Below are positions 1 to 64,000 of a DNA stretch of 64,000 bases, in pieces. Position 1 is the stretch's first letter, and each line of letters starts with the position of its first letter. A program made the position numbers and the translations under genes. This DNA comes from Kondoa subrosea (taxonomy: Eukaryota), in NCBI GenBank assembly GCA_039545335.1, contig BCIN01000003.1, positions 186,001-250,000 of the forward strand, in the 5' to 3' direction. The notes below the pieces were generated by a model. It saw nothing but the letters and a program-made list of their open reading frames with translations. It was not told the DNA's origin and ran no database searches.

Positions 1-238
1 AAATGGGATTGGCAAAGCGATGTCGAGGCTGGAGCAGGTGCTGTGCAAGACGTTACTGAGAAGGTATCGACAATGTAGGCTCAAGATGGGAAACGAGGTC
101 ACATTGTTCTAACCTGGTTATAGTCAGCGATGCTTTCGCTAATCCGCTAAACGGTTGCTAATTGATCGTGATCAGCGATCATCTAAAAATTATCTAGACA
201 GGGTTTGAAATGAACCACAATGCAAATGCTATCTATTT

Positions 239-2371
239 CTACAATTCAGTCTTGTCTACGCTAGCAAACCTGTTGCTGATTCTCTCCCAATTCCGCTGAC
301 ATACATCCACAAGCTTGACGATCCATTCACCCGCTTGTGCATTCCCTCTATATTGCTGCCGCTGACTCCTCTCTTCCGCTGAGGATGATCTCCTCGAAGT
401 AAAAATATTAGCTGCTTTGTTCTGTTTAGGTAATTCTATTGTTCTAGGTTTCGGTCGCTCTTGCTTTGGAGGACCATGTTTAGGAGGCTCTGGGAAGATG
501 ATTTTAGGTTGATATCCTCCATTCAACATTGGGTTAGCGAAATGTATTGTTTCTTTAGCTTTCTTTGTAGCTGATGAAAGAGTTTCCGATATGCTGGAAA
601 GAAGAGGTGATGAGGTAGGTACTTCTATAGACGAAGAGGAAGAAGAGACTGCTTGAGAAGAGACGGAAGACTGAGCTGAAATATCGCCAGCTTTAGATGC
701 GTAAGGAATAGGTGCATCGAGATTGATAGCGCTGTCTCGTTTCGACCAAAGATCACGGAACTTCTCTATCGCTGCTAGACTTTGACTCATTCGGTGTAAG
801 GTATTGAAGAATGCCACAATTTCAGATCGTTTCAAATCTAGATCAGCGAAGCTGCAAGCCATTATCAGATTTTATTTCTATTCACTCAACCCTGAATGCA
901 ACTCACTTGTCATCTGTTCCGAACAGCAGTTTAAGAGCTGTGCCTAGACCAGTCACTTGCAATCCGCCCCAGAGTCTACATTTATCGCATCCGACGCAAT
1001 CCATGATTCTTGAGACGTTTCTAAAGTGATCTCTAAATTCATCTTTCAATGGCTGTCAGTGCAAGGCCCGGTCGTATTAGCTTTACGCCAATATACATCA
1101 TCTGTCGCAACTGACCTGTGCAGCGGAACCTGAAAACATGCCCGTCTCGTCAAAAGTAGGTTCACATTGGTCCACTCTGTCCAAGATGTTGTCCACCATT
1201 TTCCTAGTCTTTTGATCCTCCCTTTCATCTCCAGTACAGAAATCGAATTTCCTTAAAAACGGTGTAGCTTTATCCAAAGCTCTCAACAAGAGAACATAAT
1301 CAAAGTAAACATTTTGCAATCGTTCTGGATGTTCACCAATTCTAGAAATGAAGCAATCCAAGTTAGGTTTCCATTCTCCTGTCGCTTGATCCAAGTATTC
1401 ATCACAAATGTGAATGGAAATTGAAGCGTGTAAACCAGAAATCAAACGATAGTAGACTCTTTTTTCTAAACATTGTTCTTCTTCTTGTTCATCTCTTGGT
1501 CCTTGTAAAGAAGAAAGCAATTGATTCTTCCATGCTGTGTTTGATTTCGAAGGGTTATTGGGAATACCGAAAGATGAAGATGCGAATCCTGTTCCACCTA
1601 ATGTTTTCTCTCTAGCTGATTCCAAGAATGGGGAAGAAGGAGGAGGACCAAAACAGTTTTCTTCGTAGATTGCTTTCCAGACATTATGTGCTGATTCACC
1701 TGCGTAACCAGTGAATCGTTCAGGATTTTGGACTAGATCAAAGTAGAAAGCCGAATCGGATTGTTTGACTTGATTGTCTTCTATTTGACAGAAGTCGGAT
1801 TCGCGAAAGTAACAAGAATCTTCTGTTTCGTCTGAAGTCTGTCAAATGGGTGGATGACAATATGAGCCGTGGTTCATATTATTCTATCTTACCACTGACC
1901 GAGACTTGACTAGCATTTACCCTGGACAATTCAGACAGAGCTTGAGTCCTCCAATGTTCGGGCACATCCTCTTCTGAAATCTCTTGAACCGCGCAAGCCC
2001 GATTCCCACAAAAAGCAGAACTATCTTGCCAAAAGGGGCATTCTCTGAACAGGTCTACTTTCCAATATCGAAAGTATTCCTGCAAGACCAAATCTTCGAG
2101 TTGCAAATGTAGTTCGCGGTTGACTGATTCTATAGTTTCGAAATCACAGCATGCGTCTTGTATGAGTCCAGTTGGCTTGAAGACCACCCATGCAATCAGG
2201 TCAACTCGCCAATGATTGAAGATTGCCACGACTCACTTTACAACTTCTTTGATCTGCTGACGATGAAAGCACGTTCTCCAAGAAGCTAGGACCTTTGGTA
2301 TCTAATTTGAATGCCCTGCATGCTGGTATACAAGCCACAATGAGGTATAAGAGTCCTTCTGGGAGTCGCAT
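239..2371 (-). CDS. ERO1: Endoplasmic reticulum oxidoreductin 1 (spliced)
   Basis: Signal peptide [20 protein letters not shown]; motifs [52 protein letters not shown] and the active-site [15 protein letters not shown] (~960-1020). Confidence 0.95.
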
Positions 2372-2418
2372 CGTTGTTTCAATCCAAAAGAGTTCCCCTT
2401 TGTTTTCAAACGAAGCTC

Positions 2419-2508
2419 GACGTGTCATTACGCAGAGGTGACCTTGTCATGAATATTGACAAGGAGGTGGAAGAGCTCAAGGTATTTCTCACTGACAAAT
2501 TACGTGTC
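2419..2508. promoter_or_regulatory. Two Hac1/UPRE-2-like ACGTGTC elements upstream of ERO1
   Basis: GACGTGTCA at 2419-2427 and TACGTGTC at 2501-2508, 48 and 130 nt upstream of the ERO1 ATG. ERO1 is a canonical UPR target. Confidence 0.45.
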
Positions 2509-2908
2509 GCGTTCAGAAAATTGAATCAGTGCGTAGAGCGAAATCGTGCGCTTGGGCAAGAAAGGAGACTCTGGACTGTATGAAGTGACCTTTGGGTACG
2601 TTTGCACTGGATGACAGCTCGAATTCGCTCATTTCCGCTGTAGTGTTCTCGTGCGAGACGATCGGTGCTCAAACATCTTGTACGTCTCGTTTTCGCTGGC
2701 CTTATGCTTGTCGAATGAATCTACGTATGACAGCGAAGCTCTGGTAGGAACTCTTCGGGCAGCAAAGAAGAGGAAAGTTGTCACGTATGATTCGGAAATG
2801 CTGATGATGGTCAGTAGTGCCTTTTCAATTGCTGTCCACTGATAGTATCAATAGGGAGTTCATGATACGGTGCTTATCAAGCTATTGCAACCGCCAGAAG
2901 GAGCTTGA
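2449..2908 (+). CDS. Costars-domain (ABRACL-like) small actin-regulatory protein, 5 exons
   Basis: Manual splicing gives MNIDKEVEELKSEIVRLGKKGDSGLYEVTFGVLVRDDRCSNIFEALVGTLRAAKKRKVVTYDSEMLMMGVHDTVLIKLLQPPEGA*, matching the Costars consensus. Confidence 0.92.
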
Positions 2909-3269
2909 TGCCCTCTTCTGTTTTGAAGATCTTAGTCTACTTGCCATCTCCAGCTGTCTTTCAATCTTTCACGACTATGACAGCTGTAGATAGCTCGTTT
3001 CGATCTCATTTCATCACTCTGACCAGACCTCTGAGCAAACCCTTTGTGCTGTCCTCTGGAATCGACCTTCTCAGATGTAATATAGACAATCCTACGATCT
3101 CTGCCCCTTTTCTGCAACTAACTCATAGCAGTTTTTCCCTTCCTCTGACTCCGCTCCTACAAAAGAATGACATTCTCTAAGGCAGTGAAAGCTCGGGACC
3201 AGAACTTCCGTTTGTATTTCATGCTTCTAGCCTTTGATCATTAGCTGAACATCTTTGGATACAGCTATA

Positions 3270-4424
3270 TATACAGGGACTCCCTATCAGTTGCATCATC
3301 CTAGCGAACTGGATCTTAAGGATGAAATTGGCTGGATAACAAGGGCTTTCAATCATGCCGGACTGGCTGTTCACGTCTATCATCAATCATAGACAGAAGA
3401 GACTCATCACGCGGGTCATCTCCCTAATTTGTCTGACTCAACGGCACGACTTGATTTTTTCACGAGAACGGCCAGCGGGCGGTACGAATGGACTGGTTAT
3501 GAGAATGTAAAGTCTCTCTCTTGAAACACTGTTCTGCAGGAAGCTCATCAATCACTTTATGTATAGCATGTTCGCTGTTCTCTCTATGAAGACCTGGGTG
3601 AAGGCACCTATTATATCCTGGCTACACGCCAAAATCCTCATCTCGACAAAAATCCGGATCCTCATCTACCAGTTCTTGCAGCCTATGCTTATCTACAGAG
3701 AGGTCTGCGCCAAGAGGGAAATTCAATAGCTTATGACGCTTGGCATGCTCATCTTTGGATCGACCATGGTCTGCGTGGCATACATTGGCCTGTCGATAAT
3801 CCAGATGCTGGACACCCAGTTGCCTGCTCTATCTACACACTCCTGATTGATCTGATGCATCTGAATTCGCTCCACGTCGCGGGAAGATTAGTCTGCTTTA
3901 TAATTTCCGCCAATCCATCAAGCATGCTTGCTTTGCGTCCCTGGCTGTACAGATATGATGGATTGAGCAACCCTAGTGCCGAACAGCTCAAGCACGCTGA
4001 CCGTCGTATTACCACTCCTGGGCAGCTCGTGTCCAAACAGCAACTTGTGGCAGCCGAGCATTATCGCAACAAGTTCTACGAAGCAGTCCCAGACAAAGAA
4101 GGTCTCCACGAGGCCTTTGCTTATGATGATGCATTCTGGCTTTATTCGCTCGAGGTTAATTTTGAGCGCGAATTCAAGCATGATTGTTCGGATCTACCTC
4201 TGACTCGCTATCGCCTAGATGAAAGGGGCTGTAAGCGTCTTCGACGTGATCCTTGTACCGTTCAATATTGATATCGAGTCAAACCTACAGGCGAGCATTC
4301 AATTAGTCTGGATATCTGCGATGCTTGCAAGCACAACTATGAAACGCTCATAGAACACAAGCAAATGATTCTGCACCAAACTCCAGAGGGCCAGCATTTC
4401 AGATACCCACGCTTGTCGCAATGA
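3270..4424 (+). pseudogene. Orphan gene remnant with two in-frame stops
   Basis: One reading frame across a phase-0 GT-AG intron (3507-3566), interrupted by TAG 3390-3392 and TGA 4269-4271, continuing 50 more codons to TGA 4422-4424. 5' end not resolved. Confidence 0.5.
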
Positions 4425-4653
4425 GAGATGCGGCTGCAGCTTGCTCAGCAGGGGCACGTTGAGGTATTGCAAGGTCGCCGTACATAGATTTATTGTACAT
4501 TATCCTGATTGTTTATCTCGCTTAGGCTCAAGCAAATGAAAAGACGTTTCTGAAGCCGACCGGACGAGATGCATGGGGCTCTCGAAACGATAAGACATCT
4601 GTACATTGAAATGCGTGTGCAACAAAACTTGATATAACACTTCTAAATCGAAT

Positions 4654-6378
4654 CTACTTGTGCTTCTTACAACCTGCCTTGAAATCGCCAAAGGCTTCTT
4701 TCTTGCTGAGGTAGAATTGCCTAAAGTCCTCAATTGGGCATCTAACGCAAACAGTCAGGAAAAGCTCAAAACCAAGTAAGAAAATCGCGCTCACGTTTCT
4801 CCAGGACCCGAATCGCAACCGGGAATACCAACATAAGCCTCATTGACCAAAACTCGAACATAATCTTTCTCTCCCTCTGCTTCTTGTGAACAATGAATTC
4901 GTTCTAAAGCTACATGACCCAAGAATGGAATAATTCGAGATGATCTCCATGATCGATCGGGATTAATATAATTCAGAGGCAAAGCTCCTTTCTTGTCCTT
5001 GAAAAGACCGAGAGTGACTAAAACGACTGGTATTTCTTCTCGATGAGTGAAATAGAAGAAGAGATTTTGATAGGCCTGTGAAGTAGACATATAGCTATCA
5101 GTTAGGAATGCAACAAAGCTGAAAGAGTACACACAGTAGTGTTCGGCGGCTTGCTTGGTTCTGGAATCAAATCGGAAGAGAAGTCAGGGTGACCAGTAGG
5201 GGTCAACAAGTGATGGGTGGCTGTGCTCAACCAGGGAAAGCCTAGATATGGAGCTGTATCTGAGCCATAACCGACCATCTTATTGCTAGAGCACAAATCA
5301 GCCCAAGTCAGTACTCGCTCAACGAAACTTACTAATGCAAGTCCTGAGCATACTCAAATCCAAGCCAATCTTCTTTGGTGAAGAGGTCGCATATGGGGCT
5401 AGATCCATTGATAACCGATTCATAGCCTGTCAGAAAACGTCAAATGTCAATCAGCGAAAGCTGAAATGCATCTGCACTACTGACCGCAAAGCATTTGCAG
5501 ACCAACAATATCATTACTCTTAAAGCCAAACCCTGGTAACGCTTTCTCAAATCGCTTTATGGCAGGTTTGGTGTAGATCTTCTCAAAATGTTCCTTATCG
5601 GATTTTCCATTCTTCTTCGTGAAAGCATCGCAGATTTTCTATATTGCTTTGTCAGATCTTAATTCGGTTGTATGAGAGAGAAAAGCATACATGAGGAGTC
5701 AAAGATCCAGCCCAACCTTTTGGTGCGGCCAGAGGAACTTGAATTAGTTTGACATGATCATCGCCCGTCCCATTGTTGGCATGCGTAGGTACGATGCCTT
5801 TGATGAATTCTCTGGCAGTATTGACATCTCTACTTGCATCCGCAGCCCAGAACTCGAATCTGAAATAAGGTGAGCTCAACTTCAGCTCCGACTACATATC
5901 GGCATTGAATAGGTTCAACACACGGTTCGGTATTGTTAGGTAATAAATGAGGGTAGAGATCCTTCATTCTCGATCCAAGAAATTTAGCATCTTCACCACC
6001 AGGTCCAGTCATTTTCTCCAAATTGTCATCATTGACAGGTGAAACCCAATCTTTCAAGAATCGTAACGGATTATTCTTCTTGCTCGCTTTCTTCCATTTG
6101 TACTTGTTCAACTTCTTAATTACCGGTTTACTGTAATCGTCCCATTCATCATCATTGAAGGTGATTGCGGAATGTCGAACGAGGTAAGCTGCAGTGATGA
6201 CTTCGCAATTCTCAGGTGGTGAGTTGGCTTGTCCTCCAGCTGGCCAGTAAGGAGAAATACCAGCCATATGATGTCTAGGATCGAATTCTTCTTTCGAGGC
6301 TTGGAATGGTATCTGAGCTGGACTAGTCGCGGCCAAGCCAGCAAACAGTAGACATAGTGTTATGCTACTGGATATCAT
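4654..6378 (-). CDS. Secreted histidine acid phosphatase / phytase-like (spliced)
   Basis: Signal peptide; HMAGISPYW, YLVRHSAITFNDDE (variant of RHGxRxP), FYFTHREE, WRSSRIIPFLGHVALER, YVRVLVNE..CDSGPGETCP. Confidence 0.88.
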
Positions 6379-6463
6379 GATCTGGTATCACTTTGCTTCT
6401 ACTGCCAAATGGTTGGCTGTGCAATGAAGAAATGACATCGGTACCCAAAGCTTGTTTACACAG

Positions 6464-7492
6464 TTATCCGATAGCACTCCAATTGACCTTGAGCCTGCTC
6501 TTAATCAAGGCAGCCTTATCCATCACTTCTTCTTCTTCATTCACGTCCTCCTTTAATTTCGATCCCACTTCCTTCTTGACCGATGAAGGTGGTTTGAAGC
6601 TTTTGCTTGATTTTTGTATTTTGAAAGGCTTCAACCCATTCTTAGGCGTAGAAGGTTCGCGATCTCCTTTCAACAAAGCTTGCAAGCGAGCTGAAGCGCC
6701 ATTAGATTGATTGTAAGGTGATGGACCAACACCTTCATCTCCCGAATCATTATCATCATCTAAGTAAGATAGATCATTAACAGAATCGCATTCCTCTTTT
6801 TCCCACTTGGAAGTAGATCGATTGAGGGAAGAAGGTTTATATTGCGAGGCTTTGTTCGATCGTTGTAAAGGTGTAAAAGATTTCTTCATGACAATGGGTG
6901 ATTTGGATGTAGATGCGATAGGTGATTCAGTACGGAACCGTTTAACGCTACCAGGGGTTTTCGAGTCCTCTTCAGTTATGAAATCTCGTACTCGTTTCTT
7001 TGCATCTTTCTTTGCGTCTTGTAATTCCGTTAGATCCTATACAGATATCTGAGATATGTAGACATGGAATGCGAACATAGCGCTCACAGCGATACTTTCT
7101 GACTCAAAGTCTTCCACTAAGACATGAAGATTGCCTATCCGTAATTCGAAGTTGGCAGGAAGGAAGAAATTGGCAGGAAGACTGGGCTACATGTGTCGAT
7201 TCAGAATGACGCAAATCTCGATAACAGAAAGCACTCACTGAGGGGTTGACAGAATGCGGTACAAAGGTTTGATCCAGTGGAGCGAAAGAAGAGTCCAATA
7301 GGACCAGGACTTTGTTCAAATGATGGACAGAGACATAGCCTGCGTGCAACATGCATCAGCATAAGCTATACATCGCATGTCAAACGATTCACCATCATGA
7401 AATTTCTTGGTCTTCTTGTGCAGATCTGGCGTGTAGGTACAGCTGTATCGCCTCACAAGAGCTAGTGGTACCTTCTTCAAATGACTTGACAT
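6464..7492 (-). CDS. DUF2439 (Mte1/Dbl2/ZGRF1 N-terminal-like) domain protein with low-complexity tail
   Basis: Spliced N-terminus RRYSCTYTPDLHKKTKKFHDGYVSVHHLNKVLVLLD...VLVEDFESESIADLTEL resembles the DUF2439 pattern; joins ORF 6464-6889. Confidence 0.7.
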
Positions 7493-7734
7493 GCTTTTCA
7501 GCAATTCATAGCTCCTAGTGAAGGCAAGATTGCTTGTTCGCGAAAAACAACAATGACGAATTACGTAAGCGAGACAGTGCTCACAATACCCAAACATATA
7601 ATTCACTATAGTGCTATGTACAAGAGCGAGAATTTGATAAACGAGTGATGTAAGAAAATACCACATAGAGCAAACCGAGAACCCAAGAAGAACAGTAATA
7701 GTACAGTTACCACCAAAATTTCCGCAAACTAGGA

Positions 7735-10700
7735 TCAAGCTTCATAGATACCCATCATCTACAGCAACTCAAAGTCAGCAAACAGTCAAGAATCAGCAAA
7801 AATTTAAAACTGACCTCGTCCCTGAAGAAGGAGCTATCGGACATTTCGTTCAATTGACGAGAATAGAAACCATCAACCGCTCTTCTAGCTTCGCGAGAAG
7901 TTTGAGATCGAAGCTCAGCGCTTTGACGATCAGCTTCAGTTTGGAAAGTTGCAGTGTTGAGCGTAGCGTCAGCCGTAGTAGGCCGAAGAGTGGATCCGCT
8001 CTTGCGTCTAGATGCAACAGGTGGAGGCGTGGCCAAAGATTGCGCAGTGTTGGGTCGAGAAGGAGAAGTGGAAGAAGCAGTGGTAGGTCGCAAAGCATTG
8101 GTAACAACTTCTGGCAAATCAAAAGTGCGACGAGGTGGTGAATAAGCTGGAGGAATTCCTTTTTGAGTAATAGATCCAGAAGAAGAAGAGGGAGTGATTG
8201 GAGTGGAAGGCATTTCAGGAGCAGTTTTAGGTCGAGCAGAAGAAGTATTGACGTTGGCAGGTAAACTGTTTCGAGCTGCCTTTAAGCGTTCCATTTGACC
8301 TCGAAGTCCCATATTGGTCAGACCAATATTTTCCGCAGACTTTTCAGCTTCGGCAGCCGTAGCAGCCTTTTCCAAATCACCAGAAGGACTTCGACCAAGT
8401 TTGGGAATCCAATTCTTTGCATCAAACAAACTCTTCTCCTTCGCCTCATCGTTTTCTTCAGTGATAGCATTGAAAGAAGGAATATGCTTGACTGAAGGAC
8501 TCATGCTGACATCGGTAGGGTAGGAGCGAGATAGATCCAGTCGCGCTTGACGGAAGAAAGCTCGACTTGTAGGACCACGAATGAGCATAACTTGAGTCTT
8601 GTTGAAGAGTGAGAAGGGAGTGAAGACAAATGAATTCTTGCCAGGCTGATCAGCCATTGTCACCAAAGAGCCATGAGATTCTGGTAAACGAAGCTTGCCA
8701 CTGTCTCTAAGATGAGCTGGAAGAGCTTCGGGCAAGATGACTAAGTTAAAAGTAGAATTAGCTATCCGCAACTATGGCACAGTCAAGTACTTACCATGGA
8801 ACATCACAGTCTGAGCAACAGCAGTCGAATCATCGTGTGAAGAAGGTGTTTCCAGGACTTCAGCGGAGATGCGAGCAACGGAAGCGAGTTGAGGCCAGAC
8901 AGCCATGGCCTCAGTCAAGCATTCCAGAGCGATAAAGAAGGAAGCTTGGAAAATAGCCAGTTCTTCAGATTGGTCAATAGCTGCACCTGGAGTACTGCAT
9001 TGAAGAGTATGGCGGGTACTGGCTTCATCACAAGCTTCCGAAACTTCGGTGAGCGTACAATTGCGTAAGTTGGAAAGCCAAGTTTTGATTTCCGGTGTAA
9101 TACACTTGACATCAGGAATGCGGAAAGCTGGAACTTGGTGTCTTGCAAATTGATAGACCAAGACTTCACATCCACCAGATTTGGAGAGAGAAGGGCGGAT
9201 TGCGAAAATTCCTGCATAAACCCCTCCAGCTTGAACAACAGATCGAGTTCCTCTCTTAGCATAAGATTTGAGTTGATCCAAAGACTCGCAAAGAAGTTCT
9301 TTGTCGATACCTAGTCGATCAGAAAGAAGTGGAGCCAAGAATCGGGTTTCACTGATTCGGAAACCTCTGGAAAGGTAGCGTTGAAGGTTGTCTGGGCCAT
9401 GATCTGGCAGTTCTTTGACCAAAACGAGCATCACACCCTCCGAGCCAGGTCCTCGAACAGCTTCTGTTGAGTACATTGATGATCGGTCGTCTTGACGAGT
9501 TCGAGTACGTTGAAGCTTGTTTGCTGTTTCCGGGTTCCCGATAGGTAACATCTTATCGAAGAGAATACCGACGTTGTTGATAGGTACACCAAATTCATTA
9601 GCCAAAGATTGAGATGCTTCGACAAAAGCTTCTTTCAGATACTTGACATCACCAACTCTTGGCCCAGCTGGTGATTTCTCAGCACCAATAGATCGAGCGT
9701 AGATACGTGGCATGAAAGGTTCCAGGACTGCCCAGTCCCAAGAAACGCGGAAGAGCCATTGGAAAGTAGGTTCTCGAATATCGAGTTCTGCATAAATATT
9801 CTATAGATAATCATCAGCCCTGACATCAATGAGACAGGACAGACTAACTCGAAGAGGAATATCGGTATCGATGACCTTTAATGGTAAACTGCCATCCGAT
9901 CTGACCAACAGCCTTCCAGCCTTATCGAAAGTAGCTGAAGCGACCACGATTTGCCGAGCATTTCTTCTATAAGCTCTTCGAAGGAGAACCTCATAGAAAG
10001 CGAAAATGATAGCAATCAAGCAAAGACCGAAACACATTACAGCAATAGCAATGGTTAGAATATTGGATTGTCTTTTGCCAATACCGATTGCGTTGATTGT
10101 TCCAGGTCTAACGGTCCAAGAAGTACCAACGAGAGCGACGTAATGCATGCCTGATACTGCGATAGCCATAATCGAAGCGCAAATGAGTCGTTTCCACCAA
10201 TTGTCTTCCCATTGATTGCGCCATCTGAAGAAGCAGAGCAGAGCTGCAGTAGATGCGACACAAGCTATGATGATGGATGCGATCATACTGCCAATGTTGT
10301 ATCTCGCAGCGAAAGTAGCGTTGAAGGATGCTGAGAAGTGCATGAGTGCTACGATCCCACCAAATACGAAGCCAGCAATCTAGCGGTCGAATATAAGGAA
10401 GGCATCTGATAAGGCTAAAAATATGAAAGACTCACGCAAATTCGAACATAGTCAACTTTAGTTTGACCACCCAAGAAAAGAAAGACGAAAGAGAGTGTAG
10501 CCAAAGGAACGAATAGAGACATGACAGTATAGCTAAATTTCTGTCAGTGTCAGGACAGGCGGCGAGGATGAATGGTGGCTTACCCAGGATTGAAGCCAAT
10601 ATACCAAATCACATCTGGAGCAGGATGAAGACGAACATGCATGCCAATCTTCAGATGTCGAAGTAAGTTCTTGGATTTTATAGAAGAAGTGTGCCAAGCT

Positions 10701-11066
10701 TACAAAGTGCATTCCCTATTGAGCGCAATGAGCTGACGAAAGTATAGTTCCGAGCCAGACACTTACCCAAATACCAGTAGAAGCCATGGTACCAGCCGCA
10801 GCAATCAACATGGCCCACTACCGTTAGAAAAACACGTCAGTATCATTCTTTCGCATTTCAGGGGTAAGAACATGACAAACATTCTTCAATCCCTTATTGT
10901 GGGTTTGTCTTCCCAGTAGAAGCAGAGAGGTATAGCAGCCCAGCAGAGAGACCAGAAAGGATCCTATGATAACTCCGGCATTGTAGACTAAAGGAATCGC
11001 GTGTGTTTGGTAGTACATTGCGAGTGCTTGCTGGTTGGTGACATCTAGGTCGACGGGCAGAGGCAT
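7735..11066 (-). CDS. MHYT-domain integral membrane signalling protein
   Basis: Repeated MHYT-type motifs GIWGMHF (on a 13-nt micro-exon near 10704-10716), ALMHFS and VSGMHY with TM helices; long cytoplasmic region (QIVVASATFDKAGRLLVRSDG) and Ser/Thr/Pro-rich tail. Confidence 0.85.
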
Positions 11067-11492
11067 ACTGACAAGATGAACAAGATGAAGGTGGTTGAGA
11101 GGAGAAGAGCAAGAGCTAGGTAAGGTTTAAACCCAAAGACAGACTGCCGGGAAAGTGCATGAAATCGCCCAATCGAAGTGTGAAAGGGAATAGAAACATT
11201 AGCGCGCGAGGAAGAAATCTGCATCGATCACTCTACAAAGGACCAAGGCAAATTGACCGTGGGATCCCTGATAGATCAAGACCTTCAGTTGAAGTTGGAT
11301 TTGAGAAGTGCATCAAGTGCCGAGGCAGACAACGCAATGGAACTCCATTGTACTTAAGCAAACATTGCGAATGGCCGTGGCTGTAGCGAGAGCATATAGC
11401 ACTCAAGAGAAATTCACACTTGGCTGGATTCGCACTATTTACAAAACAAAGTCCGTTTTTACAAAAGGACATAATGTCCGTTAACTCTCGAC

Positions 11493-12653
11493 ATGAGCCG
11501 ATGTGAACGGTCTCCTCATATCAGGAAGTTCCTAAAAGAAACAATTGAAAGGAATAGCAACGCAAACCTTCAAGAACCTCTAAGTACTAGCGAAGACTTA
11601 GGCACGATGTGCCTTCAGTGGGCAAGTCAAGTGGTCCCACCTTTAAATGATTCAGGCGAGGAATGGGTAGACGTAGACGAGCTGTCTTTTGAGATGTCGA
11701 TCGACCCAGAGGGTCATGCACCAACGAGCAGCACTTCATCAACATCCTCTAGATCTGCTTCCACATCCGACTCTCGTCGCAGGTCCAAATTGAAGAAAAC
11801 GGCTCCCATTGGCTCCGATGGTGTAGTGGCGATAGTGGATTTCGAGGCGTATGAAAAGAGCACCCGAAACGTACGCGTTGTCTGTTTCATCATCTCGGGT
11901 CATGCTTACTTGCGTTGGCAGTATTATCACCAGAGTAGGGCAGAGAGCGATCGGCGGGCAGCAGAGAGAGAGGCGCAAATAGCGGATCTTCGTTTTCAGG
12001 TGAAGGTCGAGGAAGTTGAACGTTTGAAGGCAGAGGCGGCACGTTTGAAGGCAGAGGCGGCACAGTTGAAGGCAGAGGCGAAGCTGAAGGACGTGGAAGT
12101 TGCACGTTTGGAGACAGAAACAAAGAGGAAAGAAGACATCATCTTAGACTGGCAAATATCCGATAAAGTTGTGCAAGGTACGATCCAGTCAAAGCCTCCT
12201 CCGGTTGCTTCTTGTCTCATAGCTTGCTACAGCGATAACCGCATGGATGAAAGCTCAACCTGAATGGAACAATGAAATGGATGACGTGTCTCGTAGGCTC
12301 GCATTAGGTTTACAGAGGCCAGTGTGCTGATCTGAGCTACAGTGCGCCAAGTCTTTCGAGAAGACCGCACAACAGCTTTGCTGCGGGATATGCTGCGTAT
12401 TCTTGATAATCTGCCAAGGGCTGTCTTAGACCTCACGAAAGCCGCGTGTCTCGTTCTGAACAAGCACAACGCTCAAGCACGACATGATCTCTGTCATCCC
12501 AAGACTGATAAGCAAGCGTTGCATGTCTTTGCAGCACAAAAGTTGGACGTCAACGACACCGCCCTCAATGAAGCAGTCAATTTTGTTGCGACACAGAAGA
12601 TTTATACTACCCTTTCCTACGATGATCCGGTTGAGGCGTTCCCAAACTCCTAG
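11493..12653 (+). CDS. Hypothetical orphan protein with coiled-coil heptad repeats (spliced; 3' end uncertain)
   Basis: ORFs 11493-12263 and 12342-12653 joined by plausible GT-AG introns; ERLKAEAARLKAEAAQLKAEAKLK. Confidence 0.5.
12021..12083 (+). repeat. 21-bp coding tandem repeat x3
   Basis: cgtttgaaggcagaggcggca / cgtttgaaggcagaggcggca / cagttgaaggcagaggcgaag. Confidence 0.9.
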
Positions 12654-13150
12654 CACTGTCTACTTCCCTCGTACGTCTCATTTGTTAGGGTTATATGTAT
12701 CCTCGCAGCTGATGTTTAACCTTGTGAACCAGTATCAGAGTGCCAGTATACTGCTGTAGCAATGGAAAGAGACTCTCTTTCATGTATACGTTGTACGTCT
12801 CTGCTGCTGCCGCGCTGTCCTTCTTTAAGTGGTTCTCGTCAGCAGGATATAGCACCGACAATGCAAAAACCATCTTCTTCCGTTGCAGCTTGACTCACCT
12901 CTAGACACAAAAACTCTTCTTGAGCATAGCGGACATATGCACACCTCCTTGTCACAGAAGGATTGGTAGATTTGAGTTTGCTAGATGAAGTATCGCTCAA
13001 GCTTATCTCCAAGATGCCACAAAGTTGACAGCTGACTTGACAGCCGGTCAAGTTTTGTAATTTGACACCTCTTTTGCCCGTCGTCGTGTTCGAAAATCGA
13101 GCTGTCCTCTGCACACGGTAATCTAGCCTACCTATACTGCTGAAGCTCAG

Positions 13151-15506
13151 ATGTCTCGACGAGCGGCACAGCAGTCTCTTGTGCGACGTGTCCTGCTGCT
13201 TACTCCCTTGCTGGCCCATGCCTTGCCTTTCAATGCATTAGCGAAGAAAGAGGAAGAGCCTGAAGTCAAGCGTATGCTGTCTTGCTGAATCGTAATCGTC
13301 GTGTCCTTATATGCTGACTGTCTGCAGCCAATTCTCCCGTGTACTGGGCGAAACTGGGAGTCTGCGTCGTGAGCTCATAGGCCGACTTATGCGCTTCCGC
13401 TCCGTTAGCTCAATTTGGCATTCATAGCTGCTGGTTCTACTTGGAGGCGTCTTTGCAGGTCTTACACTTGCTTTGATGGGAATGGATCAGTGCGTAAAGC
13501 GCAATAATGCAGATTGAACATGCTAATACCAAATTTAGAGTCAACTTGCAAGTGCTGCAAGCTTCTGGTACAGACAAAGAGAAGGCACAGAGTACGAAAG
13601 TCTTGAAACTACTGGAGAAAGGGCGACATTGGGTACTGTGAGCTATTCTTTGCTTATTGTCGAGACTTGATGTTAATGCTGTTCTAGTGTTGTACTGCTG
13701 ATGTCCAATGTCGTAGTTAATGAATCTCTACCTATCTTCCTGTATGTCTTTCGTTCAAATAAAATCTTCATCGAGAGCTGATTCTCAATTGAACAGCGAT
13801 TCAATTCTTGGTACTGGCTTTGCAGCTGTAGTGATATCAACCATCGCTATCATCATCTGTCAGTCTTTCTCACGTTCAATGGACATCCGACTGACTACTT
13901 ATTCAGTCGGTGAAATCATCCCTCAAAGCATCTGCGTCCGCTACGGTCTAGCAATTGGCGCCGCATCAGCTCCTATGGTCTTGGCTCTCATGTACCTTGA
14001 ATGGCCTATAGCTTACCCTGTTGCTAAATTGCTTGATCGAGTGCTCGGAGAAGATGAAGGAACAGTGTACAAGAAAGCGGAACTCAAGACTTTTGTTTCT
14101 CTGCATCAACGTGCGTTTTTCCATTCGCCTGTCATTTGACATGTACGAATCACGAGATGCACAGATCTTGGAGCGGAAAACTTGGATCACGATGAAGTGA
14201 CTATCATTTCTTCCGTTCTGGAATTATCAGAGAAATCAGTCGAAAGCATCATGACGCCCATCAAAGATGTCTACACTCTTTCGTCAGATCAGATTTTGGA
14301 TCAAGCTACTGTGGATAACATTTCGAAAGAAGGTTATTCACGAGTGCCGATTTATAGCAAAGAAAAAGATAACTTTATCGGGATGCTTTTGTGCGTCTTT
14401 CGTTCCTTGCAAGGTACTGGCACTGACTTATTGCTGTATACAGGATAAAGAAGGTCAGCAGAGCGTTGGTGTAGCGGCTCCGTCCGAGGCTGACACGGAC
14501 TGCATGTGCTGACAGCTCATCTCTTACGATCCGGAAGATGCTAAACCAGTCAGCGACTTTCAGTTGTCCGTCTTACCCGAATGCGACACGTCCATGACTT
14601 GCTTGCAAGCTCTCAACTTCTTTCAAGAAGGTCGTTCTCACATCTTACTTGTTTCAACTGATCCCGGAGAAGCGAAAGGAGCTGTTGGAGTTGTCACTCT
14701 AGAAGATGGTAATTCTGATCTTGAGTATGAATGTTCATCTGGCTTATTGATATCGCGCGGACAGTGCTCGAAGAAGTCATTGGCGAAGAAATTGTTAGTT
14801 TACTCCGTTCCCAACTCTTCCCCGTGAAAGCTGTCTGACGGGAATCCTGCAACAGATCGATGAGGTATATCAATTTATCGCAGATACAACTTGTTGGGAT
14901 ACTGACTGATATCACTTGACAGACCGATGTCTTTGTGGATGTAGAACGCAAACTTCGAGTAGTACGAAGACCGCAGATGGGTAACCGAGCCGGCACCAAA
15001 AGTATCACGCCGCTACTAAAAGGTGCACTACAGTGGCATTGCATCAGAATCGTCTGATTGGTGATGCTCGTGTTATGTACAGGCGTGATAGAGAGAAGGA
15101 AAGCGGCGACGCCAGCACCTGCTCCTTCACCTCCTGCTGCAGATTCGAAGAATTATGGAGCTCTCAATACTGGACAAGCGGATGTAACGACTAATAAGGT
15201 GAAACTCAAGGGTGGAGGAAGTGAGTCCCTACTTTGTCGATTGACAGTGTAAAAGGTATACTGATTCTCTATTGAATAGTCCCGCAAAAGAAATCTGCTT
15301 TGTTATTCGCTCCACCAACGCAAGAGGAAACTGGGAATGCAAACCAAAATGGAGTCGGAGAGGAAACAATGATTGTTGACATACCGCCTGATCAACTAGA
15401 AGGAGGAGAAGACGAGCCTTTGCTAAAAAAGGTGCACAAGGTGACCTCGATCTTCGCGTATGTGAAGAAATGTCTGAATTAAAAGATCGGCGCAGATGAA
15501 CAGTAA
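13151..15506 (+). CDS. CNNM/Mam3-like DUF21 + CBS-pair metal homeostasis membrane protein (many exons)
   Basis: [60 protein letters not shown] pair ([46 protein letters not shown]). Confidence 0.9.
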
Positions 15507-15944
15507 GAAGAAGACAACTTAATTACCAAGTGATCATCTGGTGAGGATGCAATGTGCTGTGTGATAGGTGAGCAGTCTTCCTCTTGCCTATCAGCCTAGC
15601 TAAATGACCACCGTATCAGACAATCTAATTTGCGAATCTGCGAATCGTCTCGCGATCGATCCGTTTAGCGGCTATATTCTTCAGTGCTGCATGCAGATAG
15701 CTATACCCATCGCATAGAAACCCTTGTACATCGAGGCCATCCGGCTGAATGCTTCACGCGCCGACTGGCACCGAGTAGCCGATTGCTTTAACTTGCGGCT
15801 CTCCTCCTTCCTCCAGCTTCAAGAGACTGTGAACCAGAGTACTGGATCACTGCCATCGCCTCACCTCCAACTTTCTTCAACAGACCATATTAACACCACT
15901 CGACACCTTCTTTCTTACCTTTCCACCACCAGCTATAAAACAAG

Positions 15945-18485
15945 ATGGCCATAACGCTATCGACGTCCGATATGCTGCTCCTAGCTGTAGTAGGCTTAGC
16001 AGCAGCCTATTATTTATACGCGAATGTATTCAGCACACCAAAGATGCCAGGCGCCGTTTCCTCGACAGCTAGCAAATCGGGTGCTGCATCTGAAGCGGAA
16101 GGAGGCGATACAGGTCGTGACTTCTTTGCTGCTCTACAGAAAGCGGTAAGCTTCCAATAAATTGCATGTGTTTGAGCCAATCGGATCTGAATCGTGCTTT
16201 GTTATCTTTCTTGCAGAAAAAGAAGGTGGTCATCTTTTATGGCTCTCAGACTGGTACAGCAGAAGACTATGCGCTTAGAATCGCAAAGGAAATCAAATCG
16301 CGCTATGGGCTATCGAGTTTAGTGTGCGATCCAGAAGAGTAGGTGGACATCCTACCATTCAAGGACTACAGCTAATCGTATACCTAGATACGACTTTGAA
16401 ACACTTGACAAGCTCACTAAAGATATGCTCGTTGTCTTCGCCGTGGCAACTTATGGTGAAGGTGAACCAACAGATAACGCCGTTCAGCTTATGGAATTCA
16501 TTCAAGGAGAAGATGTTACTTTCTCTTCTGGTGAAAGCGATCTTCCAAACTTGAACTATGTCATTTGGTCTTTGGGCAACAGAACTTACGAGCAATTCTG
16601 CGCCGTCGGTAGAAACATCGATAAAGCCTTAGCTGCCAAAGGTGCTACTCGCATCGGTGAACGTGGTGAAGGTGATGACGATAAGTCAATGGAGGAAGAT
16701 TACCTCGAATGGAAAGATCCTATGTTTGAAGCTTTGGCAAAACAAATGGGTTGGGAAGAAGGTGCTGGAGCTGATTCGGCTGACTTCGAGGTTCACGAAA
16801 AGGGCGACTCAACTGTTGAAGATGCCAAAGTCTTCATTGGTGAACTATCTCAACGCATGCTCAGTGGAACTCGTGGTGTTTACGATGCAAAGAACCCTTT
16901 CATTTCTCCCCTGAAGAGCTCTCGCGAATTGTTCGAATCTGGCGATCGCAATTGTATCCATGGAGAATTCGATATCACCGACTCTGGAATCCGCTATCAA
17001 GCTGGTGACCACGTTGGTATTTGGCCTGTCAACCCAGATAACGAAGTTGTTCGCTGGTTCAAGCTACTCGGTCTCGAAGGCAAAGAGAACACTGTCATAT
17101 CCATCACTTCCCTCGATCCTGCTTTGGCAAAAGTTCCCTTCCCGACTCCATGCACTTACGATGCCATTTTCCGCCACTACATCGATATTTCTGCTCATGC
17201 TTCTCGTCAAATGCTGGGTCCTTTCTCAGCTTATGCTCCTAGTCCAGAAGCCAGTCAAAGGTTACAGAAGCTAGCAAGCGACAAGAACTATTTCAACACG
17301 GAAGTCGCTGAGAAATGTCTGAAATTGGCTGAAGTACTCATGATGGTCGCCGGCGATGACTGGCACGCTGATCCTCACAAAGTCAACGTTTCGAGATGGA
17401 ACATTCCTTTCGATCGAATCGTTTCTGGTATTCCAAGATTACAGCCTAGATATTACTGTGAGTTTATCGTTGTTGGTGACTAAAGCTGTACTGATGCAAG
17501 ACAATACAGCTATCTCTTCTTCACCTAAGCTCAATCCTTCGTCGATACATATCACGGCGGTAGTCTTAAAATATCAACCTGAAACATCCGATACTTCTAC
17601 TTTGAACAGCAAGCACGTCTACGGTGTTGGAACCAACTATCTTCTGAACTTGAAGCGAGCAGCAAATGATGAAGGTCTAGACGTCCGACATGAAGGTGCT
17701 CCAGTGTACAAGATCGAAGGACCACGAGGAAGATTCAAGAAGGATGGCGTACTTTGCGCTCCTATTCATGTCAGAAGATCAAACTTCAGATTACCTACTT
17801 CCCCAAAGATTCCTATCATCATGATTGGACCTGGAACGGTCAGTTCCGCCGAGACATCGATTGAGGATTTGGCTCATCATGTCGTTGTCGGATTGACAGG
17901 GCGTTGCACCTTTCCGTGGCTTCATTCAAGAAAGAGTAGCTCTAGCGCGCAAAGCGAAAGAAAAGGATGGACCAGATGCTCTCAAAGATTGGGGCACCAT
18001 TTCATTATTCTACGGTTGCAGAAGAGCTGAATGGGATTTCCTATACAAGAAAGAATGGGAGGCTTATCAAGAAGAACTAGGAGATTGCTTCAAGCTCTTT
18101 GTTGCTTTCTCGAGAGAACCAAATCAACCGAAGCAGTACGTTCAGCATATGATCAAGGAGCAGGAAGCGCTCGTTGCGGATAGCATGGTAGCTAAGAAGG
18201 GATATGTATGTGCTTTTTGTCGTTCAGTCCGCTTGTGATTTTAATGGCTCAACTCAACAGGTCTATATTTGCGGTGATGCAAAGAACATGGCACACGATG
18301 TCGAGGAATTATTGAAAGAGATCCTAGGCAGAGCGAAGAACGGCACAAAGGTTAGCACGCCTCGATGATCAGTTCAAGTTGCTTTTGCTGATGTCCTGCT
18401 CTTCGCTATGCAGGAAAAAGAAGGAGCCGCTGAATGGAAAATGATGAAGGAGCGCAATCGCATTCTGATGGACGTGTGGTCCTGA
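15945..18485 (+). CDS. NCP1: NADPH-cytochrome P450 reductase
   Basis: N-terminal TM anchor; FMN motifs FYGSQTGTAEDYA and ATYGEGEPTDNA; FAD motif RLQPRYYSISSS; MIGPGTGVAPFRGF; C-terminal DVWS*. Confidence 0.96.
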
Positions 18486-18831
18486 TTTTATCACGATTTA
18501 GCTTCGGGCGATATGTTACAGGTAAGCAATATTCCGGCCAGCTCCCACAATCCTGACGTCGATGGCAGCAGGAAGGAATTAGTTGCATTGTTGTACTGTA
18601 CCGTCAGCCTTTGCATTGCATTCGATACTATACGATACTATACTCACTTCGTTACACATGCCGTTCCGTCTTGACTTCAATAACTTGCCAGACTTAGCTA
18701 TATCGACCTGTATGCCGTGGAAGTTATTTTTGTTCATGTCTTTCGTCACAAGAGCTCTGTTCAATGCCAATGCGCTGATAAGGTTGACGAAAGATGCATT
18801 TTGGCCCAATGCTACGAATAAGCCTTGCTTG

Positions 18832-21800
18832 CTAAAGCCCTGCCAGATTCTTCAGTCTGCCCAATTCGCCCGAATGACGCGCAAGAGCGTAGAAGGCCGA
18901 AGTCTCGTCCTTCAGAAGATTGACCGGTGTATCAAATTCCTGTAGTCGGCCTTCATGTAACACAAAAATGCGATCGAAGTCCGCGATTGTGGTCAAACGA
19001 TCTGTCCGCACGCCAAAATTAGGTAAGACCTCCTTGAAAAAGAGCGCATTCACGGGCAATGCATAAGATCGCAGCGTCTCTCATCTCTTCTCTGATAACC
19101 TTCTGAATGATCACATCGCTTTCGGCATCCAATGAAGCAGTCGACTCGTCCAGGATCAGGAATGGACAACGCTCGAGGCGAAGAAGGGCTCTAGCCAAAG
19201 CGACAAGTTGTTTCTCTATAGAAGTAGCTCAATCATGGATCTGCATCGAAAAAGTAGCATTCATACGACCAGCTGAAAGGTTGCTGCCATCCTCTTCCAC
19301 TCTATCATCCAGCGATGTGATGCGATTTGTTGTTTCAACGCCGGAAGTATCGTTCGCACTCAGTCCTACAGCTTTGAGAGCTCTCCAGATCGCTTGCTCA
19401 TCATACATATTTTCTGGATCGATGTTGATACGAATGCTGCCTGCAAAGAGAACAGCATCTTGGCTAACGATAGATAGAGACCTCCGCAAGGACTGAAGAT
19501 TGAGTCGAGAGATATCTTGGCCGTCGATGGTAATTGTACCCTGCTCAGCTTCAAGAAAGCGGAAGAATGCCAAAGCTAAGGTTGACTTGCCAGCGCCCTG
19601 TCACAGAATTCAATATTTATCACTGACATTAATGAGCAGCTTACGGTCCGTCCGACTACAGCAACGCGTTCTCGTGGCTTAATGTCAAAAGAAACATCTT
19701 TCAAAACTTGAGGCAAATGAGCAGCATAGCGAAGAGTCAGATTCTTGACAGTTATGATGCTATCTTTTGAAGGCCACGAAGCTGGAGGTATGAATTGGCC
19801 GGAAGTTTCTTGCTTGAAGTTTTCAGAATAGTCGCAAATTCGATCGATACTGTTCATCTGAAGCTGTACGGAGGAAACGTGCTATATAGAGGCAGCACAT
19901 GAAGCGCTATATACATTGTAGGTTGAAGTTGACAAACCTGTGTGCACCAGTAGACTCGGATCTGTAGATGTCCTCAGTCACCAAATACTCGGAACATAGA
20001 ATCTCACTCACGAAGAGTTCCAGACTCAATACCAGTATGAAGCCTCCCATATCAACTGACGTGTACTGTACTGCAAAGTCATCTGACTAGACTTCGCCCG
20101 CTTCCAGAGTGTAACTCACTTAGATAAAGGCAAAGTGAAGTGGATGCAAAAGCCGACAGCCAACTAACTTTGACCTGGAACCATTGGTCTGCGATGTAAG
20201 AGGTATACGATAGCCGGATATGTGATTCTAATAATGCTTGAAATCTTAGTAAACTGTAATCGAATGTTCCTGCCGCAAGACTGGTATCAGGTATATCAAT
20301 CACATGAGTCACATTACCTACCGAATGCCCTGACAACTGCTGAGCCCTTTGAAACTTCTACAAGCAAGGACGAAACCGGCGAGGAGGAAGCGGATTCCAA
20401 AGCTCGAAGCTTTATGCCTACATTGCGGAAGGGAAAGGCAACACATTTAATTGCCAAGATATAGACTGTTGCAAAGACGATATATATCGGATAGAAATAG
20501 CAGATAACGACGAGGACGGATGAGGCGTAAAAGAGATCAACGGCAGCGTACGACCAGGCCCTGTGAGTATGGCGACAGACTTCAGCGAACAGGCGATCGC
20601 TCTCAAGCAGCATCATCTCACGCTGGCAAAGCATCGTCAACAGCCCAAATATCAGCACTGAATCGCGACAACCCTAAAATATGCAGTCAGTAAGTGTTCG
20701 ATCGTGATACTCCTTGGAATGGAAGACGCACACCGACCAACGGGAGTACTGTCGAAGACTCTGGTCTCGCTTGACAGCATTCTATTGGTAAGCCGATTGT
20801 ACACAGTCCTGCTTGCAGCTAATGCTCGCCAGACAATATAAAGCATGCGCAATAATTCGAACACCAGAGTCAGGCCGACCAGCATAAGATACAGACCCAG
20901 AAGCCGCAAAGCATTTGTCTGATTCGTAGATTGACTAGACCACCTGTAAGAATCGATTTAGTTCCGTCAATTTGGTCAGCCCAAGTTTTCGAACCATTTC
21001 AAAAACCAAGTCGACATTATCGCGAAGGTCTGCGCCAATACAAGGATACCGATTGCGCCTAAAAATGATGGCCAGCCGCCCTAGCCGGCCAGTTAGCTTC
21101 GAATACGCAACAACGCTTCATCGAAACATACAATGGCAGAGAAATAATCTGTCATAAACAAGGAATTTAGACATATCGGGAACCGAAGAAAAGGTCGAGC
21201 TTACTCAAGCATGCTTTCCATACGTTGACACTCTTATTGTTGACCTCGGCTTCTTCAAGAGGGTCGCTCTCCTTCTCTTTGGTATCTGGCAAAGAGCGAT
21301 CTTGGTCTTTGGTGGTATTGGATTCGAAAACAACAGCGGAAGCCGTGCTCAAGACTTCCTGAGGTTTGCCGGCTTTGATCACTTTACCGCCATCGAGCAG
21401 AACCACTTTCTGTGCCGAGTGAGCAACCCATTCTGCATGCGTCACCAGCACGATTGTACAGTCTTGAATTATCTTGTTATTTGACAAAACTCGATCAAAG
21501 AGTTTGCGTTGGGTATCTGCATCAACAGCAGCGAGGATATCGTCCAGTAGTAATATTGAAGGTTTGGCATAGATTGCACGCGCTAGGGCCAGCCGAGCCT
21601 AGAACCTTTGTTAGCGGTCGATTGCATCATGTTGCAGTGATTACCTTCTGACCGCTACACCAAAATCAGCTTCAAATCAATACTTAAGCCTAAAACAAAC
21701 CTACCCGGACAGTACTTGGCCTCGCTCACCGACAAGCGTCTGATCTCCATATTTCTAGGTAGAGTCTCAGAGATGCAACACGGTCTGTTAGTAAGCGCGC

Positions 21801-24400
21801 ACGAATTGAGCAAGATCATCGTTCAAGCAGCAAGCTGTCAACACCTCTTGATATCGTTCACTATCATATAGCTGACCAAACAAAACGTTGTCTTTCACTG
21901 TGCTAGAGAAGATGAAAGCGGACTGGGCACAGTAGGCGACTCTAGGTTGAGCTTGATCTTCCAGTTCGATTGTTATTGGAGCGGGTGCCTGTAGCTTCCC
22001 AGAGACTATTATAACATCTTTGAGTTCTCTTCGTCCTTGCGTAAGACCGAAACTCACGGAATTTGGTCTCGCCAAGTAAGCTATTGATGAAACAAGTCTT
22101 TCCAGAACCAACAGGACCGATTATAACCTAATGAAGAAGTATCGATGAGAATCGGCAGCTTATAAATGCTGTGACTTGCCGTTAAGCCTTTGGGAAATGA
22201 GATATTGAGATCTTTGAGTTGAAATGTGGCAGCTGAATCCCAAGATGTAGTTACGTTTGTAAGCTGCAGACCATATGGATCGGTTGGTGAATACTCTGAC
22301 TGTTCGTACTTCTTTGTGTCAGGTTCTCATAGAAAGCTGTCAATGCGCCTGAACCCAGCAAGAGCAAAAAGGTAGACCTGTCAATTTGTGTCAGAGAGCC
22401 ACCGCTGTACAACGGAAAGCACTCACATTGAAATTGATCGTAAGCCAATTGAATGGATCAGTCAAGATCTTGCAGTATACCAGGACGGAGAAGATGACAT
22501 CGGCTCTCCCTGAATGGCCCAGCAAGATGTAAGTTGCGATGGTAGCTGCTGATGTCAAGCCGACGCATGCCCAACCCAGACAGGCTATGAATGCGAAAAC
22601 GACTTGCCGCTTTCGAGTTACTGCAAGTTCCGCTGTTCGCAAATCATTGAGCTTCTTCTCAAACATTGACTCGTATGCCGAGAATTTGATGAAGCGAATA
22701 TGTTTGATGACTTCCTGTGTTCACTAGTCAGCATTCAATCTGATAATTCGTAAAAGAGTGTTTTACATTCGTCAGAGTCATTCTGGCATCGATGATCTTT
22801 CTCACTTGATGATATTGCTTGAATATAACTGATGATAGAAAGAAATTCGTCGCTGTAACAAGCACCATCATAGCTACACCACCCCACAGCGCGTGGCCAA
22901 CTAGACGATAGAGAGCGACCATTGTCAGTACGATGGTTATCGGACTGCACATACAATCAGATTAGTACCTTCGCGAAATAGAGCAATCTTATTTACCTCT
23001 CGACCACAACAGCTGTAAAGTTGATGACCTGCGTAGCAATATATTGTGTATCGATAGTGAAAAGGGACTGAATTCTTCCTTGATCAGCTGAACCTTCTTT
23101 ATTCGTTTCTTCATCTGCTTTGTCTACTTGATTCGAATGACGCAAGATCTTGCTAAAGATTTCGAAAGCCAGAATCGCTTTCATTCGCATTGCGATCTTG
23201 AAAACTTTCTTCTTTCGAAACGTCTGTAACAATGTCGCTATTGCTCGAGCTGCACCAAAAGCTAAAACAGCAAGAAGACCATTTCTAAACGATGCACCGC
23301 CAGCTTGATCCTTTTCCGCCATATAACGTAAAATCATTTGTAACGTTACACCTTGCGATATACTTGACAAAGAAGCAAGGATACTGAAGATTGACTGAAA
23401 CAGCAGGTCTACTTCGAAATGTAGAGCAAATTTCCATAATGTTGAAGCTTCTTTAATCCCAACTTGATCTCTGTAGGCTTTTGATGCATGACCACGTTTG
23501 ATTTCGATAGGTATATCAGCTATATCATCTTTATCCAAAGTTATGCGCATGTACTTGAACATCCAACCATCCAAAGACAGGTTCAACCAGGAAACCAAGA
23601 TAGAAGCATATCGACCTCTCATTGGTTTCAGACGGTTTTCTTCGTTGGCTACTACTGTTTCTGAACTTGCTATAGATGCGTTTTCAGCTTCGAATCGTTC
23701 GGCTGTTGATGGACCGCGCTTGACGAGATTAAGAGTAGCTTCTGACGGTAAAGCAGGGATGAGGGATTGCAAGAAGAAGACGAGGGCAGAGATAAGAGCT
23801 TCTACTTGCACTGAACGAGAAAATGATGTTGTAGACTGATAGATATCGAAGCATAGCCAAGCGAGAGCAATAACTTGAAGCAGAACACAGTGATATTGCA
23901 AGATGAAATGAAATGTCGGCTTGCGATACATTGCCGAGAAGACTTTGAGAGTCAATAGACTAGATATATAGAGCTATACCAACCTTCATTACTCATAGCT
24001 TGAGAAGCTATGCTCGAAAAAAACGAACCTGAAACACTATTTTCACCCAGATGTACCCAGTCAATGGTCTGCCATTCCATCCAACCCAACCAATAAGAAT
24101 ATTCGAGAGTAAAAGAGAGATCAAATCAAAGACCAAAGCTATTCTTCTTAGCATGACCAATCTCTCAGCATCACCAGCTACTTCTGCTTCCCTTTCCAAT
24201 TGCTGCCTATGTTCTAGAACTTTTCTTTCCGCTCTGGCTAAAGGAGAAGTGTCTTCTTCTGCTCCAATAGGTAGATACATAGCTTGAACACGTCTGCTGA
24301 TTTTCACATAAACAACTTGAGCGAGGAATATGATGAATGATAGCCCAGCGAGAGAGATGGGTATCATTCTTTCGAGCAGGTCTGTATCCATATTGACCAT
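18832..24400 (-). CDS. ABCC/MRP-family full-size ABC transporter (spliced)
   Basis: TMD-NBD-TMD-NBD; Walker A GPVGSGKT (~22100) and VGRT/GAGKST (~19600); signature LSGGQKARLALARA split over a 10-nt micro-exon; ILLLDDILAAVD; LILDESTASLD. Confidence 0.92.
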
Positions 24401-24716
24401 GGTAGAGGATTGAGAGCAGAAGAATGACAGTAGAATCAAGACATTCCTTCTGAATCATTGGAAGATCTCAGAAGATGTAGCCGGACAGTGACGGTGTAAC
24501 GAGGTGTCAGCAGTGCAGGGCAATAGAAATACACCATTAGCTGTGAGCTATATGATCGTCGGAGTCGGAAGAGAGTCATCCGCGTTGAAGAAAATGTAGG
24601 GAAATACAATGTCCAAAAATGCTCTAAACTATAGCCTATACTGCTCTGTAAAATAGCCTAATATCCAGTCTCTATCATCATAGTGACCCAATAATTTTCT
24701 ACCATTATTGTCCTCG

Positions 24717-25710
24717 CTAAACCTGCTCAATTGACCCGGATTGATCTAATCACAGACAGCATCAGTATATGTGAATCGACGAGGATCTTGAAAGGAGGGA
24801 GACATACATTCTGATTCTACACCTGGCTCGAGCAATGCGGCATGACCAAGTACGAAAACTGAAGAAGCGCCGACGATGAAGAAAAGGGTTGATAATCTGT
24901 GAGACGGTATGAAGCATTGAGCCCAAATAAAACTGGCGCAAGATCCAATCTCTACTCACGGTGCAGCGAACCAAAGTAAAGGAACTCCGATAACGAATAA
25001 ACCGGTATAGAGTGATTTTTGAGTGACGCTATATCTCATCATACATCAGCTCACAGCAACATAGATAGCATCAGATAAGCAAAAACATACACATGCTCTC
25101 CTACTTGGGTTGGTTCTGGTGCAAAGCGGTTGATAGCGGCGAAACCGCCGACGAGGAAGAAGATGGCGATAAGGAGGAGAGGGTTGGTGAGAAGAGCATA
25201 GACGCTGACTGCCGCGATGACCACGCTGAAATCATGCTGATTGTGAGTGTACGAAAAAAGTGGATGTCTGATAGAGATTCACCTATAGTTTCCGCTAAAG
25301 TGCCGTGTCTGTGCATTTGCTTCTGAGTCCTTATCACATTGTGATGAGGCTCATTGACACGCACGTTATGGCTGATCCTAGCAGTAGCTTCGTTCAAGTC
25401 TGCAGGTCTTGATATCCGTTGATGGTCGAAACTAGCCAACGAATGAGCTCTATCCCACATCACATCAGCGAGAGCTTACAATTCTGGTATCGGCTGTTTA
25501 ACCAGTATCAGGCTTGGTCATCCCATCCCAACAATGTTTCAAAGGGAAAAACATACTCTTAGATTCGACAGTCTTTGCTCCTGGAAGTCCTTAGACAGTT
25601 TAGTCAAATGCTGCTTTCCGTAAAACGCGTTGTCACGAGGGTGAGCTCACTCTGAAGGTTTGTAGAGAGCCTGGGATGTTTGACATTAAAGCTTGAGCAG
25701 CGGCTGCCAT
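24717..25710 (-). CDS. YIP3: PRA1/Yip3 prenylated Rab acceptor family protein
   Basis: Spliced translation: ...[116 protein letters not shown]. Confidence 0.92.
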
Positions 25711-26329
25711 GATTACTTTTGGAAATGGTAATGAAAGAGTGGGAATGTGTGAGGTGAATGTGAGTCTGCTGAGACGTCTAGAGGAGAGGTAGCAATGGAT
25801 GAAAGAAGAAAGGGAGAAGACTGCGCGTGAAGATCACGTTTTGCCTTTCGCTCGCGGCAAAAACCTTCAAAGATAATTTCGGGTTTCTCCCCTTGTCACA
25901 GGACATGCGTCTTGCTCGAGCTCTTTCAACAACCGCAAAAATGGCAGCTTCCAATGTATGTCAATCCAAAGTCACCTGAGACAGAGCTGACACTGTTCAA
26001 ATAGTTCGATCCCAAGAACATGGTATCTGATTCCTTGCTATGAGGTCATGGACACAGCTGATCTAGCTGTCAGGTGTACCGCAACCTAGGTGAGTATCTA
26101 ATGCATCCATCTATATAGTCGCTCATTTCGCAAGCAGGCCGCACTGGTCTCAAGGTTTGTTCCATAAATAAAGTCGTTGGTGAGCATGTGTAACAAATGC
26201 TTACAGGTCTCTGTCTTCTCTTACGGAGGATGGCTCACCGTCGGCGGGACTCAGAAGGGAGATATCGTCAAGGTGAGAAGAGCATAGACGCTGACTGCCG
26301 CGACGACCACGCTAAAGGCATCGTCAAGG
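25186..26329 (+). repeat. 42-bp dispersed copy (25186-25227 vs 26272-26313, 41/42 identical) plus 10-bp direct repeat ATCGTCAAGG (26264-26273, 26320-26329)
   Basis: Read directly: ggtgagaagagcatagacgctgactgccgcga(t/c)gaccacgct at both sites. Confidence 0.95.
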
Positions 26330-28009
26330 ATCTGATGAAAACAGCTTATGACGCTGGTGTCAACTTCTTGTATGTTACAAGGCTCAATAATGACCGACTT
26401 GTTTGCTCAAAGTTGATCTTTCTTTACTTCTCAAAGCGACAACGCGGAAATCTATGCGGTAGGAATCAATTACATTCTCACTCCAATCCAAAAGCTGATC
26501 GGTTTCCTCAGAACGGTAACTCCGAGAATGAGATGGGTAGAGTCATCGAAGAACTAGGCTGGGACCGTGATCAGATTGTCGTCACTACCAAAGGTGATGC
26601 TTCCTTGCTTAATAATATACCGACGTTCGCTGATGACCTTGTGTAGTATTCTTTGGAACTGGTAAGAAGGACCCAAACCAGAAGTACGTCAATCTCTTTC
26701 TCTCGTCAGTTGATTACCGATCGTGATATACAGAGGTCTTTCGCGCAAGCACATCATTGAAGGTGTTAGGGCTTCCCTAAAGCGACTTCGCGTAAGTATC
26801 TACAAAGGCTTACAAGGACATGACTGACTGGGTCTGCAGATGGACTATGTTGATGTCGTCTTCTGCCATCGTCATGATGCTTCAACCCCAATGGTCCGTC
26901 CTAGTAGATTGGCCAGTTAATTGCTCACTCATTATGTTTTTAGGAAGAAATCGTTCGCGGAATGAACCAACTTATCGAGACTAACAAGGTCAGTATGCTT
27001 GCGGATGCAGTTTCGTATGAAACTAAACTCGAAGTTGATCGACAGTGCTACTACTGGGTTTGTTGAAATTGAAAGCTGAACAAAATTCCAGCTGATCAAA
27101 AGCATGCAGGGAACAAGTGAATGGTCCGCTCAACAAATCCAAGAAGCTTGGGCTGTTGCCGAAAAACTCAACTTGATCGGCCCTGTGTATGGCTTCTTCA
27201 CTACATCAGATCTCTAGCTGACATGCGATGCATAGTGCTGATCAGTGTCACTACAATATGCTTCACAGAGAGCGACCAGAAGTTGAATATGCTCCTTTGT
27301 TCGAGAAATACGGACTGGGCATGACTGTAAGCTTAGATTTCTAGCTCATTGTATTTTCAACTCATTGTGTATAGATCTGGAGTCCTCTGGCTAGTGGTAT
27401 GCTTACAGGAAAGTATAATGATGGCGTACCAAAAGTTGGTTCTCTTTCTAACACTATTACCGCACGTGCTGATCTATCGTAGGACTCTCGTTATGCTACC
27501 AACCCTGAGTATGTGTTACTTCTCTAATACAGATACCCGCTCACACGATTACAGATTCTTCAAGGATTCTGTCAAGGAACTCGAAACACCTGAGGGCAAA
27601 GTGAGAATATTCTGCTCAGTGTCATCTGTATTAACAAGTCTTTAGGCCAAGATCGAGAAGGTCAAGAAACTCACCAAGATCGCTGAGAAGATCGGAGCCA
27701 ATACTTCTCAACTTGCCTTAGCTTGGTGCGCATACAACAAGAACGTCTCTACTGTCATTCTTGGTTCGTGTTCTCCCTTACATCTCTGTCTAATCCTGAT
27801 CATGCTGTGACAGGCGCTACCAAGGTTGAACAACTCAGCGATAACCTCAAAGCACTTGAATTCGTTGACAAGATTACCCCTGAATTGTATGAAGAGATCG
27901 AAGCCGTTTTGGAGAACAAGCCAAGCTTGCCTCCTACTTATGGTCGTGTACGTCTCTCTTTTCCAGTTACTTAGTTGTTAGCTGAAAGCTATGCCTTTTT
28001 TGACAGTAA
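25905..28009 (+). CDS. Aldo-keto reductase of the voltage-gated K+ channel beta-subunit-like family (very many short exons)
   Basis: [109 protein letters not shown]. In-frame ATGs at 25905 and 25941. Confidence 0.93.
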
Positions 28010-28430
28010 AAAGTCAGCATGTATATCATTAGCTCGGAGAGTTGATGCGATGCAATACAGCAATTGTGTTATGTTCAATTATGTTCCTCCATCGTCCTTC
28101 CATCTTTCATCTGTTTGTCTACCGATAGGCGCAAACCCAACCAATGCTGTCTTTATCTTTCTTTCTAAATTCCTGCAGCCGTTGCTATGTCTCGCACTAT
28201 GAAACGCCCAACGCAAGCATCTGCTACTCTGCATACCATATGGTAGATAGTATTAGTATCCAGATGATGTGTCTGAAACTTGAAACGCTCACGACAGAGT
28301 AATTCTTCGAATTTCATCATCTGATGCTTGTGACTTCTACTGGGTTGGCTTTTCGCAACGTACCTCTTCTCTTTTCTCTCATCTCTCATCGTCCTGCGCT
28401 GGTCGCTCCTACCTTCCGTTCCTTGCTGAA

Positions 28431-30117
28431 ATGCTGTTCCATTTATTTGCTTTACTGTGTGCACTGGGTGCAAGCATCGTCAACGCACATGGCGTTATCG
28501 CGTCACCAAAGCCTAGAATGCCGGGTCCAGTAATGCAAGCTGGTGAGTGCGTCAATCCTTGTCTTGGTTCCAGCTCGTAATTCGATACAATAGCTTGCGG
28601 CGATGCTATCTTCCAGACCCAAAACGCAGACCAGGCCGGGTAAGTCTCATTAGTACATGTCTGGATCCAAGCTGACTCTCACAAAAGCAACATCCAAGAC
28701 TTAGAGACTAAGCGTGGAGCTGACTTCGATGCTGCTAAGTGTAATCTATGGCTATGGTTTGTTTACTGTTCTTACGATTGTCCCAATCTGAAGCCCTTAC
28801 AGCAAGGGATATCAATACCAAGAGTGAAGCATCGTTCTTTGTAGATCGCTCAGCCCAAGCTGATGGACGATGCAGTAACTCTGACAAGGTTCAATCTTTC
28901 GCTGCTGGACAGACAATTCCTATGCGAGTGGAGATCCGAGTAAGTTTCTGTCTGTTCACTTGATCGGAAGGTCTGATTTTCTTGGTCAGGCTCCTCACTC
29001 AGGTTAGTAAGGAGTACTTGTGCATTCAATTTGACTTATCGCTTCTGTAGGATATGCCAATGTTTCCGTACGTGGCAGCTAATCTGGATCATGAGATCAG
29101 TCCCAATTCATTTGACAGGTCGTCGACACAACTAGCGGCTCTTTCATTGGCGGTCCAATGATTGTAAGACTACTTGCTCGTGCCAAATTGCGATGAAGTT
29201 GTGATGAAGTCCTGGCCTGATCCAACTTATGCGTCGACCGCCACTGGACCAAAGGCTGATCAGACCAGCTTGTGAGCTGAATGAACCAGCGAAATGCTAC
29301 TTCCGCTCACCTTTACTTCCAGCGATATAACTTTACCTACTACAGGCATGAGCGCTTGCAATGCTCCAGGAAATTGCATTATTCAATGGTGAGCAGGCCG
29401 TCAGCCCTTCAGTAACACATAATGACCGTTCAGTAGGTTTTGGCATAGCACAGAAGCTACCCAAACATACGGTATTGCAGATTCGTCATTCATTATCTTG
29501 CGCTAATAAGCTTATAGAGGGTTGCGTCGACTTTGCTGTTGACGGATCTGGTGGCTCTGCGCCTGATTCAGTCGTACCTAGTACTGCCGTACCGTAACCC
29601 CCAGTTTCAACCTCAGTGAATGCTACCCGGCAGTTGACAGTAGCTCATATGTCCTCTGTATTTGCAACTACGGTTGCTGAGCCGCCTTCACTGGATTCTA
29701 AGTAGGGTACTTTTGCTGTTGCATGGAATTCGACAGCTAATAAAGTACAGTGTACCTGTTGCACCATCATCAACAAGCCAACCTATAGCTGACGCTGGAG
29801 ATGCCGGACAACCCGTTCCTCAACAGCCTGCATCGGACACTACTGGTCAATTTGCCGATTACAGTGTTCGTAATTGCTTCAAACGTTTTGGTATCGTGCT
29901 AAGGACTCCTCAAAGTCATGTATGCGCGCCGTTAACAATTGCAAAGAGTATGCCTTTGCTTGTTTGTCCTTCGTCATCAGAATGCTGATACTTGTGTAGT
30001 CTCATCAACAGCTCTGGATCTGGTATTCACAATTTTGCTGCCTGTGACGACATGGCTAGTCACTGCGGACGTCTTCGCAAGCGCGTAATGCATAAGAAGC
30101 GTCGCATGCTATATTGA
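28431..30117 (+). CDS. AA16-family lytic polysaccharide monooxygenase with linker and C-terminal 4-Cys module
   Basis: Signal peptide then N-terminal His (HGVIASPKPRMPGPVMQAACG), CNLWLCKG, VQSFAAGQ, IRAPHSGYANVSVVDT, YASTATG, CIIQWFW..QTYEGCVDF; matches the AA16 consensus as I recall it. Confidence 0.85.
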
Positions 30118-30325
30118 ACGGAGGAAGTCATTGCTTTCATGCTTGCTGGCCAAGTCAGAATCTTGTGCATTCGAGAGTGAAAGAGCATACATTGAATTGA
30201 TTTGCGTAAATTATATACATATCGTCTGAAAGAGCCTGCTTATTGTCTGTACAACGAAAATGGAGATGCTATGGAATATGATGCGAGTCCTCTGAACCAA
30301 AATCATGATACAAATGAGATATCTT

Positions 30326-33303
30326 CTATTGTGTAGTAGCCTTCTTGCGCAGAGCGGAAAGGCGACCCTCGATAGAAGTAATGACTGCCAGAGCAATGAG
30401 CTTTTACACATGAGAACATCCAGAGCCCGCTCACACTTATTAACAGTAGTGCGGTCTTCCTCTTTGACTGATGCGCTATCAAGCATACTCTCGTCAACAA
30501 TGCCGTATAGCATGTATAGAGCCGTCTCGTAAGCGATTTCGCAATCAGCAGAATTGTCGCCCATCAATTCGTTGACGGCCGCGGCACGAGACTGTTTTCC
30601 AGAATGCTCAATACAATCACGAGGCACAGCAGATCGGACTGACCATCTCCAAAGCCCGATCGAAGATCAACTTCTCGGTAAAGACCGCTGAGTCCGGTAT
30701 TTCGTCTTGCGTTCTTGCTTTCGAGAATTCAGCCTTCTCGTAACACTCGTTGAATCGCAAGCGGAACCATTGGACAGCTACGCAATGACGACTGTGAGAT
30801 CAGTGAAGGCTAATAGGCAAGGTTGGGCCGTAGCGCACCCTCGTTAAACTCTGCGCTGGCCTCGTAGCCTGAAGAAGGCTTGTTCTCCCAAAATGCACGG
30901 GCTTTCTCTATCCCTCGCTGCAGAAATGCGAGAGCTCTAATATAGAGCAAAAGTGCTTCAGCAGCCATAATATCCTGTTTAAGAGCAGCAGGACGTTCTG
31001 ACGACGAAGAAGACGTTCTTCTCATCGATGGAGCAGGATTGAAAGGGCTTGGTTGACCGGTAGAAGGGGAAATCGAACCACTTTGAGGTGTGGGAGGTAA
31101 CATTTGTAGTAGTTTCGAATCGGCGAAATCGAAAACTACTGCAGCTTTCTGCCCTAGATCTTCCAATTCGGCAACCAGTTGAAGTTCGACCGGATCTGCT
31201 ACTCTGTCGAATCGAGGAATGCCTTTCCGTTTAGCTGAAGGTCTTCTGAGAAGGATTCCATCAGCTGGATTGCCAAAGAGCTTCAGACTAGCCAGGTTGA
31301 TCGCTTTGACTATCGCATGACCTGGATTCGCGTTCATAATACCGCCTAGATTATAGCTATTGTTTCGCGAAGAGCTATACGGAAGAATCGATGGTCGGGT
31401 TCGAGGTGAAGAGCTGAGAGAAGACGGCCTGTGCCCCGATAACGCGAAAGGAGGTGTACTTGACAGATCATCCGCGTTGGGTTGAGTAGGTGGATAAGGT
31501 ATTGAGTTGGCCGCCAACAGAGGACCGCCGGGAGCAGATAGAGGTGGTGAGCCTTGAGCAGCGTTGTGTCGCGAAAGGAAACCTCTTGACGGCCGACGTG
31601 AGATCACAGATGGTCGTTGGTTGTTCGCAGCCAATTCTAATCGATGATCAGTACGATGCTTGATATCACGTACTAAAATTACTCACCATCCGCCAAGGCA
31701 TTGACTTCGACTGTTCGCTTCTCTACTACTACATACTCTGTGCCAAGTACAGAATCATCATCTGCGTTGGTTGCAGCAGTAGCTTGTTTCGCTTGTCGAA
31801 TAAGCGGAGGAGTAGCAGGGCGAGCAGGAGAAGTTTCTTCAGCGCTGTTACATCCATGTGAGAATAAGCAGAAGATCTAATCATGAGATGCTCACCTTGA
31901 GGCAACAACGAGGTCCGGCGTAGTAGGTTTACTAGGTCTAGTTCTCGTTACGAAAGCACCCCCGTCCGGTGATGTTGAAGTTTTGGGTATATCGATTGGC
32001 GGAGTAATACCTTGTGGCGGAAGAACAGGGCTTTGGTTAGGTGAACCGGTAACGTACTTTGGAACAAAGGATGATCTTCTAGTGACGATCTGAGGAGCTT
32101 GTTTGGTTTGACTTAGAGGAGCTTTGACTTCCTCTTCCACATTGGGTAGTGTTTTGAGAGCTTTAGCTACCGCACCGCTGACCGCAACTTGTTCTGCTTC
32201 TTTGAAGAAATTCTCAAACGACATCCTTTCCAGCGGGTTTCGTTTCAACAAACTCCTAATCAAGCTTTTCAAATCCTTTTCTACGACTATCGGATTTTCA
32301 CCAGTAGGTGTTGAAGATCTTTCGTCAGGAAATTTGATCCTATCTTCACCCTTTTCGATCCTTCTCAGCAATTCGACATGATTTTGAGCTCGAAAAGGTG
32401 GTTTCCCAATACACATTTCATAAAGTACGGCACCAACGGACCATAAATCCACTTTCGCATCGTACTTCTCATATCGCAAGATTTCGGGTGCCATGTATAA
32501 AGGAGAACCACATAAAGTTTCAGCCATAGAAGCTTGTGGTAAGAAACGAGCAAAACCGAAATCAGCTACTTGTAAGATTGGGACAGAAGGTAAATGAGGT
32601 AAAGTTGGGATATGATCTGGATGAGCTGTTGAGGCATATTCTGAGTAGGATTGGAGAAGTAAATTCTGTGGCTTGATATCTCGATGGATGATGTTCTGAG
32701 AGCGAAGGAATTTCAAAGCATCGGCTGTTCATCATGAATTACCTCATCATAAGCCTTCGCACCAAGCTAATTAAAGAATTGAACGAACATAATTGGCCTA
32801 AGAAGGATCGAACGATAACTTCGTTCAGACCACCTTCCTTTGGATGAACGAAAAGCGGTGCTTGAGCTTTCTCGACAAGCATTGATTCTTCTAATCCTTC
32901 AACTTGGCCTCTCTTCTTGATGTATCCACTTAAATCCCCGCCAGAGCAGAAACCCATGATAAGATAGATGTGATGTTCCGTCTTGAGGCAATCCAATAGA
33001 GCAACTACATTGCGATGAGAAATGCCTTTCAGCAAACGGATCTCTGATTCCAAGTTATCCAGAAGTTTCGGTGTTAGCTTGTTCCGGACTACAGCTTTGA
33101 TGGCTACTGGTAGAGGTGGATCGCATGTCTGTGTTGAACGCCAGCATTTAGCGTTGGCTGTATGCAGCTTCGTGGTAGTTAATTGTACTTACAGTTTTGT
33201 TGCCTCTAAAGACTGTAGCAAAGCTACCTCTGCCAATTTCTTGCTTAATCTCGAAAGGTCCTATTCTATCCACCCTACTGCTTGACTTCTTCGAGCTAGA
33301 CAT
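30326..33303 (-). CDS. ATG1: Autophagy Ser/Thr kinase
   Basis: [82 protein letters not shown]-terminal MIT region [23 protein letters not shown]. Confidence 0.96.
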
Positions 33304-33925
33304 GACTTGGCTTGTGTAAGGCCAAGTGCGGCGATAAGGCTAGACGTGGTATACAGATATCAAGGGTATCATTAGATGCGTGTCAGTGTCGCTGTGAGCT
33401 CTCTACAGATGGCTGCCTTTGACTTGAATGTGCGGAGTAACTTGAAGAGTCAACAAAGGGTGATTATGTGCGATTGTAGGCTGACTCAGAGGCCAGCGCC
33501 AGTCCAAGGCAGTTTCAATAGCAGCCGCAGACGTAAAGCGAGTCCACGAGTAAGTGATATTGGCTGGAGCAAGTCAAGCGGGGTGCAAGAGAGAGCTTCA
33601 GCCTCATCAATCGCTGTGGTTTCTTCCGACAACGAAGCCCAAGTGCCGGCGCTCGCGTGTATAATCTCTAGTCATCAAGGTAAGGCTCAGCTTCAGCCTC
33701 AGTTATACCCTTCTTGTTTTTGCGTTTTGGCTTCCTCCCTTTGTTTGCAAGTTTCTGTATTGAGGCGTCTCCTTCTCGGTGTTTGTGTCGACGAGCGTCA
33801 CTTACGCCGTACCATGTGCACTACAAACGACCGCCTAGTTCAAGTGCTATCATGCAGAGTCTCGTCCGGAACTGCTGCAGAAGAGCTTAATTTGGCTGGT
33901 CCCGCTCTATATCTATTTCAACGCA

Positions 33926-36900
33926 ATGGCAAAGATGAATCAAACTGACATTGTGATTCCTTCTCGCAGCAGCTCCCTCAGGTATTCTCTGCGAAAACGG
34001 CCGAGCAATGTCAGTTCCAAGATAGAACAGTCGATACCTTGCTCCCCTCTTTTCGCCTCTCGAATTACCTCAACCGAATCCAGTACATCTAAGCGAGCAG
34101 TGGGAAAGAGAAACAAGATGCCCAGCGAAGACAAATCGGCTCGTTTTGATCCGCTTGCATCAACTAATTCTTTCAATTCCGTCTCAAGCAATGGCTCATC
34201 TTCTACCTCGAGTAAAAAGAATCTCAAAGGCAAGCAGAAAGATCTAAATGATGTCTATCTTCCTCCCTTGCCAGCTACCAAACCAAACTTTATGCCTCGT
34301 TCGCCGTCAAACAATTGGTCTTTTGAGGAGCGATTCGATCCATCTAGTAGGCGGAGAAGGAATACCAGAGCTACATCTAGATTGGGTCAAGATAGTGACG
34401 GCTTCGGCTTTACGGATGAGGAAGAAGATAAATTGAGCTCAAAGTCTTACCGATCTGCCTCGCTGAGCCGACAAAGCCGGACCAATAGTCCAACACCATC
34501 TACTTCTTCATCTATACCGGTCATAACTACAGAGACTGTTGCATCTTTACCTCAAATCCCAAGCTCACCTCCGAACACTGCCAGGCCAAAACAAGAACTT
34601 TCCGCCCGACCAAAATTAGAAGCTAGAATAGATCGTGCTCCTCGAATAAAGAATCTTCACCGTACTACAAGTGCTCCGGATATAGCTGAATTTGACCCTG
34701 ATGATGAACTACTCAATATCGATCGGAGACCTTCCAGGCAGATGCTTTCCCTCGCAGCAGCATTGAAAGAATCTACATTCAACGAACCACCGTCTCCAAC
34801 TCCATCTCATATTCCTAATCGAACTTCTTCTGCAAATCATACTCATACAAAATCGTTAAGCACCAAACAATTACGTCGTCGTTCTGCAACAGCTACAGCA
34901 GCTACACATTCTCCTTCTGTACCTTCTTCACCAATCACTTCTCCTGCTAAACAAAAGAAGAAAGAAGGTTGGGCAGTAGATCTAGTGGTTTACGCTCGAT
35001 TACCTATTTCAACCAACATTACTTCATCGACTTCTTCTTCCGCATTAGATACGTTAGGAGGAATGATGAATAAAACTCCGCTGATCAAAGATGTGCCTGC
35101 TGTAAAGAAGAGAGCTGGAGGTGGTAGTAATAGTGGAGGGAAAAGAGAATCTACTCAAGTTATTACTACGTTGAGTCCACCTTTGGGTAGCGAAAGAAGA
35201 CAGAAGAATGGTAGTAGTGCTAATGGAAGTTTTACTCTTGGTCCGACGGGTTTACAAGCTGGTTCTTGGGGTTGGAGAAAAGCAGAAGCGGTACTAAAAG
35301 ATAGTGGGCTACTGGTTATTACGACTGTTGATGTGAGCAACTAGGCGATGTTAATCAGCTTTATGCTGATTCGTCCATCCGGTGACTCACAGGATCAAAT
35401 ACCGATACACTCGATACCGATAAGTCTGCTTGTGCGGTCAGATATAGCTTTCGTGCATCCTACACTTTTAAGTCGAAGAGACTGCCTATCAGTACGAATT
35501 GCAACCACACGACCTGCTGCTTCAGCGTTCACAGATCCATGGGGCAACAATGACTTTCCACGATCTCCCTCAACAGCTGCACCGAGTAAAACGAGTCATT
35601 CTTTCTTACCTTTCAACCTCTCTCGAAGCACTTCTTCCGATGTCAATACACCTACTCTGAACTCCTTCTCTCGATCTATTGAAACCGAAGATTACGTTTA
35701 CCTTGGTCTGACCAGCAAACCCTCTTTACATTCCTTCTACACCCTTTTGAAAACCTTCGCTGCTATGGAAACTATTCGTTCAGCTACGCCAGCCCGAATA
35801 TCGCTGGAAAGTCCATCTGAAGGATTATCGATCTCACCAACTCGACCACTCAGTATGAGCGATACACCACCTGAATTGCCATCATTCCGATATTGGCGAA
35901 GTGTAGAGATAGTCATACTGGAGGGAAGAAATCTAGGTGATCAACAACTGCGTTCTTCACTACAAGGTGAAGCTCAAAGGATCCCATTTCGACCTTCTGC
36001 AAGCGTCGATAGCTTTGGTACTACTTCTACAAACCAGAAGAAGAGCTCTCAAACAAGCAATAGCAAAGAAAAGAACGATGAACAGAACTCGAATACTTCG
36101 TCCGGTTCGAGTGGAGCAACAAACTGTTTTTGTGAATTAGTGCTGGATGGGGTAGTCGTGGCTAAGTCTACTACCAAAAAGGGACTGCAGATGCCTTTCT
36201 GGAGAGAATCGTTCGCTTTTGAGTAAGTGGAACAGCTTTTTTGCGCAATCTGCGCTCCTTGCTGATTTCACTTTACAGAGACTTGCCGGCCTTCAAGGAA
36301 TCGATGTTTATCCGAATATATCAAACTCAAATCAGGAAAGGTTCTTTAGCTGTCTCAATTATTGGTGCTGTCGAGATCCCTTTGGCAACCTTTCGCAAAG
36401 GTGAACAGCTTGAGCAATGGTATCCCGTTATTGTACCAGATAGTAAAGTCTCTGGCTGCGATATGCTTGCTGGTGAAATCAGTATCCGGTGTAGAGTGGA
36501 AGAATTGGCTGTACTTCCGCCAGACGAATATGCTCCGCTGAATGAAGTAAGTTCCAACTCATTGTTGCGAAGCTCCAGCTAACATATATATACAGCTACT
36601 GGCTGAAGAAAGCGATCCTATGCTCATCTATGATCTAGCAGCTGGTAGTCTATCAGATCTCGAAACAACAGCGGAAATTTTCCTGCGCATCTTCTTGTCG
36701 CAACAAGCTATAGTCAGCCGGATCAATCAAATGGTCGACTACGAAATCGATGGCGACGAAACCTCTGCCAACATCCTCTTCCGAGGTAACTCCATATTAA
36801 CGAAACTTCTTGAACTATACATACGCTTCCTGGCGAGCGATTTGCTCATCACAGCCTTGCATGAAGTCATCACTCGTCTATGTCAACAACATGTAGAACT

Positions 36901-38051
36901 AGAGATCGATCCAGCCAAACTCTCTTCATACAGCAAATTGCCAACAAATGTAGAACAATTGACCTTTTGGGCAAAGCAAATTTGGGATATTATATATGTC
37001 ACTCGTCAATCGGCGCCCAAGTAAGCTTGTCTGCTGAATTTTCCGAATCCTTGCTGATACCTCAAACAGTGAACTTCGAGTGATGTTTCAACATATTCAA
37101 GATACCGTCGACAGTCGCTATCCGCATGCAGCATCGACAATGAGATATACCAGCATTAGTGCATTCCTCTTCCTTCGCTTCATCGTTCCTGCACTTCTCA
37201 ATCCTCAATTTTTTGGTCTTACGCCCGCTCAACCTGAACCTAAGTGTCAACGGACGCTTACTTTGATAGCGAAGACACTGCAAGGCATGGCCAACATGAG
37301 CAAATTTGGCGCAAAGGAGCCATACATGGCAGTCATGAACCCTTTTATCGAAGAGAACTCGGAAGCTTTCACCGATTACCTTCATCATGTGTCGACGCCT
37401 TTCAAAGAGACTAGCCCTTCTTGGCAATCTAGTCATCATCGGCTCTATTCTCATCCTATGAAGAAAAGAGACGCACTGTCGACTCCGCTGGAAAGGGACA
37501 GCGTTCCTGCTTTGCCAAATGCCTTGGATTTGTCAAAAGACCTAGCACATTTCGCATCCCTAGTCGCAAGAGCTCGGAATCATAGTCAGATATCGGACAA
37601 CAGATCAATGAAAAGTTCGACCGATTCCAAGATTTCTGTTGTCAATCCACACGTCACCAAGATTGAGGAACTGTGCGTTCATCTGCACGAAAGGGCGCAA
37701 GCTATTGCCAGTAGCTTTGAGGCCACTCCTCACAGTACTCCGATTGCTGTCAATCACCTGACTCGTGAGGTATCGCCAGAAACTCCGATTGCTTCGTACA
37801 GTTCTTCACCTCAAGATTCTTTCTACTTCCCTACCACGACATCCCTTTCGGCCTCTAAATTACGTAACCGGGCACAAACTGTATCAGCAACGCCAACGCG
37901 ACTCGTTCCACAATCTTTCCGATCGAATTCTCCTTCATCATTCGTCAAACTCTCTGCTGAAATGGCTCGAAGCGTGTCTTCCAGTAGCTCAAGTACGAAT
38001 GAAGCCGAACCAGAAGAGTCAAGGTTTGGCAGACTGTTTCGACGCAAATGA
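33926..38051 (+). CDS. C2-domain Ras GTPase-activating protein (Bud2/Cla2-like)
   Basis: Low-complexity N-terminus, PH-like segment, C2 (ILEGRNL..FCELVLDG..PFWRESFAF), RasGAP signatures NILFRGNSILTK and SAFLFLRFIVPALLNP..RTLTLIAKTLQGMAN..KEPYM. Confidence 0.9.
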
Positions 38052-38362
38052 CGACCTACTTCGTTCCCCTCAAAATCGTATACTTATTCTGTTGTAATTG
38101 GGCCTCAGTTTGGGAAAGGGTTTGGTAGTATATGTTCTAGGGCTATCATTGTAATACACTTTCGGGTCGTTCTCTGTAGAAGATGCTCTGACTTGCTGAC
38201 TTCTCTTGACCTCAAACCAAAATCTACAAGGACAGACAGAAATACTTCTTTCTTTTCCCTTGTTCCCCCCTTCTCAACACCTTTCATATACTCGCCTGGT
38301 CCCTTTCTGGCTCAAGCGACTAGTCACATCTTTCGAGGACAGCGCAATTCCCCGTCTCAATC

Positions 38363-40028
38363 ATGTCTGAACACCCTGTGCGTGCTGTAATCTGAGTTCA
38401 GAATAGCAGCATACTGATTGCGGAGGCTCGGGCAGATCACTGATGCTGTGAGTTTGCGATATTCATTGAATGAAGCGAAGTTCGTGCATTGAGTTAACGG
38501 GAACTTTTCTCTCGCGCCAGACCACTGCAGGAGCATCCGAAGAAGGTCACAAGGTCCGCAACAAGATTAGCGGAAGCAGACAGACGGTCTTGATGATCAG
38601 TGGTAATTGTACAGGTCTTTGTTGGAAATCTTAGCTTCAACACCGATAGCCAGAACTTGAAGGATCTCTTCGCTGGTAAAGGCAACATGTGAGTTACTCA
38701 ACTGTCATGCTGTATGCTCTGCTTAGGCAAGAGTTTGTACTCACAGCAAAGACGCCCAGATCATTTCGTGCGCTGTTCCGCTTCACAAGTTGAAGTATAT
38801 ACTGATCAGTCCAACAGTCGAGGACGTCGCTCTCTTGGCTATGGTTTCGTCACTTTCGAGTCTGAAGCTGACGCAGCTGCTGCTATCTCATCTGTTGACA
38901 AGACCGAATTGAATGGTCGCGTCATCAATTGCGAGGTAAAATAGGCTTTGCTTCGCTGCCTTCTATCTTGATCTGATGCCTGTGGTTAGATCGCTAAACC
39001 ACCTTCCAATACTAAGCGTCAGTTCACAGCTTCCTTTTGTCTATCGAGACTCAGGTTTGCTGTGTTGAACGACAGGCGGCAACATTGCTCAAGAAGCTGC
39101 TGCAGCTGCTGGAGGTGAAGCTTCAACTGCTGAATATGAGACTACTTCTGCTCCTCGTCGTGGAGCTAGACGTGGAAGAGGTGCTCGCGTGCGTTTTTTT
39201 GGGCATCTGTGCAGTGTGAATTGCTGAGATGGCTTTCATCGTACAGCGAGGTGGAAGAGGCGGACGTCGACCTGCTGCTGATGGTGAAGCTGAACCTGCA
39301 GGTGATCTGACCGAACAAATGGGTAACCTTCAAGTCAACAACAACAAAGAAAGTGCTCGAATTGATGATCAACAACCAAACGAGAATGGTCAAGTTGAGT
39401 CTACTGGTGGTCGTGGCGGTCGTGGACGTCGAGGAAGAGGACGTGGTGGAAGAGGCAGAGGTTCTTCTGACCGTCCTCCTCGTGCTTTGACTGGCGAAGA
39501 GTCAAAGACCATGGTCTTTGTTGCCAACTTGCCTTTCTCTTACGATGAGTGAGTACAAGTGTTGTCGTGTTTTTTGAGACCGGACTGATATTCTGCTCAG
39601 TGCTGCTCTTAAGAACATCTTCCAAGTCAGTTTGCTTCTCGCTTGTGCGAGTAGTGAATCTGTTCTGATATACCGCAAATCGATATAGGGCTATAACATT
39701 CAGACTGCCACTGTTGTAACCAGAAAGCGCGGTCCTGCTGAAGGCAAGAGCAAGGGTTTCGGTTTCGTTGATGTACGGCTTGCAGAGTTTCCCGTATCGG
39801 CTTGTGCTGATTGGATAAACTCTATGCCATACAGTTCAGCAGCCAAGAGGAACAGAAGAAGGCTGTTGAGCAATTCGGTAGCTTTGAGATTGATGGCAGA
39901 GTGAGTTCTGATTTGGCAATGATTCATACCACCAACTGAGCGTCTTCAATTAGGAAATTCAATGCAAGATCGCTATGGAATCTACTGCTCAAGATCAACA
40001 AGTGCAGCAAGAGACTGCTGCTGAGTAA
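38363..40028 (+). CDS. Two-RRM, RGG-box RNA/ssDNA-binding protein (Sbp1/Tcg1-like)
   Basis: KVFVGNLSF, RSLGYGFVTF, GGRGGRGRRGRGRGGRGRG, MVFVANLPF, KSKGFGFVD. Confidence 0.85.
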
Positions 40029-40270
40029 ATCGTCGGCAGCATCATAGGGATAATGCAAAGGGAATATTGACTGAACAAGTCGAAGCCGAACGAGAATCAA
40101 TGCATCACGTTGAAATAGTCCTCCTCCTGCGACAAGCTCCTGTTCTCGTGAGGCTTCGATGGTATTTCCTTGGTATTTCTGTCGAGTAATTTGTCTTTGT
40201 TTGCTTTTGAGTTTATACACTGACCTATACTATATCGTCATTGCGCTGTTCTCATAGCTCTCAGTAGTCT

Positions 40271-41681
40271 ATGAACGCTCCTATTATCCTACCGAAAGTA
40301 CTGAGGTGTGCCCCTCCCTTGTAGCACTCGAAATTCGCGTTTTGAGCATCTGCATTCGCTTCCTGCAGAGAGAAAGGACTCAATTGGCTCATTGCACCTC
40401 TGACACCTGAATTCTATCGAACGACAAAGATGTGGGCTCGACCAAAACTAGTACAGTCGCCCGTAGAGGCCTACAAGACTTTCGAGAAGATCAATAATGT
40501 GGTAGCATTGGAGTGTGCTTCCTCCTACCGGGATGTCAAGATATCGACTGACTGAACAATACAGTGGAACCTGGTTCATGCCTGGAGTAGATCGAAATCC
40601 ACTCAAGGAGTTCCAAGAAGGTCATATCATCAAAGGTCGATTTTGGGATCAAGATAAAATAGCTAGCCAACACCCTTTGGGTTTATCGCATATGTTACCT
40701 ACACCTGAAGTCTTTGCTGAAACATGTGGGAAATTGGGAATCAACGAACACACTTGGGTTTATTGCTATGACTCGCAAGGCTTCTTCAGCGCTCCCAGAT
40801 TAGCTTGGACTTTTCATGCTATGGGTCATCATCATGTTGCCATCATCAATGGTGAGCATTGTCTTTCTCAAAGAGTCGATAGGATCTGACAACTAACTAT
40901 TGTCGATAATCGATAAGGTGGATTTCCCCGATGGAGAGCGGAAGGCTTGCCTATGGAACATCAGCTACCGCGAAATCATACACTCTATGACGATCACGCG
41001 CCTAGAATATATCCTTTACCTAAAGTGCATACGGAACGCGTTCGGAACTATGAAGAGATGATCAATGTCAATACAACGGAGGAAGTGATCTTGTGAGTTG
41101 CATCCATTATCCATTGGATCGTACTCTGACCGTTTTGTAGTGATGCTCGACCTAAAGCGCGCTTTACTGGTATGTGCTTGCAAAGTATCAAGTTTCTACT
41201 GTCCGACGCAATTTTCCAGGCGAGAGCAATGAACCACGACCTGGAATCCCATCAGGTCACATGCCAAATTCTATCAGTCTACCATTCACCGAACTGCTCA
41301 TGGATGTTGCTACTGATCACCCTCAATATCCTAAATATACTATACTGAAACCGAAAGAAGAACTGGAAGTGATCTTTAGAGAACGATTAGGTGGACAAGA
41401 GAATTGGGAGAAGCTTCTGTATGGTGAAGTTCGTCCTGGCGCAAGACTCGTATGTTGAAAGTCTGCTAATTGAATGATGTAGATGACGGCTGTGACTACA
41501 TGTGGCTCCGGAATGACGGCTGCTGTGATTTGGGCGGCATTATGGACCTGTCTAGCGGAGAAGATAGCGCTGTATGATGAAGTGCGTTTGCCGAGCTTAC
41601 AGTCGATCGCGGCTGAGACAGAAGTAGAGCTGGACGGGGTATGCTCAAAGGGCGGAAAGCAAGATACTGAAAGGCGAATAG
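40271..41681 (+). CDS. TUM1: 3-mercaptopyruvate/thiosulfate sulfurtransferase (tandem rhodanese)
   Basis: LDGTWFMP, HPLGLSHMLP, YDSQGFFSAPR, INGGFPRW, DARPKARFTG..EPRPGIPSGHMPNS, active loop TTCGSGMTAA, LYDESWTGYA. Confidence 0.92.
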
Positions 41682-42549
41682 TGACACTATCTCTCAGCAG
41701 GAGTATGATTCGCATGCATCTGGATAATAACATCTGGCATTGTGAGTTGTAAGCACGGCATTTTGCCTGTTAGACTCTGATATAGTTTTTAGATCAAGCC
41801 AACTCAGGCTGTCCTAGTGACTTTAATTCAGCATTGCTGTTCTGCTTGAACCACTGTAATTGTCTCTCGTTTCGATTGGCTCCATCCTTCCTTGACGTCA
41901 GCCCCAGACTTTGGCTTCTGTCGCTTCTTATATATCGTGATTTTCGATTCTGTTGCATGGCATTGTTGCGGTTCTCAGCATGCAATTGACATCCTTTGTC
42001 TCTGGGAACAGTTTCGGCTTATGCGATGCACTCTACAGCTTCCTGAGCTCAAGAGCCTCGCAACAGGACGATTAGTCGCTGAGCAATTCATCGACCTGAG
42101 GACATGTATCATAACATAAGTCTCGGTAGCGAGATCTAACCGTGTCATTACCATATTATTGTGTACTTGCCATCTGTACACAGAGTAGACCTTATCCGTG
42201 CCGCTGTTAGCATTCGCTCTCTTCTTTAGCACTGGCGCACTTCTCGATCAAATGACATTTTTAAAGACAAACCCTTCTTGACGTGCTACGGCCATCGCGC
42301 TGGGCTTTCCACAGTTCAGCACGCCGCAACAGAGACTCGCACTGTATTGATCTCCCTCGTCTTTCTGAGAAGAAACCCTTGATCTCGACATTGGAAGCTG
42401 TGTCAATGTTCCATCGCGTTGTGCTCATTTTTCTTTTTTGACCAATATAACGGCTCGTTCTTGATCTTCCCTGACCTGGCTCAGCGTATGCGCTGTCCAT
42501 AGTGGTCAGGGTGGATCTTCGCGCTGAGCTCTGTTCATAGAACGCTACA

Positions 42550-43300
42550 ATGGGATCTAACGCTCCGAACCCCAGTCCAATAACACGGAGTATAGTCGAG
42601 GCGGTGGTCGAGGAACAGCAAGTGCTAGGTCATCGTTTGCCTTCCATCAAGGATACCGAAATTGCACAAATCGCCGCAAATGCTAACGCACGCAGAGTTT
42701 CATCTCCTACATCACAAGATTTGGAAGCAGATATCATCAAGACAGTGGGAGACGCCATTCTCCGAGGCGAAGTCACATTCATGTGTCATATGAAATGGAA
42801 ACACGCTAGCCCGGATATATTGACTGTGAGCTTTTGTCACGGCAAGAGACGACCCGTAGCTGAAATGTTACGGCAGAACCTTCGGTACCACCTGACCAGC
42901 AATCAAATACTATCATATATTGCCAGCGCCTATGAATTAGATAAAACTGTTAGAAGACCTGTTCCTGGTGGCTGTCGACGACTGAAAGCTATGGCAGATC
43001 TTCTGGAGATACGCCTAGGAGCTTTGCGAGAGGAGCGTCGCTTTCGAGAGATCGAGGAATGGGTGTTTCACGTAATGGGTGGAATCGCCGAACGCACCTA
43101 TGATGATATCGTAGAACTTCGAGAGCAGGAGAAGGAAGGGCTATGTCGAAGAAGACAAGCACGAGCGCAATCAGGTGCTGCACCTCCTGAACATGTATAC
43201 ATATCAGCTGACACGCTTGACAGGTGATACAGTTCCGAACGACCAAAGTACTACTTCGTCTGATGCGAAAAGAAGAAAGAAAAGGAAATGGCAATGATTA
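42550..43300 (+). CDS. Hypothetical orphan protein (3' end uncertain)
   Basis: 225-aa ATG-initiated ORF 42550-43227 with plausible composition; no family recognised. Confidence 0.45.
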
Positions 43301-43912
43301 GCGACAAGCGATGGTCAGTTCAAGTGTTGTTTTAGGAGGCAATATTCTCTACAGACTGCTGGTCAGTAAGCCTTAGATTTTACCTTCCTAACGTCTCTTT
43401 CTTCCTCTTGAGAACGGCACACTGCCGGACTGACGGAAATCTGCCGTTCCTCCGCGAGTGTGTTACTTTGTTGCTGCAACTCATAGCATTTTGCTTCGTT
43501 GTGATTTGGTTTCGGGACCTTTATTATATTCAATGATATGGTCCAGTCTCTATCTTTGTTTGTTAGCTAGCGTAGCTCTCTTGGTCCTGTCTTGTCTTGC
43601 TCGCTTATCTTCCATATCTCTTTCTTTCTCCGGTCATGTAATCAATATGACGCATCACGGATTTGTATTACAAATGTCACTAAGTCTCTTTGCTTGATCA
43701 CCTGCACAGCGGAGAAGCTAATTGAAATGTTGTAATCTCGCAATTGGCTTCTACCTTGCTTTCGTTATTGGGTTTTTTGTACCTTTTGCGGTCTTGGACT
43801 TTCCAAAAATGTGGTCGTATCCAGCTTCTTTTCCCTGCTTCAAGTCCTTTGCTTGGGACAGTCCATGCAACAGAAGCTATAGCCCTTCAAGCTTAGCTTA
43901 AGCACTTCGACA

Positions 43913-44396
43913 TCTTGCATTGCATTGATACGTTCTACCATTCGATGACTTATGCTCGCGAGACCTAGTCCGAGCGATTTGATGGCTTCACTCGTTTCAC
44001 ATAGATAATTGGGTTTGCCAATATCAGAAGTCATGTTTCTCCTTCCCTAAGTCGCAGGAGAGAAAAGAGAAGAAAAGTTCGACGAGCTCAAAGTGAGACT
44101 TCGGAAACAGCTTGATAGAAGAAGAAAGGAAAGTAAGAGATGTGTACCGCACGCCACGGAAACAGGCTGTAGTAGTTCTTCTTCTTCTTCTGCTTGCAGA
44201 TCGGGCAACGCTGATGCCGGACAACCCTGGTCAGCGAAAAGGGGTAAGAAGCGATTTGCCAGAGCGAAGGGCACTCCACTGTGACCTCGTGCTCACAGGC
44301 AAAAGGTCACAGCGATTCGGATACAACAGTCAACTCATTCATATCAGATTATGATATGAAACCGAAGCAAAAAACAATGCAATGTGTGGTTGCATC
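43913..44396 (-). repeat. Inverted repeat copy A (~485 bp)
   Basis: Reverse complement aligns along its length with 57374-57863, with scattered substitutions and indels; both encode MTS(D/G)xGKPxYLCETSEAIKS..LASISHRMVERINAMQ. Confidence 0.92.
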
Positions 44397-44743
44397 CAAG
44401 ATTGAGGGGTTATAATTGAACGGATATTTATGGAGATGAACCAAGAGCGAGGCTGCTGTGGTCGCCTGCGATGTGAAGGGTCGCAAGGGTCGAACAGAGT
44501 GGTGGATGCGGAAGGCGACTGGAAATGAAACTCCAAGTCCATTTTGTAAGCTGCGGGATTTTTTGGCGCCGCAAAAACAAGAGGTGCGTTTCCTCGCGTC
44601 GTTCCTCAGTCGTTCCTGAAGCAGACGTTGTTCCTGCCCCCAAAAACATGGAAGCCAGGGCAAAAAAAAGTAGAAACGACTTGAACGACTGTAATGGGGC
44701 AAAGTAAGTAATGAATAATGTTACTAAGTCGGAACTCACGATT

Positions 44744-45400
44744 TGAACTCGCGCACGGAGACCGTATACAGTAGAATGCTAGGTGATAGCAGCCATACCC
44801 CTTAACCACTCGGGCATCAAGTCTTCTGAAACCACACTTTACAANTTCTTCCCTAAGGAATCGGTGGCAAATTGTGGCGAACCAGTTACCTGGTTGCTTG
44901 TTCTTTCTTCGAAGTCATCTAGACACATCCGGACGTTTGTGCTTGTGTTTGTCAAGCGTTTTCGTTTTTTTTTCGCGCGAATCGCCTTTGTCTGAGGCAA
45001 AATGGGTTTCATCTCGGTGAGGAGAAAGAGACTTAACGAGAGGATTGCAGTCGGCAGCCAAAAGAGGCGACTATCACCAATTATAGTCGAAATTTCCCTC
45101 TTCTTGTTCCTGACCATGACTTTCCCGATCAATGACTCGCAAACCTATGTGAAGACTGGTTTGTGCTCCTCACTTCTTGTGCACGTCGATACTTACGTTA
45201 CTTACTCCAGTACACGCTTGGAATCAACGCTACCAAGCTACTGTCATTGTACCTTCTACTGCACTAGCCGACAAGCCTCGAATTGCCGCTTCAGTAGCTT
45301 CTTCTGATATGCTCGATGAAGGAAACAACAACAGCGGCGATGCGATCTTAGTCAATTGTCTTGGACAAGCTTTCGAAGACGCAGATCAGGTCGGCATTCA
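44744..45400 (+). repeat. Direct repeat copy 1 (partner 47336-47992)
   Basis: 44744-45314 appears identical to 47336-47906 apart from an N at 44845 (matching ORF translations, constant 2592-nt offset); the last ~85 bp are diverged. Confidence 0.93.
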
Positions 45401-47335
45401 TCGCAAATACTGGAATGCGGATGACGGATTGGATTTCGTTTCCCAGTTAATCATTGACAATGAAGAACGCACTCCTTCTTTGACTGCGGTTAAGAGCAAG
45501 TGAGTCGGTCGCTTCAAAATTTGATTCCTGCCGACACGAGATAGACACTGGGCCTTGGCTGCTTGTTCTGCTTTGTTTAAGTATATGGAGCTGAAACTAT
45601 ACACTGCTTTCCCGTCGCTTCTGCTCGAATCCGCTTTGTTGCTCTTGATGGTGAGTGTTTACTTCCAATTTATCGCAAATGCCCAAGTGCAAAACAGGTA
45701 CTATGCTTATTGATTAAGAAACTTTCACTCGCCTGGAATTGGCTCAGAATGTGCGTCCACCCTTCCCTTATCTGTCAATCAAGATAGTGATCAAGAACGG
45801 GTTTCCACAGATCCTTGACCCGCGATCCAAACAATCTCTTTTTGGTTTGCTCGACCATTGCACTACTAAAATGGCTACCAGATTACTTCGAAACTCCATT
45901 CTAAGTCCTTCTGTCGATACCGCTACTATCGAAAACCGCTTGGATACAGTCAGCGAGCTAGTCAGCGAGCTAGTCAGCCACCATATTCGGTAACATGGTT
46001 TGCTCAGGATGGTCTACATAACGAAGAGCGCTACCATGCTATTCGAAAAGCACTTGCACCTCTGACTTCGATGGATTACGACAATAGTCGAATCAATAGT
46101 CATGGCTCGACCTCACGCGAAATCGAAATCTGGTGATCCGGCTAAAGAAAGTGAACGCAAAATCAACCTGATGCTACATTTACGCACTGTAGTCAAAGCT
46201 TTGCCTGCGTTACGTGCTGCCCTGAACGGAGCGACTTCGACTCTGCTTACTGCAGTGGCTAAAGCGGTTGATGACGAACGACCGGAAGCGATGGCATACA
46301 AGATTGACGAGACGATCGATGATGCTGCTCAAGGCAATCTAGCCAAAGGACCTTTATCTGTCAGTAATGCTAGAGCCTATGCTATCAAGGCTTCCAGCAA
46401 GAGAATGCTGGAAGTTGCTGGAGCTGCTTATCAGGGAGCCATGTTGGACCTTGTTGGTGAGACTAAGCTTCGATACAGCTAGTGTATAGCTTACAAGGCT
46501 CCGCAATTATAGAGATGACCAAGCAATTGGCTGCTGAGCACGAATACCCTTCTTTAACGACTGTCTATACCGGAATCCATGGCTTTGTCTTTTCTGTGGA
46601 TCGCACAGAAGGGGAAGAACAAGCTCCACCTAAAAGCTTTATTGGTGCTGTTAAGAATGCCAAGAAGGTACAATGCAGCTCTCTTGATCTTAGCAAGCGA
46701 AACGAGAAGATTGTTGGTCTTTCCCATTTTGCGTCGCGAATTGCTCAAACTAAATTTTCCGAACAGTCACAAGTACTAGAAGAGATCTTCATGCTTTCAG
46801 ATGAAATCATGGACGAATTGATGGCCGACATCGTTTGCGATATTGCTGCGCCCTATCGCATCAATGAAGCGATTTTCATGCTTGACTTCCTGTCTTCTTT
46901 GGCCAAAATCGCTACTACTCAAAATTATGTCCGACCCGAATTCTCACCTTGTGCTTTAGCGACCAAAGCCGGCCGACATCCTTTGTGCGAGCGATTTCAG
47001 CAGAACGAATTTTTTCAGCCGGATGACACTTTCGTTGACAAAGCTACCTCTTTTCAGATCAATACTGGTGCACATTGCAGGCGCGGAGAAACGATCAGTC
47101 AAATTGTTCTGAGCTGATTAAACGTTGCAGCGGAAAATCTACCTACATCAGACAAGTCGCTCTTTTGGTTGTCATGTCTCAAATCGGCAGCTTCATTCCA
47201 GCAGATTCCATGTCTTGTCCTATCTTTGACTGCTTGCTATCGAGTCTCTCCAATGATGATGCATTTGATCAGAACTTGCGTTACTGTCTAGTGTGCACAT
47301 TGTGATCACATTCTATCCAACATTGCTCACAGCCC
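45040..47335 (+). pseudogene. MSH4: MutS-gamma meiotic crossover gene, disrupted and 3'-truncated
   Basis: INDSQTYVKT, RKYWN...GLDFVSQL, ALAACSALFKY, SLFGLLDHCTTKMATRLLRNSIL, YVRPEF..KAGRHP, SGKSTYIRQVALLVVMSQIGSFIPA. Frameshift ~45613, TAA 45715-45717 in TMLID*E, 12-bp duplication 45949-45972; ends before the DELGRG motif. Confidence 0.85.
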
Positions 47336-47992
47336 TGAACTCGCGCACGGAGACCGTATACAGTAGAATGCTAGGTGATAGCAGCCATACCCCTTAACCA
47401 CTCGGGCATCAAGTCTTCTGAAACCACACTTTACAATTTCTTCCCTAAGGAATCGGTGGCAAATTGTGGCGAACCAGTTACCTGGTTGCTTGTTCTTTCT
47501 TCGAAGTCATCTAGACACATCCGGACGTTTGTGCTTGTGTTTGTCAAGCGTTTTCGTTTTTTTTTCGCGCGAATCGCCTTTGTCTGAGGCAAAATGGGTT
47601 TCATCTCGGTGAGGAGAAAGAGACTTAACGAGAGGATTGCAGTCGGCAGCCAAAAGAGGCGACTATCACCAATTATAGTCGAAATTTCCCTCTTCTTGTT
47701 CCTGACCATGACTTTCCCGATCAATGACTCGCAAACCTATGTGAAGACTGGTTTGTGCTCCTCACTTCTTGTGCACGTCGATACTTACGTTACTTACTCC
47801 AGTACACGCTTGGAATCAACGCTACCAAGCTACTGTCATTGTACCTTCTACTGCACTAGCCGACAAGCCTCGAATTGCCGCTTCAGTAGCTTCTTCTGAT
47901 ATGCTCAATGAGGGGAACAACAACAGCGATGCGATCTTAGTGAATTGTTGTCTTGAAAAAGCTTTCGAAGATGCAGGTCAGGTGGGCATTCA
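47336..47992 (+). repeat. Direct repeat copy 2, containing a second 5' MSH4 fragment
   Basis: Matches 44744-45400 and begins where the main MSH4 copy is cut off. Confidence 0.93.
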
Positions 47993-48238
47993 ATAGCACC
48001 TGTGAAGTTGCGAGCAATTTGCGACATTCGAACATCATTCTGTTCCACAGATGTGCACTCAAAGAAGAGATACGATAAAGCCATAGCGTTTCTCTCAGAG
48101 CCGAATACATGGTAATCTGGATTACAAGCTGTTCTACTGATCGTCCCGTACTGGATATGATCAGACGGAGCATCTTATCAATGCTAAATATCATTTTCCC
48201 TGTACCTTTGCTGCACTCGGCATCGATCTGCCACAAAA

Positions 48239-51200
48239 TTACTCCTCCGCGTTCAGAGCACTTAATAGAGCTCCCAAAGCAACGTATCCGAAGGACCTAG
48301 ACCCGAATACATCCGCAACGAGCGATATCTGCCAAGCGGCTAGCGCTTCTTCTGCACTTAAGTCGTCTGCAAAGTCCTTGACCAAGTCTTCTGATTGCTC
48401 TTTAAGTCGCCGAGTTGCATCTTGACGCTTTCTAGGCTGAGAGGTTTGCGCCATAACTAAATCGCCTTCAGACCAGCTAACAGTGTCATTCACCAATACG
48501 TACTGACTCCCATGAATGCCTCTTCTTCACTCAAGAGACCAGTCCGAAGGGAATTCGTGGCGCAAATAGGCCGCAATTCGCGCGTAAACGCTACGAATAA
48601 TCCATCGCCACATCGATAGTCTCTTCGGTGATCTTGAGGTAGTGTACTAGTCGGATAAGAGAGTCATAGCTGAACGGCAGATCGTGATTCGCAAATCTTT
48701 TGCCTTGAGCTGTCTCGAGCCGCAACTTTATGATTGCAGGATCAGCTTCTCTGACAGCAGATTCTTTCGTAGCTTTGGGTGTATCTGGTAAGTGAACGCA
48801 TCGGTAGAGCTTGCCAAGGATGTTTGATGATTCGTAGAAGGAACGCTTGTTTGCTGTCTCTCCGGCGAGGAAGTCTGGTTTAAGTCGTTTCGGCGCTTGA
48901 TACTCGATGAGCTCTTGCTTCTGTACTGGAGTTCCAGATCTACAAGCAGAATATATGAAAACAATCGATGTAGATTAGGACAAACCTACTTTGGGAAATC
49001 CACAGCTTTACTAGCCAAACCTGCCAAAGCTTTACATTTATCTGACCACGAGCCAGCTTCTTCTTGATCAGCAACATGTAGCCTTTGAATGCTGATTAGA
49101 CCAAGCAAGTCATTCTCGACGTAATCGCAAAAGAAATCGCAGAGATCATCACTTATACAGTTGCGAGCGAGCTTTTTCAAAGTGACAGGGGGATAAGAAG
49201 CAGCAGGATGGACATGAACTGGATGCAAGCGCTTGTCCAGTATGAGATTGTATAGATCTCCGCTTGACAGAGAGTCAGCTCCGTTATTTCACGGGCCCAT
49301 GGGCAGCTCACTATAGATCTCCTCCACCCAAACAGGACGCAAGCGAGCGATATCCTATATCTCGTTATTGACAAATTTGTGATAACGAAATCAATTTACC
49401 TTGAGTCGAAAAGAATACACAATTTGGTGCATAGACCAGACCTTGTGCTGTCAGACTCTCTACTTGAGAGAAAGCCAGGCACATTTGGACATCGCCTGAT
49501 TCCATAAGCATTCAAGAAAATAAAGCACGAGTGAATTTACCCTGCAGTATATTTGAGCGCATATGGAGTGAACAGCTTGATGTCAGACTTACTGGATACT
49601 CTGTCGGACTTCTAGAAATAGCTATTCTACCATTCAACGTTCTCGCATCTCCTTGTCCTTCAATTCGCGCATAAATGCACCCTTCTGGAATGAAGTCGTA
49701 AGGATCAGGAACACCAACAAGGGTCAGCGCATCCGGCACCAAGACTCTTGCTTTGTGCTTGATGTTGCGGAGCACATGTGTAATCACAAATTCATGAGCC
49801 GTCTCAAGAAAAGGGTCTTCGATGGTCGAATCTGCGTCGCCAATGTCCAGTCCCAAGAAGCGAAGAATATTTAGCAGCAAAGAAGAGATCCGGAAAGATG
49901 TGCCCAATCCGTTTGAGTCGAGGAAGTTCACTACCTGCTTGATTGAGTATTTGGACTGATTTGCGGCACGGATGGCTTGTTGCTGAAGTTCCAGAAAGAT
50001 ATGATCCGGAACTCCTCCGTCACTCAGTATGCCGATGACGGAGCGATATAGAAAGAAAGCCAAAGGTCTAGTAAATGTAGAAGCGACTTCGAGCGTCACT
50101 AAATAATCACCATCAGCTTCGGCTACAAAATAACAGAGGAAATACGATGACTTACTCACGTTGGCAGCAAATTTGATCATGCTGGGACGCAAGCATACCA
50201 TAGTACCCTTCAATCGCGAATCTAGTACCAGCATGCCCTCTATCGATATGAACAGATGAGTAGGTTCATACACAAAGGCAGAAGTCACGTACTAGCTCCT
50301 CCGATTCTGACTTGCAAAGTTTGCACTTCCCTCAACAAGCGTTTCTTGGACCGACTGGATTGTCTGCCTGCCATTGCCGCCCCAGCTAGCCTGAAGACCT
50401 CCAGACTTGCAGTACCAGCGCCATCAGTGAAGCATGAGCCATTCCTTTCGATATCTGGTATTATCTTGACTTTATTTTTCTGGAGTACTGTCTGAGTTGA
50501 TTCAGTGGTCGTAAAGTTTTGACTGAGGCGAGCACCATATCTTGCTGGACAAATTGATGACTGTTTGATAGTCGCCGCTGTGATCGCGAATAGTTCGAGC
50601 TGTCACCAAGCCATACCGTCCGTGGATGAATGGTGCAACGAAGTAGACAGTCTGTTCTAGCGCGGAAGTACTCAGTACAAATATCGGAAGCGATTACCAA
50701 TCAAGCCAACTCACCGTGCAAAGCCTGGTTATAAGATTCCTATCAGCAGCTAAAATAGCTCAGCGATTATACGAACGCTCATAGTCCATCCAAGCATCTC
50801 AAAGTGAAATGGACCTAGTTGTATACCGGCCTTCATCCTATCGCCTACGCATTGTTTGATGAACAGGGTGTTGTCAAGATCGCGATCATAAGGAGAACGG
50901 TAGTTCAGACGGTCTTCGTCCAGAAAGGAAACTCTTAAGAAATGGTCTTGAAAGTCAGCATATTTCCTTAAGATAGAGTTGGTCTGTTCTGGGAAAGGAC
51001 CCTCTATGTATTGAGCGCAGGGAGTAACGATGAGATGACGGGCTTCGAAAGTTCCTTCGTTTGGCTTTCTTCTGATGTCGTACTTCTGTTCACTCGTCAA
51101 AGTTTCAAGGAAAAGTTGCGGTACATCAATAGACTTCTGATAAGAATCGCCAATGACTGGTTTAGGAATCTTGTCGGTCATTATTGCCAGACTTCGACAG

Positions 51201-52279
51201 ATTACTTTGTAGCCCAACAACGTGATTTCCGCGGGTAGAAGGGGCAGAAGACTGATTATCTCAGGAAGGAGTACTTTCTCGCTCAGAAGTAAAGCTTGCA
51301 TAGCGAAATTCATTAAGATTGAGTTTCGGTGCTTGTCCAGCCAGTCTGCCAACGTTGATAAATGGGACTGCTGTGACAGGGAACTAGTAGCGATATGATA
51401 TTTGTATTTATGGAATCGTCTGAAGCCGAGCTCTTCGCACGTGAGACAGAATTTGTCGAGAGCCATGAAAGTCGGAAAGGTCAGGTGAATGTTCTTGCAG
51501 ACGAAAGGTGAAATGGTTGCATGGTCTGGAGAGAAAGCGCCAACCCTGACCCGTGTTGGCTGTTGATTGTGTTGACTATGTATAGGCATCGATAACATTT
51601 CTTCAATAATGAAACGAAAGTCCAAGCCGTAAGGCGAATCGTCCGTAGATTCGACCGGAATGCGGTCTTCTAGAACAGCAGCTCGATCAAAAGCCAAGAG
51701 AAGTCCATGTCCGTTGTATACACTATAATTGATCGCATTCGGTCGCAAAGTCACTCTTCTTCCTTCTTTCAGGTTGAATATAACGATACCGTTCTCATCA
51801 TCAAATGTAGTCGAACCACTTCCACATTGATGTTCGGTCGAGAATGTCTGACCACGACATGCGATACCAAAGTCAAGAGCCGTGAAAGGTACGGAGATTG
51901 ACATAGCTTCTGCCCTTTGTTCTTTCTTCTTGCGTACTTCTGCTGTTTCAAATATTGTAGACTGCAACTGCTTCACTCTGTTTTCGTCCAATGGCTTGTT
52001 CGAGCGACTGAATTGCATGACTCTCCCCTGGAAGCCTAACCCTTGAGGGAAATGCCTCAGAAAAGCCTCCGCAATCTCTTTATTAGCCATAGTACAGACT
52101 CCACAGCCAGTATGACCAATTCGTTGCCTGTTACGAAACAGATAGACTTCATAATTTGTTGGTAAGCCTGATTTCTCGTAGCGTCTTAGAGCATAAGAAT
52201 GGATATGTTGTTCCAGGAAAGCGGTCACTTGATCTGCAGAGGCACTGAAGGGAACATTTCGGATGAATAATTGGGCCAT
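48239..52279 (-). pseudogene. Cellular RNA-dependent RNA polymerase (RNAi RdRP with N-terminal RRM-like region), disabled
   Basis: FLRVSFLDED, FEMLGWTMS, CPARYGARLSQNFT, CFTDGAG, QVRIGGAKGML, LRPSMIKF, ISRSPT, SKAVDFPK, ILGKLYR. Catalytic motif reads GGGDLYGDLY; 1-nt frameshift at ~50551. Confidence 0.85.
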
Positions 52280-52521
52280 ACTGGCTTGCGCAAATCCGAG
52301 ATACCAGAAACTTGAAAGTGCGTGCCAACGGCAGCAAAAGCAGACAGATAGAAGCAGAACATAACATTTGCACTAGCGAATAAGGCCGCAGCATGATTAC
52401 GAGGAAGCGCAATTAGATGTAGAAAGAAACGTAGCATCCACAACCACATGGCGGTCTTAGGTTGAGCTCAGGCGACCGAAATATTGACACCCAAGTCTCG
52501 AGATATCCGCTGCAGTTGACT

Positions 52522-55280
52522 ATGTCGACGCTTAATAAGATGGGACAGCGCTTGCAAGAGAATCTAAGCGAGGGCTTGAGGGATCTAGGGCTCAATAATG
52601 GTTTCGAATCTTTGACGAATGCTGGAACTGGAGCAGGGAAATACTTGGAGAATGGGACACTCGCAAGCGATGAATCACAGCGGCAGACTCGCAAGTTGCT
52701 GGAATCCAACAGGGACAAAGAACGCGAGGAAGGTTTACATCGCATTCTAGCGCTCTTGGCCAAGAACCACCCAGTCGCACAGTACTTCCCTCTAGTAACG
52801 AATTGTCTATCGTCAGGCTCGCTTACTGTCCGGTCATTGGTATCAATTTACATTCTGCGTCAAGCACAACTCGAGCCAGATTTGGCTCTAATGTCTGTAA
52901 ATATGTATCAGAAGGATCTGAACGACTCCAATCCTGCTATTCGAGCGATGGCGCTGCGAGTTCTCACCGGCATGAATCTCGAAAGCATAGCCGGTCTTGT
53001 GGTTATTAGCTTGAAGCGCTCTTCGCGCGACGGCAACTGGCATGTGCGAAAGATGGTAGCCAACTGCTTATATCAGGTCTATCAGTCAGTTTCTCTCACA
53101 CTTACGACTATCGACCTAACCCTACTCAATAGAATGGATTCAGCACATTTCGGTTCATTACTCGACATACTAAATACCCTTCTAGCCGATCGATCAGCTT
53201 TAGTCCTCGGTTCAGCTGCGGCTGCCTGGAGCGACATGTGTCCAGATAGAACAGATCTTCTTCACCCGCATTACCGGACTCTTTGCCGATCATTACTGGA
53301 CGCCGACGAATGGGGTCAAGTTTCGTTACTCAACATTCTGGTTCGATACGCTCGACAAAATTTCCTCGATCCTAACGGAGGAGCTTCATTGGACGCCGAT
53401 CTGGAATTGCTGCTCAAGTCTTCCGAACCATTATTGCAGAGTCGGAATTCTGCCGTAGGGGATACAATCTGCTAGAACAGATCTGATGCTGAAAACCGCT
53501 GTACAGGTCACAATGTCTGTCGTTCGACTCATCTACAACCTAGCACCGACATCATATTTTCGCAAGCTGACTCGACCGCTGTTGAGACTGCTACATGCCG
53601 GTCCTGAACTTCAGCAGATTTTGCTCGTCGACATTTGCGTCATCGCTCAAAGTTATCCAGTAGTTCTTTTAAGGACAACCTTTTTAGTCAAGCGCTAACC
53701 TCTTCTGTAGGATCTTTTATCTTCTCACCTAACCGAATTCTACATACATTCGAGCGATACTCTCCCGGTCAAGAAGCTCAAGCTCCAATGTCTTGTTTTA
53801 TTGGCTACGAAAGAAAACTCGGCTGCACTGCTGGACGAACTACAGGTTAGCACTGGTCTTGCATTGCGCTTGATTGACCTTATTTTGAATTGCTTCAGAT
53901 ATACCTTCGAGACCCTGAAGAACTGGCTGTGTCCGAGACTATCAAGGCTATAGCGATGTGTGCGCTTCGTCAGCCGCAATTATCGGATGAATGTTGGAAA
54001 ATACTGCTCAATCTCCTTCGCAGCCCAAAAGGTATGCGCTATGTTTAAGCATGACTTTACTCTCATCAATCTTGCAGCTACATCAGTCTCTCAGACTGTC
54101 TTGGTAATCGGAGCTCTCATAGAACAGATGTCTTCGGCCACGAATATAGGCCGATCTCGAACACAGGTCATTGCCCAGCTGGTTTCGCTATTGCAAAGCG
54201 GTAGCATCACTTCGACATTATCACGAGCATCAATATATCATCTAGTTGGGCAATATGCCGAAGAAGGTGCATTGGATTCTTTTGCGCCAGATGTTTTGCG
54301 CTTAGCAGCTAAAGGTTTTGCGGAGGAGGTATGACCTTCTACATACCTTTGCTTCAATCTATTATGACACTGCGATGCAGGAGCTACCTACGAAAACAGA
54401 AATAGTCAATCTCTCAGCAAAACTTCTTATACAAGCCCATTACTCCTCGAACAGCAGCCATATCCGAGTTCTGACTTTACTTTTCCAATATATCCTTACT
54501 CTAGCTCGATACGATCTCGATTACTCTGTTCGTGACAGAGCGCGCTTCCTCAAAGGCTTGCTATCATCAGCGGGAATCGGCACAGAAAATGGGAAAGTTT
54601 CAGATGTTGATAGTTTCAATCGAGGGGATCAAGTAGAGGCGGAAGAGCTACATCAAGAGGAAAGAAGGGTATTCACGGTGCAGCAAGTGCGAGTGCTGTT
54701 ATCGGAATCCAAAGGTTCCACAAGCGAGAGTTTGCATGCTAGTCAGTATGCTCATTTCGCAAAAGGCTCGTCCACTGATTATCAGCATGAGCAGCATTCG
54801 ACTCAACTCTGTTCGGCTCGCTCTCGTTATCACTGCAACATCGAATAACGGGATCGATGCTCCTGCCGCCGTGGACGCAAACAAAATCCGATCCAGCTTT
54901 GCGGCAAACTGCAGTGAGTGGTGTTTCTTTGATATGGTTACTCTTGCTGAGGTGTTCTATAGACTGATGATGGCAGTCGGCCTGTTTCGCCAAGCATTAC
55001 TAGCATTAATCACAGCTCGGCGCGCAGTTTCTCTTCGAAAGCCAACAAGAATTCTCGATCTAGTACTCCTATTGTACTCACTCCAACTGGATTTAGCTCT
55101 TCGATACCTCAGCGTGTCAAACCGGGCGGCCGGAATTTGAATGATTTCCTTGCAAGTGAAGATGAAGCTGAAGAGTCATCGGAAGAAGAAGAAGAGGAGA
55201 CTTCGAGCGAAAAAGAGACAGAGTCAAGCGAGGAAGGTGAAAGCTCAGAAGAAGAGCAGAAGCAATTACGTCCAAGTTGA
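52522..55280 (+). CDS. APL6: AP-3 adaptor complex beta subunit
   Basis: Adaptin N-terminal HEAT region (EPDLALMSVNMYQKDLNDSNPAIRAMALRVL, DLLHPHYRTLC..DADEWGQV, PLLQSRNSAV, LARYDLDYSVRDRARF); acidic Ser/Glu tail. Confidence 0.9.
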
Positions 55281-55452
55281 CAATTTGATGAGCACTTTCT
55301 TGACTCATCTAATCCGAAAGCGACGACAAACGTATACCTTATCGCTAAATACCGCATGTGTTATATCATGAGCTGGAGCTCGAGTGTTGTGTTCTCTCTT
55401 CGTTAGCATCGCTAGTCACTATCTTCGCATATATCCAAGTTCAACACAACAA

Positions 55453-57287
55453 ATGATCAAGATATGCCGCGCTTTGCCCGCTGTGCGGTCTGGCAGCAAA
55501 GTGGCCTGCTTCAGTACATCTCAAGCTCCTGGGCAGACCTCCGAGGCTTCCTATCGCAAAGCACTGCGTGAATCGCAGCGAGTCAGTCTGTTCGTCTCAT
55601 ATAAAAGTTGTCTTGCATAACGCTTCGACATCAGGACTTTATACTCTCTGTACTTGAAGCTCAACCTTCGGCAAGGGACTCTCGATTTTATCTGAAAGCT
55701 TTCGCTCCGCCAGCAGCACCTAAACAGGTTACACCGCATGCTGCCAATAAACAGAAGACTACTGTTTCCAAGCAGGAGTCTTCTTCTTCCTCTTCTTCTC
55801 CGATATCTTTGCTACCCGCAGAACTCCGGGAGCAAAATAACCTACCTTCGGTTCAAGAAACAGTTGTCGATTCTATACTCAATCCTATCTCTCAGCATAC
55901 TGGTCTTGTTAAGATACAAGGACCCTTTTCAGATCGGCAGCTCAAGAGTATTTGTAATGGCATGGCGTATCTGCGAAGGCTAGGGCTGGTTTCCATCATT
56001 GTAGTGGATCTGGAAGGATGGCATCCACAGCAAGAGGACGCCAGGTCAAGGATAGCGAATGAAGTCATGCGGATGGCTGAAGCGCTTGAAGAACAAGGTG
56101 GCTCTGCTCGACCTCTTCTGACACCGATACTCCGACGAGATTCATCTGGCAAACTGGTCATGGACAACTTATCTAGTCTCCGTTCAGCAATTCAGCAAGG
56201 TGAAATACCAGTATTGCCTCCTTTCGCTCTAGAGAACAACTTCGTTTCCGCCTGTGTGTCGCCAAACGAGCTGATTCCTGGTCTGGCTTCATCATTGGCT
56301 TCTGCATCTAATCAAGGGTCAACCTCAGATGTTGATCTTACACCTGTGCGAATCATGGTCATCAACAGAGAAGGAGGCATTCCGTCTCATGCACGTGGCG
56401 GAACTCCCCATCTTAGCATTAATTTGGAGTCTGAATATGAATTCATCGAAACCACCTATGAATGGCAAGATACTCATCCAACAGCTTTGGCCAACCTGAA
56501 ACTCATCCGCGATTGTTTGACTGTTCTTCCTCGCACTGCTTCTGCGGTCGTCGTCTCTCATCGATCACCTCGAGCTCTAATTGCAAATCTGGTCACCAAT
56601 CGTCCTGCCCATTCCCCTTCTCTTCATGTATCTGCTTTTCCTTCCCACATCAAGCTAGAACATACGCCAACGATACTTCGTCTCGGCTTACCTATCAAAG
56701 TGCACCGATCGCTCGACTTAATAAACCTTGCAGCCCTAACAAAACTCCTCGAAAGCTCTTTCGGCAAGACATTGGATCAGGAAGCATACTATTCTCGACT
56801 GAAAGAACATCTGGATTTCATTATTGTTGCTGGCGATTGTGCAGCAGTCGCTATAGTGACCAAAGAAGGGCCGAAGAGAGATGTCTCATACTTAGACAAG
56901 TTTGCTGTTCTTCCCTCTTTGCAAGGGGATGGAACAGTCGATTTCATGTGGGGCGCTTTGAGGGATGAATCATTTGGTTTAGGGTTATTGGATGCCTTGA
57001 ATAACAATGGTGGATTAGAAGGAAGAGGCAAAGGTGTTGATCTGGTTTGGCGAAGTAGAGCGAACAATCCGGTCAACAAGTGGTACTTTGAAAGAAGCAA
57101 CGGATTTGTCAAGTTGGACGAAATGGGTAAAGGCGGAACTCCTGGCATGTTGTTCTGGTGCGATGCGGAAGAGCGTTTGGAAAAGTATCAAAAGGAGAAG
57201 ACAGTCCCGTTCATCGCTCAAGAGGAAAGTGAAAGGTTAGAGCATTGGAACAAGGTGGTTGGCAGTATCCCAAGCTGTTGGAAATAG
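55453..57287 (+). CDS. ARG2: Mitochondrial amino-acid N-acetyltransferase (N-acetylglutamate synthase)
   Basis: Presequence-like N-terminus; DFILSVLEAQPSARDSRFYL, LVKIQGPF, VINREGGIPSHARGG.PHLSINL, YLDKFAVLPSLQGDGTVDFMW, LVWRSRANNPVNKWYFERSNG. Confidence 0.93.
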
Positions 57288-57373
57288 CATGTTCTGGTCG
57301 TAAAATGGCACGTACCTTGTCCTACTGACGGTCTGACGGTCTCCGCGCGAGTCAAATCTCGTTCAAGTCGGAT

Positions 57374-57863
57374 GATGCAACCACACATTGCATTGTTTTT
57401 TTTTGGCTTCGGTTTCATATCATAATCTGATACGAATGAGTTGACTATTGTATTGGAAATCGCTATGACCTTTTGCCTGTGAGGGCGAAGTCACAGTGGA
57501 GTGTCCTTCGCTCTGGTAAATTGCTTCTTACCCCTTTTCGCTTTTCATGAGGGTTGTCCAGTAACAGCGTTCCGATCTGCAAGAAGAAGAAGAAGAACTA
57601 CTACAGCCTGTTTCCGTAGCGTGCGGTACACATCTCTTACTTTCCTTTCTTCCATCATCGAGCTGTTTCTGAGGTCTCACTTTGAGCTTGTCGAACTTTT
57701 CTTCTCTTTTCTCTCCTGTGACTTAGGGAAGAAGAACCATCATGACTTCTGGTACTGGCAAACCCAGTTATCTATGCGAAACGAGTGAAGCTATCAAATC
57801 GCCCGGGCCAGGTCTAGCGAGCATAAGTCATCGAATGGTAGAACGCATCAATGCAATGCAAGA
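57374..57863 (+). repeat. Inverted repeat copy B (~490 bp)
   Basis: Reverse complement of 43913-44396. Confidence 0.92.
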
Positions 57864-59017
57864 AATCGACAGCAATCTACCCGAATTTCAAGGAAAGACA
57901 ATTTCTTATGCTGTTCTCAGTGAAAGGGGTAACTTGGCTATTGCAATGCAGGGACAAGCGGAGAAAGATTTCAAGGTGTGACTATTCAATCTTGTTCCGT
58001 GTATTTCTTTTCCTGAGTCTACGCGTATGTATAGGCTATTAGATCAGTTGCAGAAGCTTATAGAAGCCCAAGAGCTGTTTTGATGCTCTTCGCTTTCTTG
58101 TATGAATATACTCGTAAGAGCGGTATAAGTGATAGAGAACTGCAGAAGCAATTAGCTGAAGAGTAGGTTTTGCCTTTATCGCATGACTGATTACAGCTGA
58201 TTACCTGTGTAGATACGGAGTGGATTTGAGGAAAGTCAAAAGTGGCGAAGAGATACCAGTAGACGAGCAATACAAGAAGGCCATGGATAGTCTAGGAGGG
58301 AAAGCGATGCAAGATCAAGCAGTAAGCTAGTAAACCGGGTCAATATAGACATAAAGATAGCATTACATTGTACATCAATTATTCAGACGAAAAGAGGAGC
58401 ATTTCTCTCAGGTCCAAAGCACTCGCAGCAGCTTCTTGCAAGCAAAACACCGCTACACTGGCTACTGGATCATCATTAGAAAATTGTCAAGAGATGCTGA
58501 GCCCACGCATATAGCCTCGGATCAGACGAAACCTAACCCTCCGATCAACCGAAGGTACAAAATGAATAGCCATTCAGCCGAACAACAACATCAATCTGCA
58601 CTTCAAGCTGATCCAAGTTTCGGTAACTCCAATAAAAGCAGAGGTATCGCGTTCCAAAATCATTCTTTCCATCAAAGAAAAAGGGGGAAGAAAGGTGTGC
58701 ATGAATTCCGTCCGTAGAGCATCTGCATCGGATTGTCATTACGAAAAAGGGAAAGGTGAAGCTTCGCTCGATCATGATCCTCCTCTCCGTCTTAGTCGGA
58801 AAAAGCGATAAGACATTTGATCGACTCGATAGTTGTTATCCAAGCGTTGGCGAGTCTTGCATTGAAGAACATGTCACTGGCGAACGAGTGAAGAGCATGT
58901 CTGTTGCAAGCAAGAGCGAATGCATGTCTGGGCGTTTCCTTCTGTGAACTAGGCCCCGGAGGGAAATAGAAGCAGCAGAAAGAAGAACGGCATGGATCCA
59001 GATTGCATTGCTAGGTG

Positions 59018-59090
59018 TGCACTCCAGGGCGCGGCTTTGTGTTTGCACTCCGGAGAGCGGCTTTGTATTTGCACTCCTGAGAGCGGCTTC
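59018..59090 (+). repeat. 26-bp tandem repeat, ~2.8 copies
   Basis: tgcactccagggcgcggctttgtgtt / tgcactccggagagcggctttgtatt / tgcactcctgagagcggcttc. Confidence 0.85.
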
Positions 59091-59955
59091 AAGGTTTGAA
59101 ATGTGCTTGGTCTGGGACTGAAACGACATTGTCGAGGTATTTGCGTCGTGTTAGGCTTTGACGGCTTCGTTTTGCGTCAGCGAGGGTGTGACGGCTTCGA
59201 GTTGGGGTTGCTGAACGGCAAGGCGATCGTATAGTCCACACAAAACTTGACGCATTCGATCAAAAAAGCTTCGATATTGCTCCCGCAACAAAGAATCGCA
59301 GATTCGAATGCTCGTCCTCGGTCCGTGTTATATGTTCGGGTCTTATAAGGGTGTTCCCAGCATTCGATTCGCGCTGAACACAAAATGCTGGGCCTTGTAA
59401 GGCATGAACGATATTGCAGTCAAGTTGATAAAAGAGCTGTGTGAACCAAAAGACGGAGGATCGTAGGACAATGATTGTTCGTGACAGTTCGGTCGAAACC
59501 TATGGCCTTCGCGGAAGAAAGCTACACTGTCGAACTTAGAGCAGAAGCTTCCCTTTCCCAATTCGAGACAAGATGATGCGTGCGATGCTCTACGTGGTCC
59601 GATCATTGAACCGTGTCTCTTTCGAGACTAGAGCATTTGCAATTCGAATGTCAAGGATCAAAGAGGAGTTCAAAGAAACACAAAAGAACGACGCGAAAAG
59701 AGGTTGGACTTCCTCGTGTGTAGCGTCGACGCGATGCTATGTCATGAATCAGCGAATAACAAGATCGAGCAGTGTAGAACTTACTGAGCACAGCATGAGG
59801 GAAGAAAGAAGAGACAGAATCCTGAGGTTCACCTCGTCCACCTCCGGACTCACCTCATGAGGTTACCGGAGAGGTCGGCCGCCCTGACTCATGACGCTCA
59901 TATTTTGAGCTTCCGCTCCCAAAAAACTTTCTTCCTCATTCAGCAACCTGTCAGC

Positions 59956-62834
59956 ATGAACACCTTGCCTGAACCTATAAACGATCCACAATACCCAAAT
60001 GACTTGTCAAGCGCTGGTCACAACCTGGAACAGGAGAGCTCTGATTCCTCGGCACAAACATTGGTAGAACAAAGTCCTAGAGCTCGAACTGCCTCTACAG
60101 CTTCTCAAGCATCACCTAAAGCAGCAAGACAGCGCTCAATCTTAGTCAAAGAACCCACAGATCGGCCTTCTCGAAATCGTGCAAAATCTGAAGCCAGATC
60201 AACAAAACTACCTCCTCTGGCAAGTAGAACAGCACCAGACACAGTCGACGATGCAGAAGGCCCATCTCCGCCTATGATCCGAGTCCCCACTTTCAACAAT
60301 CGCAGCGTTTATTATTCGAGCGGCGGTCAAGGATCTGCATTAAGGAAATATGCTTCAGAAGGCGCTAAAGTTGCTACTTTTCGATCTTTCAGTGCGGATG
60401 ACCCAAGAGCTAGAAGAGGTTTACCTGGATTGTTCTCTTTGGTCTCGCATGAGAATTTCCATGCAGATGAAGTTGGTTATAGGGAATCTATGTTCAACCA
60501 TGACGATGATGATGAGGAGGAACAAGGCAACAATAACCAAGACTCAGAGAAGAAGAAGAAGGAGGAGAAAGATCCTAATTTGATTGTCTTTGAAGGAAAA
60601 GGTGAGACTTCTCATGCCGAAGCAATTTGCCCTCGGGTTAATTTGAGATACCCAGACGATCCTTTGAACCCTCAAAACTGGTCACAAGGACGCAAATACT
60701 ATCAAACACTCTTGCTCGGTCTTAGCACACTCGTAGTCACTTTCGCTTCTTCCGTCTTTTCTTCAGCGACGACCGTCGTTGCTCGAGAATTTGGTATCGG
60801 AACAGTCACAGCTACTCTTGGCACATCGCTCTTCGTATTAGGATATGCTGTTGGACCACTAATATGGGGACCAGCTTCAGGTCAGTTCGAGGTATCCTGG
60901 TAACAATACTTTTTTCGCTGATCGTACGCTTTCCCACTACTTTAGAATTTGCCGGCAGGAAATACCCACTCAGTCGGTTAACATACCCTTCATGCAGACT
61001 ATTTCTGATAGGGTCTGTTTTCAACAGTGCTCTCCTATGCTATCTTCGCAATCTTCGCTATTCCAGTAGCTGTAGCTCAAAATGTCGAAACAAGTACGTT
61101 TCTTGTTTTGATTGGTGTACTCGACAGCGTCTCACAATAATCACGTTAGTCTTCATCTGTCGCTTCATCGGTGGAATCGGTGCATCAGGCCCTCTAGCTA
61201 TTTGTGGCGGTGCGTTGGCTGATTTCTGGGAAGCTGAAAAAAGAGGTGGTGCTGTGAGTTCTCAATTGCCTCTAATACTCTAATAGAGAAAATGGTATGC
61301 TAATTCGTGTGCTTAAAGATTGCTGTCTTCGCTCTCGCAACGTTTGGAGGCCCAGCCGTCGGACCTGTACGTTAGCAAGCTCACTGCTTTTGTTTTTGAA
61401 GCCAATTATTGCTCAGATCGTTGGATCATTCATTACCAAGTCATATCTCGGCTGGCGATGGACGCAATGGATCACATTAATCTGGGCATGTGCTATGCTG
61501 ATACTCGTTGCTCTTACATTGAGAGAGGTGTGTACATTCGTATGAGTATTGTATTTGAAGCTAAGCATTCTTGAGAACAACAGAGCTACGTGCCTTTATT
61601 GTTATCACAAAAAGCGAAGAAAATACGCTACGAGACCAAGAACTGGGCTGTACACGCAAAAATGGACGAACAGCAATTCTCATTCAAGAACATTCTCACA
61701 GTCTATGCTGTTCGACCGCTCAAGATGCTTGTTAGCGAAATCATGCTGTTGTTGCTAACAATTTATACATCTTTGGTTTATGGGATTTTGTACCTGTTGT
61801 TCTCGTCTGTGCCCCTGGAAATGCAACGAAAGAGAGGCATTGATTCGGGTGTGGCTTCATTACCTTTCATCGCTGTGTTCAGTGAGTTTTCTCCATTATG
61901 ATATAAGGCGACTCTAATGCTTTCTAATCAGTTGGTGCATTGTAAGCTCATCAATGCATTCCTTGCAGTCCGAGTGAAACTGACGATCGAGCAGCTGTGG
62001 TTGCTGTATTGTCTGGTCTTTCGTACCAAGAGTAAGCAGCATCTTGTACTTCTCAGTTCCGGAGTTGATTTTTTTTGTTGCAGTACAACCGAAAGCTACA
62101 TCAGCTCAAGGCTATCAGCGTACCTGAAGAACGTATGATCCCTATGATCATCGGAGCGTAAGCAGAAGTTTGCCTAGCTGTTTTTCTGGAAATGAACGAT
62201 TTCACACAGTTTCATCTTCCCCGTCGGACTTTTCATGTTTGGCTGGACCGATGTCGACTATGTGTCATCAGTCTGGCCATCTATCATAGCTGTAAGTCTT
62301 TTTCAGGTTCCCATCTTTCAAGCTGACACTTAGATCTGTAGCTCGCTATCATTGGCTGCGGCATTGTTCTACTCTTCTTGCAAGCCATCAATTACATCAT
62401 TGATGCATATCTTCTTCAGTGCGTTATACAGCAGACACTTCGTCTCGCGCAAGCTGACCTTGGCCGAACAGTGCGAACTCAGCATTGGCTGGTAACACCT
62501 TCATGCGTTCTTTCGCCGGCGGTGAGTCGCATAGTATCCTTCTGCGGCAAGATCTCATTCTCTCTTGCAGCTGGATTCCCACTTTTCGCTGTACAAAGTG
62601 AGCGATTTTGAGCCCTCACGCATTGATTTGGCCCTGATTCGTCCTTTAGTGTTCAACTATCTGGGCGTAGCGCCAGCAAGCTCTTTATTAGGTGGTCTTG
62701 CTGTCGTTTTGATTCCGGTGCCCATCCTATTGTAAGCACGCATGTAAGGCCAACAACAGACTCTAGCTGACTTGCTTTACAGCTACCTTTATGGCAAGAA
62801 GCTCAGACAGAAGTCCAAATTCGCGTTCGCGTGA
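59956..62834 (+). CDS. MFS drug:H+ antiporter, DHA1 family (Tpo1/Flr1-like)
   Basis: DDPLNPQNWS, TFASSVFS, LGTSLFVLGYAVGPLIWGPASEFAGRK, ICRFIGG, GGALADFW, LGWRWTQW, RPLKML, PEERMIPM, NYIIDAY, AAGFPLF. Confidence 0.93.
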
Positions 62835-62953
62835 GCTTATCTAGTATTTATCAACCAGTTGTTGCAAGTGTCGGAGGAGTTCAGTTCAAATAGATTATTA
62901 GCCCTAATACTTGTCAAGATGTACATAAATAGCATTCGCATCGTTACACGCTA

Positions 62954-64000
62954 TCACTTCCTGCTACTGTTCTTACTCGTCGACGGTACTACAAACGAAT
63001 TGTCATTTTCGAGCGATTCTAAATCCTCCGCTCCAGCAGCTTTCGTTCTCAGCTTCATCTTCTTCTTCACTTTCGGTTCAGATATGATTATTGACTGGTC
63101 TTCATCTCCTTCTTCTTTTAATGTCATGACTGGAGACTTTCTCGCCTTTGAGGTCACTTTAGCAGTTCTGCTAGTTGCCGCCGAGGAGGCACGAGAAGTT
63201 GAAGCTCTTGTCGAACGACGAGCAGGCTGCGCAGCGGTCTTCTTTACTGGTAATGCTGGCTTGACAAAGATCGCATCATCTTCATCGCCAGAAGAAACAT
63301 ATGTCGTCGCAGAAGCAGCAGGCTTATTGGTCTGCTGAGGTGCTGGCCGATCGCCCAATACGACCTGTGCATGCTTGCCATTCGGCGTCGACTCTACTAA
63401 TGGAAAGTTGCCAGCTGGTGCCAATCGATCTACTTCCACTGCGATGTTACGTGTCGGCGTTGTTACTGGTCCTTCTGCTACCGCTACTGGATTATCTTCA
63501 TCTGGTTCTGTATCCAGATCAGATAAATCGGATTCCTCTTGCAGCATTTCCAGCTCATATTTATGCATTTGGTTGAGTATGTCGATCTTCTTGTTCAGTT
63601 TGTCTTCTGAAGCCTCAATCTGTATAAATTCATGAGTTTAATTAAGACAAGCGATTCAAGGAGCTAACCGCTTGAGCAACTCTTCTGTCTGCTTCTCGCT
63701 CCATCTCTCGCATTTTCGTATCAAACTCATCAAACATTGCTGCTCGAAGATCTTCAGCCATCATGGCCATCTGAATTTTGCTTTGTGAGAGCTAAAAGAA
63801 ATATATTCAGTTGGGAATGATGTACTTGATCAGGCAAGAAATTTACCTGGGCTCGAAGATTTATGTTCTCTTGATGCAGATACTTGACCATCTCATCCTC
63901 TTGTTCTTCCTCCGAGAGATCTTCTTCGTCATCCTCTAATGGCCACATGATCAGAGATAAACCATAAACCTTGAGAATTACAACTTTACCTTCAATAGTC
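62954..64000 (-). CDS. 3' part of a coiled-coil protein, possibly a kinesin-6-like tail (partial, runs off window)
   Basis: Acidic stretch then coiled coil AEDLRAAMFDEFDTKMREMEREAEDRRVAQ..EASEDKLNKKIDIL and a basic low-complexity end; no motor domain in the window. Confidence 0.45.

Follow-up and report, generated by a model that had tools for sequence, protein, structure and literature searches.

A candidate intron of recent origin in an aldo-keto reductase gene, whose body matches the antisense strand of an exon of the neighbouring PRA1 gene

Introduction

[quoted passage not shown] A short segment inside an aldo-keto reductase (AKR) gene raises this question at a single locus: is the segment a spliceosomal intron, and was it gained recently by copying part of an exon of the divergent neighbouring gene, which belongs to the PRA1 family? 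An earlier analysis made from the nucleotide letters (the sequence-only reading) had proposed a young gain by templated insertion in which no transposon was involved. This proposal was followed up here by a computational analysis of the window, i.e. the whole stretch of DNA of 64 kb that contains the locus. The explanation that we favour, with a probability of roughly 0.7, is a recently gained spliceosomal intron that originated by microhomology-primed templated repair from the antisense of PRA1. We infer both the mechanism of repair and the intron-free state of the site before the event. The organism is, to judge from the PRA1 matches, a Tremellales-like basidiomycete yeast. The positions of the features are compiled in Table 1.

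Table 1. Features of the AKR/PRA1 locus and their positions in the window
Feature	Position	Strand	Remarks
PRA1-family gene, divergent from AKR	24720..25625	-	aligned part: 8 exons, 7 introns; spliced alignment to P0124
Donor	25186..25235	-	first 40 nt of PRA1 exon 5 (25225 down to 25186) plus last 10 nt of intron 4 (25226-25235)
Kv-beta-like aldo-keto reductase gene	25941..27947	+	20 exons, 19 introns of 45-67 nt, 345 aa
Left duplication copy	26264..26273	+	last 9 nt of exon 5 plus first G of the intron
Copied tract, high-identity core	26272..26313	+	41/42 to donor; source of GTGAGA and CTGAC
Candidate new intron 5	26273..26328	+	56 nt, phase 0, GTGAGA...AAG; picked by spliced alignment to P0001
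Tail between core and right repeat	26314..26319	+	diverged donor continuation, second template, or untemplated filler
Right duplication copy	26320..26329	+	source of 3' AG plus first base of exon 6

Results

The AKR gene and its candidate intron 5

The gene model of AKR was deduced from a spliced protein-to-DNA alignment of P0001 (345 aa) to positions 25850-28100, which is complete and gap-free. P0001 is the best match of a 40-aa exon translation, for which 430 homologues were found. Many of them are named voltage-gated potassium channel beta subunit, and PF00248 is present in 120 of 120 among the matches listed. The similarity to PF00248 extends over the full length and assigns the gene to the Kv-beta-like AKRs. 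Model and P0001 are collinear and identical in 309 of 345 residues (90%). A comparison with the cDNA contig L001, which matches P0001 and shares 80% identity with the AKR gene at the DNA level, yielded values of 0.086 for dN, 1.30 for dS and 0.066 for dN/dS. The AKR gene is otherwise intact and constrained.

The sequence-only reading had claimed that the reading frame is restored by removing positions 26273-26328. The alignment with P0001 picked the same interval, and the residues GDIVK|DLMK that adjoin the junction are identical to those of P0001. The segment has several properties of a U2-type intron: its ends are GT...AG, the frame is kept upon removal, and its length of 56 nt lies within the range of 45-67 nt. 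If the insert is retained, a frameshift results that leads to a stop four codons into the insert (ORF 26168-26287).

With 19 introns of 45-67 nt in a coding sequence of 1,035 nt, the shortest exons of AKR comprise 12 nt. PRA1 contains at least 7 introns in approximately 495 nt. This density is well above the one usually quoted for Cryptococcus-type genomes. The Cryptococcus-like genomic fragment P0148 contains none of the AKR introns 5-10.

The splice signals of the candidate were ranked among the 26 introns of AKR and PRA1. The 5' site AAG|GTGAGA, the core of which is the same as in intron 18, occupies rank 11 of 26. The 3' region occupies rank 23 of 26; the acceptor AAG is found in one of the other 18 AKR introns. 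It had further been claimed that the copied piece supplies GTGAG and a branch-like site CTGAC. Both motifs do lie within the copied core; as a branch site, however, CTGAC is off the usual distance. It is located 34 nt from the 3' end, whereas a CTNAY motif is found at 10-16 nt from the end in 13 of the 18 other introns. The motif CTAAA, at 13 nt from the 3' end, has the usual distance and, judged by this position, is likelier to be the branch site than CTGAC. An inner AG (26316-26317), which is the first AG downstream of CTGAC, is situated between this motif and the proper acceptor. Its use would lead to a 45-nt intron and a frameshift, and it is a possible source of inefficient or erroneous splicing.

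The templated insertion might be spliced poorly or not at all and be merely intron-like, in which case the sequenced strain would carry a recent frameshifting null allele of a dispensable AKR gene. The weak 3' region, the distant CTGAC and the competing out-of-frame AG are compatible with a null allele, and given the youth of the copy, other defects would not be expected yet even in a dead gene. This explanation has to be weighed against the GT-AG interval, the exact restoration of the frame, a 5' site of mid-range quality, a typical length, and a CTAAA motif at the usual branch distance. Random filler would rarely yield an exact frame-restoring GT-AG interval, and the survival of an insert that had passed the filter of splicing is the simpler assumption, although this is a judgement and not a computed probability. 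For this reason, and because the gene is otherwise intact, we infer that the segment is spliced, and we consider the null allele unlikely.

The body of the insert matches a segment of PRA1

The model of the neighbouring gene was derived from a spliced alignment to P0124 that reaches the C-terminus; the aligned part is without the first exon and the start codon. All 21 matches of a 43-aa exon translation (21/21) carry PF03208 (PRA1), the best named ones being from Kwoniella sp. and Tremellales sp. Similarity to PF03208 was found along the gene, which places the donor gene in the PRA1 family.

According to the sequence-only reading, positions 26272-26313 match positions 25186-25227 in 41 of 42 bases. 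This value was reproduced by our own alignment, in which both segments are on the same strand, and the match was likewise recovered by a repeat search of the window. The latter extended it to position 26321 with 46 of 50 bases identical and listed a direct-repeat family 25186-25235 / 26272-26321 of 50 nt and 92% identity. Beyond the 42-nt core, three more mismatches fall within the following 8 bases. No pair of inverted repeats inside 26272-26321 was listed by the repeat search; the insert is hence without terminal inverted repeats.

Every 12-, 16- and 20-mer from the core of the insert occurs at two sites only when both strands of the window are checked. A self-blastn of the whole window retained 20 non-self pairs, among which the pair of tract and donor scored 73 bits (E = 3.9e-13). 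Higher scores were reached only by two long repeats elsewhere, and the other 17 pairs had E-values of at least 0.19. The tract and its donor are the sole short local copy of such kind in the window. The GC content of the insert is 0.57, compared to a mean of 0.41 in the other 18 AKR introns; it is the highest of the 26 AKR and PRA1 introns, as expected for a sequence that was recently derived from an exon.

The donor had been described as coding exon of PRA1 on the opposite strand. This is correct for positions 25186-25225; positions 25226-25235, however, form the 3' end of PRA1 intron 4, and the 42-nt core takes in the antisense of the AG of this intron. The exonic part of the donor encodes (S) plus 13 residues of a membrane segment, which is conserved in 6 of 6 PRA1 orthologues compared. 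The only difference within the core is a T at 25218 versus a C at 26304; a conserved Ile codon is kept in PRA1 and altered in the copy. Since the donor segment is conserved coding sequence and the difference alters only the copy, the direction of copying was from PRA1 to AKR. The reverse, a PRA1 exon made from an AKR intron, was rejected on account of the conservation of the segment in all six orthologues. Moreover, the donor is intact, which means that the event was a copy and not a cut. Donor and insert are 1,086 bp apart, the donor being the upstream one, and they agree in strand and orientation.

The insert is flanked by a 10-bp duplication of the target

A perfect 10-bp direct repeat around the insert had been claimed, and the sequence ATCGTCAAGG is indeed found exactly at positions 26264-26273 and 26320-26329. 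The 2-nt GG microhomology proposed for the left junction was confirmed as well: GG is common to target and donor there. The right copy of the repeat is intronic and yet equals the last 9 nt of the upstream exon, as predicted by an insertion into an uninterrupted exon.

As recommended in a passage of a review (PMC3443670), boundary repeats should be set against the background at conserved introns. The boundary repeat comprises 10 nt at intron 5 versus 0-4 nt at the other 18 AKR introns (n = 19). The background of the window amounts to 19 exact repeats of at least 10 nt at a spacing of 38-150; a bare 10-nt repeat at intron-like spacing is therefore not rare. What exceeds chance is its location, as the repeat coincides precisely with the two ends of the copied tract and with those of the GT-AG interval. 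A window-wide scan of GT-AG intervals for boundary repeats gave a few cases of 8-10 nt (for example 22323-22394 and 430-483), which are at chance level and none of which has a donor. An intron originating by tandem duplication of an AGGT-containing exon was also considered and rejected: only 10 nt are duplicated locally, and the body stems from 1.1 kb away.

K-mer depth fits two copies in the genome

As a check on the insert, the sequence-only reading had named raw reads. Two DNA runs (X1 and X2) of one sample, which is probably the assembly's own source, were used to build k-mer contigs (k = 31) over positions 24800-27200, and the resulting graph agrees with the insert in both runs. A shared 32-nt piece has about double depth, namely 300 compared to 145-151 in the flanks for X1, and 87.5 compared to 51-54 for X2. 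One k-mer contig of 1,114 nt spans the first copy, continues into the second and thus contains the left junction; the right junction is crossed by a further contig that begins within the second copy. Both junctions have single-copy depth. In the graph of this region, no other letters, gaps or alternative joints were found, and no contig joins 26272 to 26329. These data are consistent with exactly two copies in the genome, and it follows from this number that the tract does not belong to a repeat family.

An insert that is a chimeric join and absent from the genome is thus extremely improbable. In favour of such an artefact one can state that the reads are probably the same as those behind the assembly. 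It is opposed by the finding that k-mer contigs assembled separately from two runs yield an identical graph, with the depths and joints as listed above. Moreover, the copy differs from the donor at 26304, which shows that they are distinct loci. An origin from an introner or a transposon was rejected on several grounds: there are two copies by depth and no other copy in the window, terminal inverted repeats are missing, and the window contains no similar introns.

The insertion is young, and its site is probably not an old intron position

The core differs from the donor at 1 of 42 positions, and in the right repeat copy 0 of 9 intronic bases are changed. In comparison, dS to the nearest sampled relative is approximately 1.3 and near saturation. 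The insertion must therefore be young and must have occurred long after the split from this relative, whose gene could not share it unless conversion had kept the copy identical, which is unlikely for a tract so short. Ongoing gene conversion of an old copy was rejected as an explanation for the low divergence: it is unlikely for a 42-nt tract and leaves the perfect intronic copy of the repeat unexplained.

A metagenome scan with P0001 detected two close relatives, L001 and L002, which are both cDNA and have about 80% DNA identity. Being spliced cDNAs, they cannot tell the intron state at site 5; L002 reads through this site, which is uninformative in a cDNA contig. L002 (83-372) keeps a 55-56-nt intron at the position of AKR intron 7 and probably also intron 2. 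The position of intron 7, and probably that of intron 2, are thus common to the nearest sampled relative. The Lys codon in front of the junction is AAA in L001 (715-741) and L002 (239-265), and AAG in both repeat copies of the window. AAG|G is a better proto-splice context than AAA; its G may or may not predate the insertion.

In the same scan, the motif GGWLT.GG was found in 69 of 80 loci, which are mostly cDNA or from intron-poor fungi. Of these 69 loci, 67 read through K|D, and the other two (L011 and L051) break upstream of the K|D site. A search for short ORF fragments from genomic DNA of close relatives gave 52 candidates from more distant basidiomycetes and none from this or a sister species. 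Six unspliced or genomic fragments of other basidiomycetes (P0142, P0145, P0147, P0148, P0149 and P0166) are uninterrupted through K44|D45; the source of P0148 is a 42-kb contig. Four of the six contain intron read-through at or near AKR intron positions 6, 8 or 9. The six fragments also lack AKR introns 6 and/or 7, which implies that the absence is not specific to site 5. They demonstrate no more than that site 5 is not an old, widely conserved intron position.

These comparisons are relevant for a replacement instead of a gain, i.e. an old intron whose interior was overwritten by a templated repair patch. A replacement is conceivable in a gene as extremely intron-dense as AKR with its 19 introns, all the more so as the nearest sampled relatives are spliced cDNAs whose intron state at site 5 is not readable. 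Nevertheless, we regard it as very improbable. The intron can be divided without remainder into the copied tract, the tail of 6 nt and a duplicate of the 9 nt that end the upstream exon, so that nothing within it could stem from an older intron; its own last 9 nt equal those of the upstream exon exactly. In addition, no intron exists at site 5 in the six unspliced basidiomycete fragments, and the read-through of 67 of 69 metagenome loci points in the same direction, although most of these are cDNA or stem from intron-poor fungi.

A plausible course of events

For the recent gain by templated repair, the following course can be proposed. A break or a stalled replication end would have occurred inside a continuous AKR exon, within the codons I-V-K|D. 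The 3' end would have been primed on the donor by means of the GG microhomology, the template being located 1,086 bp upstream on the same strand. Approximately 42-50 nt, around 46 nt by one estimate, would then have been copied from the antisense of the start of the PRA1 exon, with errors clustering at the end. On its return to the original site, synthesis would have resumed 10 nt behind the point of departure, which would create the 10-bp duplication; a 10-nt staggered break that was filled in around a templated patch would give an equivalent product. By chance, the copied piece would begin with TGAGA after the G of the target and thus generate AAG|GTGAGA, and the duplicated exon end would give the acceptor AAG|G. 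It follows that removal of the insert together with one copy of the repeat restores the reading frame exactly. A single process of this kind would account for all features of the locus.

The structural case for this course is based on the legible donor, the duplicated exon end, the microhomology, the number of two copies, the lack of terminal inverted repeats and the near-zero divergence. On this structural side, the sequence-only reading is supported in its proposal of a transposon-free templated insertion that happened recently; a weak point is the quality of the signals in the 3' half of the intron.

The end of the copied tract is less clear than its beginning. Should the tail represent donor sequence that has diverged, AT is shared at the right junction. 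The last 6-8 nt match the donor poorly, which makes the right junction and the AT microhomology uncertain. An 8-mer in the next PRA1 exon (25293-25300) matches the transition from the core to the tail of the insert and could point to a second template switch, but it is at chance level; three other 8-mer matches exist in the same 4.5 kb.

The tail is also of interest with respect to the nature of the template. The filler might have been derived from PRA1 RNA, i.e. a cDNA fragment or an RNA-templated patch that was captured at the break. For example, the high-identity core ends at most 2 nt from the 5' edge of the PRA1 exon, and in a comparison by hand the 8 tail bases past the last exon-derived base agree with genomic DNA and with spliced PRA1 cDNA equally well (5 of 8 each). 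Furthermore, PRA1 and AKR are adjacent in divergent orientation and are probably co-expressed. However, exons and introns have a length of approximately 55 nt, so that about 1 of 10 endpoints would by chance fall within 2 nt of a boundary. If the next two bases are added, the genomic continuation fits better (7 of 10) than the spliced one (5 of 10), and neither poly(A) nor another mark of a retro-copy is present. Finally, a distance of 1.1 kb on the same strand is predicted by local templated synthesis and would be a coincidence for a free cDNA. An RNA-derived filler is therefore quite unlikely, and genomic DNA is the preferred template.

A perfect 11-nt inverted repeat (25320-25330 / 26247-26257) was noticed in the same region. 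One arm is located 85 nt from the end of the donor, and the other precedes the insertion site by 7 nt. By chance, the 3-kb region should contain about one pair of this kind, but far fewer would be expected at these two spots. The repeat could not be fitted to the model of copying in direct orientation.

Other repeats in the window

A direct repeat of 660 nt (44744-45400 / 47336-47992) has an identity of 97.6% and a distance of 2.6 kb between its copies. The first copy (44744-45400) contains the only N of the window (44845), and the interval between the copies includes an ORF with a match to MutS domain IV. The repeat could reflect either a true segmental duplication within a gene of the MutS family or redundancy around a scaffold gap. 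An inverted repeat of about 490 nt (43913-44396 / 57374-57863) has 89% identity over a distance of 13 kb. Two exact direct repeats, one of 15 nt at 12024-12038 (+42) and one of 12 nt at 37737-37748 (+45), have spacings that are multiples of three; they are probably short tandem repeats within coding sequence.

Discussion

If the gain is confirmed, the target, its duplication, the microhomology and an intact donor at a distance of 1.1 kb are all preserved at one locus. This would argue for templated synthesis over the capture of loose DNA, and it would mean that a functional 5' splice site can arise from ordinary coding sequence read in antisense. Exon-like composition in combination with a local donor and a boundary repeat offers a search recipe for intron-dense genomes.

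A more far-reaching assumption is that local templated repair primed by microhomology is at present actively generating introns in the lineage and has contributed to its extreme intron density, and that the AKR intron is the first one caught with donor, junctions and duplication all legible. We consider this speculative and improbable. A side effect would be an AKR pre-mRNA containing approximately 42 nt that are complementary to PRA1 mRNA; by way of an RNA duplex or RNAi, this complementarity could link the expression of the two divergent genes.

Word searches in open-access full texts detected no paper in which a particular gained intron is traced to local templated insertion, and no reported intron whose body copies an exon of a neighbouring gene. 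The locus can, however, be compared with several known systems.

Transposon-derived introners, for which Huff et al. in 2016 and Gozashti et al. in 2022 are the reported sources, are said to acquire a splice site from their target-site duplication. In the AKR gene, the duplication likewise gives one splice site and the inserted DNA the other. In contrast to introners, only two copies exist here, one of which is a conserved exon, and neither terminal inverted repeats nor similar introns in the window were found.

Microhomology-mediated template switching as in FoSTeS/MMBIR is comparable to the present insertion. Insertions by synthesis-dependent microhomology-mediated end joining, as far as described in passages of PMC2943611, share with it a short nearby copy, a microhomology of 2 nt, an intact donor and mismatches that cluster at the end. 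In these passages, however, they are described as mutational scars and not as a source of introns (PMC2943611).

For gained introns of Cryptococcus and Fusarium, parts of the corresponding paper (PMC3514964) state neither short repeats by the splice sites nor sequence similarity, and intronization is favoured there. The AKR intron resembles these gains, to the extent that they are described there, in that related fungi and lineage-specific intron positions are concerned; it differs in that both a repeat and a donor are present. The proliferation of Hypoxylon stwintrons is likewise depicted, in passages on this system, as being without flanking duplications.

In Drosophila, mitochondrial fillers captured by end joining have been proposed in passages of PMC3296678; their similarity is weak (E ~0.03), and flanking repeats are not enriched over background. 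Parts of a review also deal with introns that arise when end joining captures filler DNA (PMC3443670). Common to the Drosophila cases, as presented in these passages, and to the proposed history of the AKR intron is a filler that was inserted during break repair and became an intron. Unlike the fillers described there, the one found here is nuclear, local and near-identical to its donor, and the flanking repeat is far above the background of the gene itself.

The closest resemblance is to Daphnia pulex, whose neointrons, in work by Li et al. dating from 2009, reportedly formed at staggered double-strand breaks. The flanking repeat of the Daphnia type is present in the AKR gene (10 nt versus 0-4 nt in 18 other introns), and so is the young age, with one change among the 42 core positions and none among the 9 of the repeat versus a dS of 1.30. 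Passages of a paper by Li et al. from 2014 (PMC4202315) report 33 flanking repeats of 4-12 bp for neointrons at staggered double-strand breaks; the 10-bp repeat of the exon end, the GT-AG ends and the clean restoration of the frame agree with these cases. According to the same passages, the source of the inserted DNA is obscure in nearly all cases, with potential sources for four segments and one mitochondrial one (PMC4202315). Here, in contrast, the insert is a legible copy of a neighbouring gene's exon at a distance of 1.1 kb, although the supplementary tables on Daphnia may hold local donors. As the passages describe them, the Daphnia cases are based on population polymorphism and cDNA, whereas the present locus is known from genomic sequence. 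Break repair as a route of intron gain is already known; what is new is a clean example with a rare legible donor.
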